DNA of 64,000 bases, taken from contig NC_043007.1 of the NCBI RefSeq assembly GCF_006345805.1, positions 56,358,001 through 56,422,000 on the forward strand, written 5' to 3'. The translations under genes and the position numbers were made by a program. Source of the DNA: Octopus sinensis (taxonomy: Eukaryota). This document shows positions 1 to 64,000 of this stretch, piece after piece. The notes below the pieces were generated by a model, which saw only the letters and a program-made list of their open reading frames with translations, made no database searches and had not been told where the DNA came from. Numbering within the stretch: the first letter of the stretch is position 1; every line of letters begins with the position of its first letter.

Positions 1-129
1 ATCTAAGTAGTTTCGTAGATCACATAAAACTGACAATAAATAACAAAACAGCGAAGAGTAAAAGTATGTAATTACACTATAAAGAAGGAACAGGGTAGAA
101 TTCAAGATTTCGGATAGCGCATTTTTATT

Positions 130-420
130 TTTATGGCTGGGTTCAACCCAGACCGAAGCAACAACGTCCACCCGCCAATCTTCTCGGTCCTACATCACTG
201 TCTCGAGCTCCTTGATACATTCCAGTCCGGTGTCGATGTAAGTGTGGCGATGTTTTCCTCTTCATACATCACCATGAAGTGAGTCCCACAAGACTAATTT
301 AGATGCTTCCAGCTCAGGCTGGCGCGCTCAGTAACCAGATAGTCGCAGTTGTCTATGCCTGATCTTCTCGCTAGTTTTCAGCAGGTTTGTCATGTGTTGC
401 ATGCCGCGGTTCTCCTACTT
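130..420 (-). mobile_element. RTE-clade LINE 3' fragment
   Basis: Manual translation IRHRQLRLSGY*ARQPELEASKLVLWDSLHG..RG...TYIDT..M*DREDWR resembles RTE ORF C-termini. Confidence 0.6.
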
Positions 421-1115
421 CACACTTGCCTTCACGTGCAACAACTAATTCTCCATTTTAACATACCCAATCAAACTCAAATTGTTTATTGTGTTCGTTG
501 CCTATAACAACAGTGTTTTACTTTTATAGGTCCAAACAACTGAAAACACTCTAATGTTCACTTCAAACCTTACCCCAACATATTCAACTTCACCAAACAC
601 GATCATAAAGTTGAACACGAGAAAGAATCTCTAAATGACCGAAAAATCAAAATACCAAGACAATTCCGCCTGGATGTCCGCTCTCATGACATCTTGTAAC
701 TTCTGAAGATAATTTCTTCACTTTTCTCCTACTGGTTTCCGTGACTTAGAGGCTACTTACTAATCCTTAAGTTATATATAAGAAATTAGTAAAAGTAACA
801 ATTATTATTTGTATGAAGTTGCATGTAACCCAGTAGAGGTCAGGTTCTTGGGAACAGTAAATAGATGAGTTTCAGTTACATTTCCGACTATACACTTAAT
901 AGTAAAGGATTAAACCTTACAATGTTTCGTTAAGCATTTCGCCCGGCGTGCTAACGATTCTGCTAGCTCGCCACCTTGCTACATTCATTAATTATACTAA
1001 TTCTAAGTTATCTATTGTTTTCTATGCGGATGGTGTATGTAAGTATTTAATTTCAGTCAGTAAAAAGGAAAAAAAATTTTTCTCGCCTACTTGTGAAAAA
1101 TAATTCTACAACATA

Positions 1116-1490
1116 GGCGCAGGAGTGGCTGTGTGGTAAGTAGCTTGCTAACCAGCCACATGGTTCCGGGTTCAGTCCCTCTGCGTGGCATCTTGGGCAA
1201 GTGTCTTCTGCTATAGCCCCGGGCCGACCAATGCCTTGTGAGTGGATTTGGTAGACGGAAACTGAAAGAAGCCTGTCGTATATATGTATATATGTATATA
1301 TATGTATGTGTGTTTGTCAACCGATGCTGGTGTGTTTACGTCCCCGTCACTTAACGGTTCGGCAAAAGAGACCGATAGAATAAGTACTGGGCTTACAAAG
1401 AATAAGTCCCGGGGTTGATTTGCTCGACTAAAGGCGGTGCTCCAGCATGGCCGCAGTCAAATGACTGAAACAAGTAAAAAAGTAAAAGAG
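1116..1490 (+). mobile_element. tRNA-derived SINE family 1 (octopus-type), full copy
   Basis: A-box-like TGGCTGTGTGG, B-box-like GGTTCAGTCCC, internal (TA/TG)n, tail CAAGTAAAA. About ten copies in the window. Confidence 0.88.
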
Positions 1491-1498
1491 TAACATAT

Positions 1499-1820
1499 CG
1501 CAGGCGTGGCTGTGCTGTAAGAAGTTTACTTTCCAACTACTTGGTTCCGGGTTCAATGTCACTGCGTGGCACTCTGGGTAGGTATCTTGTGAATGGATTT
1601 GCTAGACAGAATCTGAAAGAAGCCCGTCGTATATATATATATATATATATATGCATGCATGTGTGTTTTTTCGTCTGATCTGTTTTCGTCCCCCGACCCC
1701 CACCACTCAAATATTTGAAAACCGGTATTGGTGTGTTTGCGTCCCCGTAATATAGCGATTCGGCAAAAGCGACCGATAGAAAAAGCATGGCCGCAGTCTA
1801 ATAATTGAAAAAAGTAAAAG
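1499..1820 (+). mobile_element. SINE family 1, adjacent second copy
   Basis: Collinear with 1116-1490, with deletions. Confidence 0.8.
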
Positions 1821-3068
1821 ATAGGGGATAAAAGAGAACTTGGAAAATTCTCCCATTGGTATTTGAATAAGGTGTCAACGACAACTAAAATATATTTGGA
1901 CTTGACTCCTGTTACTTGCAGAAAAAAAGATTAAATTCATTATAAGAGCCTTTGTGAAAAGACTGTAGTTTCCACAACATACAAACCGTTCTAAATAGAA
2001 TTTCGAGGCTCAACGTATTATATACGTTTACATAAACTCATCTATTGCTCTACATGCATACGACATCTCTGTGTAATTAACCCAATGATGTATATATAAT
2101 TTTAACAAATATTAGGTGAAGTTAGTATTAACGTATGTAATTGCAAAAAACCACAAAACGGATCTTGTGTTTCGAAATGTAAATACTCTTCATCAGAATC
2201 TACAACATAAAAACACAAGAATACACACACTCAATTACTCATACATACATACATACATACATACATGCATGCATGCGCATTCATGCATACACACATACAT
2301 AGAAGCAATCACCCAACGTCAACAAAAATATAGAAAATAAACTATAAATATTTCTGGTCCAAAAAAAAAAGAAAAGAAAAGAAAAGAAAGAAGTAAAATG
2401 TTACCATTTAGATATTTATTTTCACAAACTACTGGAAAATCAATTAAGATTCGAGAAAAGGTATTTGATAATAATGTCATACACATACACTTAACGTAAA
2501 CTTACAGATGGACGCAAACATACTTACACACATATGTATGTATCTACGTATGTATGCATGGCAAATGGTGATTATTGTCGCAAGTTCAGCTGCCTGATTA
2601 CTTCGCGATTCGTTTTTATAAAATGGGCGAAATGGTAGTTATATTTGTTCACTTGAATGAGGTATCTCCCACTACATACATACATACATACATACATACA
2701 TACATACATAATGGCTGCCCCCTCGTTATCGAGTATGGCCATTGCACGAAGCTTAACTGTTATTGGTGCTGTGATCGAATGTGACTTTTATTTGCTTTTT
2801 AAGGCTACAGCCAGCCATTCAGTTGAGACTCACAGCACCATCAACAATCATGAACAATGTTGTTATCGTGCAATACCTGTGCAAGAAGATTTTTTTAAAG
2901 TGAGGAAAGGCTGTGCACTGAGTCAATCCCACTCACTAAAAAACAGCAGCCATAATCCGAAAAGAAGAACAAGTCAACATTATCGGTAACCACCGAGCCG
3001 CAGATTTTATGTCGGAGTTATCCCAGTTACCTGAGTTACTTTCTCCTAGAAGGATGCCCTAACAAAGG

Positions 3069-3099
<31 letters not shown>

Positions 3100-3101
3100 C
3101 A

Positions 3102-3132
<31 letters not shown>

Positions 3133-3255
3133 CAAGAAGCTAACTTTACTCGTCAACAGACTCACATTTCAATTAGGTTTAATCCCATTTTTATTGGCTT
3201 ATCTTATATTTATTGTATTTATTGTTAGGTATGAAAAAACTATATCTCTATCTTT

Positions 3256-3545
3256 TATCTGTTTCAGTTATTCGATTGCGACCATGCTGGGGCAGCGCCT
3301 TGAAGAACTTGTTAGCCAAATGAATTGACGCCAGTATATATATTTTTAGGCCTGGTACTTACTGTAGAAATCTTTTTTGCCGAACTACTAAGATACGGGA
3401 ACGTAACCAAAACAACACCGGTTTTTAAGTGGTGGTGGGGGGACAGACAGACAGAGACACATACACACACATACGACGAGCTTCTTTCAGTTTTTGTCTA
3501 CCAAATCTACTCAGAAGGTGCCAACTTCTTACTTTACAGCCAAGT
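3256..3545 (-). mobile_element. SINE family 1, 5'-truncated
   Basis: Reverse-complement match to the body and tail of 1116-1490. Confidence 0.75.
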
Positions 3546-4090
3546 CTGTACCTAGTATAAGCAGAAACTATTATAAAGTAAATTATCCTAAGATCTCGGG
3601 TAAAGAATATTTAATTAATTTTGGTATACTTCTCCCCACAAAAGCAACTATGGGATGTCCTTTTGGAATGTCGCTCATCTTTCGATCCATATTTTTGTGA
3701 GTCTCCTGTTATCTAGTCATTTGCACACTGCCATATCTTGATAAAAATAGCTGTTGAGTTTGCATGGCTTTCTCAGAACAACTGCCACATTATTACAAAA
3801 CAGCTTTATTTTTATTTTTAAATCATTAGAATCGTTAGTACGCCAGACAAGATGCTTAGTTCTGAGTTTGAATTTCGCCGAAGTCGATTTTACCTTTATC
3901 TTTCGAGAAGAGTGCTAGTCGATATAATCTCAAAATTTCTGGTCTTGTACCTATAGTAGAACGGATTATTATTATTATTCGTCCATCCTTACATTCTGAG
4001 TTCAAATTCAATTGGAATCGATGTACTCGACTAGCCCCTCCCCCAAATTTCAGGCCTTGTACCTATTGTAGAAAGGATTATTATTATTAT

Positions 4091-6151
4091 TTTAGTTTGG
4101 TTCAGGTTCGGTCTTACTCCTGGTAGGATTTATGTGGGTAGCGGGTTACTGCTTAGGTATCCACAAGTTTTCATCTGTCTTTCACGTGCTTAGAACCTTC
4201 TTGATAATCCTTGCTTTCCTTAAGAGACAAACTTTCTGTAGGAGCACTACCAGGAATTCTATTCCTTCGGCCGTTTGTCTATATCTTTACTTACACTTCT
4301 GAACACACCAATTATTACAGGCACGATCTATACTGTTCTCATGCTCCAAATTCTTCCTATTTCAAATTTTAAGAGATTGTATTTTTCTTGTTTGTTTTTC
4401 GTTCTCTTTCTTTACGATCCTGGAATCAAACGGGCATGATGGGTCGATAAGTAAGCAACTTAGCTTTTCCTTATCTATAATTGTTATGTCCAGTTTATTA
4501 TATTCTAACTTCTTGTCCCACAAAATCTTATATTTCTCCGACTCCAGTACGCTTTCGACTCGATGAATGTACCATGTGTTTCCAGCTTCAAATTCCCATT
4601 TCTGGTACAGTTTCCAGTGTAAAGCTTTTGCAACTTGGTTGTGCCTCCATCTCTTATATTCTTCCTGTGACAACTTGGGGCATTCTGTCACAATATGTGC
4701 CACTGCCTCGTTCCAAGTTCCACAAACTCTACATTTTTATGAAATATTCTCTCTCTATATATTTTTTCTCAAGTTGTTTGTTTTTATTGCTTGATTTTGG
4801 GCTGCTACAATTAGGCTCTTTTTAATTGCTCCCTTTTTTTTAACCAAGCTCACGATTTTGTTCTACATACGTCTTCAGTGGCTCCCCAAAATTTGCCATG
4901 CAGAGGTGTCTTTTCAATCTGTCTGACGTACTCTCTTTCATTCTTGTCTTTTTCTCTTATTAAGTGCTTGATCACCTGTTCTTTATTCACTTTCTTTGGT
5001 AGTTTTTCTGTGCTGCTCACTAAATACTCTACTAGATTTTTTGTTGCATTTGTACATATTCTTCTACTGCTATTAAGCCTTATCCACCCTGCTCTCACCT
5101 CAAGTCCAACTGGTTGATATCAGTTTTCCATACATTGTCAGCAACGTTTTTTTCTGTCAAGTTTCTTTATATTGTCTATAATTCCAACGCCATAACTGAT
5201 TAATGATATTGCTCTTGAATTTATTGCTTCAATAAGATTTTTTGAATTCAAATTTGACTGCAATAATTTTCTTACTCTCCTTGTGTACTTCCTACTGGTG
5301 ATTCGTTTCATTTCTTCATTTTGTTACTTTCGTCTGCTCCCAGTATTCCCAAGTACTTATACCGCTGTCCTTTCTCAACCGCTCTCATTGTTTGCCCATT
5401 TGGCATTTCAATTCCCTGGTTTCTTTCAGACTTCCGCGTTTCATTTTCAATATAGCGCACTTTTCTATCCCAAATTCCATACCTACGTCATTTGAGAAAA
5501 TACGGATTGTATGTACAAGACTTTCAAGTTGTTTTTCATTTTTCGCATAAACATTTATATCATCCATGAAAAGGAAATGATTTATCCCACCATTTCCTTT
5601 TCCCAAATCGTAAGCAATTTAAACTTTTTGTAGTATCATAATGAGCGGTGTCATGGCCAATACGAGTAGTAATCGAGAAAAACTACTACCTTGGAATATT
5701 CTACATCTGATGTTCACTTTTCCGAGTTTTTATTTTCTTCCAATCAATTCAGTATTCCAATGTTTCATACTTTCATTAAGCATGTTCTCGAAGTTTTTTT
5801 CTATTCCAAACATGCTCATTGTTTTACTTATCCAACCGGGAGGGACCATGTCATATGCTTTTTTTTCCGTCAATCTACGTCTACAATTTCTAATTACCAT
5901 TTTATTAACTAATAAGTGATCTTTTGTTACCCTAATTTGTTTCCTACATCCTTTCTGTTCTTCTGGTAGTGGATTGTTACGTTCCAGATGATTCTATAAC
6001 TCTTCCGCTAATGCACCGGTCATAAGCTTCCACATAAGTGGTAAACAGGCTATAGGTCGAAAATTTTATGCCAAGTTCTCTGTCAAGTGCTCCTTGAGGC
6101 ATAGCAACGTTCATCCACTTGTCATCCAGGCTATCGTCCAGTTGTGCAGCG
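4091..6151 (-). mobile_element. Degraded R4/Dong-type RLE retrotransposon, 5'-truncated
   Basis: Fragmented motifs NFRPIACLP, PEEQKGC, FLFMDD, FGIEKC, KTPLHG, HIVTECP..RH, LLIDPSCPFD..KENEK. (TTA)n on both sides (4077-4090 and 6152-6223). Confidence 0.85.
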
Positions 6152-6224
<73 letters not shown>

Positions 6225-6436
6225 GGCGGCGACCTGGCAGAATCGTTAGCACGTCGGAAAAATTGCTTAGCGGCATTTTCTCCGTCATTATATTCTGAGT
6301 TCAAGTTCCGCTGAGGTCAACTCTGCCTTTCATCCCTTTGAGGTCGATAAAATAAGTACCAGTGAACACTGGGGTCGAGTAATCGACTGTCTCTCTCCCT
6401 CAAATTTCAGACCTTGTACCTATAGTAGAAAGGATT
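6225..6436 (+). mobile_element. tRNA-derived SINE family 2, full copy
   Basis: Starts GGCGGCGA.CTGGCAGAATCGTTAGC and has B-box-like GAGTTCAAGTTCC. The core GCCTTTCATCCC..GAGGTCGATAAAATAAGTACC recalls the MetaSINE-type central domain (from memory, unverified). Tail CCTTGTACCTATAGTAGAAAGGATT. Partial copies at 925-975, 3825-3972, 3985-4090 and 6520-6680. Confidence 0.85.
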
Positions 6437-7474
6437 TTTATTAATGGGCTAGTGGTTAAGGCGTTGCACTTACTATCGCGAGTGGATAAATGTATAAATT
6501 CATACATATACAGTCAATACGTCTATATGTATGTCAAAAGCATTTAGCGTTATTTCTTCTGGCGCTTTATGTTGTAAGTTCAAATTTCGCGGAGGTCGAT
6601 CTTACCTTTCATCCCTTTGGCATCGATAAAATAAAATAGCAGTCAAATACTGGAGCCAGTGTAATCGAACTGTCCCCAACAATAAAAAGAATGGATGACG
6701 GTGCAACTGACTGGAGACCTGTTCAGTGGGCGTTTTCAGACGCTTATATATGTGTGTATGCGTATATATATACATACAAATATACACATGCATATATATG
6801 TACAGGACGTCACCAACAGTAAACAACATGAAATACGAAAACAAATGAGTTATATATATATATCTATATATACATACTGTATTTTGAAATAATAGCATGA
6901 AATTCAATATCAAAAAATTTAAATATTATAAAAGATGCAATAAAGATTTACCTTAGTGTCTATTATTTATCGTTTATAGTAACGATATCAAAATAAGAAA
7001 ATAATTATAAATAGATTGGTAGATAAAGTAATTAAAATATCTTAGCTTATAAACATATGTACACGACATATATTATACATTAAGCGATTGATAAATTGGT
7101 TGTCTTAGAATTTGAACCTGTACACATTTAACCTTCAATAAATAGATCTTTACAGTTGTAATTAAAACAAATATAATTTAAAATTTAAATTGGTATCTTC
7201 CATTTACATAAATAAAAAGTTTATTCTTTTGACCACCAAAATTAACCTTCAGCATCTCAAATATGGAATGTAGGAAAAGGTACACTTTACACAAAATTGT
7301 CATGGATTACCAAGATGAATTTAACAAGGATATATATAAACTCGAAATTTTGTTACCAAAGTCTATCTGCATAAATCTAAACCAGTAAATTTTAATCTAT
7401 TTTCAAATATATTTTCTCATATATTTTCTAATTTTAAAGAAAAATTTTATATATTATAACAATTTTATCTTCTC

Positions 7475-7566
7475 CATCTCTGACGAGCGGAAGTATTGTC
7501 TATCAATGTGTATCAACAATGGATTCCATTATAATGACAATACGTTCGTGAAATGATAGTAAGATG
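7475..7566 (+). ncRNA. Type I hammerhead ribozyme motif
   Basis: CAUCU-CUGACGA-[7487-7500 pairs with 7536-7549]-GAAA-UGAUA-GUA-AGAUG; stem I 5 bp perfect. Confidence 0.65.
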
Positions 7567-7903
7567 CATCAAGAAATTTTTAAGCTGCCATGTTTCATAT
7601 AATTATATATATTTTCAATACAATATTATTTTAGACATATATATCTTTCATGCTATTATTTCAAAATACAATATATATAATCGCTCGTATTAATGTCTAA
7701 ATACTTTATAATAGTATTAACATTTTTGACATTTTATACAAAGAGCACTCATTATAAATTGAGTGTATAATATTCTAACAGAATATATTTGATTAATGAT
7801 ATATATATATTATCTACAGCGAGAACTATTGGCCATGACGAAATGCAGGGAATGGCCTGCCACCGAGTTCGAGGATATTTTAAGAATATATGTATTTGTA
7901 ACA

Positions 7904-7947
<44 letters not shown>

Positions 7948-7980
7948 ATATATATATGTGTGTGTTGTGTGTGTGTGTGT

Positions 7981-8024
<44 letters not shown>

Positions 8025-8150
8025 ACATACATGTATGTGTATAAAACCTAATTGGAAATGGAAGCGTGGCGTTCGATCATATAATAATATAAATAACATA
8101 TAATTATATGCATCTATGCATACAAATTTGTACATACCTACATATATATG

Positions 8151-8204
<54 letters not shown>

Positions 8205-9687
8205 ATATATATACAAGCATATATATGTATATGCATGTATATATATGTATATATACATGCATATATGGGTACAGGACATAAAAAACGTGAACAAAAAGAG
8301 ACATAGAAAACGATTTTTTTTTCGAACAACGAAACAAATAGAGAAACGAGACAGGCAGCATAAAGAACATTCCCTTCATCAATTGTCCCCAGTTTTATCT
8401 ACTCAGCGTTTCGAAGGTAGGGACAAGACGCGACTTCTTAAAACAGTCCTTCCCGCAAAGCAAATTAAATACAATTTGGGATTTTTTGCGCAGGGTTAAA
8501 GTGGTAAGAAAAACAGGACAGTGAGAACAAAACAGTAAAAACAAACGGTTAGGGCTGTAAAGCCAAAGCGATGTGAAATGGTGAACGCTGGAAAAACGAG
8601 CTTTGAGAAAAGACAGGTAAAAGCACGTCTTGTCTTTAGGAAGGAAATGGATGAAAGAAAGAGGGATAGCCGTTGGTCCCGTGTGAGCAGCGAGAGAGTC
8701 AACGAGGAAGAGTGAGAGAGAGAGAGAGAGGACACGGTGAAGGGGAGAGGAGAAGAATAGGGAAAGGTTGGCAGAGACAAAAACAGAAAGAAAAAAGAAC
8801 AAGAGAGGAAGATATATAGAAAGAATAGAAGATAAAAGTATATATATATATAGATCAATAAATGGTAGGGTTGTGTTGACCGCACGTGGAGAGATGATAA
8901 GCAAGGAAAAATTGTAAAAGTGCTGAATGCTATATTATATTCTTTAATTATATTCTTTAAATATCATTATTATTATTGTTGTTATTATTAATATCATTTT
9001 TATTATATATGACATAACAATCTGAAATGTAATTATAAATTGGTTTATGCAAATTTATATAATTAGAAAATAATATAAATAAAGTGTTAAAATCTGAATG
9101 TTAAGTTAGCAAACAATTATATAAAAAAGATAATGCAAATGAAGCTAAAATGATAATTTTATAATTTAAGGTTTATTAACACCCTTTATCACAAAAAATT
9201 GATAAACACAAATTGAAGAGCTCAAAACCCATAGAGTTGTCTCCTCTTATTCACAACACAGGAACTGAAGAACTACAATTACTACTACTTCCTGTTTTGC
9301 CAACACCCTTAATTAAACTAAACAACACATGGCTTTAATCCCATTGGATCCTAATACTTCAAGGTAATTTTTTCGTGAACAATCATTAAACTCAAGATAC
9401 ACAAAGACTTCACAATGTATCGGAGTACCTATTTTTTAATTTTTGTACATATTTATTATTATTTTTTTGCAAAAATCAACGTAATTTTCTTTTTTCCCCC
9501 TTTCTCACTTAAAAATTTTTTTTTTTCCTTTACAATTCTTGAAAAGTCACATTATGACGAAAACCGGTTTGAATCAATATATATTTATATATATTTTATC
9601 AATTTTTCAAAAACTTTTTCCATACACCCATTTTCATTAAAATTTTCTTTCAATTTAGCATTCTGCATTTTTACAATTTTTCCTTGC

Positions 9688-9719
<32 letters not shown>

Positions 9720-10389
9720 TGCATATACTTATATATTATTTATATTATTATATGATCGAACACCATGCATCCATTTCCAAGTAAGTTTTGTCTTAATAAT
9801 TACGATGTGCAGTCTTATTCTATCTCTATTCTTCGCAAAAAAAACCCTTTTTTTTTTGCTTTGCAGGAAGGACTGTTTAACGAAGTCACGCATTTTCCCT
9901 ACCTTCGAAACACGGAGTAGATAAAACAGGGGACAACTGATGAAGGGAATGTTCTTTATGTTGCCTGTTGCGTTTCTCTATTTGTTTCTTTCGCTGTTTG
10001 AAAAAAAGTTCGTTTTCTATGTTTACTTATGTTCTCATTTCTCCTTTTGTTCACGTTCTCTTGATATCCTGTACACATATATGCATGTATATATACATAT
10101 ATATGTAGGTATGTACATATATGTATGTATATATACATATACTTATATATTATCTATATGTATGTATATATATAATAATAAAAGGGTAAAATTAATTAAT
10201 TAATTAATTAATAATTAATAATGTTACCAAGTAGTTCGGTACGTACAAATAACCTTTTTAGGTAAAATTATACAAATTTTCTATAATTATAAACATAATT
10301 ATAACCAGGGTTCAGCTAATTGCTTTGCCACGAACCGAATTTAGAAATATGAGTTATAATTATAGAATATTTGTATATATATATATATT

Positions 10390-10486
<97 letters not shown>

Positions 10487-10529
10487 CATACATACATACA
10501 TACATACATACATACATACATACATACAT

Positions 10530-10877
10530 GGATGCAGGAGTGACTGTGTGGTAAATAGTTTGCTAACCAGTCACATGGTTTCGGGTTCAGTCGTGGCACC
10601 TTGGGCGAGTGTCTTCTACTATAGCCTCGAGCCGACCAAAGCCTTGTGAGTGGATTTGGAAATGGAAACTAAAAGAAGCCCGTCGTATATGCGTGTGTGT
10701 TTGTGTGTGTGTGTGTGTATGTGTGTGTGTGTTTGACCCCCACTATCGCTTGACAACCTATGTTGGTGTGTTATGTCCCCGTAACCCCCACGGATCGGGA
10801 AAAGAGAACGATAGAATAAGTACTAGGCTTCCAAAGAATAAGTCCTGAGGTCGATTTGCTCGACTAATGACGGTGGT
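10530..10877 (+). mobile_element. SINE family 1
   Basis: GGATGCAGGAGTGACTGTGTGGTAA...GGTTCAGTC...GAATAAGTCCTGAGGTCGATTTGCTCGACT. Confidence 0.85.
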
Positions 10878-11163
10878 CCTGTACCCATATATGCACATAT
10901 GAGAGAGAAAGAGCGACTTTCGAGATTCTTAGTATTGCAATCAATAAGAAATTCTCAAAGCGAATACCGTCTCATTTGTATCCATCAGAACAATATCAGT
11001 GCGGTTATCTTCTATTGCTTTTGAATACATATTGGAATGATAGAGAAAAAGATTCTATCAGTTACAAAAGGAAAATATATAATATATATACTAAAAATGT
11101 AGAAGGCATACCATTTATTAATCCCGAATTTCCGAGTAGCCTGCATATATGCATTATATATAC

Positions 11164-11196
<33 letters not shown>

Positions 11197-12001
11197 TGTA
11201 TGTATGTATGTATGTATGTATGTACACACACACACACACACATACATATATGTTGCATATATGTATATATGTATGCCTGTATGTATATGTGTTCGACTAT
11301 TTTTGTATATTTTTGTATGTGTGTGTATGTGTGTGTAAAAGCAAATAAGTACTGAATACTGAATAATGCTCACGTTTCTTTAATCAAATGTACAAATATA
11401 CATACTTTAAACATATGGTCGCTTAAAAAGAGCATTCATAGTGCTTACATATATAGAGGCTTATGGATATATATGAGGAGAATTATGTATGTTTATATGC
11501 ATGTAAATTCATATACGTAAGTATAGGTATATGTTTCTATACATGTGAATTCCCGCCCTCCTACTTAATGCACAAACAGGAAATAGATTGACAGCTATAT
11601 TTGAAAGGAGGAAATGTCGTACATCGTCTTACTTTTGAGTTCAGTGTATCCTGTCAGCCAAAGATGGCCGCCAGCGATGTCGTTCTATTTATCTACGGAA
11701 ATCGTCTTTGGTTGTGTAGCTCAGAAAAGGGTTTCCATTGCTTGGAATTTTTTTATCACGGACATAACCGTGTACACATTGCTAGAGGCTGAAGCAAGTA
11801 TACGTATACGTGTGTATAATGTGTGTGTGTTTATACTAGACACACACACACACACACACACACATATACGTGCACAAACACACACACACGTGTCTGTGTG
11901 TGTGTACAAAAACATGCACGCACACTTTTGTAAAGAAGAGTGACGGGGGAAGCGAAACATGCCAATTTATATAGAACACGAACTTCGTACTTTGTAGAAG
12001 T

Positions 12002-12041
12002 AACAGCAGCAGCAGCAGTAGTAGTAGTAGTAGTAGTAGTA

Positions 12042-12084
<43 letters not shown>

Positions 12085-12150
12085 GGTGGTGGTGGTGGTG
12101 GTGGTGGTGGTGGTGGTAGTAGGAGGTGGAGCAGCAACAGCAGCAATAGC
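12002..12150. repeat. Compound trinucleotide microsatellite CAG-TAG-TGG-TAG-CAG
   Basis: Read directly from the sequence. Confidence 0.9.
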
Positions 12151-13070
12151 AACTGCAGTACTCATATAGGGGCATGCGCTATAACAGCGCATATCTGCAT
12201 ACACCATTTGTTAATGATTCCTTACTCTTAGCGGATGGCACCTCTGTACCATTCAGGCGATAACCCTCCAACCCATGAGTTTACTTGGTGAAGGTTTTAC
12301 GAGGGCGGGATGCAAATCCTACCTCAACCTCTTTGAGTCGTCTTTTACAACAAACACAGGAAACGTTGAGTCTATTCTTTGACATACCGGTCTCCTTCTT
12401 TGACATACCGGCAAACGGAGAAAATGAAATATTGTTTGAGTTGCAGTAATTTCTTTTCGTATGCCATTGAATAGCTTTGGTTAACTTCGAAACCTATTTG
12501 TATTCCCGGGCAGTTGTGATAAATAAGAATTAATATGAAGTTGAAAGACATAAATATGGGACACGAAGAGAATGAGTTCAGTTGGAGAAGACATTGAAGC
12601 CTACAAACACATATTGAATTAGTATTGTGTTTTGAACTTCCTAACGGTTAATTCTCTTTACTACTTTACCGAATCTGTTTGTTTTCAAAACGATAGGATG
12701 AGGTTTGATTGAGGTTTGGCTGCTATTTCTAGCAAAATAAATGATGGTGTAGAAGGCTTTGTTGAGTTCTCTAGAAGAAGCTTCAAACAATGAAATGAAT
12801 AGCTATAATTTTGCTCGGTATGATTGTAGCTCAAATCGAAACTGAGTTCTGACTTTCATGTTCTTCCAAGGTTATAGGCTAAAATGAATTAGAATCTTCC
12901 TTTGTTGTGGGAAATGTTATAGATAGCGGAATCGTTCCAGTATACCACTCTGTGTACACTAGATACAAGAAACGATAGAATTTAAAATCAGATGGAAAGA
13001 ACATCGTCTTTCACCATTCCAGGTAAATAAAATAGGTGTAAGACAAGTGCTTGATTGAATGTAGCCTTCA

Positions 13071-13175
<105 letters not shown>

Positions 13176-13589
13176 TACTACTACTACTACTACTACTGAT
13201 ACTGCTGCTGCTGCCATCTCAGAGCAGTGGCTTTAATGAGGTTGATGTTCATCTGAAGCTGATGACTGCAATGAAATATGAGTTGGAAGAGAATGAAAAG
13301 TGAAGGGATTCTGAGGAAGAAGGAATGTGTATATAGATTTGTTTGAAACCTGGAATGATGAGATAAAGTATCTGTGATGAACGGGGAAGAGACGATAGCA
13401 TTGTGTGAGCTTCGATGGAGCTGGTATGTGATTAGCTTGCCCTAAAAAGCATAGAACAATAATAAAGGTATAATTACAGAGGGAATAAACAGCATATCTG
13501 TAGTTAAGATGAATCACGGCCACGAATTGTGAAATGAAATTACGAAACTACGAGTAAATGTAACAATAGTTACCAAAGGGTAATCATTG

Positions 13590-13830
13590 TTACATTTGCG
13601 ATGGTTATGATCAAGGAATTGCTTGTTGTTTATGTCTCGTCACTTAAGCCATACTCCTTGCAGATAAGTGAACTGAGTGGAGCTTCTGTATCGTCATCTA
13701 ACCCTGCAGGTGATTCTTATTCAAGCGGCATCATCTCCTCATTAGAAAAACTTTCTCTGTGAAACGCAAGCAACTCAACTACGTTGTCTTCCACAATTTC
13801 TTCAAATCGTATACCATTTTTCAGCAGTGT
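13590..13830 (-). pseudogene. Possible Tigger/pogo transposase C-terminal remnant
   Basis: Minus-strand GIRFEEIVEDNVVELLAFHRESFSNEEMMPLE resembles the Tigger-type 'GFEDV.EDDVEELL.SH.EELSNEEL.ELE' region. Short and recalled from memory. Confidence 0.35.
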
Positions 13831-14428
13831 GGCTTCGAGTAGATATAGCTGCTATTTATAGAAGGTCGAGCAGTATAATTCGTGGTATCGGAAACAGCAT
13901 TATTGTAAGGTACAACGAATGCTCGAATAAATTTAACTTGCTCTCCTACTGAAGCTTACTAAAATATTTCGTTGACGCTAAGGGATTTTCTTGTTTCTTT
14001 TTCTTGTTTATTTTTATTAAAATAGGTTTAGAGTAGTAAAATTCAATTATTTTCTGAAACAAGGCATCAGGAAAAGTTAAATTACTTTTTCACTAACTTT
14101 TATAGTTCAAAATGATACTAAGCTTATGGTGTTTTAATTAAATTTAAAAAATACTTCTAAAACAATTCTTTCAAAAATGCTTTTATGATATTTTATACTC
14201 TGTGCATGCCTATACATATGTGTAAATGCGTACTTACGTACATACGTACGTCGTATGTATGTATGTATGTACTTTTTATGCTAGTATGTCTACTAGCAGA
14301 TTTAATAAACTTTTGGACATAACACGTTTTTATACAACTCACCAATGAATTTCTCACAGGTGATACCTTCCATGTATATTGCAAAAAGTTATTCTTTTTC
14401 CCTCAAATAAGTTACACTTTATGTTCGA

Positions 14429-14509
14429 GGCTCTGATGAAGGTATTAGGTGTCATGCAGGCACTCAACCAAGAGTCCATTGCTTCCTATAGCAGAAACAA
14501 TTGTAAGCT
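14429..14509 (+). ncRNA. Degenerate hammerhead-like motif
   Basis: GGCU-CUGAUGA...CA-GAAAC-AAUU-GUA-AGCU; palindromic ACAAUUGU; stem II imperfect. Confidence 0.45.
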
Positions 14510-14589
14510 AATGTAGTTCGTAACATAACCATTGTTTTCCCTATGTCATCTCTTTTTCCTTATTATCTCTCTATATTCATCTAACACTG

Positions 14590-14690
<101 letters not shown>

Positions 14691-15170
14691 TAAGGTATAC
14701 TGAATGTAAAAACAAACGGGAGACAAACAGAAAGTCCCTAATTCTTCATCAGTTATCGACTAATGGTACTGTTCAGTTTCATACCTATAACGATAAGACT
14801 GAGTGCTTCCCAATTGGTGTAGAATTAGGGACAAGAGCAAACAAAACGAAACAAAGCAAGCAAAACGACGCAGAGTGTGATTTAGGACGGTGGACGAGGA
14901 CAAACAGTCGAACAAAATACGGTCTTGGGGAGACGAGAATAGTGGGTAACACTTCGAAAATCTTTTGAAGGGTGCAGAACGGAGAGACAAAATTTGGGAC
15001 TGGTTTGCTAAGGAACCAGTTTAAGAAAGGAAGAAAAAGAGGAAATGACTGCTACACACACACACACGCACACACACACACACGCACACACACACACCAC
15101 ACACACACACACACACCACACACCACACACACACCACACACACACCACACACACCACACACACACACCAC

Positions 15171-15201
<31 letters not shown>

Positions 15202-17232
15202 TATATATATATATATGAGTGTGTGTGTATGTGTGTGTGTTAGATTGTTATATCTCAACAGAAATGAGATCTCACAAAATCTCTCGTTTTGTAAAAATTT
15301 TGCCTAACCATTCAACATAGGCAAAAATAAGTTGAATTGATCTTCTGAAACTAATAGCTTTCGGTCGTGTTCAATAATCGCCTGATTTAGCAGATGTCGT
15401 TTTATTAACATTAAGATGACACTCATACATCAATTCAAACTTCTAAATCACTATGTTCGCATCAGTCATACTCCTGCAGTATAATAATGGCCACACCATT
15501 ACATTCTATATAATAGAAATAATAACATCATTTTCTTAACTTCTCTAACTTATATGATACAAGAGTTTTCTCTTTTTTATCTCACAAGTCTGAACAGTTC
15601 GTTCAGATTTCGCAACCATTTATCTATCAAGTCAATTGTTTATATTATAAAACTTCTCTTAGAATTTCCAGACATAACCCAGCCGAATTTTTGTTTGAAT
15701 AACATTTATGAATGAATGATGAATGTCTGCTAAATAAAGAAATAAGACCTTCTTTCTTTGATAATGGGTTTCTGTGTCTGTAAATCAAAGGGTTTGTTTA
15801 CAAATCCAGTGCCTGATACGATTCTATGCTGTCCACACCCTAATAAATGATGATCTTCAAAACCACTTTTGGTTATGAAGCCATATAAACTCAGCTGCCC
15901 TATATTTCTTAAGGCTGAGCTACTGGTTGAAACTAGTAACATCAGATAGGCGCTGTGTGTTCTCACAGATATCACTGACTGAAGACATTTATTTTCCGAA
16001 ATAAAAAAAATAAGCGTAAAAAGACATTTTGATAACAATGGCCATACGTAATAGAATGCACGAGAATCAAATCGTTCTCAGCCTTATTTACATAGTAGAT
16101 AGGCTTATCATAGCTATACATTAATGAAGGATGTTTACAGGAGAAATAATTTGACCTACAGAATTTTGTTTTCTTCTCTGGCAAAGGATATAAACTTCAC
16201 CATTTGTGACTCGTTGAAGTGGGCACTTAGAGAAACTTGAAATACTCAGACATCAGTTGGTGGCATGAGACACCTAAGTGTTCTCACAAGAAGTATATTC
16301 ATCTCTGTCCATAGATTATTACTCTCAGTCAATAAAATACATCCTTCACTAAAAACAGCCTCCATGAAAGTCTCAGTAACTTTAAACATTTTGCATTGCG
16401 CCACCGTTTAAGAAGTTGCTGACACAGAATTCCATATTCTAAACGATTTGGCAATGAACTTACTTCATTTAAATGCAATAAATCATTCTTCAGTGTTTGT
16501 GAATTTCCGACGTAACGTACATGGTGGGTTGGTAGCGGGTGAAGAAAATAGATTTTATTTCATTGGTTGCTATTCATAAAAGTTGTCAGAACTCTTCTGT
16601 AAGACATCGCGATGTCAACCTGAAAGCCAAAGTCGAACGGAAAAATTCTCAACCCAGCTGGATATTTAATACGTTGTTTGCTTTCATACCACAGCTTAAC
16701 TGTAAACATTGAAGATAGTTATGTTGAACAGCGGTTCAAGTACTGTCCTGGGTGTATATTGAATCAATCATAAATCTCTAAGAAGACCACGTTTCTGAGT
16801 TCAAATCTCGTTAAAGTTGACGGTTTCAATTTTTAAATTTAATAGTCTTGACAAAATTGTAAACCGTTTTGTCTTAGCAGTTTAATTAAAATAATCTTTT
16901 ACGAGATATAATATCAAAATATTGTATACTAGCGGGACGCGTGAATATTTTTCGGAATTAATGGTAAACCTATTAAGTTATTTCTGAAAACTTTATCCAC
17001 AAAACCTGAAAGTGTAGCCTTTGTTGTGTCTGTATAGAAAGATAGTCATTAATCTGCTAGTCATTGAAAAGTGAAAGAAATTGGAATACGATGATTACTT
17101 ATCAGTTGATTTATTCAGTTATATATAAAAATAATGAGGGAGATAAATTAATATTAATTTTAATATCAATTTAAAACCAGTAGTCCAGCATACAAAAAAT
17201 CTGAGAAGTCAGAGAAAATTCTAATATATGTG

Positions 17233-17433
17233 TATATTGGCAGGGCAAGACTGCTAGGTAGTTGGCCGTATGCTAGAAATAGATCATCAACGATCAAAAC
17301 TACAAAGAAAGTTCTCTAGAGGAAAAATTCAGCGAACACCAGAACCAAATTTGGCGAGCAGGACAGATGAAAATTTATGATCGTTGATGATCTATTTCTA
17401 GCATACGGCCGACTACCTAGCAGTCTTGCCCTG

Positions 17434-17441
<8 letters not shown>
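17233..17441. repeat. 64-bp inverted repeat (one mismatch), 81-bp spacer
   Basis: 17233-17296 versus 17378-17441. Confidence 0.9.
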
Positions 17442-17468
<27 letters not shown>

Positions 17469-20400
17469 TTTATATATTTTATGCACAATTTTATAGGCTT
17501 AATATCCAACATTCATAAATTAAGTATTCACTCTTAATTTTCATTTCCCCACAAAACAAACAAAAAAATATCCCGTACATATGATACAACCTTTAGTTAA
17601 ATTGCATATATCTGCCACGTAAATAACGTGAATATTTCACAGAATTGCACTTATGCGCATGCGTTAAGTGGTTGGTGATATAAAAACTTAGTTCAATAAA
17701 AAAATATACTTTTCACAATCCAATCACCACCAAAACCACAACCACCTTCATCTTTACCCCCACCACCATCATCATCATCATCATCATCATCCTCATTATC
17801 ATCATCATCATCATCATCTCTCTCCCCCCTCTCTCTCTGCCTTTCTTTAACTTCACCATCAGAACATCACTCTAAAATTATATTTTTAACTCCCTTCCTC
17901 TATATTATCACTACCTTCAACTAATAAATATTACGTTCCCCCTACCCACGTCATGGTCGCTTCTCTCTCCGTCTTTTTCTTTCTCTCCCTTTCTGTCTCT
18001 CTCTTCGCCTTATCCTCTTACTTCTCACTTTGTTTTTCCTTCTCTCTTTCCCTTCAACTAATCACGTGAAAGCGTTACAATTACATTCCCTCTACCTCAC
18101 GTCATGGATGCTTCTCTTTCCGTTTTCACTCTCCCTATCTTCTTTCTCCCTCTTTTTCTCTAACCACGTGGAAGTGTTACCGACGGGCTAAGTAGCGGAA
18201 TGACAAGCATAATTATTATAAAATGAGCTGTATCTCTGCATGTTATTACTTGTTGTTCAACAGATTTGAAGAGAGAGTAAAGTGCCGTACAACATGTTTG
18301 TAATGTTTTTACTTTCAGTATTAGTAGGAAAGAAAAACAACGGAAGAAACTTATCAAAAAGATATTTGCAAGTTTGTGATCGTAAACATATTGATACCAT
18401 ACTGTATATCTACAATGTAACAAAATTCATAAAAAATACTGTTATATCTCAAAACTAACACAATGCAATAATGAATCTCATGTTTCTCACATTTAAAATT
18501 TAAAAAGAAATCATTAGTAATAATCGTAACAAGAAGAACCGAAATGCAACAATGGAATTGCTTGAGAAATCATTAGTACCTCTACGAAGTTACAGAGTTT
18601 CCGTAGAGCAAGACTGATGCAAATCATGGTACAACGATCACAAAGACCGGATCTATGACATGGCTTTCGATTTCTAGCAGCATTGATTTTACTTTCTTTA
18701 TGTTCTTGTGGAGTTTATAAATGTAACAACATTCAATTTCCTCTCACTAAAAAGACAATATTTCTACCAAGTAATTTGCAACCATCTAAGAGTTTACTGT
18801 ACCCATCTATTGGGCAAACGAAAAAACAAAACATGGGTGAAAGGATTTCCAAAGGTTGACTTGTTGCGAGGAACGATTGGTTCGATTGGTTAGAGTGACT
18901 TTAGTTGAGTGAGATACATTATGAATGACACGATGGAGCTGAACATACCAAGTTGCCGCTAGAGAAGGTGTTATAGCATGTGGCATCCCAGATCAGGAGT
19001 CTATCGCCTCAGAGCAGGGAAATCGTCATATCGTCAGGCCTTTCACCGTCCCCTCTGTCTAGCCCCGCTGGATCGAGCTGGGAAAGGAAGCCTATTGTGC
19101 CTAGGCCATTGCTTTATGATTTCTTTAAGGGAAGGAAGGCGTAGAAGGCGGCCAGCACTATAATGGCATGAAAATGGGTGGAGGCCGAAAGACTTCTCAG
19201 TGGATTCGTAATGGCATTCCATTGTAGCAGCGATAAAATAAACAGAGAGACATTTCCTCAAATTGCAATGCTGAGTTTAGAGATTCCCTTTTCTACGTTA
19301 CTTCCAATAAATTGTTGCCGTTTATAGTGGGACAATTTGAGTCTCATCCGTTTAGAACACAGAATTTAGTGCCAAACCAGTGCACATGAACTGTTCGATT
19401 GTAGGTGGTACTGGTCCCAAAATGTTGAATTTAAAACTGAACCTTGATCAAGATGTGCAAGCAAGAAAGCTTCAGTGATGGTGGTGGTGGTGGTGGTGGT
19501 GGTTGAGGTGGTGGTGATGGCGATGGTAGTGTTTATTGTTAAGTATTGTTACTGTTTAGCACCAGGTTAGCACTGAGTAATCAAAGACTGTCTGGCGGTG
19601 ACCTTTCCGTCTTTTTAGATTATGGTATGCAAATAGCTGGTTCAATGACATAAACAATTAAATGAGTCGCTATATTATCCAATGTGTCTTTTCTTTTATA
19701 AACTACAAGGTTTGGTTTGAAGGAGATTTTGCTTTTATCGTTATTACACTGAGCAATTAGGCAAAGGTGCGTTAGATGGAGATCATGAATTAATGGAGAT
19801 AGAAGCAGTGTTATTGGTAAGCATTTTCGATGTTGTTTATGCCAGGTCAACTTTAGCAATGCGTACCTACTGTCACAATTGATCTAGCCATGACCATCAC
19901 GTCTTGACTATTACTCTATCCAATGAGAGACCTTCAATCTTTATTTAAGGCTGCATGTTGTAATTTGACAAAAATTTGGTTTTTATTCGTGTTGGTTTGG
20001 GCTACCTCATGGAAGTATCCTCTTTCTGCAATGTTACTTAGTTCCAGATCAGAAACGACCTATGGTTAAAGACATTCCAGCCGTGACAATCCTTAATTTA
20101 AATAATATATCTATGATCATATTATACCATTTTCTACATTTTTAATAACCGTACGATTGATGGAAATTTGGCTGGCAGTTCTAGTTAGTCCAGCCACCAC
20201 ATCGTGGCAATCTCATTAAGTCTTTGTTATTGTTGTAGTTGTTTGCTCGCACTAATCAGGCGTATAATAAGCTATGATAAAATTCATTCTCGCCATGACC
20301 ATCGTGATAACTTAATAGTTGTATGTAGGATTATATTATCTAATTTAGCCGACCAAAGTTTTAAGCTGGCACGTTTTAATTTGAAAGGTATTTGGTTGCT

Positions 20401-21010
20401 ATTTCTAATAGATTTGTTGGTGGTAATGATTACGCACTTGATAGTGATTGGTTGATAGTAGTGACAGATGTGGCGGGTATTATGATTAGTACTTGCTATG
20501 TAGGAGTGGTGTGCATAGTAATTATAGCTAATAAGGCTAATAGGGTGGTGGTGGTTCGTCGTCGTAGTCCTAATGTCAGTACCAGAGGGGATTTGTTGCT
20601 GTTAATCAGTGACGTAAAGAATATAATGATAATGAAATGACAAGTAGAGATACTGATGGTACAAGAGTGTTATATGATAGTAATGGTGATAGTGGGTTGT
20701 TAGGTGGTTCGTGTCAGTGGTACGGATGTAGCACGAGAGGGCTCTGTGTTAGCGGTTGCGTTATTAGTAGTGCTATGCGGTAGGGATGATGATACTGGAG
20801 TGTTAGATGGTTGAGATAGGGGTATTAGAGCGTTAAGTATTAATACTTGACTGCAGTGCGTCTGGTAGGGGTACTGAAGTGACAAGTGTTGCTGTTGGAG
20901 TGTAAAGTGTGTGATGTAGTGGTACTGGAGTTTTATGTATTGTTACTGGAGTGTAGAGTGTATATAGTAGTATTGTATGAATTTAGGGTGTCGATATTTT
21001 TTATCTGTTA

Positions 21011-21410
21011 TCTTTTACTTGTTTCAGTCATTAAACTGTAGCCATGCTGGAGCATCGTCCCGAGGAATTTGGGGAACTAAGCGACTCCAGTACTTATTTT
21101 CTTTTCTTTAAGCCTGGTGTTTATTGTATCGGTCTCTTTTTGCCGAATCGCTAAGTTACGGGGATTCAAACAAACCAACACCGGTTGTCAATCGGTGATG
21201 GGGTAAAAACAAAAAAAGATACACACACATAGATATATACACATACATACGACAGGCTTCTATAAGTTACCGTCCACCAAATTCACTCAAAGCTTTGGTC
21301 AGCCCGAGACTATCGTAGAAGACACTTGCCCATGGGGTCACGCAATGGGACTGAATCCAGGACCATGTGGTTGGGAAGCAAACTTCTTACCACACAGCTA
21401 CGTCTGCGCT
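21011..21410 (-). mobile_element. SINE family 1, full copy
   Basis: Reverse-complement match over the whole length. Confidence 0.85.
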
Positions 21411-22003
21411 TGCATGAGTGTTTTAGTTGCATGTACTACTGATTATTGGTAGTGCTAGTACAAGCATCGGAGCACTATGTGGTGGTGATTGGGGTGATGG
21501 AGGTCATAGTACTGCAGTAGTGATGGTGCCTTGGTAGTAATGTTGGTGATAGATCGGTAAATAGGGAACTGGGCAGATTAGAAGGTTAGGCAGTGGCCGT
21601 GGTGTGTATCTTCGTTAAAAGAAAAACAAAATTAAACAGCTGAGAAGTTATTATCTCCCATGTGATGAGCGACTTAAGTAAACAGTAGAAGGTTTCAAGA
21701 GATAAGGGAAATTAGGTGTCTGGGAGATGAGTGAAGAGGGATGGATGTGGATGCCGGTGGCTGAAGGCGGCAGGAGGAGGTTGAAGGTGGCTGAAGGAGG
21801 TTGAAGGTAGATAGAAAGTGGGAGATTGATGTGGCTGTGGTGCAAGGGTAGGAGAGGAGATGGACGACGAACCATCTCGACCTAGACCAGTAGTCTTCAT
21901 CTGTATAGTGTAAAAGAGCTGCCAAACGATGTCGCTTGTCAACACAATGATATCAGCCAAGGAAGATATCTTTATAATACACGGGTAAACACTCGCGCTC
22001 GCG

Positions 22004-22044
<41 letters not shown>

Positions 22045-22319
22045 ATACACACGATACACGCATTTATCTGTCTGTTTCTTTGTCTCTCACTCTCTCTTTC
22101 TACCTATATATATATATATGCACATATAGAGGCGTATTTATATGTATGTGTGTATATCTAACTGTATATAGATACATATCATGTGTGTATGCATATACAT
22201 ACACACACGTTAAATTTATCCTTGGTCAATCATAAAAGCACCTTTATACTAATTTTTGAAAATATGTCTATATGTTTACATACATACATGCATTCATTCA
22301 TTCATTTATATATATGTAT

Positions 22320-22363
<44 letters not shown>

Positions 22364-22445
22364 TGTGTGAGTGTGCGTGTCTGTGTGTGCGTCTGTATAC
22401 GTTCGAATCATCTTGACTAAATATATATATATATATGTACGTATG

Positions 22446-22491
<46 letters not shown>

Positions 22492-22580
22492 TGTATGTAT
22501 GTATGTATGTATGTATGTATGTATAGGCATATGAATATATACATATACATATTGGTACATCTATATATGTATATGTGTGC

Positions 22581-22629
<49 letters not shown>

Positions 22630-23179
22630 CATGTACATCGACAAATGCACCGATAGACACAAATGCACAAATAGACACTCCCTTGAACTTCACCTTAAGC
22701 ACTTAACTTAGTCGGCGCATCTAATCCTTCCCAAGGGTAAAAACTGGACAATCCTTTCTAATGACGTTATAAAATTAAACACCAACCGTATCACTGCTGG
22801 ATGTCCTTACCAGGGTAATGGAAGTTGTCCTTTCTTCCATTAAAATAAAAATTGTTAGATTATAAATTTGTCAGGTTTACGTAAACTATTTAGTCCCTAG
22901 TTATTTTTCCTATCTCATTTTTCATTTATCATTTCCCTTCGTTGTTCTTTTGTAAGATTGTTTGCGTGGAGACATGTAAAAGTAATAACAAAATTAACAT
23001 TATAATTAGCAGTTGCTATAATGTGATATGTTCGTTTATTACTGCCAGACACATAATCTGAATATAACTTTGCTTAATTTAAAAATATGATTTCTAACAA
23101 TGAGAGCAATCAGATGAAATTGACTCCAATATTTCTTATTTTATCAGAGTAACATGTGTTTCTGTGTGTTTGCATGTGA

Positions 23180-23232
<53 letters not shown>

Positions 23233-23437
23233 AATATATATATATAATTTATCATCAGTGGTCCGCATGTCTAATTAAAGTCATAAGACGTAAAATATTT
23301 ATTTATCAGAATGTATAAATACACGAAGATAAGACCATCGATAGGACTTCTTACATGCCACAACGGCAGTCGCAACCCAAACCACGAAAAGGATTCCTAA
23401 GGCACGTTGCATGTGGTTACTAGTGCCCTCATTCCCA

Positions 23438-23594
23438 CATGGAGGCTGTACGGTAAGTAGCTTCCTCACCAACCACATGGTTCCTGGTTCAGTCCTACTG
23501 CGTGGCACCTTCGGCAAGTGCCTTCTACTATAGCCTCGGGCCGACCAAACCTTGTGAGTGGATCTAGTAGACGGAAATTGAAAGAAGCCCGTCG

Positions 23595-23600
<6 letters not shown>
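23438..23600 (+). mobile_element. SINE family 1, head only
   Basis: tRNA-like head through GAAAGAAGCCCGTCGTATA, then microsatellite. Confidence 0.8.
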
Positions 23601-23643
<43 letters not shown>

Positions 23644-24084
23644 TGTATGTGTGTGTTTTCGTAGGGTTGTGTTTGTGTGTCTGTGTTTGTACCTCCAACA
23701 TATTTGTTTTCTTGTAATTTACCATGCATTTACTTCGCATTCTTTTGACATTCTTTTATACAATATATTCTACACAATGTTTCATAATAATTATTCCATT
23801 ATAATATATATATATATTATTTATATTATTATTTGATTGAATGCCTCGCATCCTTTTCAAAGTAAGTTTATCTTAATCTTTCTGATGCGACTCTGCTCTA
23901 TACTGTATTTTCTCACCCATGATTTTCTCTCTCATCCTTTCTTTAATTCCCTTTTTTGTCCCTTTCACCGTTTTCTATATGTCTCTCTCTTCCCCTCTTT
24001 CTCCCGTTCTTTCTCTTGTTGCTCACACGTGGCCATCGTCCATCTTTCTTTTCCTCACGTAATCATCAGAATAACTCAAACACT

Positions 24085-24385
24085 GCTTATTTTGTTTTCT
24101 AAGCCTGTTACTTATTCTATCGATCTCTTTTGCAGAGCTGATAGCATCGGGAACGTAAACACACCAACACCGGTTGTCAAGCGGTAGTGAGGGACAAACA
24201 GAAACACAAACAAACACACACACACACATATATATATGCATACACAGACAGACAGTCAGACACACACACACTCACAAGGCTTTGGACGGCCAAAGTCTAT
24301 AGTAGAAGGCATTTGCTTAAGGTACCACGCGGTAAGACTGAATCCGGAATCCTTTGTTTGAGAAGCAAGTTTCTTACCACAGGTA
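24085..24385 (-). mobile_element. SINE family 1, diverged (a further head fragment lies at 24660-24762)
   Basis: Reverse-complement match to the family 1 head and body. Confidence 0.75.
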
Positions 24386-24794
24386 AATTGTAGAGGCGGG
24401 TACCGAGTTCAGGCTAATCGCATCGAGTAGTAAAGAGCACTTAAGCATACTTAAGATAAGCAATCCCATTGTAATGCATCTGATGGATAAATCCTGAGTT
24501 TATCCATCAGATGAATAAATCGCCTCTCTGCATTATGAATATGGAGATTAGTACATCTGCATTTGTTTTCCTATTTTTACATTAATTACACAGCATATTT
24601 GGTTTAAATAGCCAAATACTATTATACAATGTATAATTGACGGTATATAATTGCATACACTAGGCTTTGGTCGGCCCGAGGCTATAGTAGAAGACACTTA
24701 CCCAAGGTGCCACGCAGTGGGACTGAACCTGGAACTATGTGGTTGGGAAGCAAGCTACTTACGATATGACTGTTCAATGTTACTACCGCTTTAA

Positions 24795-24963
24795 CCCCAG
24801 GCAGATCTGTCAGCTGGTTATAGGAGCAGCCTACACCATACCCTACTCCAGCAGACGCGATGCCGTCGTCTAGTGGAGAATGGTAGGGGTTTGCTCCCCT
24901 GATTGCAATATATATAGGGTGCAGGCTGTACCTATAACCAGCTATCGGAAGATCTACCTGGGG
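24795..24963. mobile_element. 169-bp piggyBac-like MITE
   Basis: TTAA (24791-94)-CCCCAGGCAGATCT ... AGATCTACCTGGGG-TTAA (24964-67), with imperfect inverted ends of about 45 bp. TTAA TSD plus CCC..GGG termini is the piggyBac signature. Confidence 0.75.
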
Positions 24964-25182
24964 TTAAACTAATAGTAACATCGAACAGCCATATTTAAGG
25001 GCGACTAATTTTACTTGTTGATATAGTTACTACACTCTTATTAAGATTTTCCAACTGTCTATATATATGGTATGTGTGTGTGTATACATACATATATATT
25101 ACATATATATGAATATATCAATATATATAAATAACACAAACACACACACACTCACACACACACACACACACACACAACACAC

Positions 25183-25236
<54 letters not shown>

Positions 25237-25252
25237 TAGATAGGTAGATAGT

Positions 25253-25295
<43 letters not shown>

Positions 25296-25315
25296 TAGAT
25301 AGATAGATAGATAGG

Positions 25316-25372
<57 letters not shown>

Positions 25373-25486
25373 TCAGATGAATATGGTACTTAAGTTGAGG
25401 CACCAGAATTTTGTACGGTATTATCCATACAATTTCAACGTAAGGTGAGTAAACTCAAAATAAGCAACAAGGATATCCAGAGGTAA

Positions 25487-25571
25487 TGCAATACGATCGT
25501 TTCATGCAACTCCATTAAATTTAACAATGCAATCATTACATCAATTTAAACGTAGAGCAATCCTCAGTGCA
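25487..25571 (-). ncRNA. Degenerate hammerhead-like motif
   Basis: UGCA-CUGAGGA-UUGC...GCAU-GAAAC-GAUC-GUA-UUGCA; palindromic ACGAUCGU; stem I offset by one nucleotide. Confidence 0.45.
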
Positions 25572-26224
25572 CATGGACATAGATTTTCATTAAATTAAAA
25601 CAGAGGGGCACATTAGTATAATAATGTGTCCACTTAAATGTGTCCTTTCAATTCAAGCGCCTCCAGTTCCCAGTGTGATTATGCTTCGTAAGGACAATCA
25701 ACAAAGCCCCAGGTCAAACTTTAAAAATTGTAGGCCTCAATTTAAAACAACTCTGCTTTTCTCGTGGACAACTATATATCGTATGCTCCTGAGTTAACAG
25801 TGCAGATAACTTGTATATTTATTGTATCAATACTAGGCTTACGTAAAACATAGTTTACCCGGAAGCATTGTCGATTTCACTTAACATATGTTGAAGTGTG
25901 CAGATGGCCAAACAATAGAGATGTTGATTTTCGCAATGAAGCAGCTTTCTTTCCATGTATCTTATTTTCTGCAATGCGGATACCTCTATGTCTTCATACG
26001 TCATCCAATTCTTTAAATCCGTAAGTCTAGGTAATTCTGGAGGAATATTAGAATTTCCTTCTAATCTAAGCTGCCATTCTACATGGTTTTGGTGTCAACA
26101 ATTTCAGCATTGTACATCACAAAATAACTGAAAAACATATTTATAAAGAAGTGTTGTTTCCTTCACACTCCTCGTACGCTGAATCTGCCAATAAGAAAGA
26201 AACAAATAATACAATGTGGTTGTA

Positions 26225-26700
26225 GCTCATAATACACGGACAACGACGGATGCATTGCTCAAACGACCTTAACATTAGCTTCAAGGTTCATCCAAGACTG
26301 GGACCACGGGCCATACATCCCCTGCCCAATTCAAGATCACAACATACATGTACACTGCAACATAATTTCTTTTCCTCAACAGGCCCTGCCCTATATAACA
26401 TTGTCCCGAGGGAGATCAAAGAGGAAAAGGATCCCATCAACCTAAACGGAGTCTGGATAGATTCCTTCAAAGAATACCAGATAAGCCACCCATAATTGGA
26501 TACAACTCACCCAACAAGAACTCACTACTTGAACAAAACTTGATACAACTCACCCAACAAGAACTCACTACATGAACAAAACTTGACTTAAACAAAACTT
26601 GACTTAAACAGGATTCGGATAATCCTATCAGGTGGTGCTATTAAGTTAGACATGGCCTGGACCAATCTTTGGTCGAAACATATCTAAGTTATCTAAGTTA
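26225..26700 (+). mobile_element. APE-type LINE (CR1/L2/Jockey-group-like) 3' fragment
   Basis: GPALYNIVPREIKEEKDP, then after a frameshift SLDRFLQRIPDKPPIIGY..NKNSL. Terminal hairpin GACCA-atctt-TGGTC and (TAAGTTATC)2 tail. Internal 43-bp tandem duplication at 26499-26584. Confidence 0.55.
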
Positions 26701-26701
26701 T

Positions 26702-26732
<31 letters not shown>

Positions 26733-26733
<1 letters not shown>

Positions 26734-27180
26734 ATGAGGGAGATAAATTGAATATTAATTTAATATCAACTTAAAACCAATAGCCTAGCATACAAAAATC
26801 TGAAAAATCAGAGAAAATTCTAATACATGTGTATATTTGAAGAGCAAACCACTATGTGGTCGGCCGTATGCTAGAAGTAGATCACCTGCGATCAAACTAC
26901 AAAGAGAGGAATGTTCTGTAGAGGAAAATTCAGCGGACACCAGAACGAAATGCGGACAAGACAGATGAAAATTAAATTTAAAAAAAAACAGAATTACTCA
27001 CAGACCGGTGGTTTCGCCTATTAACGAATGAATCATTTATGTAATCCATTGTCCATAGGCTCGTCAGTGTGGTCGTTCCATAGGTAATGCAATTTGTAAA
27101 GCTAACCACCAGTATTCTGCATAAAACCATGGTTTTAAATTGATATTGATTAAATTAACATTCAATTTATCTCCCTCATT
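26733..27180. mobile_element. About 450-bp element with 45-bp terminal inverted repeats carrying a hammerhead motif (Penelope-derived or MITE-like); partial copies at 17130-17375 and 27329-27540
   Basis: AATGAGGGAGATAAATTGAAT...ATTCAATTTATCTCCCTCATT; internal sequence shared with the 17.1-kb and 27.4-kb copies. Confidence 0.75.
26999..27071 (-). ncRNA. Type I hammerhead ribozyme motif (canonical core, GUC site)
   Basis: Minus strand: CACA-CUGACGA-GCCUAU...AUAGGC-GAAA-CCACCG-GUC-UGUG. Stem I 4 bp, stem II 6 bp perfect, short stem III. Activity not shown. Confidence 0.75.
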
Positions 27181-27389
27181 ATTTAAATGATAAAATAAAT
27201 ATGTTCTCTAATAGGCAGCATTAACTGCAGTAAATTATTTGCTGCGGTTTTTGTTTCCGGAATTTTAGCGCGCCAGAACTAAGACATTTGAAATTAACAC
27301 CAATGTAATTGGTGAAGCTAAGCACGTGTCTGTTTTTATGCGGAATACTGGTGGTTAGCTTTACAAATTGTATTACCTATGGAATGACA

Positions 27390-27461
27390 ACACTGACGAG
27401 CCTACGGACAATGGATTACATAAGTGATTCATTCGTTAATAGGTGAAACCGCCGGTCTGTG
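27390..27461 (+). ncRNA. Type I hammerhead ribozyme motif, inverted sister copy
   Basis: ACA-CUGACGA-GCCUA...UAGGU-GAAA-CCGCCG-GUC-UGU; stem III region ACCGCCGGU is self-complementary. Confidence 0.72.
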
Positions 27462-27563
27462 AGTAATTCTTTTTTTTATTTAATTTTCATCTGTCTTGCC
27501 CGCATTTCGTTCTGGTGTCCGCTTCAAATATACACATGTCTGGTGTCCGCTTCAAATATACAC

Positions 27564-27623
<60 letters not shown>

Positions 27624-28652
27624 CAGACATGCAGGAAGTAAATAGACACCTTTAATTTAGTACGCAAAGCGAACAATTGAAATTTAATCGATAGGTAGGA
27701 CTACATACTTTAGTATTTAGTTGACATTCGCTTACCACTATTTAATTAAGAAAATATTTTTGGCATTCAACCGATGAGCTTTGTGATTGCCTCTTGTGGA
27801 ATTTCTGACCGATTTTCACGCAACAATTGAAACAACTCATCTTTAGATTTAGTTTCTGTCGAGTTTTTTGTATAGCTCTATCTAGTATGCTCCAAAGATT
27901 TTCAATTGGGTTCATGTCAGGAGATTGGCTCGGCCAAGGAAACCTTTTGACCCCATCTTCTGTCAGCCATTGTTGACTCCTTTTCGCTGTGTGGCATGGA
28001 GACCCATCTTCCATGAATAAAAATTCATTTATCGTTATGATATCGTATGAATACATCGGAAGTAGTCCTTGCTTAAGTATATTGACGTATTTTTCAGGGT
28101 TTATGGTTCCAACACATTCGATCAGCTCAAAACGACCATTGCTGGTGACAGCTCCCCATACCATTACAGAGATACTGCCATGTTTCACCGTTGGTTGGAG
28201 TCGTTTCAAATCACATTCTTGATTGGGAAGCCTCCAGCCATAAACACGTCCACTGTCTGAAAATAATGCAAATCTGGATTCATCTGAGAAAATCACTCTA
28301 TCCCAAAATGAACTGGATTTTTCTGACATCTCTTTAGCCCAAACCTTTCTTTTCATGATATTAATTGGTTGAATGAGAGGTTTTCTTCTAGCTGCTGTCC
28401 ATAATACCCAAGCATGTGCGCATATGTAACACACGTTCTTGGACTAACTTCTATATGTTTTGCAATGTCAGAAGCCTTCGAACGGAGTTCGTTTTCCACA
28501 ATTCTCTTCAAAGCAAAGTTTCCTTTCCGAGGGCCCAGGTCGGCCGGGACGAGAATCTATTGATTCTTTTCCTTGGCTTTTGAACTGCACTATAATTCTA
28601 TTAACAGTACACAAGAGGAATTTGAAGATATTCGTCAATTTCTGTCTCCCTC
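27624..28652 (-). mobile_element. Tc1-family DNA transposon, decayed (DD34E transposase pseudogene), one TIR retained, 5' part lost
   Basis: ORF 27742-28434 has VIFSDESRF, VMVWG, FMEDGSPCH and WPSQSPDMNPIENLW. TA followed by TIR CAGACATGCAGGAAGTAAATAGACACC at 27624. Confidence 0.9.
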
Positions 28653-28659
28653 TTCAGTT

Positions 28660-29040
28660 TTCCTTTCTGCAACCATAACTATGTCTCATTACTACTATTT
28701 GCTACTACTATCTTTGGGAATCTACCATGCATTACCTTCTGCCAGTCAGATAATTTCTGTTCTGTTTTCTGGTTTTTAAGTTCGTTTGGTGTTTTGGTTT
28801 GCCCATGTCTTGCTGTGATTCTAGCAGCTTTTAATAAACTTTCTTCACTATTATCTACATAGGAGACTATATCTACTCAAGCTAACTCCACGCAGTCTTC
28901 CACTGATAGTAACCCTCTTCCACCTTCCTTTCTAGTTAGGTATAATCTTGCTACTCCTGATCTTGGGTGGAATCCTTCATTCATATTAAATTCCTTCCTA
29001 ATTCTTCTGTCTAGCTTTGCTAATTCAGTTTTTGTCCGTT
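28660..29040 (-). mobile_element. R4/Dong-type internal fragment (post-RT region)
   Basis: Minus-strand reading [49 protein letters not shown]; abuts the Tc1 copy. Confidence 0.7.
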
Positions 29041-29108
29041 TATGATGCTCCCCCACTACTTCTGCTCGTGATCAGAGATGCACATATCGTCAGCCACTAA
29101 AGGACATG
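29041..29108. repeat. 68-bp internal fragment of the 556-bp element
   Basis: TATGATGCTCCCCCACTACTTCTGCTCGTGATCAGAGATGCACATATCGTCAGCCACTAAAGGACATG matches the middle of all three full copies. Confidence 0.9.
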
Positions 29109-29109
29109 T

Positions 29110-29645
29110 GTTTAGCCCCTTGTGGGAAGTAAAGAAATAGGTACCATGATATCTGTTCTTTTCAACATTCTAATACTTCCCTGGTTATTGTAGCCGCGCT
29201 AAGGTGGCAAAACTTTTGTAATAGTTCTACTGCGCACTCTATCCTGATATCTTTTATATTCCTCTGGATACCCTCTGACACTGTCCCCAAGGATCAAACA
29301 ATAATTGGTACTATCTTCACCTTCTCCATTTTCCATACCTGAGCTATTTCGTACGTAAGAGGATTGAATATATCTATTTTTTTCGCCTTCCTTCTTGAAT
29401 ATTTGCAGGTCAAAGTGGCACGCAATATCAACTTTATAGCATGTGTGGGGTATCTTGTCAACCACCAGTAGCTCCGGTTTGTTATGCTCTAGCACGTCAT
29501 GTGTTTGGATTTGGAAATCCCAGAAGATTTTTGCACGTTTCCGGCTCCATAACTTTATACATTTTGTGCTTATAACACGTCTTGCCTCTCTCTAACCCCA
29601 TCTTTCTCGCACAGTTTCCAGTGTAGGACTTTCATTATCTTATCG
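29110..29645 (-). mobile_element. R4/Dong-type 3' fragment (endonuclease region)
   Basis: ORF 29199-29495 reads EHNKPELLVVDK..KVDIACHFD..KKEGEK. Followed on the plus strand by (CTT)n(TTA)n. Confidence 0.7.
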
Positions 29646-29683
29646 TTCTTCTTCTTCTTCTTCTTCTTCTTCTTCTTCTTCTT

Positions 29684-29774
<91 letters not shown>

Positions 29775-29796
29775 TATTATTATTATTATTATTATT

Positions 29797-30079
29797 TCTT
29801 TTTCTACTGCATGTTTGTTACAGTCACTTGCAGAGACACACCAAGTGTCCTGGGGCGAGTGAAAGGATAAGAGATATTACAGTATGGCTGAAGGTTTGGG
29901 GAGAGGAAGTAGCAAACTATCTTCATGTAATACAGTATAGACATTTAAATGGTTAGGGTTCTTCTAAGGATGTGGGGTATTACCTAGACAAGTCCGACAT
30001 TCCTTTTTTGTATCATACCTAGTTCACATACAAACAGGAACAGTTCTCGTTTTAAGATGCCATATGTTTTGTATTTCAG
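29797..30079 (-). mobile_element. R4/Dong-type 3'-end-only insertion (about 280 bp)
   Basis: Clear similarity to 36020-36350 (same 3' UTR: TTTGTTACA.TCACTT..GAGACACA..AGTGTCCT.GGGCGAGTGAA...ACATTTAAATGGTTAGGGTT). (TTA)n on both sides. Confidence 0.75.
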
Positions 30080-30108
30080 TTATTATTATTACTATTATTA
30101 TTATTATT

Positions 30109-30664
30109 GAGTGAGCGAGCAGAGCATGCCATCAAAGTGACACTGGGGTAAAATATACGAAGCCCAGTATACCCATCATGACTACCCGTCTGATAAGGGT
30201 ACACCAGGCACATGCATCACAACCATATGTGCGCGACATGGTGATCTCATATCAAGATAAACAGCACATGATCTTGCAGGTGGAGCCCAGTTAGAATTTT
30301 CTTCAGATCGAGTAACCCATCCCGCTCAAAAGGTCCCTGAATAAGGGTTGTTTAAGGACGTTGAACGAAACACCCATGTTTCCAGAGGTGAATTATTCAA
30401 ACCCCAAAGAATCCTTCTCAACACATGGCTATGATGCTCCCCCACTACTTCTGCTCGTGATCAGAGATGCACATATCGTCAGCCACTAAGGGACATGCTC
30501 AACTGGTTATGGTCAAACAACTGACAAGCAAATCTGTGGTATTGAGCAGAATATTTGCTGTAGCCCATCTTTTATACCAAGACAAAACAATGTACATGAT
30601 AACACTTCCAATCAGTTAAGATCAGAAGCCATGAGAGCCACTGCCTGGTACTGCATCAGGGCAT
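30109..30664. mobile_element. 556-bp non-coding interspersed element, copy 1 (probable (TAA)n-targeted SINE-like element)
   Basis: Three near-identical full-length copies with the same termini (GAGTGAG..AGCAG..CATGCCATCAAAG ... CTGGTACTGCATCAGGGCAT), each between (TTA)n arrays. No credible ORF. Confidence 0.85.
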
Positions 30665-30673
30665 TTATTATTA

Positions 30674-30735
<62 letters not shown>

Positions 30736-30763
30736 CTATTATTATTATCATCAGTATTATTAT

Positions 30764-33392
30764 AGTTTTATGTTTGACTTTTGCTTTGCATGTGTACAAG
30801 TTTGCTCCAAGTCACACCCAGAGACCTCAAGAGACAAAATTTTATAAGTTCGTGTTGGTGTTATGCTTAGGGTGTCATATATTTGGTTTTGTTCATAGTG
30901 TTGTTCTAGAGAATGTTTAAGAAAACATAAGAAAATTATGAGTTTGTTTTAAATTGTGAGATTACATATACAGTATATTACGTAGAATATGGGCCTTTCC
31001 CATGGGCACTATCTTTTGAATTTCTGCCATTTTGGGGTTTCCTGGTGTCTGAGCTAGGTAGCAATCAGCCCCTTTTGCTATCATTCCTAGGGTACCTATG
31101 ACACCGGTATTGTTTTAGTCTTAAGGTTCCACATTTTATTAATTTTTATTTCAAGATCGTTATAGTCGCTCAGTTTTTTTGAAGGTCTTGACAGATACGT
31201 TGATATCGATTGGGACAGTCATATCAATGAGGTGGCATGATTTTTGTCTGAAGTCTTTTAATATGATGTATGGCCTATTTGCATCAATCATTCAGTCAGT
31301 TTGAATGGTGAAGTTCCAGAGGAGTGAGATGTGACCATTTTCAAGCACTGGAGGTGGTTTGTGTTCCCACCAGTTTTTATCATGGGCAAGTCCAGGGTTT
31401 TGCAAAGTGCCTAGTGAATATATTGTGCAGCTCTATCATGCCTGTTAAGATATTCTGTAGGCGCTAGAAGACTGCACATGGAGACAACATGATCAATGGT
31501 TTCATTTTGTTGTTGACATACACGACATGTTGGGAAGCTACCGTTCTATAATATGTTGGCCTGGTAGTTCCTTGTAGGTAGGCGTTGATCTTGGGCTGCT
31601 AAGATAAACCCTTCTGTTTCTGATTTTAAGCCAGAAGACACTAACCATTGATGAGTAAGGGCTTTATCAAAATCAGCACTATTAGCTGTCTTTGAGTATT
31701 TGCCATTTAGTCAGAATATCTAAGGCAGCAGTTTTAGAACGGATTTACATGCTTCTAGTACGTCTAATTCTGGAATATGTTGTATTTGGAATTCACTTAG
31801 ATATTCCTTGATATTCCTTTGCCTGTTTTGTTACTGAGTATGATGTTTTGAGACAAGTTTTAACATCCAGTCCTCAGAGATTTTCAGGTAGGTGTCTAGG
31901 CCGATTGTAGCAATCTTCATTGTTAGTGCCAGTTGTAAAAGTCGAAGGCCTCCCCCTTTTCTTGGCATATAAAGTCTATCTGTATCTGCCTTAGGGTGAT
32001 GCATTCTATGCATTGTCAACATTTTTCTTTTTTTTTCTGTCAAGATTACATATTTCAGAAATTGATCAGTTAATGATATTGAAACTCTAAGTCACGACTG
32101 ATATGGCTAAAGCATTGATCGCTTCTATCCTGTTTCTTGCATTCAGCTCTGTCTTCAGTATTGCTCTCACCCTGCAATAACATTCTCTTCTGATTCTTTC
32201 CCTCATCACCACATGTTTCACTCCGTCCCCTTCAATAACCCCTAGATATCTGTAGCTCTCCGCTGGTTCTAACTCTTTTATGATATTCTGCTGGTCATGG
32301 TTAACGTTAGATGATTCTGTCATCTTTCCTTTGATAAAGGTAACTTTTGCACATTTATCGAGGCCAGATTTCATCCTGATGTCAGCACTGAATTGTTTAA
32401 CAATCGCTAGTAAGCCATTGAGTTGTTGGTCATTTTTTTACAAAGAGCTTTAAATCAACCATATAAATGAGAGGATTTATATTTCTAGCAAACATTTTAT
32501 AACCGTATTGTGCATCATTGAGCAATTTTGAGAGAGGTATTAAAGCTAGACAAAACAGTAGTGGTGATAGTGAGTCACCCCGAAAATGCCATATGAAATC
32601 ACCAGCATTTAGAGATTCATTGTCACTGTTCAAAGTCAGTGTGGTTCTCCATGATCTCATGCTTACAGAAAAAAAGTTGCGCTGAGTATGAGCTATTTTA
32701 TACATTTTCAGACATTACTTAATCCAGCTATGTGGTAGGCTATCAAAAACTTTTTTATAGTCTATCCAGGCTATTGACAAGGTTTTGTGTCATTTGTGAC
32801 AATCTTCTACGATCATCATATTGATCAGTAGTTGATCTTTACAACCATAAGATCCATTTTTACATATTTTTTGCTCATTAGGGAATATGCTACATTCTAT
32901 TCAGTATATTCAGTCAGGACAGATGTTAATGGGTCGATCATTTTTTGGTTCATTTGTTTCTTCATTTTTTGGAAGTAGGAATGGTAAATCATTAACTAGC
33001 CAAGAGGGAATCATACTAGGATATTGCGACATACTTTACTGTAACTGGTATTTTTCCCATCTTCCTGTAAAAATTTCTGGAGTTAGTTTTGAACATGTCC
33101 TTGAAGAATCTAACGCGCTTTTCATACCTTGCTATGCGGGCAGCTTTAGCACATACCTTTTGTTTGATGATTTCTATTGTGGTATCAATGTCAAGTATGG
33201 TTTTCATATGATTTTTTTCTTTAATTTTTATAGGTTTGATAGTCTTGTCAGACTTAAGGGTTTTCAAACATTCTATGTCAGACCTAAGTAGCTTAATTTG
33301 GTGTTCAATACGCTCTTGCCAAAAAGGCTTTTTGTGGGAATGTTGTTGCTTTCTAATCTTTTCACCAAACAGAATCGTTGAGGTTTTCGCAG
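30764..33392 (-). mobile_element. Degraded R4/Dong-type RLE retrotransposon, longest 5' extent in the window
   Basis: ORF pieces KAARIARYEKR..F..N, GDSLSPLLFCLAL..YMVDLKLF, GLDKCAK..YRYLGV..YCRVRAIL, MHHPKADTDRLYMPRKGG, plus AQDQ and CRMC regions. (TTA)n at both ends. Confidence 0.85.
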
Positions 33393-35360
<1,968 letters not shown>

Positions 35361-35384
35361 ATTATTATTATTATTATTATTATT

Positions 35385-35939
35385 GAGTGAGAGAGCAGTT
35401 CATGCCATCAAAGTGTCACTGGGGTAAAATATACGAAGCCCAATATACCCATCATGACTACCCGTCTGATAATGGTACACCAGGCACATGCATCACAACC
35501 ATATGTGCGCGACATGGTGATCTCATATCAAGATAGACAGCACATGACCTTGCAGGTGGGGCCCAGTTAGAATTTTCTTCAGGTTGAGTAGCCCATCCCG
35601 CTCAAAAGGTCCCTGAATAAGGGTTGTTTAAGGATGTTGAAAGAACCACCCATGTTTCCAGAGGTGAATTATTCAAACCCCAAAGAATCCCTCTCAACAC
35701 ATGGCTATGATGCTCCCCCACTACTTCTGCTCGTGATCAGAGATGCACATATGGTCAACCACTAAGGGATATGCTCAACTGGTTATGGTCAAACAACTGA
35801 CAAGCAAATCTGTGGTATTGAGCAGAATATTTGCTGTAGCCCATCTTTTATACCATGACAAAACAATGTACATGATAAAACTTCCAATCAGTTAAGATCC
35901 GAAGCCATGAGAGCCACTGCCTGGTACTGCATCAGGGCA

Positions 35940-35940
<1 letters not shown>
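35385..35940. mobile_element. 556-bp non-coding interspersed element, copy 2
   Basis: Same termini and internal sequence as 30109-30664; (TTA)n on both sides. Confidence 0.85.
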
Positions 35941-35996
<56 letters not shown>

Positions 35997-36019
35997 CATT
36001 ATTATTATTATTATTATTT

Positions 36020-36750
36020 ACTTTGAATCTGTATGTTTGTTACAATCACTTACCGAGACACATCCAGTGTCCTAGGGCGAGTGAAGAATAAGAAATATTA
36101 CAGTATGACTGAAAGCTTGAGGAGAGGATGTGGCAGGGGCAGTAGCAAAATATCTTCTTGTAATACAACACAGACATTTAAATGGTTAGGGTTTTTCTAA
36201 GGATGTGGGCAGTACTTGTCAATATAATCTTTTGGATTTCTCTGAGACATGGTTCTCCTGGGACGTTATCTAGATGTTTCTGACATCCCTTACTTATATA
36301 CCTAGTTCACCTACAATAACAAGAACAGTTCTTGCTTTAAGTTTCCACACTTTTTGTATTTCAAATTCCAGGTCCTTATATTTGTCACATTCCTTTACAT
36401 ATATATTTAATAATTATGTCTGGCCGATTAGCCAGGATCGTTCTGTCAGTGTTGACTGGAAAATCTCAGAGTATAATGAGATTTTTATCGTCAACGACTG
36501 TTGCTCATACTAGTATGTAGGAGTGCCGATTTTGTAGTGCTTAAATATTTTCTAATGTAAATACTGTCCTACCTTATCGTGGCGATTTTTGTATTCGTTT
36601 GATGTTAGCACAGGACATCTCGTCACAAGGTCTATTGATTCGTCAAATGCGTCACAGAATCTGCATTTGGGTCAGAACCGTTTTGAAGAATGTTTGTCTG
36701 TTACTTTCTGGTAAGCAACATTTGATCTTGTGCCAGGTATGAGCATAAAG
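36020..36750 (-). mobile_element. R4/Dong-type 3' half (CCHC + endonuclease + 3' UTR) of an internally inverted insertion
   Basis: Minus-strand reading AQDQ..PKCRFCDAFDESID..CPVLTSNEYKNRHDKVGQYLH; its 3' end joins (TTA)n at 35941-36019. Confidence 0.8.
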
Positions 36751-36764
36751 TTTATAATACTATA

Positions 36765-37552
36765 ATAAATTATCTATTTTATATGGACAATCTGAAACTG
36801 TTTGTCAGAAATGACCAAGAACTAGTAGGGCTGCCAACATCTGTTAAAGAGTTTAGCAATGGCACCAGGATGGATTTTGACCGCGATGAGTGTGGTAAAG
36901 CAGCTTTTGTAAGAGGCAAACTCAGACAAACAGCTTCCATTAAAATAGATACCAACGCTACCATCAAGGAACTTGACCCACAAGAAAAGTATGAATACCT
37001 TAGGATAAACGAAGAAGATGGTATGCAACAAGCTACTATGAAGGAATGAAAAGATAAAAGAAGTACTACAGGAGAATAAGACTTATATACTAAAAACTGA
37101 ATTCAACTCCAAATATCGCATCGAAACTATTAACACGCGGGCACTTCCTGTAGTCCAATACAATTTTAACATCATTAACTGGAATTTTACAGAGCTCCGA
37201 TGCTTGGACAGGAAGACAAGAAAACTAATGACATCTAAGAACATGCACCACCCAGACGTTGATCGTCTGTACCTATCTAGAAGTAATGGGGGAAGAGGAA
37301 TAATGCAGGTAGAAATGTGCTATAAGACCACAATAGTAATGAACAGGTACTTATCTAGTACAGAGGACTATACGCTGCGACTTGTGTGCAAGCACGAAAG
37401 CAGCAAAATCACATTCTATTGGCAAGGAAACTTGTAAGTTCGCAAGGCAGCTTGGTATTAATCCTGAATTAGATGAAGAACCTGAAACTACTGCCATCAA
37501 ACAAACAAAACAGATCAAGCAGACTGCAAAAAGAACGGGCAGAAACAAATTG
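36765..37552 (+). mobile_element. R4/Dong-type RT/thumb segment in opposite orientation (inverted 5' part of the same insertion)
   Basis: INYLFYMDNLKLF..ECGK..YEYL, LDRKTRKLMTSKNMHHPDVDRLYLSRSNGGRG; ends at (TCA)/(TTA)n. Confidence 0.8.
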
Positions 37553-37564
37553 TTATCATCATCA

Positions 37565-38659
<1,095 letters not shown>

Positions 38660-40999
38660 CAGTAGTTTTATTTTTATAGCGTGCTTTCACTTCACTACCG
38701 AGCGCAGCTCTGTGTGCCTTGGGTATGTGCTGTGATTTGTTGTGATGCTCTGATGGTTATTGTATGGAAAGTGCTCTGCGTAGGATGTATGCAGTGCCTA
38801 GTAGTGCAATTTTCTGTATGATATATGTGTTTGTAAGTCCTGGTGTTTTTGTTATGTATTTGTCTGAGTATTTTTTTATCATGCCTAATGCACCTACTAT
38901 GATAGGAATTGTTTCTGTTTTCAGATTCCACATTCTAGTTATCTCTATTTCCAGGTCTTTGTATTTTGAGAGTTTCTCCATTTCTTTTAGAGACACGTTG
39001 TCATCTGCCGGTATTGATACATCAATTAGAAAGCATTTTTTTTCTTCATGATCTCTGACAACTATATCTGGTCTGTTGGCCTTAATTTCTCTATCTGTGT
39101 GTATCGGCATATCCCAGAGTATGGTTGCTTTCTCGTTTTCTGTAACCTTTTCTGGTGTGTGCCTATACCATCTTTTTCTGTTGTTATTCCATAATGTTGG
39201 CATAGCTTCCAGTGTATGTAGGTCCCAATTCTGTCGTGTCTGTGAATATATTCCTTCTTAGCCAGGACTGGGCAGCCAGATATATGATTTATTGTTTCTT
39301 GTCCATCCCCACATATTCTGCAGTTACTTGTAATATTTCTTTTCATTATATGTTTTTGGTAATTTCTGGTGGGGAGCCTTTGGTCTTGTGCTGCAATTAA
39401 AAATCCCTCTGTTTCTGCTTTGAGTCCTGAGCTTCTCAACCATTGCTGGGATCTTTCTTTGTCTATTTCTTTTGCGTTTAGTTTAGTGCAGTATTTACCA
39501 TGAAGGGGCTTTTCTTGCCATCGTTTTATCATGGTTCGTTGCTGTTCTATTTTTAGTTTGGATTTCATTTGTTTTATAGCTTTTGTTGTTTCTTCATCAT
39601 CTTCTTCTTCTTCTTCTTCGTGTTTATTAGGTGGTATGATTTCTTGTTTGTATTTGTCAGCTTCCTTAAATACTGAGAACAGTTTTTTGTTTTGCTCGTG
39701 TTTTGCTGCTATCTGGATCAGTTTTCCTTCCTTCTGAAGTAGGTATTTTTGCAGTCCTATGGTGGTTATTTTATAGTAGTTTTCCAGCTGTGTAAGGCCT
39801 CTACCACCTTCTATACGTTGTATATATAGTCTTTCTATGTCAGATTTTGGGTGATGCATCCTAGATCCTGTCAGTATTTTTCTTGTTTTCCTATCTATTT
39901 TGGACAGTTCATTTCGTGTCCAGTTAAGGATATTGTAGCTGTAACTTATAACTGGGACAGCTAAAGTGTTGATACCTATTATCTTGTTTTTAGCATTGAG
40001 CTCTGTTTTTAGTATTGATCTAACTCGTCTATAATATTCTTTTTTTATTTTCTCTTTCATTTGTGTGTGTTGTGTCTTATCTAGTTCATGGATTCCTAAG
40101 TATTTGTAAGTTTGGCATTGGTCTAATTCTTTTATTTCATTGGTTTTATCTAGTGTGATGTTGTTACTTTTAACTAGTTTTCCTCTTTTCATGGTTACTT
40201 TGGCGCATATTTCTAATCCAAATTTCATATCTATTTCTTTGGTAAATGCATGAACTGTCTTTAATAGTGTTTCCAGCTGTTTGTCATTTGCAGCGTATAG
40301 TTTTAGGTCATCCATATGTAAAAGGTGGCTGATCGTTTTGCCGTAACATTTATATCCGCATCCAGTTCTATTTAGCATATCAGATAGAGGTGACAGTGCC
40401 AAGCAGAAAAGGAGTGGAGAGAGCGTGTCTCCCTGGAATATTCCTCTTCTGATGGGGATGTCTTTGGTTTTCATGAGTCCCTCTTTTGTTGGAGATGTAG
40501 GACTGTTTGCCATTTATTCATAGAGTGCTCTATGAATTTTATGATTGTTGGTGCTACTTTGTTAATGGCTAGTGTTTCAAGGATCCATGTGTGGGGGATG
40601 CTATCAAACGCCTTTTTGTAGTCAATCCAGGCCATACTGAGGCCTTTCTTCTTTCTGTGGCTGTCTTCAGTTACGGCTTTATTAACCATTAGTTGATCTT
40701 TACAGCCATATGAGCCTTTGCGGCATCCTTTCTGCTCTTCTGGGAACAGTTTGTTTTCGTCCAGGTGCTTGTTCAGCCTTTGCGATATCACTGCAGTATA
40801 TGCCTTGAACATAGTAGGGAGGCAGGTTATTGGTCTGTAGTTTTCTGGTTTTGCTGTTTCATTTGATTTGGGAATTAAGATGGTTTTCCCCTTCGTGAGC
40901 CATTCAGGCATTGTCTCTGGCTCTGCTAGTATGCTGTTAAAGTTTTCAGCCAGCTTTTTGTGCATTCCTGTTAGATATTTCAACCAGAAGTTGGGGATC

Positions 41000-41000
<1 letters not shown>
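38660..41000 (-). mobile_element. R4/Dong-clade RLE non-LTR retrotransposon, 5'-truncated, best-preserved copy (RT + CCHC + restriction-like endonuclease; two frameshifts)
   Basis: ORFs 40471-40983, 39062-40513 and 38757-39203 join into YRPITCLP..EEQKGC..WIDYKKAFDS..GIFQGDTLSP..HMDDLKL..HHPKSDIERLY..EGGRGL..AAQDQ..CRICG..H..C..RHD..RPDI..DVSIP..EKLSKY..GALG. It is flanked on both sides by (TTA)n. Confidence 0.92.
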
Positions 41001-41078
<78 letters not shown>

Positions 41079-41237
41079 CATTATTATAGATATTGATATT
41101 GCAATAGTTAATTTCTAATTTTTCTCACTTTATATATATCCAATATCTATACTTCCAACAAAGTTTAGAAAACCAGATTTCAAACTAATCTTATCACCTT
41201 TAATTTCTAATTCTAAACTTCACCCTCTCTCTCTCCT

Positions 41238-41283
<46 letters not shown>

Positions 41284-42125
41284 TCTCTTCCACACTATGC
41301 ATATATGTATACATACACACACACATACACACACATACACGCACACCATCGTATTAAGTACACATACAAACATTCATATACGCATACATATCTATATTTG
41401 TTTACATATAATTGGCGAGCTCATACAAATCTTACAATGAATACAAACATACTCACGCACAGTAACACTCACACATATGCATACTGTTGGAGATACAAAA
41501 TGCACATACAAACATACACGCACAAACACACTTAGAAACATATATACACGCATACACAAACAAACACAAATGCACATTACAAACACACTGTGACTGTAGT
41601 TGTTCTGTATTCGGTGGGATTGCCACATCGACAATGTGTTCGACAGTTGATGGACCATCAAAGAAACTTTGCCGATTGTAGTGAATAGTTGAGAAGTCAA
41701 CACTTTCGTCAGGTTTATTGTTTTAGTGACATAAGCGGTAATATGAGGCTGCTTGTTCTGTAAGTGGAAGCTACAGAGTGTTATTACAGCACACTTTCTG
41801 ATTTGTGTGTGCATGTATTATCATATGCATGTATGTCGTTGCCTGTGTGTGTGTTTTCTGCGTTGATTGGTGTGTTTTGCGCGGCTATTTTGCTCTTTGC
41901 AGTAAGTTTACGATAACAACAGGAGCAAACGTTAGCGGCATCTATAACACAATGATATATGTCTGTGAGCTTCTGTGGGAATGTGTGCGTATGCATGAAA
42001 GAAATAAGGTATATTTACACTCACGGGCAGACTCACACACACGAATACATACACACATACACACGGACAATACACACACATAAATAAGAACCTACTATTT
42101 TATGTCTGTCTCAGTCTCTCCTTAT

Positions 42126-42194
<69 letters not shown>

Positions 42195-42238
42195 AATGTG
42201 TGTGTGTATATATGTTACATTGTTTATTATTATCATTT

Positions 42239-42279
<41 letters not shown>

Positions 42280-42320
42280 GCTGCTGCTGATGCTGCTGAT
42301 GCTATTACTACTACTACTAA

Positions 42321-42515
42321 GGCGGCGAGCTGGCAGAATCGTTAGCACGACGGGTAAAGGCTTAGCGGTGTTTCGTCTCTCTTCACGTTCTCAGTTCAAA
42401 TTCCGCCGAGGTCGACTTTGCCTTTCATCCTTTCGGTGTTGATAAATAAAGTACCAATTGAGCACTGAGGTCAATGTAATCGACTTACCCCCCTTACTGA
42501 AGGGAAATGCGAAGG
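42321..42515 (+). mobile_element. SINE family 2
   Basis: Same head and core as 6225-6436; preceded by (CTA)n. Confidence 0.85.
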
Positions 42516-42601
42516 CGGGAGCCCGAGAGATGCATGATAGACCCACACACAAACACACACACAGATATATATAATATGATATAATATGCATATATACATA
42601 T

Positions 42602-42690
<89 letters not shown>

Positions 42691-42704
42691 TGTATGTATA
42701 CATA

Positions 42705-43056
42705 GGCGCAAGCGTGGGGTGTGGAAATTAGCTTGCTTTGTAACCACATCATTCCGGATTTAGTCCCACTGCGTGGAAACTTGGGCAAGAGTCTTCTACT
42801 AAAGCTTAGGGCCGACCAAAGCTTTGTGAGTGGATTTCGTAGGCATGTGTCCTTGTGTTTGTGTTTGTCCCCTCCCACGCTTGACAATAGGTGTTGATGT
42901 GTTTATGTCCTCATAACTTAGCGATTTGACAAAGGTGGAAAATAGAATAAGTGCAAGGCTCACTATAGAATTAGAACTGGAGTCGATTCATTCTAAAAGT
43001 TCTTCAAGACGACACCCCAGGTTGGCGGCAGACTAATGACTGAAATACATAAAAGA
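42705..43056 (+). mobile_element. SINE family 1, diverged
   Basis: GGCGCAAGCGTGGGGTGTGG...GGGCCGACCAAAGC...TAATGACTGAAA. Confidence 0.8.
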
Positions 43057-43076
43057 TAATCTCTCTCTCTCTCTCA

Positions 43077-43122
<46 letters not shown>

Positions 43123-43287
43123 GCACACACACACACACATATACATAAATCGCGTTAATAGCAATCTAGCCTCTCCCTGGGCGAATAATACAATTATAAC
43201 ACAAATTAGGAATAAGCGTGGAATGTTAATCTGGAAACTGAGTTGAAATAACAAGCAAAAATATACTGTATCAAGGCAAGGTACTGA

Positions 43288-43322
<35 letters not shown>

Positions 43323-44119
43323 TATATATATGCATACATACATGCATACACACACATACACGCATACATATATGTGCATGTGTGTTTATATGTATATATA
43401 TTTGTACATCCAAGAGTATAGATCAGTTTGTATTTGTGTGGTGTAAAATAATTAAATGAAATAAAAAGTACAAGGAAGTTCAATAGGAAGATGTATATTC
43501 TAATAGTTTTCTTTAAAAACAAGCTTAACGCTCGATCATTTTATAACTATTTCAAAGTGTCAATGAGTTTATAAGGTATATTTTTAATCTACAATAATGC
43601 TATGAATTTTGAGATAACGAAGAAGTAACAATGACGTAAATATGCATTTTTGAATCAGTCTGGCAGATTTGAACGCGAATATATGAATCGTTGTTGTAGT
43701 TTGTCCATGGAGAACAAATCCTTTCCTAAAATGGGTGTTCACAGCGCACTCTATTCATTGAGGTAAAGGTAATTTAAGACAACGCAATGTTTCGGGCTGC
43801 TTGTGTCTCTTCAGTCTAAGCTACTCACCGAGTCAATCAAAGTAAATCGGAATTTAGCGTTTTGTTTTTATTAATTTGGCACACAAATTATTGCTGATTC
43901 GTACTGATGTCTGCTATATCGATATTTAATTACTAAGTGCACAGAACAAGAAATAAGTCGAAAGTGTAATGCAAATAATCTTAGACGTCGTCACTTTATG
44001 TCCTTTGTTCTTCAAGTACTTTCACAACTTATGTATATTCCTTGTGACTTCCAAAAAAAAAGACGCATACGTATATATGTCTGTCTGTCTGTATGCATGT
44101 ATGTATCTATGTATCTATG

Positions 44120-44427
<308 letters not shown>

Positions 44428-44827
44428 AAGATAATACATACTGTTTGGTTTTGCGGTTATGCGTTTTATGGTATGCAGTAATTATCCGCACGTATGTGGT
44501 ATCTGTTTCCCTTCTTTTCCGTTCTTTACAAACAGAATTGGTTTATGTTTTTGGCTTATTTGTAAGAGAATCTTTCATATACATGTGTTCAGCTGTTGTG
44601 TTGGATGTTGATCTGTCAAGGTAAGTGTTTGAACTTTAAAGATGAAGTAAACGTGCGTGCACACACATATATGTATATATATACACATATGTATACGCAA
44701 ATACACACACACATACATACATCGAAACGTAAAAGACTTTTTCACTTTCCCGACCGTCAAACTACTACATTTATTTGTTGTTCATGCACCTGTCTTCGTC
44801 TTTTATTTTTCTATAAATTTTCTACTA

Positions 44828-46313
<1,486 letters not shown>

Positions 46314-46321
46314 CACCCCCC

Positions 46322-46364
<43 letters not shown>

Positions 46365-46749
46365 ACACACACATATATATATAGTAAATACATTAGACGG
46401 TCTAAGTTTATACTCAAATTTTCCCGTTAACGATTTTCAGAACAGCATTTCACTTGTGACTGTTTATAAATAAAATTTACAAGTTTAAGATTTAAAACAA
46501 ATTAAGAGATGAATAAAGAAACACGTTAGTTATATGGTGGTGGCGGTGGTGCAGAAGAAAAAGAAGTGTATAGGGCGAGACAGGTTTTTATATATTATAA
46601 AGCGAATGTTTAGAAGGGAGTGCGAGGGGAGTGGATAGAATAAAGAAAAGAAATAAGGGCTGTAGAAAGTAAAGAGACAAATGAGAAGCAGAAGAAAAAA
46701 GGGAAGAAGGGAAAGAGAATGAAAACGAGAATGAAAAACTGAAACAGCG

Positions 46750-47000
46750 AGAGAGTGTGAGTGAGTGAGTAAGTGAGTGAGTGAGTGAGTGAGTGAGTGA
46801 GTGAGTGAGTGAGTGAGTGAGAGATTGAGTGAGTGAGTGAATGAATGAATGAGAGAGTGAGTGAATGAGTGAGAGATTGAGTGAGTGAATGAATGAATGA
46901 GTGAGTGAGTGAGTGAGAGAGTGAGTGAATGAATGAATGAATGAATGAGTGAGTGAGTGAGTGAGTGAGTGAGAGATTGAGTGAGTTAGTGAGTGAGAGT
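46750..47000. repeat. (GAGT)n/(GAAT)n compound microsatellite
   Basis: Read directly from the sequence. Confidence 0.9.
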
Positions 47001-48034
47001 AAAAAGAAATAGAACAAGGAATTGTACAGGGAATTGTACGTAAAAATTGTACGTAACAAAGAAAAACTGAATGAGAGGGAGTGAAGTAAAAGGAAATAAA
47101 TGAAAGGAACCAGTGTCACCAGAAACAAGTAATCAACAAGGAACGGAGACAAAAATATAACAACAGAGCGAGAAAGGAAATTCTGTAAAATGCAACAGAT
47201 TAATATGTATTGAGAGTTTGTAGCTTATAACACGAAAAAATGTTGTGTGGTGTACGGAAATAATAGATACGTAATTCTGATGAGGCAGGGGAAGAAGGAG
47301 GTAGACTTAAACGTCGATTAAAATAGAAGAGAGGCTAAGATGTTGATTAGTTCATGAAAAGGAAGATTAGAACGAGTGAGAGGCGGATGGGGTGTAATAA
47401 ATAAAGTGATGGGTGAGTAATGTTATTTTATGTTGGGGAGGGGTGTTATGAATAGGTGACTAGAAATTGCCCTTCAAGAAACAAGGTTTTGGTGGATTTT
47501 GAGAACGACAGATTTTAAGTGATGAGGAAGGTAAGATACCATTCTCACACAAATTCTTTTCAAGAAGGTTCTAAAAGTGTCACAAAGACATGAAAATGTC
47601 CAAGGAAACTTTTTGCTTATTTTGGAAAAGCAAAGCAACATTTACAAGGCAGACATATCTACACAGTCCACGCTTCTTTCTAACAGCATGTCAAGTATAC
47701 ATAGAAAAACACCCATTCATATTAATATAGAAACCCAGTTTTTATTACTCGGGTAAACTTGTATTTCATTAAAGTATCACAAATATAAATTCTAAGATAA
47801 GCTTGATATACAGCTTGATTAACTTAGCAAAAAGTAGGCTTGGTCGATAAGTACCAGTTGAGCAATGTGATTAATGTAATCGATTTACCTAAATTGTTGG
47901 CTTTATGCCAACATTTGAAACAAATATATTTGCAAATATTTTTGGAATTTTTAAACAGGAAAAATCAAAAACCAAGGTAGAACGAGTATCTCAAGTCATT
48001 TAGAATAATCTAATTAGGGTAAGGTGAATTTGAA

Positions 48035-48110
48035 GTCTTATAGCCGTTTCTGGGATAACCTAAGTGGTAGGTTAGTATGTCCACGCACTGGGCATTCCGT
48101 CATCAGAGAC
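48035..48110 (-). ncRNA. Hammerhead-like motif; inverted partner at 48850-48925 (+)
   Basis: GUCU-CUGAUGA...UCCCA-GAAAC-GGCU-AUA-AGAC. The partner reads CUGGUGA...GAAAC-GGCU-GCA-AGAC, so the two-copy consensus has GUA. Confidence 0.5.
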
Positions 48111-48486
48111 AAGGTATGAATATTTTTGACATGGAAAATGTAGTTTACAAGAAATGAAATTCACAGTTTATAAGGAATAAAATAGAAGAATAAAGAGTAA
48201 AGGCAGTTAGAAGAATACAGACAGGATAATAATGTTCAGTGGAATAAATCATTCAAAATACTGCCAAAATACCGTCTGGATTTACCTGGGATTATACTAG
48301 AGACTCGTACCTTCATGGAAGTACCGACCAACATCCATATCCTCTGGAAAAAGATGAGTTCTGAACATTATTCTCCTGCCTGTATTCTTCTAATAACTTT
48401 TACTCGTTATTCTGCTATTTCATTCCTTATAGGCTTTGAATTTTATTCCTTGTAAACTGTAACTTTTCGTTGTCAAAAATATTCAG

Positions 48487-48603
48487 GCATGGATGTGTAT
48501 GGTTTCAGATTCAGCCCCACTGCGTAGTACCTTGGACGAGTTCATTCTGCTATAGCATCGGGCCGACCAAACCCTTATGAGTAGATTTGGTAGACGGAAA
48601 CTG

Positions 48604-48639
<36 letters not shown>

Positions 48640-48832
48640 CGTATGTTTGCATATGTTTGTCACCACCACCATCGCTTGACAACCGATGTAGGTGTGTTTA
48701 CATCCCCGTAACTTAGCGGTTCGGCAAAAGACAACGATAGAATAAGTACTAGGCTCACAAAGAATAAGCCCCGGGGGCATTTTGTTCACCTAAAGGCGGT
48801 GCTCCAACATGACTGAAATAAATATAAAAAAA
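48487..48832 (+). mobile_element. SINE family 1
   Basis: Head, internal (TA)n, and tail through GGCGGTGCTCCAACATG. Confidence 0.8.
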
Positions 48833-49020
48833 AGAAAGAGAATGCCCTTGTCTCTGGTGATGGAACGTCCAGTACGTGAACATAATAACCTAGCACATGG
48901 GTTATCCCAGAAACGGCTGCAAGACTTCAAATTCACCTTACCATAATTAAATTATTCTAAATGACTCGATATACTCGTTCTGCCTTGTTTTTTGATTTTT
49001 CCTCTAATATTATATATATG

Positions 49021-49093
<73 letters not shown>

Positions 49094-49119
49094 TTCGAAT
49101 ATCAAAGGTATTTCATCAC

Positions 49120-49161
49120 AACTGTCAGACGAACGGGAACGTGAAACTCTGAGTTACAGTT
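49120..49161 (+). ncRNA. Minimal type I hammerhead-like motif with a U4A core variant
   Basis: AACUGU-CAGACGA-ACG(ggaa)CGU-GAAA-C(ucuga)G-UU-ACAGUU; stem I 6 bp. Confidence 0.55.
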
Positions 49162-49210
49162 TTTTTGATAATTTTTCTACTGCAATAAAAGTATGTATAT
49201 ATATATATAA

Positions 49211-49281
<71 letters not shown>

Positions 49282-49366
49282 ACATATATATATATGTATG
49301 TTACGATGTAACATGAAAAGAATTTCGGGCTTTGTGCCTAGAGTAGAAAAGAATATTTTTTATATA

Positions 49367-50520
49367 CACACATAGATGCAGGAAGTAAATAGACACCTTT
49401 AATTTTCAAAATTTCTGATCTAAGTGTCTTAATATGTTTTCAGCGGTGTAGAATTTACAATTTAATTATTCTTTTTCATTCCATATGCCATTATATTAAG
49501 CATTTGCGAAGAGTAACCATGCCACGCACAAAAAATTCTGCAGAGCTGTCAGATTTTCAAAGAGGTCTTATTGTAGGGCAATTTGAGGCTGGTCTTAGCC
49601 AGCGAAAAATTGACAAAAATCTTCAAATTCTTCTTGCTACTGTTAATAGAATTATAGTGCAATTCAAAAGCCAAGGAATAGAATGAACAGATTCTCGTCC
49701 CGGACGACCTGGGCCCTCGGAAAGGAAACTTTGAAGAGAATTGTGGAAAACGAACCCCGTTCGAAGGCTTCTGACATTGCAAAGCAGTTAGAAGTTAGTC
49801 CAAAGTTAGTCCAAGAACGTGTGTTGCATATCTGCATAAGCTTGGGTATTATGAACGAGCAGTTAGATGAAAACCTCTCCTTCAACCTACTAATATGGGG
49901 ATAGCGTGATTTTCTCAGATGAATCCAGATTTGCATTATTTTCAGACAATGGACGTGTTTCGGTCTGGAGTCTTCCCAATCAAGAATTTGATTTGAAGCG
50001 GCTCCAACCAACTGTGAAACATGGTGGTATCACTGCAATGGTATGGAGAGCTATCACCAGCAATGGTCGTCTGAGCTGATCGAATGTGTTGGAACCGTAA
50101 ACTCTGAAAAATACATTGAAATACTTAAGCAAGGACTACTTTCGATGTATTCACACGATAACATAACGAAAAATGAGTTTTTATTCATGGAAGATGAGGC
50201 TCCATGCCACACAGCGGACTGAAAATGGGATCAAAAAGCTTCCTTGGCCGAGTCAATCTCCTGACATGAACCCAATTGAAAATCTTTGGAGCATACTAGA
50301 TAGAGCTATACGAAAAACTGGACAGGAACCTAAATCTAAAGATGAATTGTTTCGATTGTTGCGTGAAAAGTGGGCAGAAATACACAAGAGACTGTCACAA
50401 AGCTCATCAGTTCAATGCCAAAAAGAGTTTCTGAATTAAAAACTGCAAAGGGAATGTCAACTAAATACTAAATTATGTAGCCCTACCTATCGATTAAATT
50501 TCAATTGTTCGCTTTGCGTA
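49367..50520 (+). mobile_element. Tc1-family DNA transposon, second copy of the same family, decayed; 3' TIR replaced by a SINE
   Basis: ATG at 49519 ([20 protein letters not shown]) and WPSQSPDMNPIENLW. Left end ATGCAGGAAGTAAATAGACACCTTTAATTT is shared with the 27.6-kb TIR. 50450-50520 matches the reverse complement of 27660-27730. Confidence 0.9.
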
Positions 50521-50659
50521 ACTGGTACTTAATATATCGACCTCGAAAGGATGAAAGGCAAAGTCGATCTCGGCGGAATTTGAACTCAGAACGTAGCGGC
50601 AGACGAAATACTGCTAAGCATTTCGCCCGGCATGCTAGCGTTTCTGCCAACTCGCCGCC
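50521..50659 (-). mobile_element. SINE family 2, 3'-truncated, at the end of Tc1 copy 2
   Basis: Reverse-complement match to head and core. Confidence 0.85.
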
Positions 50660-51645
50660 TTTCCTAGCTATCTATTTGTATGTGTTTGTTTCGTTAATAA
50701 TATGCTTGTCTGTGGCAGTTATATTTTCGAAGCAACGCCGCCTAACGTTCGATAGATAAGATAATACATCGTTGTAGAAAAAGACGTAAGATAAAAGTAG
50801 ACATGTAACAGCCGTAACAAGCTCCCGGGGGATATTAAGAAATACTCAACCTTTAAATTTCTTCAAAGTTTCATTTGACTGCTGTAGTCTATTCAAAAGA
50901 TAGGTGGAATTTTCTTTCATTTATTTCTTGCCTATTTAATCGTTCCAAACCTGGAGAATTGACATCTGTTCGTGGATATGAAGTTTAGTGTAATGTGTAA
51001 TACGGAGATTGTTTACGTGTGTTTCTATTTCTACGTATGATTAGAAATATATTAAACACCTACACAATCTCCTATACATACATACATACATATATACATA
51101 CATACATGCATATATAAATACATACACACACACACATACATATCTACATACCCCCACACAAATACATTTATACCCATACATACATGTGCATACATCCATG
51201 CATATATACATGCATATACAGTTATATACATATACAAACGTAAATATATATGCATTATATTTATTGGGTATGCGGATATTTTGAAAATAGCACCCATTCA
51301 ACTACCCTTAGCAGGGATAGTGCAATTCGTAGGACTGCCGTGTGGAAACTTGTGAAAAGGTAGCAGAAGAGCCCAACTGAACTAACGGTGTTTCTTACTT
51401 TGATGCTGAGTGGAAGAATCCTTGAAGATCAAAGGCAGGAAATCCAAGCTCTATCAAGAGAGTAACTGCAACACATCCATGAAAGATTCAATATAATTAA
51501 TGAAAGATTCCATATTCAAGCTCCCATTTCAAATTCACAATAGAATTAGTTGGCAACACGGAATCAGGGAAATCCACGAAAGCAGCGAACAAGTATCTGT
51601 CTGTTTGTCTGTCAGTTTCTCTGTCTGTCTGTCTGTATGTATGTA

Positions 51646-52446
51646 CGAGGTGGTATCAAAAGGTTTCCGGATCAGTTATGTTTAATAAAAAAAAGAACTT
51701 ATTTACGTTATTTTTAGCATCAAAATAGTCACTATGCGCAGCAGTACACCGGTCCCAACGTTCCTGCGACTTTTGGAATCCGGCCTCGAAGTCGTTTTCC
51801 GTAAGTGAGTCGAGGACCTTCTGCGATTCGCTTTGGATCTCGACAGCGATGTTAAAATGGCGACCTTTGAGCTGCATTTTCATCTTGGGAAAGAATGTTC
51901 GCAGGTTCTAAATCTGGCGAATAGGGCCGGTGCGGAAGCGATATCATGTTGTTTTGGGTGATAACCTTGCGAGTGAGGAGAGCTCGAGGAAGAATCCAAT
52001 TCTTGGCACTCCTCAGATCCGGTCGCTTTCGCCAAATGTCCTCCTTCAAACGCTTCTAAAAGTCACAGTAGAACTTTCGATTGACAGTCAGGCCCAATAT
52101 CACATTTCTGGGGTGACGCTCGTGACAGGTCTTTCAGATCGCCCATCGTCTTCCAGGAACGTTCATCTGCTTTTGAAGTGCCCGTGCCACTCGAAACATG
52201 GCGAACGCCCCTTGTTCGTCGATGCATGCATGCTCAATGACTCTGTAGTAGACTTCCCAAGTTTAACGCAAAATTTCACGTTAGATCTTTTCTCCATGAC
52301 AAAATCACAGACTAGAGCATACATGTGTTCACAAAAACACACTGCCTCATGAATATCACTGTTAGCCCTCACAGCGCACACAACAGTATGCTGTCATCTG
52401 TTGGTGCGCCACAGAACTAGTCCAATAACTCTTTGATACTACCTCG
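51646..52446 (-). mobile_element. Internally deleted mariner element (801 bp) with TIRs and TA target duplications
   Basis: TA-CGAGGTGGTATCAAAA ... TTTGATACTACCTCG-TA. Fragments MEKRSNVKFCVKLGKS, PHRPYSPDLEP and LKGRHF..ERWDRC. Confidence 0.9.
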
Positions 52447-52559
52447 TATGTATGTGTATATATATATATATGCATATGTATATACATATCTAAGTATGTA
52501 CATGTATGTATGTATGTATGTATGTATGTATGTATGTATGTATGTATGTATATATAATT

Positions 52560-52752
52560 CATATGATTATATGACTGAACGCCATGCATCCGTTTCCAAG
52601 TAAGTTTTATCTTAATAATTCTGATGCGACACTAAATCTATCACTATTTCTATTTCCGTCTCTCGTCTTCTTTCTAATTCTTTTTATCCCCCTTTTTTCT
52701 CTCTCATCCTTTCTCTATTATTCTCCTCCTCCTTCACCGTTCTCTATCTGTC

Positions 52753-52794
<42 letters not shown>

Positions 52795-53278
52795 ACACTC
52801 CCTCCTTGACTCTCCCGTTGCTCACACGTGACCAGCGGTCATCTTTCGTTTCCTAACTTGAATTTCTTTCTTTCCGTTCGTTTAGCTACAGGGATAGGAC
52901 GCATTCTTGCCTCTCTCCTGTCATTATGGCTTAACAGCCCTTACCGTTTGTTTTCACTGTCCTGATTTTGTTACCAGCTTTGAACCTCCGCAAATCCCAA
53001 ATATTATTTAATTTGCTTTGCTGGAGCAACTGTTCTGACGAAGACACATTTTGTCGTAATGCTCGAAATGCGGAGTAGATAACACAAAGCGATTGTTCTT
53101 TATGTTGCATGTCTTGTTTTTCCATTTGTTTCTTTCTTTATTCGCAAAGTTCGTTATGCATTTATTCGTATTTCATGTTCTCGTTTTCCTGTTGTTTACG
53201 TTTTTTGACGTCCATATATGCTTATGTATATACATATATATGTATGTACATGTATGTATGTATGTATATATGCATAGA
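52560..53278 (+). repeat. Interspersed non-coding repeat (Penelope-pLTR-like family P); other copies at 8044-8900 (-) and 9720-10170 (+), partials at 23835-24065 and 17900-18185
   Basis: Shared blocks GAAC.CCATGCATCC.TTTCCAAGTAAGTTTT, CTCACACGTGACCA, AAATCCCAAAT..TTTGCTTTGC, CGAAA..CGGAGTAGATAA, TGTTCTTTATGTTGC. The block order is permuted between copies. Confidence 0.7.
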
Positions 53279-53279
53279 G

Positions 53280-54680
53280 GTGATTGAAGACACAAACAAA
53301 AAAACAATCACATACAAAGTTTTCGATAGGAAACTGAAAAAAATGACAAATGCCACACCCCAACAGTTAGAGATAGCTCTAAAGCCCATTTGGGCCCAAA
53401 AGAGCTACGTAACCAAGGGGAAGCGTTTCGGAACCGTGGACGTTCGCTTCCCAACAGAGGAGCTTGCAAGGGCGAACGCCATTTCGCCCTTGCAAACTGA
53501 GAATTTGTTACTAGTCCCAACCCACCTCGGGCGAAGAGTAACAAAAATAAAGATCGACCTTGTCCCCCCTGAACTAGATATGTCATGGCTGGTGGCAGCT
53601 GTCCTCTATGATATAGAGGACACTACCACCATTCTAGATGTCAGGAGAGTGAGGGAGAAAAACTGGTTGGGGATGGGAGTGCTGCTTCTTGCGCAAATTC
53701 AGCAAGAAAATATCAGCAAAGTCCCTGATTTCGTGAGTTTGCCGGACGGCACCAGGCTAAACGTTGCTGTGGAGGGGCGAAAGCCAAAATGTTTCCTCTG
53801 CAGCAGCGAAAGCCACTTAAAGAGGGACTGCCCCATTCAAAAAAAGAGGATGGAGGAGTATAACAAGAGGAAGCAACAACAACAACAACAACAACAACAG
53901 AAACAACAACAACAGAAACAACAACAGAAACAGCACGAAACACCAAAAGCTGCCACACCACCAACACCATCACCAGCACCAAGACGAACAACACCACCTC
54001 CAACAACAACAACCACCACCAAACCAACACCGACACCAGTACCTCGAAGGTCGACAGCAGCAACATCAACAGCAACAGGAGCAGCGGCACCACCGATACC
54101 GGCGGAACCAAAAACCTTTCGTCTTGCTACTGAAGCAGACCCCTCAACCATTCCTTTGCCGGATGAAGAGTCGGATTGTGCGAGTTCTGATTCCAACAAA
54201 GGAGAATGGAGCATAGTGCCTCCAAAGAAGAAAAGGAGGAAAAAACAAAAAGATTTACAGGGGAAGCACGAACAAATAGTGCTTCCAAACATCAACAACA
54301 ACATCAACGACAACACACATTCACAACAACAAACAACAACAACAACACTTTCGACACCACTACTGCCACTGCCACACACACAAACACACACAGACACAAT
54401 TACATCAATAAACACAAAGAACCAAAAACTAGTGGAGTACTTAAAAAACAAAACTAGTACAAATATAACCGATTTCATCATACCAACACAAAACACACCA
54501 CCAGCACACATTCTCACAATAAAAATAAATGCAAAAACATATGATGAAATCAAACAAATATTCCCTAACGATGTGGGATCGCTAGGGAAAAGTTTCTCGA
54601 AGAAACTTTATAAAAACATTGTGGAAGCACCTGTGCAAAAGCACAAGGGAGCCACCCCCACCACCAACAACAATAAGTAG
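53280..54680 (+). CDS. L1/Tx1-clade LINE ORF1 (gag-like), 5'-truncated: N-terminal domain, CCHC zinc knuckle, polyQ/Pro/Thr linker, basic patch, C-terminal domain
   Basis: Open frame ending at 54680, 37 bp before ORF2, with CFLCSSESHLKRDC (CX2CX4HX4C). Homology to the second ORF1 at 63-64 kb extends upstream of the first internal ATG (53343). The track's N-terminus (53109 to about 53275) is flanking repeat and microsatellite. Confidence 0.88.
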   Translation: MIEDTNKKTITYKVFDRKLKKMTNATPQQLEIALKPIWAQKSYVTKGKRFGTVDVRFPTEELARANAISPLQTENLLLVPTHLGRRVTKIKIDLVPPELDMSWLVAAVLYDIEDTTTILDVRRVREKNWLGMGVLLLAQIQQENISKVPDFVSLPDGTRLNVAVEGRKPKCFLCSSESHLKRDCPIQKKRMEEYNKRKQQQQQQQQQKQQQQKQQQKQHETPKAATPPTPSPAPRRTTPPPTTTTTTKPTPTPVPRRSTAATSTATGAAAPPIPAEPKTFRLATEADPSTIPLPDEESDCASSDSNKGEWSIVPPKKKRRKKQKDLQGKHEQIVLPNINNNINDNTHSQQQTTTTTLSTPLLPLPHTQTHTDTITSINTKNQKLVEYLKNKTSTNITDFIIPTQNTPPAHILTIKINAKTYDEIKQIFPNDVGSLGKSFSKKLYKNIVEAPVQKHKGATPTTNNNK

Positions 54681-54717
54681 AGCCTTTTTTCTCCTTTTTT
54701 TCCCCTACTTTTGAGAC

Positions 54718-57700
54718 ATGGCAAATCTTAGAATCGGTTGCTTGAATGTGAGAGGCCTCGGGTCACCTTGGAAACAGGGTCACCTGTTAAACTACCTGAG
54801 GTTTCATGATGTGGATGTAGCAGCCATCAGTGAAACCAGGCTCTCCGACCCGCAGGAACTCGCAGCCCTTTTCGGCGGATACGAGATATTTCTATCTCCG
54901 TGTCGGCCGGGAGCGGGCGGTGGTGGTACTGCGGTGTTGTTTCGGAAGGGCCTGGACCTGAAAATAAGGACAGTCTTCTTGGATCCGGAAGGTAAGTTGG
55001 TGGTCCTCGACGTCGACGGTAGTGACGGCGGTGCTTTCAGACTGCTGGCTGCCTACGCTCCGACAGGAGCAGGGCAGTCGGATTATTTCAAACGTCTGGA
55101 AGTTTTCCTGGGAACGTCACGCACTCTAGTGCTAGTTGGGGATTGGAACGCTGTCTTAGACGAACGTTTCGATCGGGTGGGCAGGGGAGCGTCTGATGGG
55201 AGAGGGGGAGGGTGCAAGAGCCTCGCCAACCTACTCGGCCGCTTTCAGCTGTCCGACAGGTTTCGACTAGACAACCCGAATGTGCCAATGTGGACTTGGA
55301 CAAACCGCATCGGGTCGTCTAGATCGTACTTAGATAGAGTGTTTTGTAGGCCAGCGGATAAGGACAGCGTAGGGTGTCCACAATTCCACCTAGTCGAATA
55401 TACGGACCACAAATTAGTGATCTGTACGGTCGACTTAGATAGGCTACATAGACAGGGACCCGGCTACTGGAAGCTGAACGCGTCATTAACGGCGTGCAAA
55501 GCTTACAGAGACCGGATTAGTTTACTAGTTAAGCGGGCGCTCACGGGGGCAATCATCAACAACAACTGGTGGTTTGCCCTCAAGAGAGCAATTAGAGTAG
55601 AGTCGATTAGGTATAGTAAGACTCTAGCTATCGAACGTAGGAAGAGAGAGCGGGATTTAGTTAAGAAACTAGACGAGGCTCTTGACACTGGCATCACGAC
55701 CGACGTGTTGGCGGCAAGGTTGGCCCTCGACCAACACTTCGACGCCAAACACGAAGGCTGCGTTGTCAGAGCTAAGGCACGTTCGCTAAGCGGGGAGGGG
55801 ACTAGAGCCGCTCGATGGGCCCGCGTGGCGGAGGCGAAGCGAGGCAACAGAGCAACCATTCGGTCTTTGGTGGACCAGAACGGGCGCGAGGTTACCGAAC
55901 CGAAGCAGATGTGTACGGTGCTTCAGCGGCACTTTACTCAACTGTTTGGGACGAGCGGTGGAACGGACAACGGTGCAGACTTCGGTGTGTACCTGGACGG
56001 CCTACCGCAACTCTCGGACAGCGAGGCAGAGTGCTGCGAAGGACCGATATCTGCCTGGGAAGTACAGGAAGCGATGAAGAGTTGCACGAGAGGTAGATCG
56101 CCGGGTTTGGATGGTCTGCCCTACGAGCTTTACTTTTCAATGCCAGACTTGTTTGCGGACCTGTTGGCAAACGTCTACTGCAACTGGCAGCAAAACGGGA
56201 GAATTCCTACTTTTGTCTGTCGAGGGGTGGTGGCTTTGCTAAAGAAGGACCCAAACAAGGGGGACGTTATAGGGAATTTCCGGCCCATCACTCTGCTCAA
56301 TGCAGAGTTGAAGATTTTGGCCAAGGTGCTAGCCAAGAGATTGGCGCTTGTCGTGGACAAGCTGGTCGGCAAGACGCAGACATGCGCCGTGCCGACCAGG
56401 TCGATACACGACAACCTCCATCTCATGCGCTACATCATAGAGAGGGTGGGTAACGATGCTGGTGCGGGTGGGGCTTTGATCAACTTGGATCAGAGTAAAG
56501 CCTTCGATAGGGTCGACCATCGGTACCTGGCAGCTGTCCTCAAGGCAGCCGGCTTCGGTCCAGTCTTCCGCGGGTGGATAGCTGCTTTATACAGCAACAT
56601 CTGCTCGGTGATACGGGTGAACGGTCACCTTTCGGAACCGTTCGTCATCTCGCGTTCGGTCCGCCAAGGATGCCCTCTCTCCTCCCTCTTGTACATTTTG
56701 ACTCTCGAGCCATTACTGCGCAAGTTGGAGGCTTTGAGGGGTATCCCGCGCGATCTAGGAGGCGGAAACAGCGTGTCTGCTTATGCCGACGACGTCACCG
56801 TGGTGGTGTCGAGCCACAGGCACATTGGCCTGATTGGCGAGACGCTAAACCAGTACGAAGCGGTGACAGGGGCAAAGATTAACGCGGAAAAGTCTGTGGG
56901 CTTGCAGCTGGGCACCTGGAGAGGCAAGCCCATGCCGTCCAACAGCGTCGTAGGGCGCTGGACAGACGGACCCGTTAAACTGCTCGGGGTCTGGTTCGGT
57001 CCGGACCTCCAGGTGGATAAGAACTGGGAAGAGGTGACGAGCAGGGTGGCACGTCTCACCCAGAAATGGGCCGAGAGGAAGCTGTCCCTGAAAGGTCGAG
57101 CGGAGGTGGCGAATGCGTACATCGCATCCGTCATCTATTACCGCTTGACCGTCGTCCCTTGTCCCGACCGCTGGTTGGCCAAGCTGGTACGCCTGCTCTT
57201 CGACTTTTTGTGGAAGGGTCAGGTGCCACTGGTCAGGCGATCCATCTGCTGTCAACGACCGCTGAACGGAGGCTTTGGAATGCCGTGGTTGCTGTTGCGC
57301 AGACATGCGCTCAGGCTGCGGCATCTCAAGCGTTTCCTAGACGGTGAACAGGTGTGGTCGTCTTTTGTCAGACGCGATTTTCCGCAGCTCGTCTCTTTGA
57401 CGGAGCTGCAGACCTTGATCAAACGTAGACCGAGAAAGGGCGCTTGGCACCTCGAGTGCCGTCAAGCCCTCTCCGCCCTCCGCCAGGCGGGCAATGCGAT
57501 CGGTTACAGCTCCACTCTAGCGTTCTATAGAGGGTTAGTGGAGGAAAAATGCGACGACGTTCTCGGGGAAACTCTAGGCGTTGAAGACGACGAACTGAGC
57601 GGTCTGTTCGGGAGGACTTTCAGGCCGGGGCCGATGGATAATTTCCAGAGGTCTCTCGCCTGGCAGTGCTACCGAGGGGCTCTGCCTGTTCGAGATAAAC

Positions 57701-58149
57701 TCTACCGGCACGGAAGTGCCGTCAGCCGGGCCTGCCCGAGGTGTTGCCAGGACGACGAAACCGTTCTGCACGCACTCATCCAGTGCCCGAGTATTGCTGA
57801 AATATGGGTTTATGTCGAACAGCTACTGTCACGTGTAGGACGGATCCGACTATCGGCCGAATCCATAGTGAAGATTGCCCCGCCGACCTCCTTTAACAAG
57901 GAGGGCGAGGCTGTTTTCTTGTGCCTAGTGGCTGTGGCGAAAGAGGTCGTGTGGTGGACTCGTTTGAAAGGGCTAAAGACAGACACTTTCCTCTTTGGTC
58001 AAGGCCTCATCAACTTTTTCAAGTTTCACTTGAAAAGGAAGATGAGGTTAGAGAGGAAAGTGCTGTCCGATAGCAAGTTTTATGAAAGGTGGGTGAATTG
58101 TGCGAGACTGGCCTGTATAAATGGACCAGTTCTCAGGTTTCGCCTGTGA
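54718..58149 (+). CDS. L1/Tx1-clade LINE ORF2: APE endonuclease + reverse transcriptase + C-terminal Cys/His motif, 1143 aa, uninterrupted
   Basis: The translation has APE motifs (LNVRGL, ISET, YAP, GDWN, SYLDR, TDH), RT motifs (PGLDG, FRPITLLN, DQSKAFDRV, QGCPLS, YADD) and C-terminal CPRC...ETVLHALIQC. No stops or frameshifts. It is much more GC-rich than the flanks. Confidence 0.97.
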   Translation: MANLRIGCLNVRGLGSPWKQGHLLNYLRFHDVDVAAISETRLSDPQELAALFGGYEIFLSPCRPGAGGGGTAVLFRKGLDLKIRTVFLDPEGKLVVLDVDGSDGGAFRLLAAYAPTGAGQSDYFKRLEVFLGTSRTLVLVGDWNAVLDERFDRVGRGASDGRGGGCKSLANLLGRFQLSDRFRLDNPNVPMWTWTNRIGSSRSYLDRVFCRPADKDSVGCPQFHLVEYTDHKLVICTVDLDRLHRQGPGYWKLNASLTACKAYRDRISLLVKRALTGAIINNNWWFALKRAIRVESIRYSKTLAIERRKRERDLVKKLDEALDTGITTDVLAARLALDQHFDAKHEGCVVRAKARSLSGEGTRAARWARVAEAKRGNRATIRSLVDQNGREVTEPKQMCTVLQRHFTQLFGTSGGTDNGADFGVYLDGLPQLSDSEAECCEGPISAWEVQEAMKSCTRGRSPGLDGLPYELYFSMPDLFADLLANVYCNWQQNGRIPTFVCRGVVALLKKDPNKGDVIGNFRPITLLNAELKILAKVLAKRLALVVDKLVGKTQTCAVPTRSIHDNLHLMRYIIERVGNDAGAGGALINLDQSKAFDRVDHRYLAAVLKAAGFGPVFRGWIAALYSNICSVIRVNGHLSEPFVISRSVRQGCPLSSLLYILTLEPLLRKLEALRGIPRDLGGGNSVSAYADDVTVVVSSHRHIGLIGETLNQYEAVTGAKINAEKSVGLQLGTWRGKPMPSNSVVGRWTDGPVKLLGVWFGPDLQVDKNWEEVTSRVARLTQKWAERKLSLKGRAEVANAYIASVIYYRLTVVPCPDRWLAKLVRLLFDFLWKGQVPLVRRSICCQRPLNGGFGMPWLLLRRHALRLRHLKRFLDGEQVWSSFVRRDFPQLVSLTELQTLIKRRPRKGAWHLECRQALSALRQAGNAIGYSSTLAFYRGLVEEKCDDVLGETLGVEDDELSGLFGRTFRPGPMDNFQRSLAWQCYRGALPVRDKLYRHGSAVSRACPRCCQDDETVLHALIQCPSIAEIWVYVEQLLSRVGRIRLSAESIVKIAPPTSFNKEGEAVFLCLVAVAKEVVWWTRLKGLKTDTFLFGQGLINFFKFHLKRKMRLERKVLSDSKFYERWVNCARLACINGPVLRFRL

Positions 58150-58433
58150 TTTCAAAAAGGTAATACAAAAGGAGAAAAAAAGGGGACTCTCTACACCCTT
58201 TTTTTGACCAGGCTCCCGTTGGCTTTTGTAGGGTTTTTCCACCAGGAACCTTTCGAAACGTCTCCCCTTTTTGGGAGTTTTTCATTGTTGAATTTTATAA
58301 GTTGTTATAAAGATTTTTACTCGATGTTTTTCAAAAACGGACAAAACCCTTTGTAACCTTTCGTCCTGTTTTGTCCCTTTATGTAATCATGCGTGTCAGC
58401 CCTTGTGGCCAATAAAAAAGAATTGATTATTAA

Positions 58434-58502
<69 letters not shown>

Positions 58503-60699
58503 GATAGATAGATAGATGAATGCACACACGCACACACACAATCACACACACACACTGCTTTGTTTGTTGGGACATGTGAAAGGATATGCGAGTGAACGTA
58601 CATCTGAATTGTTCAGTGAGAATCAGTAAGCGATAGAAGTGATGTGCTTTTGATAAATAAGAGAGATTACATACGTGAGACACTGATAATATTTGAGACA
58701 CTGCAAATTCCTTACTTTTGTTGCTGAGATTTTAGACTAAAAAAACTGATCGAAAAAATGCTTCATACGTATGCATCATTATTCCCCGTAATTTGCCGCC
58801 TAATGTGCGTAAATATATTAATTCGTAGTAAGAAAGGTATATTTAGCAAAAAGACAAATTTGTGTACAGAATTTCCTTCTCCCGTCATTCACTTTCAACG
58901 TGTAGAATATATTTCTTCTTTCATTTGCGAGTTCTTCCGGTTTTAATAGTATTGTACCAAAGCAATGTTTATTTAGCTTGAATCAATGAAGGAGTATTTA
59001 CGTGATCGGTTGACCTGCTATAAATAGCAGTCAAGCAACCCTCAAATCGCTCCCTGTTATCTTAAAAGAAGAAAAAGGAAGAACGTGATTTTGAATAATG
59101 TATTTTTTACATTTAAGATGGGATATTTATTAGGTGTAAGTAACGATAAGGGTGAGTAGACATACTGATTGAGGTATTACATAAGTAAACGAGTGAAGGA
59201 GCAAATGACTATACGAACCAGTAACCGGGAGAAGACGCGTAGATGATTGAGTGAGTGAGTCAGTGAGGAAATGAATGAGTGTAAGGGCTTGAATAAATGA
59301 TTTAAAAGATTTATGTTTGAATGAATATGTGGGATGATATGAGTGACAGATTGAGTCAGTAATCCAGTAATTAGTGGAAGGAGGGGTTGAATTAGTTGAG
59401 TGTAATTTTTCGAATGCTTATGTTAGTAAAGAACGCTGGGATAGGACTAAGGTTTAAATGATGGATGACTGAAATAACAATTCAGGGATGAGACTGAAAA
59501 AAATGTGCTGCGTCAATAAATGAAGGAACGAATTAACGAACGAGTGAATGAAAGAATTAGCCTGTATTTTGCTGATGTTTCATCTTAGCTTCAAAACACC
59601 ACAATCGACTTTTCTTCCAAATATAGTATGACTACGCCCGCATTATCCAGCCTGTCCATCCTATTTTGAGTTGTGGGTTTGATTTGAAGGAGGTTTGGCT
59701 AATATTTCTAGCAGGGCAGATGACTACATAGAAGTTAACGTATAGAGTGTTTGTAAGAAGTAAGATATGTCTGAATAAGTGAATAAGTGAACTAGTTAAT
59801 TTTGTTGTTCCTGTTCAGCTCCAGGCACGCCCACGTTGAGCAGATGTATCATCAAAAAATTATAAAGATGGGTATCCTGCCATTTCTTCAGGCACACTCT
59901 ATCTAAGACTTCATTAATCAATGTGACCTTCTGTTTTTTTAAGACGTTACGATTTTTGTTGCTATTTCTATCAGGTTGAATGAACAGAGCAGTGAATATC
60001 TGTGGTACGTGTTCTAGTTAGAAAATGATCCTCCCTCCACACTACATTCATACCAACACAAGGTCTTAAGATCAACTTTATTTTATCAATTGTAGCATTC
60101 TTGGCTTTCCTGACACAGAAAATTACTACGTGTTTGGAAAGGGCACAAGAATACAAGGTTACGAACTAAACGGAAGTTTAACCTAACAACTGATTCAAGA
60201 GAAACATATTTCAAAGACAAAATAAACAAATAAATGAATGGAAGATTAAAAAATAAATAAGGGAAGAAATATAAAATAAAGGCGGGCTGATTACGGCAGC
60301 ACGCTCACACACACACACACACACTTATCCATTGAAACACAAACATGCATATATATATATATACATACACGCACCACACCCTGACACGCACATGCACACA
60401 CTGACACTAACACACATATAATTTGCACATGTACATGTTACTAAACTTACAAATATACATAAATACAAAACATGTGTGTGTGTATATATATATATATTTT
60501 GTGTGTGTGTGTGTGTGTGTATGAGCGCGCACGCGTGTATGGTCCTAGGTGTGTGTCTGTGTGTGTGTGTGTGTGATGTATGAGTGTTTTTCTTCATTCC
60601 GGAAATGATTTGTAATCTTAAGATGGCGTACTGTTTAAACAGTATTTGAAACTTGAAGTAATGGGAAAGCTTTCACTCTAATATATTGTAAAATAACGT

Positions 60700-61138
60700 A
60701 CTGATTTCAAGTTTTGGCACAAGGCCAGCATGTTTTGGGGTGGGGGTAAGTCGACTACATCGCCTCCAGTGTAGAGGTGATACTTATCTTATGGACTCCA
60801 AAAGAATGAAAGGCAAAGTCGACATGAGAGGCATTTAAACTTCGAGCGTAAACACGGACAAACTGCCACCAAACGTTTTGCCCGGTGTGCTGTTTCGCCA
60901 CCTCGCCTCCTAAATGTAAAGTTTGTATTAATAACATTTCTACTATAGGCACAAGGCCTGAAATTTAGGGGAAGCGGGGCACTCAATTAGATCGATCCCA
61001 GTGCGCAACTGACGCTTAATTTATCGACGCCGAGAGGCAAAGTCGACCTCGGCGAAACTTGAACTCAGAACGTAGCAGCAGACGAAATGCTACTAAACAT
61101 TTCACTCGGCTTCCTAACGATTCTGCCAGCTCGCCGCC
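60700..61138 (-). mobile_element. Two tandem SINE family 2 copies (about 60700-60910 and 60930-61138)
   Basis: Two successive reverse-complement matches to head, core and tail. Confidence 0.8.
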
Positions 61139-61223
61139 TTAAAGTTTTTATTAATAGCATTAAATATTATGTAAAATATAACATTGATAACAATAAATAG
61201 AATATTATATTAAAGATGTTTAT

Positions 61224-61430
61224 AAACACACAAAACCGTTAGATTCACTTCAACATTTAAATCTAATTTGTCGAAATATTTTTGTCGCTTTGAGATCGCG
61301 ACCTGTTCACTGACAAAACTCCGTGCTGCATCAGAGTTTTGTTAGTGAACAGGTCGCGGTCTCAAAGCGACAAAAATATTTTGACAAATTAAATTTAAAT
61401 GTTGAAGTGAATCTAACGGTTTTTGTGTTT
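61224..61430. repeat. Long near-perfect palindrome (98/97-bp arms, 12-nt loop)
   Basis: 61224-61321 is the reverse complement of 61334-61430 with a handful of mismatches. Confidence 0.9.
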
Positions 61431-61701
61431 CTTAAATGGCTTATAAACACCTTCCACGTTGCAATTGTTTTCGTTCTAGCACACGATCTCAGAGCAGGTC
61501 ACTTGCTATCCAAGTACATCTCCGAAATATATTAAAGATGCTAACTGTAATATAAACTATTATATTAATAACAGCATCTATAATATGATACAAAGGTTTA
61601 TAACTATAATGCAGTATAAAAGATTTTTAAAAATTATGTAATATAAAAGATTATATTAAAACACAAACTGTGATATAAAATATTATATTAGGATTTATAT
61701 G

Positions 61702-62728
61702 TCAGGCTGAGTAAAAAGTAAGGAACATTTTAAAACGCGAAAATTTCATAACAATATATTTCAACAATGCGGAAATCTTATTCATCAAAGTAAATACCAT
61801 TACAATCAACATATTTTTACCAACGAATTACGGCATTGTTTATTCCGGTAACATAGAAATCTGGAGTTCTAGAGCTGATGAACTCTTTGAACGCACTTTC
61901 AGCCGCGGTTTGATTTTTGAACACCTTCTTGCACAGGAAACCATCAAGGTGCTTGAAAAAGTGGTACTCGGTAGAAGAAAGATCTGGGGAATAAACTGGG
62001 TGAGGAAGAACTTTGTAGCCAAGTTCCCTCAACTTTTGGAGCATCATTAGTGAAACGTGCGGTCGAGCATTGTCATAAAGAATGATTGGCCCTCTTATGT
62101 TGACCAGTCTGGGACGGAGGAGTAGCAATTTTTCGTTCATTTTGGCAATTTCATGACAATATGTTTCTGCAATAATAGTTTTCCCGAGTTTTAAGAAGTT
62201 ATAGTGGATGAGTCCAGCAGTACACCACCAAACAACAGTCACCATAACCTTCTTGTTGAAGAGCTCGGGTTTAGGGAAGATTTTCGGTGCTTCATTTTGA
62301 TCCAACCACTGCTAAAAACGATTTTTATTATTGTTCATAATCCATTTTTCATTGCAATACGGTCGAGAAATTGATTGGTTTGGTTATGAAGAAGCGACGA
62401 GAAAATTTCATATCGGCGCATTTTCTGATTTTCAATCAAATCGTATGGTACCCATTTATCGAGCTTTTATAATTCTCCGATCGTATGCAAATGGTTGCAC
62501 GCAGTTTTCTGACTAACTTGAAATTCTTTTGCCAGTTCTCGAGTAGTTTTACGTGGATCTTCCTCAGTAACGGTCTTTAATTGACTGTCATCGATGACAG
62601 ATAGGCGTCCACTACGCTCACGATCTTCAAGGCTCTGGTCTCCACTGCGAAACGTTTAAACCATTTTCTTGAATAGCAAAATTGCTCGAATATCGCGCTT
62701 TGACAGTTCCATTTCAGATGATTATAAC
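61702..62728 (-). mobile_element. mariner transposon, decayed; 5' end interrupted by the ORF1-only retroelement
   Basis: ATG at 62712 (MELSKRDIRAILL), KWVPY, KKVMVTVVWW, ILYDNARPH, HPVYSPDLSSTEYHFF (ORF 61817-62305). Confidence 0.88.
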
Positions 62729-64000
62729 ATTATTCTTTCTTTTGGCACTACGGTCATAACACAGAGGGAACAGCACAAGGACAAACAGGACACTACAGTG
62801 GGGACATATAACAGAACAAACGAATGAAGGATGAATTATGATAATGGAGGTAAAATGGCTGCATGATCCCCACTCAGAATCAGTATGATTTTAAATGTTT
62901 TAGTTAAATGTTTTTATATCTTTTTTTCCCTCTTAGTATCAGTATTATGTTCATTAAATTCTCAACATTTACTTTTTTTTCACTATTTTATGTACGGTGT
63001 TTGGTCCTTATAATCTGTCACTGGCGGCAAGCAATCGAACTCCACGCGTACTCCTGCTGGGTCTATCTTGTCTCCAAATAATTCCCTCAATCTTGCACAC
63101 CTCTCTTGGTCAATCACAATTGCCTTGGTGCTCTCTGGATAATATTCCGTTGTTAACTTCACTATCGACTTCATTTTGGTTATTTTCTTTTCAATTAACA
63201 TGTTTTTTTAATATGTCACCATACGCCATTTCCTTTTTGTTTCTTTGTTTTGTTACTTGTTCCTGTATTTCCACTTGGTTTTCTACGTTGGTTTCCCTTG
63301 TTGATATTGTTGGAATCTCCTTCTGTTTCTTTTTCTGTTTATTTTCCTTTATTTTCTTTAGTGGACTCTTTGGCGGTGAGTCCACGTTTTCCTTCCTTTT
63401 CTTTTTCATATTTACTACCGCATAATACTCATCAACCTTCTCTGGACATTGATTACTCACAGGGGTCGCCGCTTCGGCATTTTGCACCTGCTCGGCACCC
63501 TGTCGCTGCTGTTCCTGTTCACCTTTCTCCTCGTTCTGGTAACAAGCTGGAGGTCTTCACCACTACTCTTAATTTTACTTCCTCCGGTAGTATCACCTCC
63601 TCCGTTATTTTGTGCAAGTCTTGCAAAGTTACCTGGATCGCCACCTCGAGGCCGTAACCCCATCAGTTTACCTCTTTCGTTCTCGTTACTTTTAAAACTT
63701 TCGCCTCCTCTTCCATGTTGTACATAATGGCTGCCACGCCTCTTCAGTCTCCGGGGGTACTCTGCCTATTCTCACCTTGACCACTAGCCTGCCACAGTAA
63801 GTCGGCAGAAGTACCCACTATGGTGCCCTTAGCGTCACAGTGGAGTAGTTTATCGCTTCTTGCTCGCTAGCGAACCTAACCTCCACTGTGCCGTATTTTT
63901 TCCTCTGGTATAGAATATTGTAAGGTTCTTTACCTCCTTCAAACACTCTTCTATGGCTTCCACAGTAGCTATTTCAATTCTTTTCGTTGCCGTAGACAGC
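62729..64000 (-). mobile_element. Decayed ORF1-only (HAL1-like) derivative of a Tx1-type LINE; continues beyond the window edge
   Basis: Manual minus-strand translation across frameshifts gives ...RGKKYGTVEVRF...LLPTYCGRLVVKVRIGRVPPE...AAIMYNMEEEAKVLKVTRTKEVN*WGYG...LPEEVKLRVVV..PPACY. This is collinear with ORF1 at 53.3 kb (...KGKRFGTVDVRF...LVPTHLGRRVTKIKIDLVPPE...AAVLYDIEDTTTILDVRRVREKNWLGMG...LPDGTRLNVAVEGRKPKCF). The stop at 62983 is followed by about 250 bp ending in a Tx1-like 3' terminus, with no ORF2. Confidence 0.8.

What the first reader, a model, noticed from the sequence alone, without database searches (positions are those of the whole stretch)
26733..27560. Canonical GUC hammerhead inside a TIR-bounded element, plus an inverted second copy 320 bp away
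Seen: a 450-bp element with 45-bp terminal inverted repeats looks like a MITE, but contains CACA-CUGACGA-GCCUAU..AUAGGC-GAAA-CCACCG-GUC-UGUG on the minus strand. A diverged inverted partial copy (27329-27540) keeps the full core, with a G-U substitution that preserves stem II and a palindromic ACCGCCGGU stem III. Inference: this is a PLE-type element (inverted pLTR-like ends) rather than a DNA MITE, and it is the best ribozyme candidate in the window. A read-through transcript would also form a hairpin of about 200 bp.
Basis: partly seen in the sequence, partly recalled or inferred. Interest (0 to 1): 0.7.

Follow-up and report, generated by a model that had tools for sequence, protein, structure and literature searches.

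The report
Hammerhead ribozyme in truncated retroelement copies
Two old, head-to-head fragments of a small repeat sit inside a TA microsatellite in an animal genome and each carries a hammerhead self-cleaving RNA motif; this is most likely ordinary debris of a Penelope-like retrotransposon, a class already known to scatter such ribozymes by the thousand, and not a DNA-transposon MITE.

Summary
A complete type I hammerhead motif lies on the minus strand at 27071-26999: all invariant core bases, helix I 4 bp, helix II 6 bp plus a long extension, helix III 3 bp. A weaker inverted copy lies at 27390-27460 (+). Shuffled windows give a motif as good as copy A 0.003 times per window, but Rfam models do not reach threshold, and the two copies show no extra conservation of the ribozyme.

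The "450-bp TIR element" is probably not a MITE. The window holds two loci of this family (26735-27566 and 17135-17445). Both have the same build:
- two copies lie head-to-head with their 3' ends pointing outward;
- the 5' ends vary;
- there are two alternative 3' ends (…CTCCCTCAT, or 90 nt further in);
- (TA)n flanks the locus, and at the main locus an A(TA)10 direct repeat lies on both sides.

The right "TIR" is a 53-bp inverted copy of the element's own 3' end, joined at an 8-nt microhomology. This matches published Penelope-like element insertions: inverted 5'-truncated copies, priming on both strands, internal start of reverse transcription, AT-rich or (TA)n targets, and a hammerhead near the 3' end.

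No RT/GIY-YIG ORF is present, no further copies could be retrieved, and cleavage is untested. It is a new member of a known kind, of modest interest.

The parts
26699..26733 (.). Left flank, (TA)7 A (TA)10. Candidate target microsatellite and left copy of a long target-site duplication.
   Evidence: The same A(TA)10 recurs in direct orientation at 27603-27623.
26735..27129 (-). Copy A. This is a 5'-truncated unit (sense coordinates s62-458) that ends in the family's canonical 3' end ...TTTATCTCCCTCAT next to the (TA)n.
   Evidence: The 3' end is shared with copy C (88.8% identity) and with A'.
26999..27071 (-). Hammerhead motif A, type I. CACA / CUGACGA (27067-27061) / helix II GCCUAU...AUAGGC with 45 nt between the two core halves / GAAA (27015-27012) / ACC-ACC-GGU / C17 at 27003. 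The predicted cut is between 27003 and 27002.
   Evidence: The hammerhead fold is 2.3 kcal/mol above the MFE. Rfam gives only 17.6 bits.
27130..27182 (+). A', an inverted copy of the last 53 nt of the unit (s406-458). The A/A' junction is the palindrome TAAAACCA|TGGTTTTA, because s62-69 and s406-413 are both TGGTTTTA.
   Evidence: 95.6% identity to the 3' ends of both A and C.
27183..27330 (+). 148-bp spacer between A' and B. It is unique in the window, non-coding and of unknown origin. It could be the 5' part of a ~545-nt unit, filler DNA, or old flank.
27331..27566 (+). Copy B. It consists of s62-259, then a deletion of s260-339, then s340-366 and s340-368. It ends 90 nt short of the canonical 3' end, directly in (TA)n.
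   Evidence: 94.8% identity to A over aligned bases.
27390..27460 (+). Hammerhead motif B. The core is intact (CUGACGA 27393-99, GAAA 27445-48, C17 27457), but helix I is 3 bp, the 10.1-11.1 pair is G-U, and the sixth helix II pair is C.A. Helix III is ACCGCCGGU.
   Evidence: The hammerhead fold is 5.3 kcal/mol above the MFE.
27511..27566 (+). Exact 28-bp tandem duplication, TCTGGTGTCCGCTTCAAATATACACATG x2, spanning B's deletion junction.
   Evidence: family D5.
27567..27623 (.). Right flank, (TA)18 A (TA)10. Candidate right copy of the target-site duplication. It is followed at 27624 by the end of a Tc1-like element.
17135..17375 (-). Copy C at the second locus. It covers s218-458, has the canonical 3' end, and is 5'-truncated downstream of the hammerhead, so it carries no ribozyme.
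17378..17445 (+). C', an inverted fragment (s297 to about s368) head-to-head with C. It ends in (TA)15 (17438-17467) at about the same internal position as B.
   Evidence: 98.4% identity to C, 82.5% to A.

Best explanation
The region is one old, composite insertion of a short non-coding retroelement. The element is either the 3'-terminal (pseudo-LTR) part of a Penelope-like element or a non-autonomous derivative of one. It inserted into a (TA)n microsatellite and carries the type I hammerhead ribozyme typical of that class.

Shown here:
- The hammerhead core and its three helices are present.
- The window holds five fragments of one repeat family at two loci.
- Both loci have the same head-to-head build, with 3' ends pointing outward and 5' ends varying.
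- There are two alternative 3' ends: s458 (...CTCCCTCAT) and about s368 (...ACACATG).
- (TA)n lies at the outer ends.
- A direct A(TA)10 repeat encloses the whole A+B composite.
- The central junction uses an 8-nt microhomology.
- The two arms within each locus are each other's closest relatives.

Inferred mechanism:
1. A PLE RT/GIY-YIG protein encoded elsewhere nicked the AT-rich target on both strands.
2. It primed reverse transcription of the element RNA on both strands, starting at either of two sites in the RNA.
3. The two 5'-truncated cDNAs were joined in the middle by microhomology. This produced the inverted pair and, as a by-product, the 53-bp 'TIR'.

The ribozyme's job, by analogy with other PLEs and retrozymes, would be to cut longer-than-unit transcripts of master copies. 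In these dead copies it is a passenger. Copy A still has an intact motif, while copy B is eroding, mostly through CpG transitions. If the locus is transcribed through, it forms a ~200-bp dsRNA hairpin.
For: Hammerhead motif:
- All invariant positions are present (C3-A9, G12-A14, A15.1-U16.1, C17), and three helices surround the core.
- A motif of copy A's quality appears 0.0027 times per shuffled window. A dimer-type descriptor gives 0 of 300 shuffles.
- The hammerhead fold of copy A is within 2.3 kcal/mol of the MFE.
- Polarising the A/B differences by CpG decay gives an ancestor with G10.1-C11.1 and the near-palindromic ACCGCCGGU helix III (inference).

Architecture:
- Searches give fragments A (s62-458), A' (s406-458), B (s62 to about s368), C (s218-458) and C' (s297 to about s368).
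- Identities are A-B 94.8% and C-C' 98.4%, against A-C 88.8% and A-C' 82.5%. This fits one insertion event per locus.
- The flanks are (TA)7A(TA)10 and (TA)18A(TA)10 in direct orientation.
- Only one of the two loci has 'TIRs'.

Literature match:
- PMC8557442: PLE insertions are heavily 5'-truncated, often have an inverted 5'-truncated copy next to the upstream pLTR, carry HHRs near their 3' ends, and (Naiads) prefer (TA)n targets so that TSDs are hard to see.
- PMC11167929: a purified PLE protein cleaves and extends both DNA strands, prefers AT-rich DNA, and starts reverse transcription at two internal RNA sites, giving optional terminal 'tails'.
- PMC4209133: PLE hammerheads have a larger helix II and a short helix I. 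Most are solo motifs from truncated PLEs, and pairs 100-700 bp apart on opposite strands were seen in Schistosoma.
Against: - There is no RT or GIY-YIG coding sequence in or next to the composite. A regex screen of all ORFs of 60 aa or more found no GIY-YIG-like motif, and the only additional YxDD fragment (5388-5618) resembles the window's LINE RT.
- There are only two loci, and no copy could be retrieved from any other collection.
- Rfam does not call the ribozyme.
- The ribozyme is not more conserved than its flanks: 5 substitutions in 73 nt inside, against 5 substitutions plus 2 indels in 125 nt outside.
- The two alternative 3' ends are 90 nt apart, whereas published PLE tails are 30-40 bp.
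- The 148-bp spacer is unexplained.
- TA lies on both sides of the 450-bp A+A' unit, as a Tc1/mariner MITE would require.
- Helix II, with 45 nt between the core halves, is far longer than in described PLE hammerheads.
- (TA)n targeting is described for Naiads, which are reported to lack canonical HHRs.
Confidence: 0.6

Rival explanations
1. A DNA-transposon MITE (Tc1/mariner-type, TA target duplication) of ~450 bp with 45-55-bp TIRs. It would happen to contain, or would have captured, a hammerhead-bearing fragment. Copy B and the C/C' hairpin would then be by-products of abortive gap repair.
For: - The inverted termini ATGAGGGAGATAAATT.../...AATTTATCTCCCTCAT are 86-93% complementary.
- TA lies immediately outside both termini of A+A', and outside the left end of C.
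- Tc1-like and mariner remnants are present in the window.
Against: - Only one of the two loci has a second TIR. C has an inverted internal fragment instead, and B has no TIR at all.
- The TA dinucleotides sit in TA-rich DNA and so carry little information.
- The direct A(TA)10 repeat encloses A+B together, not A+A' alone.
- B and C' end at the same internal position in (TA)n.
- The 'TIR' starts exactly at an 8-nt microhomology with the body.
- The neighbouring Tc1-like element ends in CAGACATGCAGG, which is unrelated to these termini.
Confidence: 0.18
2. A remnant of a non-LTR retrozyme: a ~545-nt non-coding unit (spacer + s62-458) that is transcribed from tandem copies, cut by its hammerhead, circularised, and copied back into DNA. 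A'-spacer-B would then be a preserved unit-to-unit junction. According to a 2026 preprint such retrozymes are themselves non-autonomous PLE derivatives, so this rival overlaps with the best explanation.
For: - The element carries a type I hammerhead in a non-coding unit. The proposed ~545-nt unit lies above the ~170-400 nt reported for animal retrozyme RNAs, which sit in genomic repeats of up to ~390 bp (PMC7229834).
- A' (the unit's 3' end) is followed after TA by sequence that runs on into B in the same orientation.
- pLTRs and retrozymes are phylogenetically intermingled in Xenopus (bioRxiv 10.64898/2026.07.22.740005).
Against: - There is no head-to-tail tandem of hammerhead-bearing units anywhere in the window.
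- The spacer occurs only once, so it cannot be shown to belong to the unit.
- No expression data are available.
Confidence: 0.12
3. The hammerhead is a chance motif in an unrelated interspersed repeat and has never cleaved anything. The locus matters only as a long inverted repeat (possible hairpin RNA or fragile site).
For: - Rfam models do not reach threshold.
- Conservation is not higher inside the motif.
- At 0.003-0.035 chance hits per 64 kb, a gigabase genome would hold many accidental matches.
- Helix II is atypically long and helix III is only 3 bp.
Against: - The motif sits in exactly the kind of element known to carry hammerheads (inverted 5'-truncated copies, (TA)n target), which raises the prior a great deal.
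- All 13 invariant positions survive in both copies after about 5% divergence.
- The inferred ancestor has the family-typical G10.1-C11.1 pair and a near-palindromic helix III.
Confidence: 0.1

Closest known systems
Hammerhead ribozymes in the pseudo-LTRs of Penelope-like elements, and their solo or truncated copies (Cervera & de la Pena 2014, PMC4209133)
   Same: - Type I topology.
- Short helix I (4 bp) with a poorly defined distal part, and an enlarged helix II.
- A weak, nearly palindromic helix III that suggests action as a dimer.
- G10.1-C11.1 in copy A.
- Mostly found as single motifs from truncated elements; pairs 100-700 bp apart on opposite strands have been reported.
   Different: - No unpaired nucleotide between A9 and 10.1.
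- Helix II is much longer: 6 bp, an internal loop, then 8-10 bp, giving 45 nt between CUGACGA and GAAA.
- A real 3-bp helix III with a 3-nt loop, rather than none.
- No RT/EN ORF has been linked to it.
PLE insertion architecture and mechanism (Craig et al. 2021, PMC8557442; Frangieh et al. 2024, PMC11167929)
   Same: - Heavy 5' truncation.
- An inverted 5'-truncated copy abutting the unit.
- AT-rich or (TA)n target, with the TSD obscured by the microsatellite.
- Two alternative 3' termini, consistent with two reverse-transcription start sites.
- Both target strands apparently primed.
   Different: - The alternative ends are 90 nt apart, against 30-40 bp 'tails'.
- (TA)n preference is documented for Naiads, which are said to lack canonical HHRs.
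- The mechanism here is inferred from two loci only.
Metazoan non-LTR retrozymes (Cervera & de la Pena 2020, PMC7229834; Li, Clavereau & Pollet 2026 preprint)
   Same: A non-coding unit of a few hundred nt with a type I hammerhead, possibly derived from a PLE.
   Different: Not arranged as head-to-tail tandem repeats in this window. No evidence for circular RNA.
Naiad 'HHR_half_core' cases (PMC8557442, Methods)
   Same: The two halves of the hammerhead core lie 35-50 nt apart in the 3' UTR of a (TA)n-targeting PLE clade. Here the spacing is 45 nt, next to (TA)n.
   Different: No sequences could be compared, because no supplement is held. This is a lead, not a test.
Tc1/mariner-derived MITEs (Stowaway-like)
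   Same: A short non-coding unit with 45-55-bp terminal inverted repeats and TA on both sides.
   Different: The second locus lacks the second TIR. The copies differ in length through 5' truncation. The larger direct repeat encloses both inverted copies. No cognate transposase was found.

Membership tests
Hammerhead ribozyme (type I) | Invariant core: C3 U4 G5 A6 N7 G8 A9, G12 A13 A14, A15.1-U16.1, H17 | tested here: met
   Both copies read CUGACGA ... GAAA ... U-C.
Hammerhead ribozyme (type I) | Three helices around the core: helix I open, helices II and III closed | tested here: met
   Descriptor helix lengths (I/II/III) are 4/6/3 bp for copy A and 3/5/3 bp for copy B. The constrained hammerhead fold is 2.3 kcal/mol (A) and 5.3 kcal/mol (B) above the MFE.
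Hammerhead ribozyme (type I) | Score at or above the Rfam gathering threshold for a hammerhead covariance model | tested here: not met
   No hit at gathering thresholds. The best match is a partial Hammerhead_3 hit of 17.6 bits against 48.5, for copy A only. The 33-nt insertion in helix II is heavily penalised.
Hammerhead ribozyme (type I) | Helices supported by compensatory changes, or core conserved above background | tested here: inconclusive
   Only two copies exist. There are 5 substitutions in 73 nt inside the motif against 5 plus 2 indels in 125 nt outside. No change is compensatory, and two weaken helices in B.
Hammerhead ribozyme (type I) | Site-specific self-cleavage | not testable with these tools
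   Needs in vitro transcription or mapping of 5'-OH ends.
Penelope-like element (PLE) | ORF with a telomerase-like RT and a GIY-YIG endonuclease | tested here: not met
   There is no ORF longer than 60 aa in the composite. The RTs in the window are APE-type LINEs. No GIY-YIG-like motif was found in the window's ORFs (a weak regex screen). So the element can at most be a truncated or non-autonomous derivative.
Penelope-like element (PLE) | Complex tandem or inverted insertions with 5'-truncated copies (pseudo-LTR structures) | tested here: met
   There are head-to-head 5'-truncated copies at both loci, and the arms within a locus are the most similar to each other.
Penelope-like element (PLE) | Hammerhead motif in the terminal repeat, near the 3' end | tested here: met
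   The cleavage site lies about 180 nt and 270 nt upstream of the two 3' ends.
Penelope-like element (PLE) | AT-rich or microsatellite target, and an optional terminal 'tail' from two RT start sites | tested here: inconclusive
   (TA)n lies at the outer ends of both loci, and A(TA)10 is duplicated at the main locus. The two alternative 3' ends are 90 nt apart, not 30-40.
Penelope-like element (PLE) | Sequence homology of the unit to the 3' region of an autonomous PLE | not testable with these tools
   No eukaryotic repeat library or source genome is available. Pattern scans of other collections gave only chance hits.
Non-LTR retrozyme | Head-to-tail tandem repeats, each with a type I hammerhead | tested here: not met
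   The two hammerheads are inverted, and the window contains no direct tandem of the unit.
Non-LTR retrozyme | [quoted passage not shown] | not testable with these tools
   No transcriptome is available.
MITE (Tc1/mariner-type) | Terminal inverted repeats on every copy, and copies of uniform length | tested here: not met
   TIRs are present only on A+A'. C (241 bp) and B (236 bp) lack them.
MITE (Tc1/mariner-type) | TA target-site duplication | tested here: inconclusive
   TA is present on both sides of A+A', but within TA-rich DNA.
MITE (Tc1/mariner-type) | A cognate DDE transposon with the same termini | tested here: not met
   The adjacent Tc1-like element ends in CAGACATGCAGG, which is unrelated. 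This could be tested in this window only, not genome-wide.

The most novel reading that the evidence does not exclude
The element is a previously undescribed, non-autonomous derivative of a (TA)n-targeting PLE clade such as Naiad. Its hammerhead is genuine despite a 45-nt helix II. In that case the 'half-core' motifs reported in Naiad 3' UTRs would be real, long-helix-II hammerheads that standard descriptors and Rfam models miss. The unit (~545 nt) would be copied from longer-than-unit or circular RNA by priming on both strands at two start sites 90 nt apart.
Probability: 0.15. Interest if true: 0.5.

Novelty: new member of a known kind. Interest (0 to 1): 0.3.

Why it matters
Hammerheads in truncated Penelope-like elements are already known to be abundant in animal genomes, so this finding does not change the picture. 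It has three modest uses.

1. It is a clean, small example of the PLE "both strands primed, two start sites, microhomology join" architecture that was recently shown in vitro.
2. Such insertions can mimic a TIR-bounded MITE and mislead repeat annotation.
3. The hammerhead has an unusually long helix II, which current covariance models and descriptors under-score. If it is active, it widens what should be searched for, particularly in PLE clades said to lack hammerheads.

Tried and rejected
- **Rfam.** A gathering-threshold scan of the whole window found nothing. E-value scans gave only a sub-threshold Hammerhead_3 hit, plus microRNA-model hits caused by the (TA)n tract and the long inverted repeat.
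- **More copies by translating the element's ORFs.** The word-indexed protein search found no candidate. The exhaustive HMMER search returned two repetitive, irrelevant proteins.
- **DNA pattern scans.** The metagenome hits (L001-L003) lie in GC-rich bacterial DNA that reads as coding sequence. The viral hits (L005-L007) are one phage sequence, apparently coding, that cannot form a hammerhead. A second pattern, taken from the element body, found nothing in the GTDB genomes or the viral contigs.
- **Identifying the organism.** The intact LINE ORF2 is not on record. Its nearest relative is 73% identical and lies on a 3-kb contig of NCBI assembly GCA_024449705.1. No names were attached to it, and no paper cites that assembly. 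The taxon stays undetermined; the transposon content indicates an animal.
- **More divergent in-window copies.** nhmmer and sensitive blastn found none beyond the five fragments.
- **Other hammerheads in the window.** A relaxed dimer-type descriptor found none.
- **Active dimer.** The cofold MFE dimers pair ACCGGU with ACCGGU in a register that does not give an active helix III.
- **Supplement of PMC8557442.** It is not held, so the element could not be compared with Naiad consensus sequences.
- **Bacterial promoter/terminator scan.** Uninformative for this eukaryotic sequence.
Full report
**Context.** The window is AT-rich (about 35% GC), microsatellite-rich animal DNA full of transposon debris:
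- an apparently intact APE+RT LINE at 53109-58149;
- a frameshifted LINE RT at 38757-40983;
- a Tc1-like DDE_3 pseudogene at 27742-28434;
- a mariner fragment at 61817-62305.

The taxon could not be determined. The LINE's nearest database relative is only 73% identical and unnamed.

**Checking the observation.** The sequence described is there.
- On the minus strand, 27071-26999 reads CACA CUGACGA GCCUAU[33 nt]AUAGGC GAAA CCACCGG UC UGUG.
- On the plus strand, 27390-27460 reads ACA CUGACGA GCCUA[35 nt]UAGGU GAAA CCGCCGG UC UGU.
- A hammerhead descriptor I wrote requires the core, helix I of at least 3 bp, helix II of at least 4 bp, and helix III of at least 3 bp including A15.1-U16.1. It finds exactly these two sites in the 64 kb.
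- Dinucleotide-preserving shuffles give 0.035 hits per window at these lenient settings and 0.0027 at copy A's quality. A descriptor that requires a self-complementary helix III segment gives 0 of 300 shuffles.
- Helix II is unusually long: 6 bp, an internal loop, then 8-10 more pairs. The constrained hammerhead fold costs 2.3 kcal/mol over the MFE for A and 5.3 for B.
- Rfam does not confirm the motif. There is nothing at gathering thresholds, and only a local Hammerhead_3 match of 17.6 bits (gathering 48.5) for copy A.
- The inverted repeats are as described, with 40-59-nt 'TIRs' and ~198-nt arms. The read-through hairpin is real on paper, at -366.7 kcal/mol and z = -37.

**Do the two copies argue for selection?** They do not.
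- A and B differ by 10 substitutions and 2 indels over 198 nt. Five substitutions fall in the 73-nt motif and five, plus both indels, in the other 125 nt.
- None hits an invariant core base, but only about 0.65 such hits were expected.
- None is compensatory. In B, helix I loses a pair, 11.1 becomes U, and the sixth helix II pair is C.A.
- Most differences are CpG to TpG or CpA changes, in a window with CpG observed/expected of 0.76.
- Taking the CpG state as ancestral (an inference) gives an ancestor with G10.1-C11.1, a 5-bp proximal helix II, and ACCGCCGGU as helix III. That is a 4+4 palindrome around C.C, the sort of short, nearly palindromic helix III described for animal type I hammerheads that act as dimers (PMC4209133).

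**What the element is.** A self-comparison of the window found a second locus of the same family at 17135-17445. I number positions along the hammerhead sense strand as s1-458, where s = 459 - q and q1 is window position 26733. The five fragments are:

| Fragment | Sense coordinates | Window coordinates | Strand |
|---|---|---|---|
| A | s62-458 | 27129-26735 | - |
| A' | s406-458 | 27130-27182 | + |
| B | s62-259, then s340-366 and s340-368 | 27331-27566 | + |
| C | s218-458 | 17375-17135 | - |
| C' | s297 to about s368 | 17378-17445 | + |

Five regularities stand out.
1. Both loci consist of two copies head-to-head with their 3' ends pointing outward.
2. The 5' ends all differ, while the 3' ends are of only two kinds. 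A, A' and C end in ...TTTATCTCCCTCAT. B and C' end about 90 nt further in, at ...ATATACACATG, running straight into (TA)n.
3. The arms within one locus are each other's closest relatives: A-B 94.8% and C-C' 98.4%, against A-C 88.8% and A-C' 82.5%. So each locus looks like one event.
4. The outer flanks are TA microsatellite. At the main locus they are (TA)7A(TA)10 on the left and (TA)18A(TA)10 on the right. The same interrupted tract appears in direct orientation on both sides of the whole A+B composite, which looks like a long target-site duplication.
5. It is joined to A exactly where both sequences read TGGTTTTA, giving the palindrome TAAAACCA|TGGTTTTA.

**Comparison with what is known.**
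- These regularities are the published signatures of Penelope-like element insertions. Craig et al. (PMC8557442) describe heavy 5' truncation and an inverted 5'-truncated copy often adjacent to the upstream pseudo-LTR. They also describe hammerheads near the 3' ends, an optional terminal 'tail', and a bias for microsatellites ((TA)n for Naiads) that hides TSDs.
- Frangieh et al. (PMC11167929) showed that a purified PLE protein cleaves and extends both strands of an AT-rich target. It starts reverse transcription at two internal sites of the RNA, which explains optional tails.
- Cervera and de la Pena (PMC4209133) found that PLE hammerheads have a larger helix II and a shorter helix I. Most occur as solo motifs from truncated PLEs, and pairs 100-700 bp apart on opposite strands occur in Schistosoma.
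- A 2026 preprint (10.64898/2026.07.22.740005) argues that animal retrozymes are themselves derived from PLE pseudo-LTRs.

**Most likely mechanism (inferred).**
1. An RNA of this family was reverse-transcribed at a nicked (TA)n site from both target strands. One reaction started at the RNA's terminal site and the other at the internal TA-rich site.
2. The two 5'-truncated cDNAs were joined by microhomology.
3. The hammerhead would serve master copies by cutting multimeric transcripts. In these copies it is a passenger.

**Caveats.**
- No RT/GIY-YIG ORF lies in or near the composite, so this is at most a truncated or non-autonomous derivative.
- The two 3' ends are 90 nt apart, whereas published tails are 30-40 bp.
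- The 148-bp spacer (27183-27330) is unexplained. It may be the 5' part of a ~545-nt unit, in which case A'-spacer-B is a unit-to-unit junction copied from a longer-than-unit RNA.
- (TA)n preference is documented for Naiads, which are reported to lack canonical hammerheads. The same paper does mention 'half-core' cases with 35-50 nt between the core halves, and here the spacing is 45 nt. I could not compare sequences.

**Rivals.**
- A Tc1/mariner-type MITE remains possible, because TA lies on both sides of A+A'. It does not explain the second locus, the shared internal end point of B and C', the microhomology junction, or the direct repeat enclosing A+B. The neighbouring Tc1-like element has unrelated termini.
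- A retrozyme remnant overlaps with the main explanation but lacks the defining tandem array here.
- A chance motif cannot be excluded on sequence statistics alone at genome scale. The element context makes it unlikely.

**Searches for more copies all failed.** Protein-space searches with the element's ORFs found nothing useful. Pattern scans of the metagenome, viral and prokaryotic collections gave only chance hits in what reads as coding DNA, or nothing. The decisive tests therefore need the source genome and a bench assay.

**Verdict.**
With the overlapping retrozyme variant it reaches about 0.7.
- The MITE reading stands at about 0.2.
- This is a new member of a known kind and of modest interest. 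Its value lies mainly in the unusually long helix II and in being a compact illustration of PLE insertion architecture that imitates a MITE.

Noticed in passing
window 53109-58149 (+): An apparently intact LINE: a 523-aa ORF1-like protein plus a 1143-aa ORF2 (APE + RT + zf-RVT). Its GC content is 50-57% in a 35% GC background. The nearest database relative is only 73% identical (NCBI GCA_024449705.1). It is possibly a young or recently acquired element.
   Followed up: partly
window 27624-28434 (-), possibly to ~29817: A Tc1-like DDE_3 pseudogene begins with CAGACATGCAGG immediately after the (TA)10 that flanks the hammerhead locus. A degenerate possible partner end lies at 29806-29817. The same TA microsatellite therefore seems to have been hit by both a DNA transposon and the retroelement.
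   Followed up: partly
window 27511-27566: An exact 28-bp tandem duplication spans the internal-deletion junction of copy B, and each repeat ends in ...ACACATG just before (TA)n. It may reflect repeated or stuttering initiation of reverse transcription, or later slippage.
   Followed up: no
window 26491-26602: A 43-bp tandem repeat (2 copies, 91% identity) and related 17-nt repeats lie just left of the locus. They are unrelated to the element.
   Followed up: no
window 38757-40983 (-) and 5388-5618 (-): Frameshifted RT fragments of a second LINE type (motif ...MDDxKLYA...). There is also a mariner Transposase_1 fragment at 61817-62305 (-).
   Followed up: partly
window 27077-27384: An Rfam MIR2655 model hit (34.7 bits, gathering score 122) and several mir-297/mir-466-type hits at 27545-27636 are artefacts of the long inverted repeat and the (TA)n tract, not microRNA genes.
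   Followed up: yes
window 37351-38735: Very long homopolymer-like and trinucleotide microsatellites produce spurious poly-N/I/M/V/Y/H 'ORFs'. Similar TA, CA and TC microsatellites are dense across the window.
   Followed up: no
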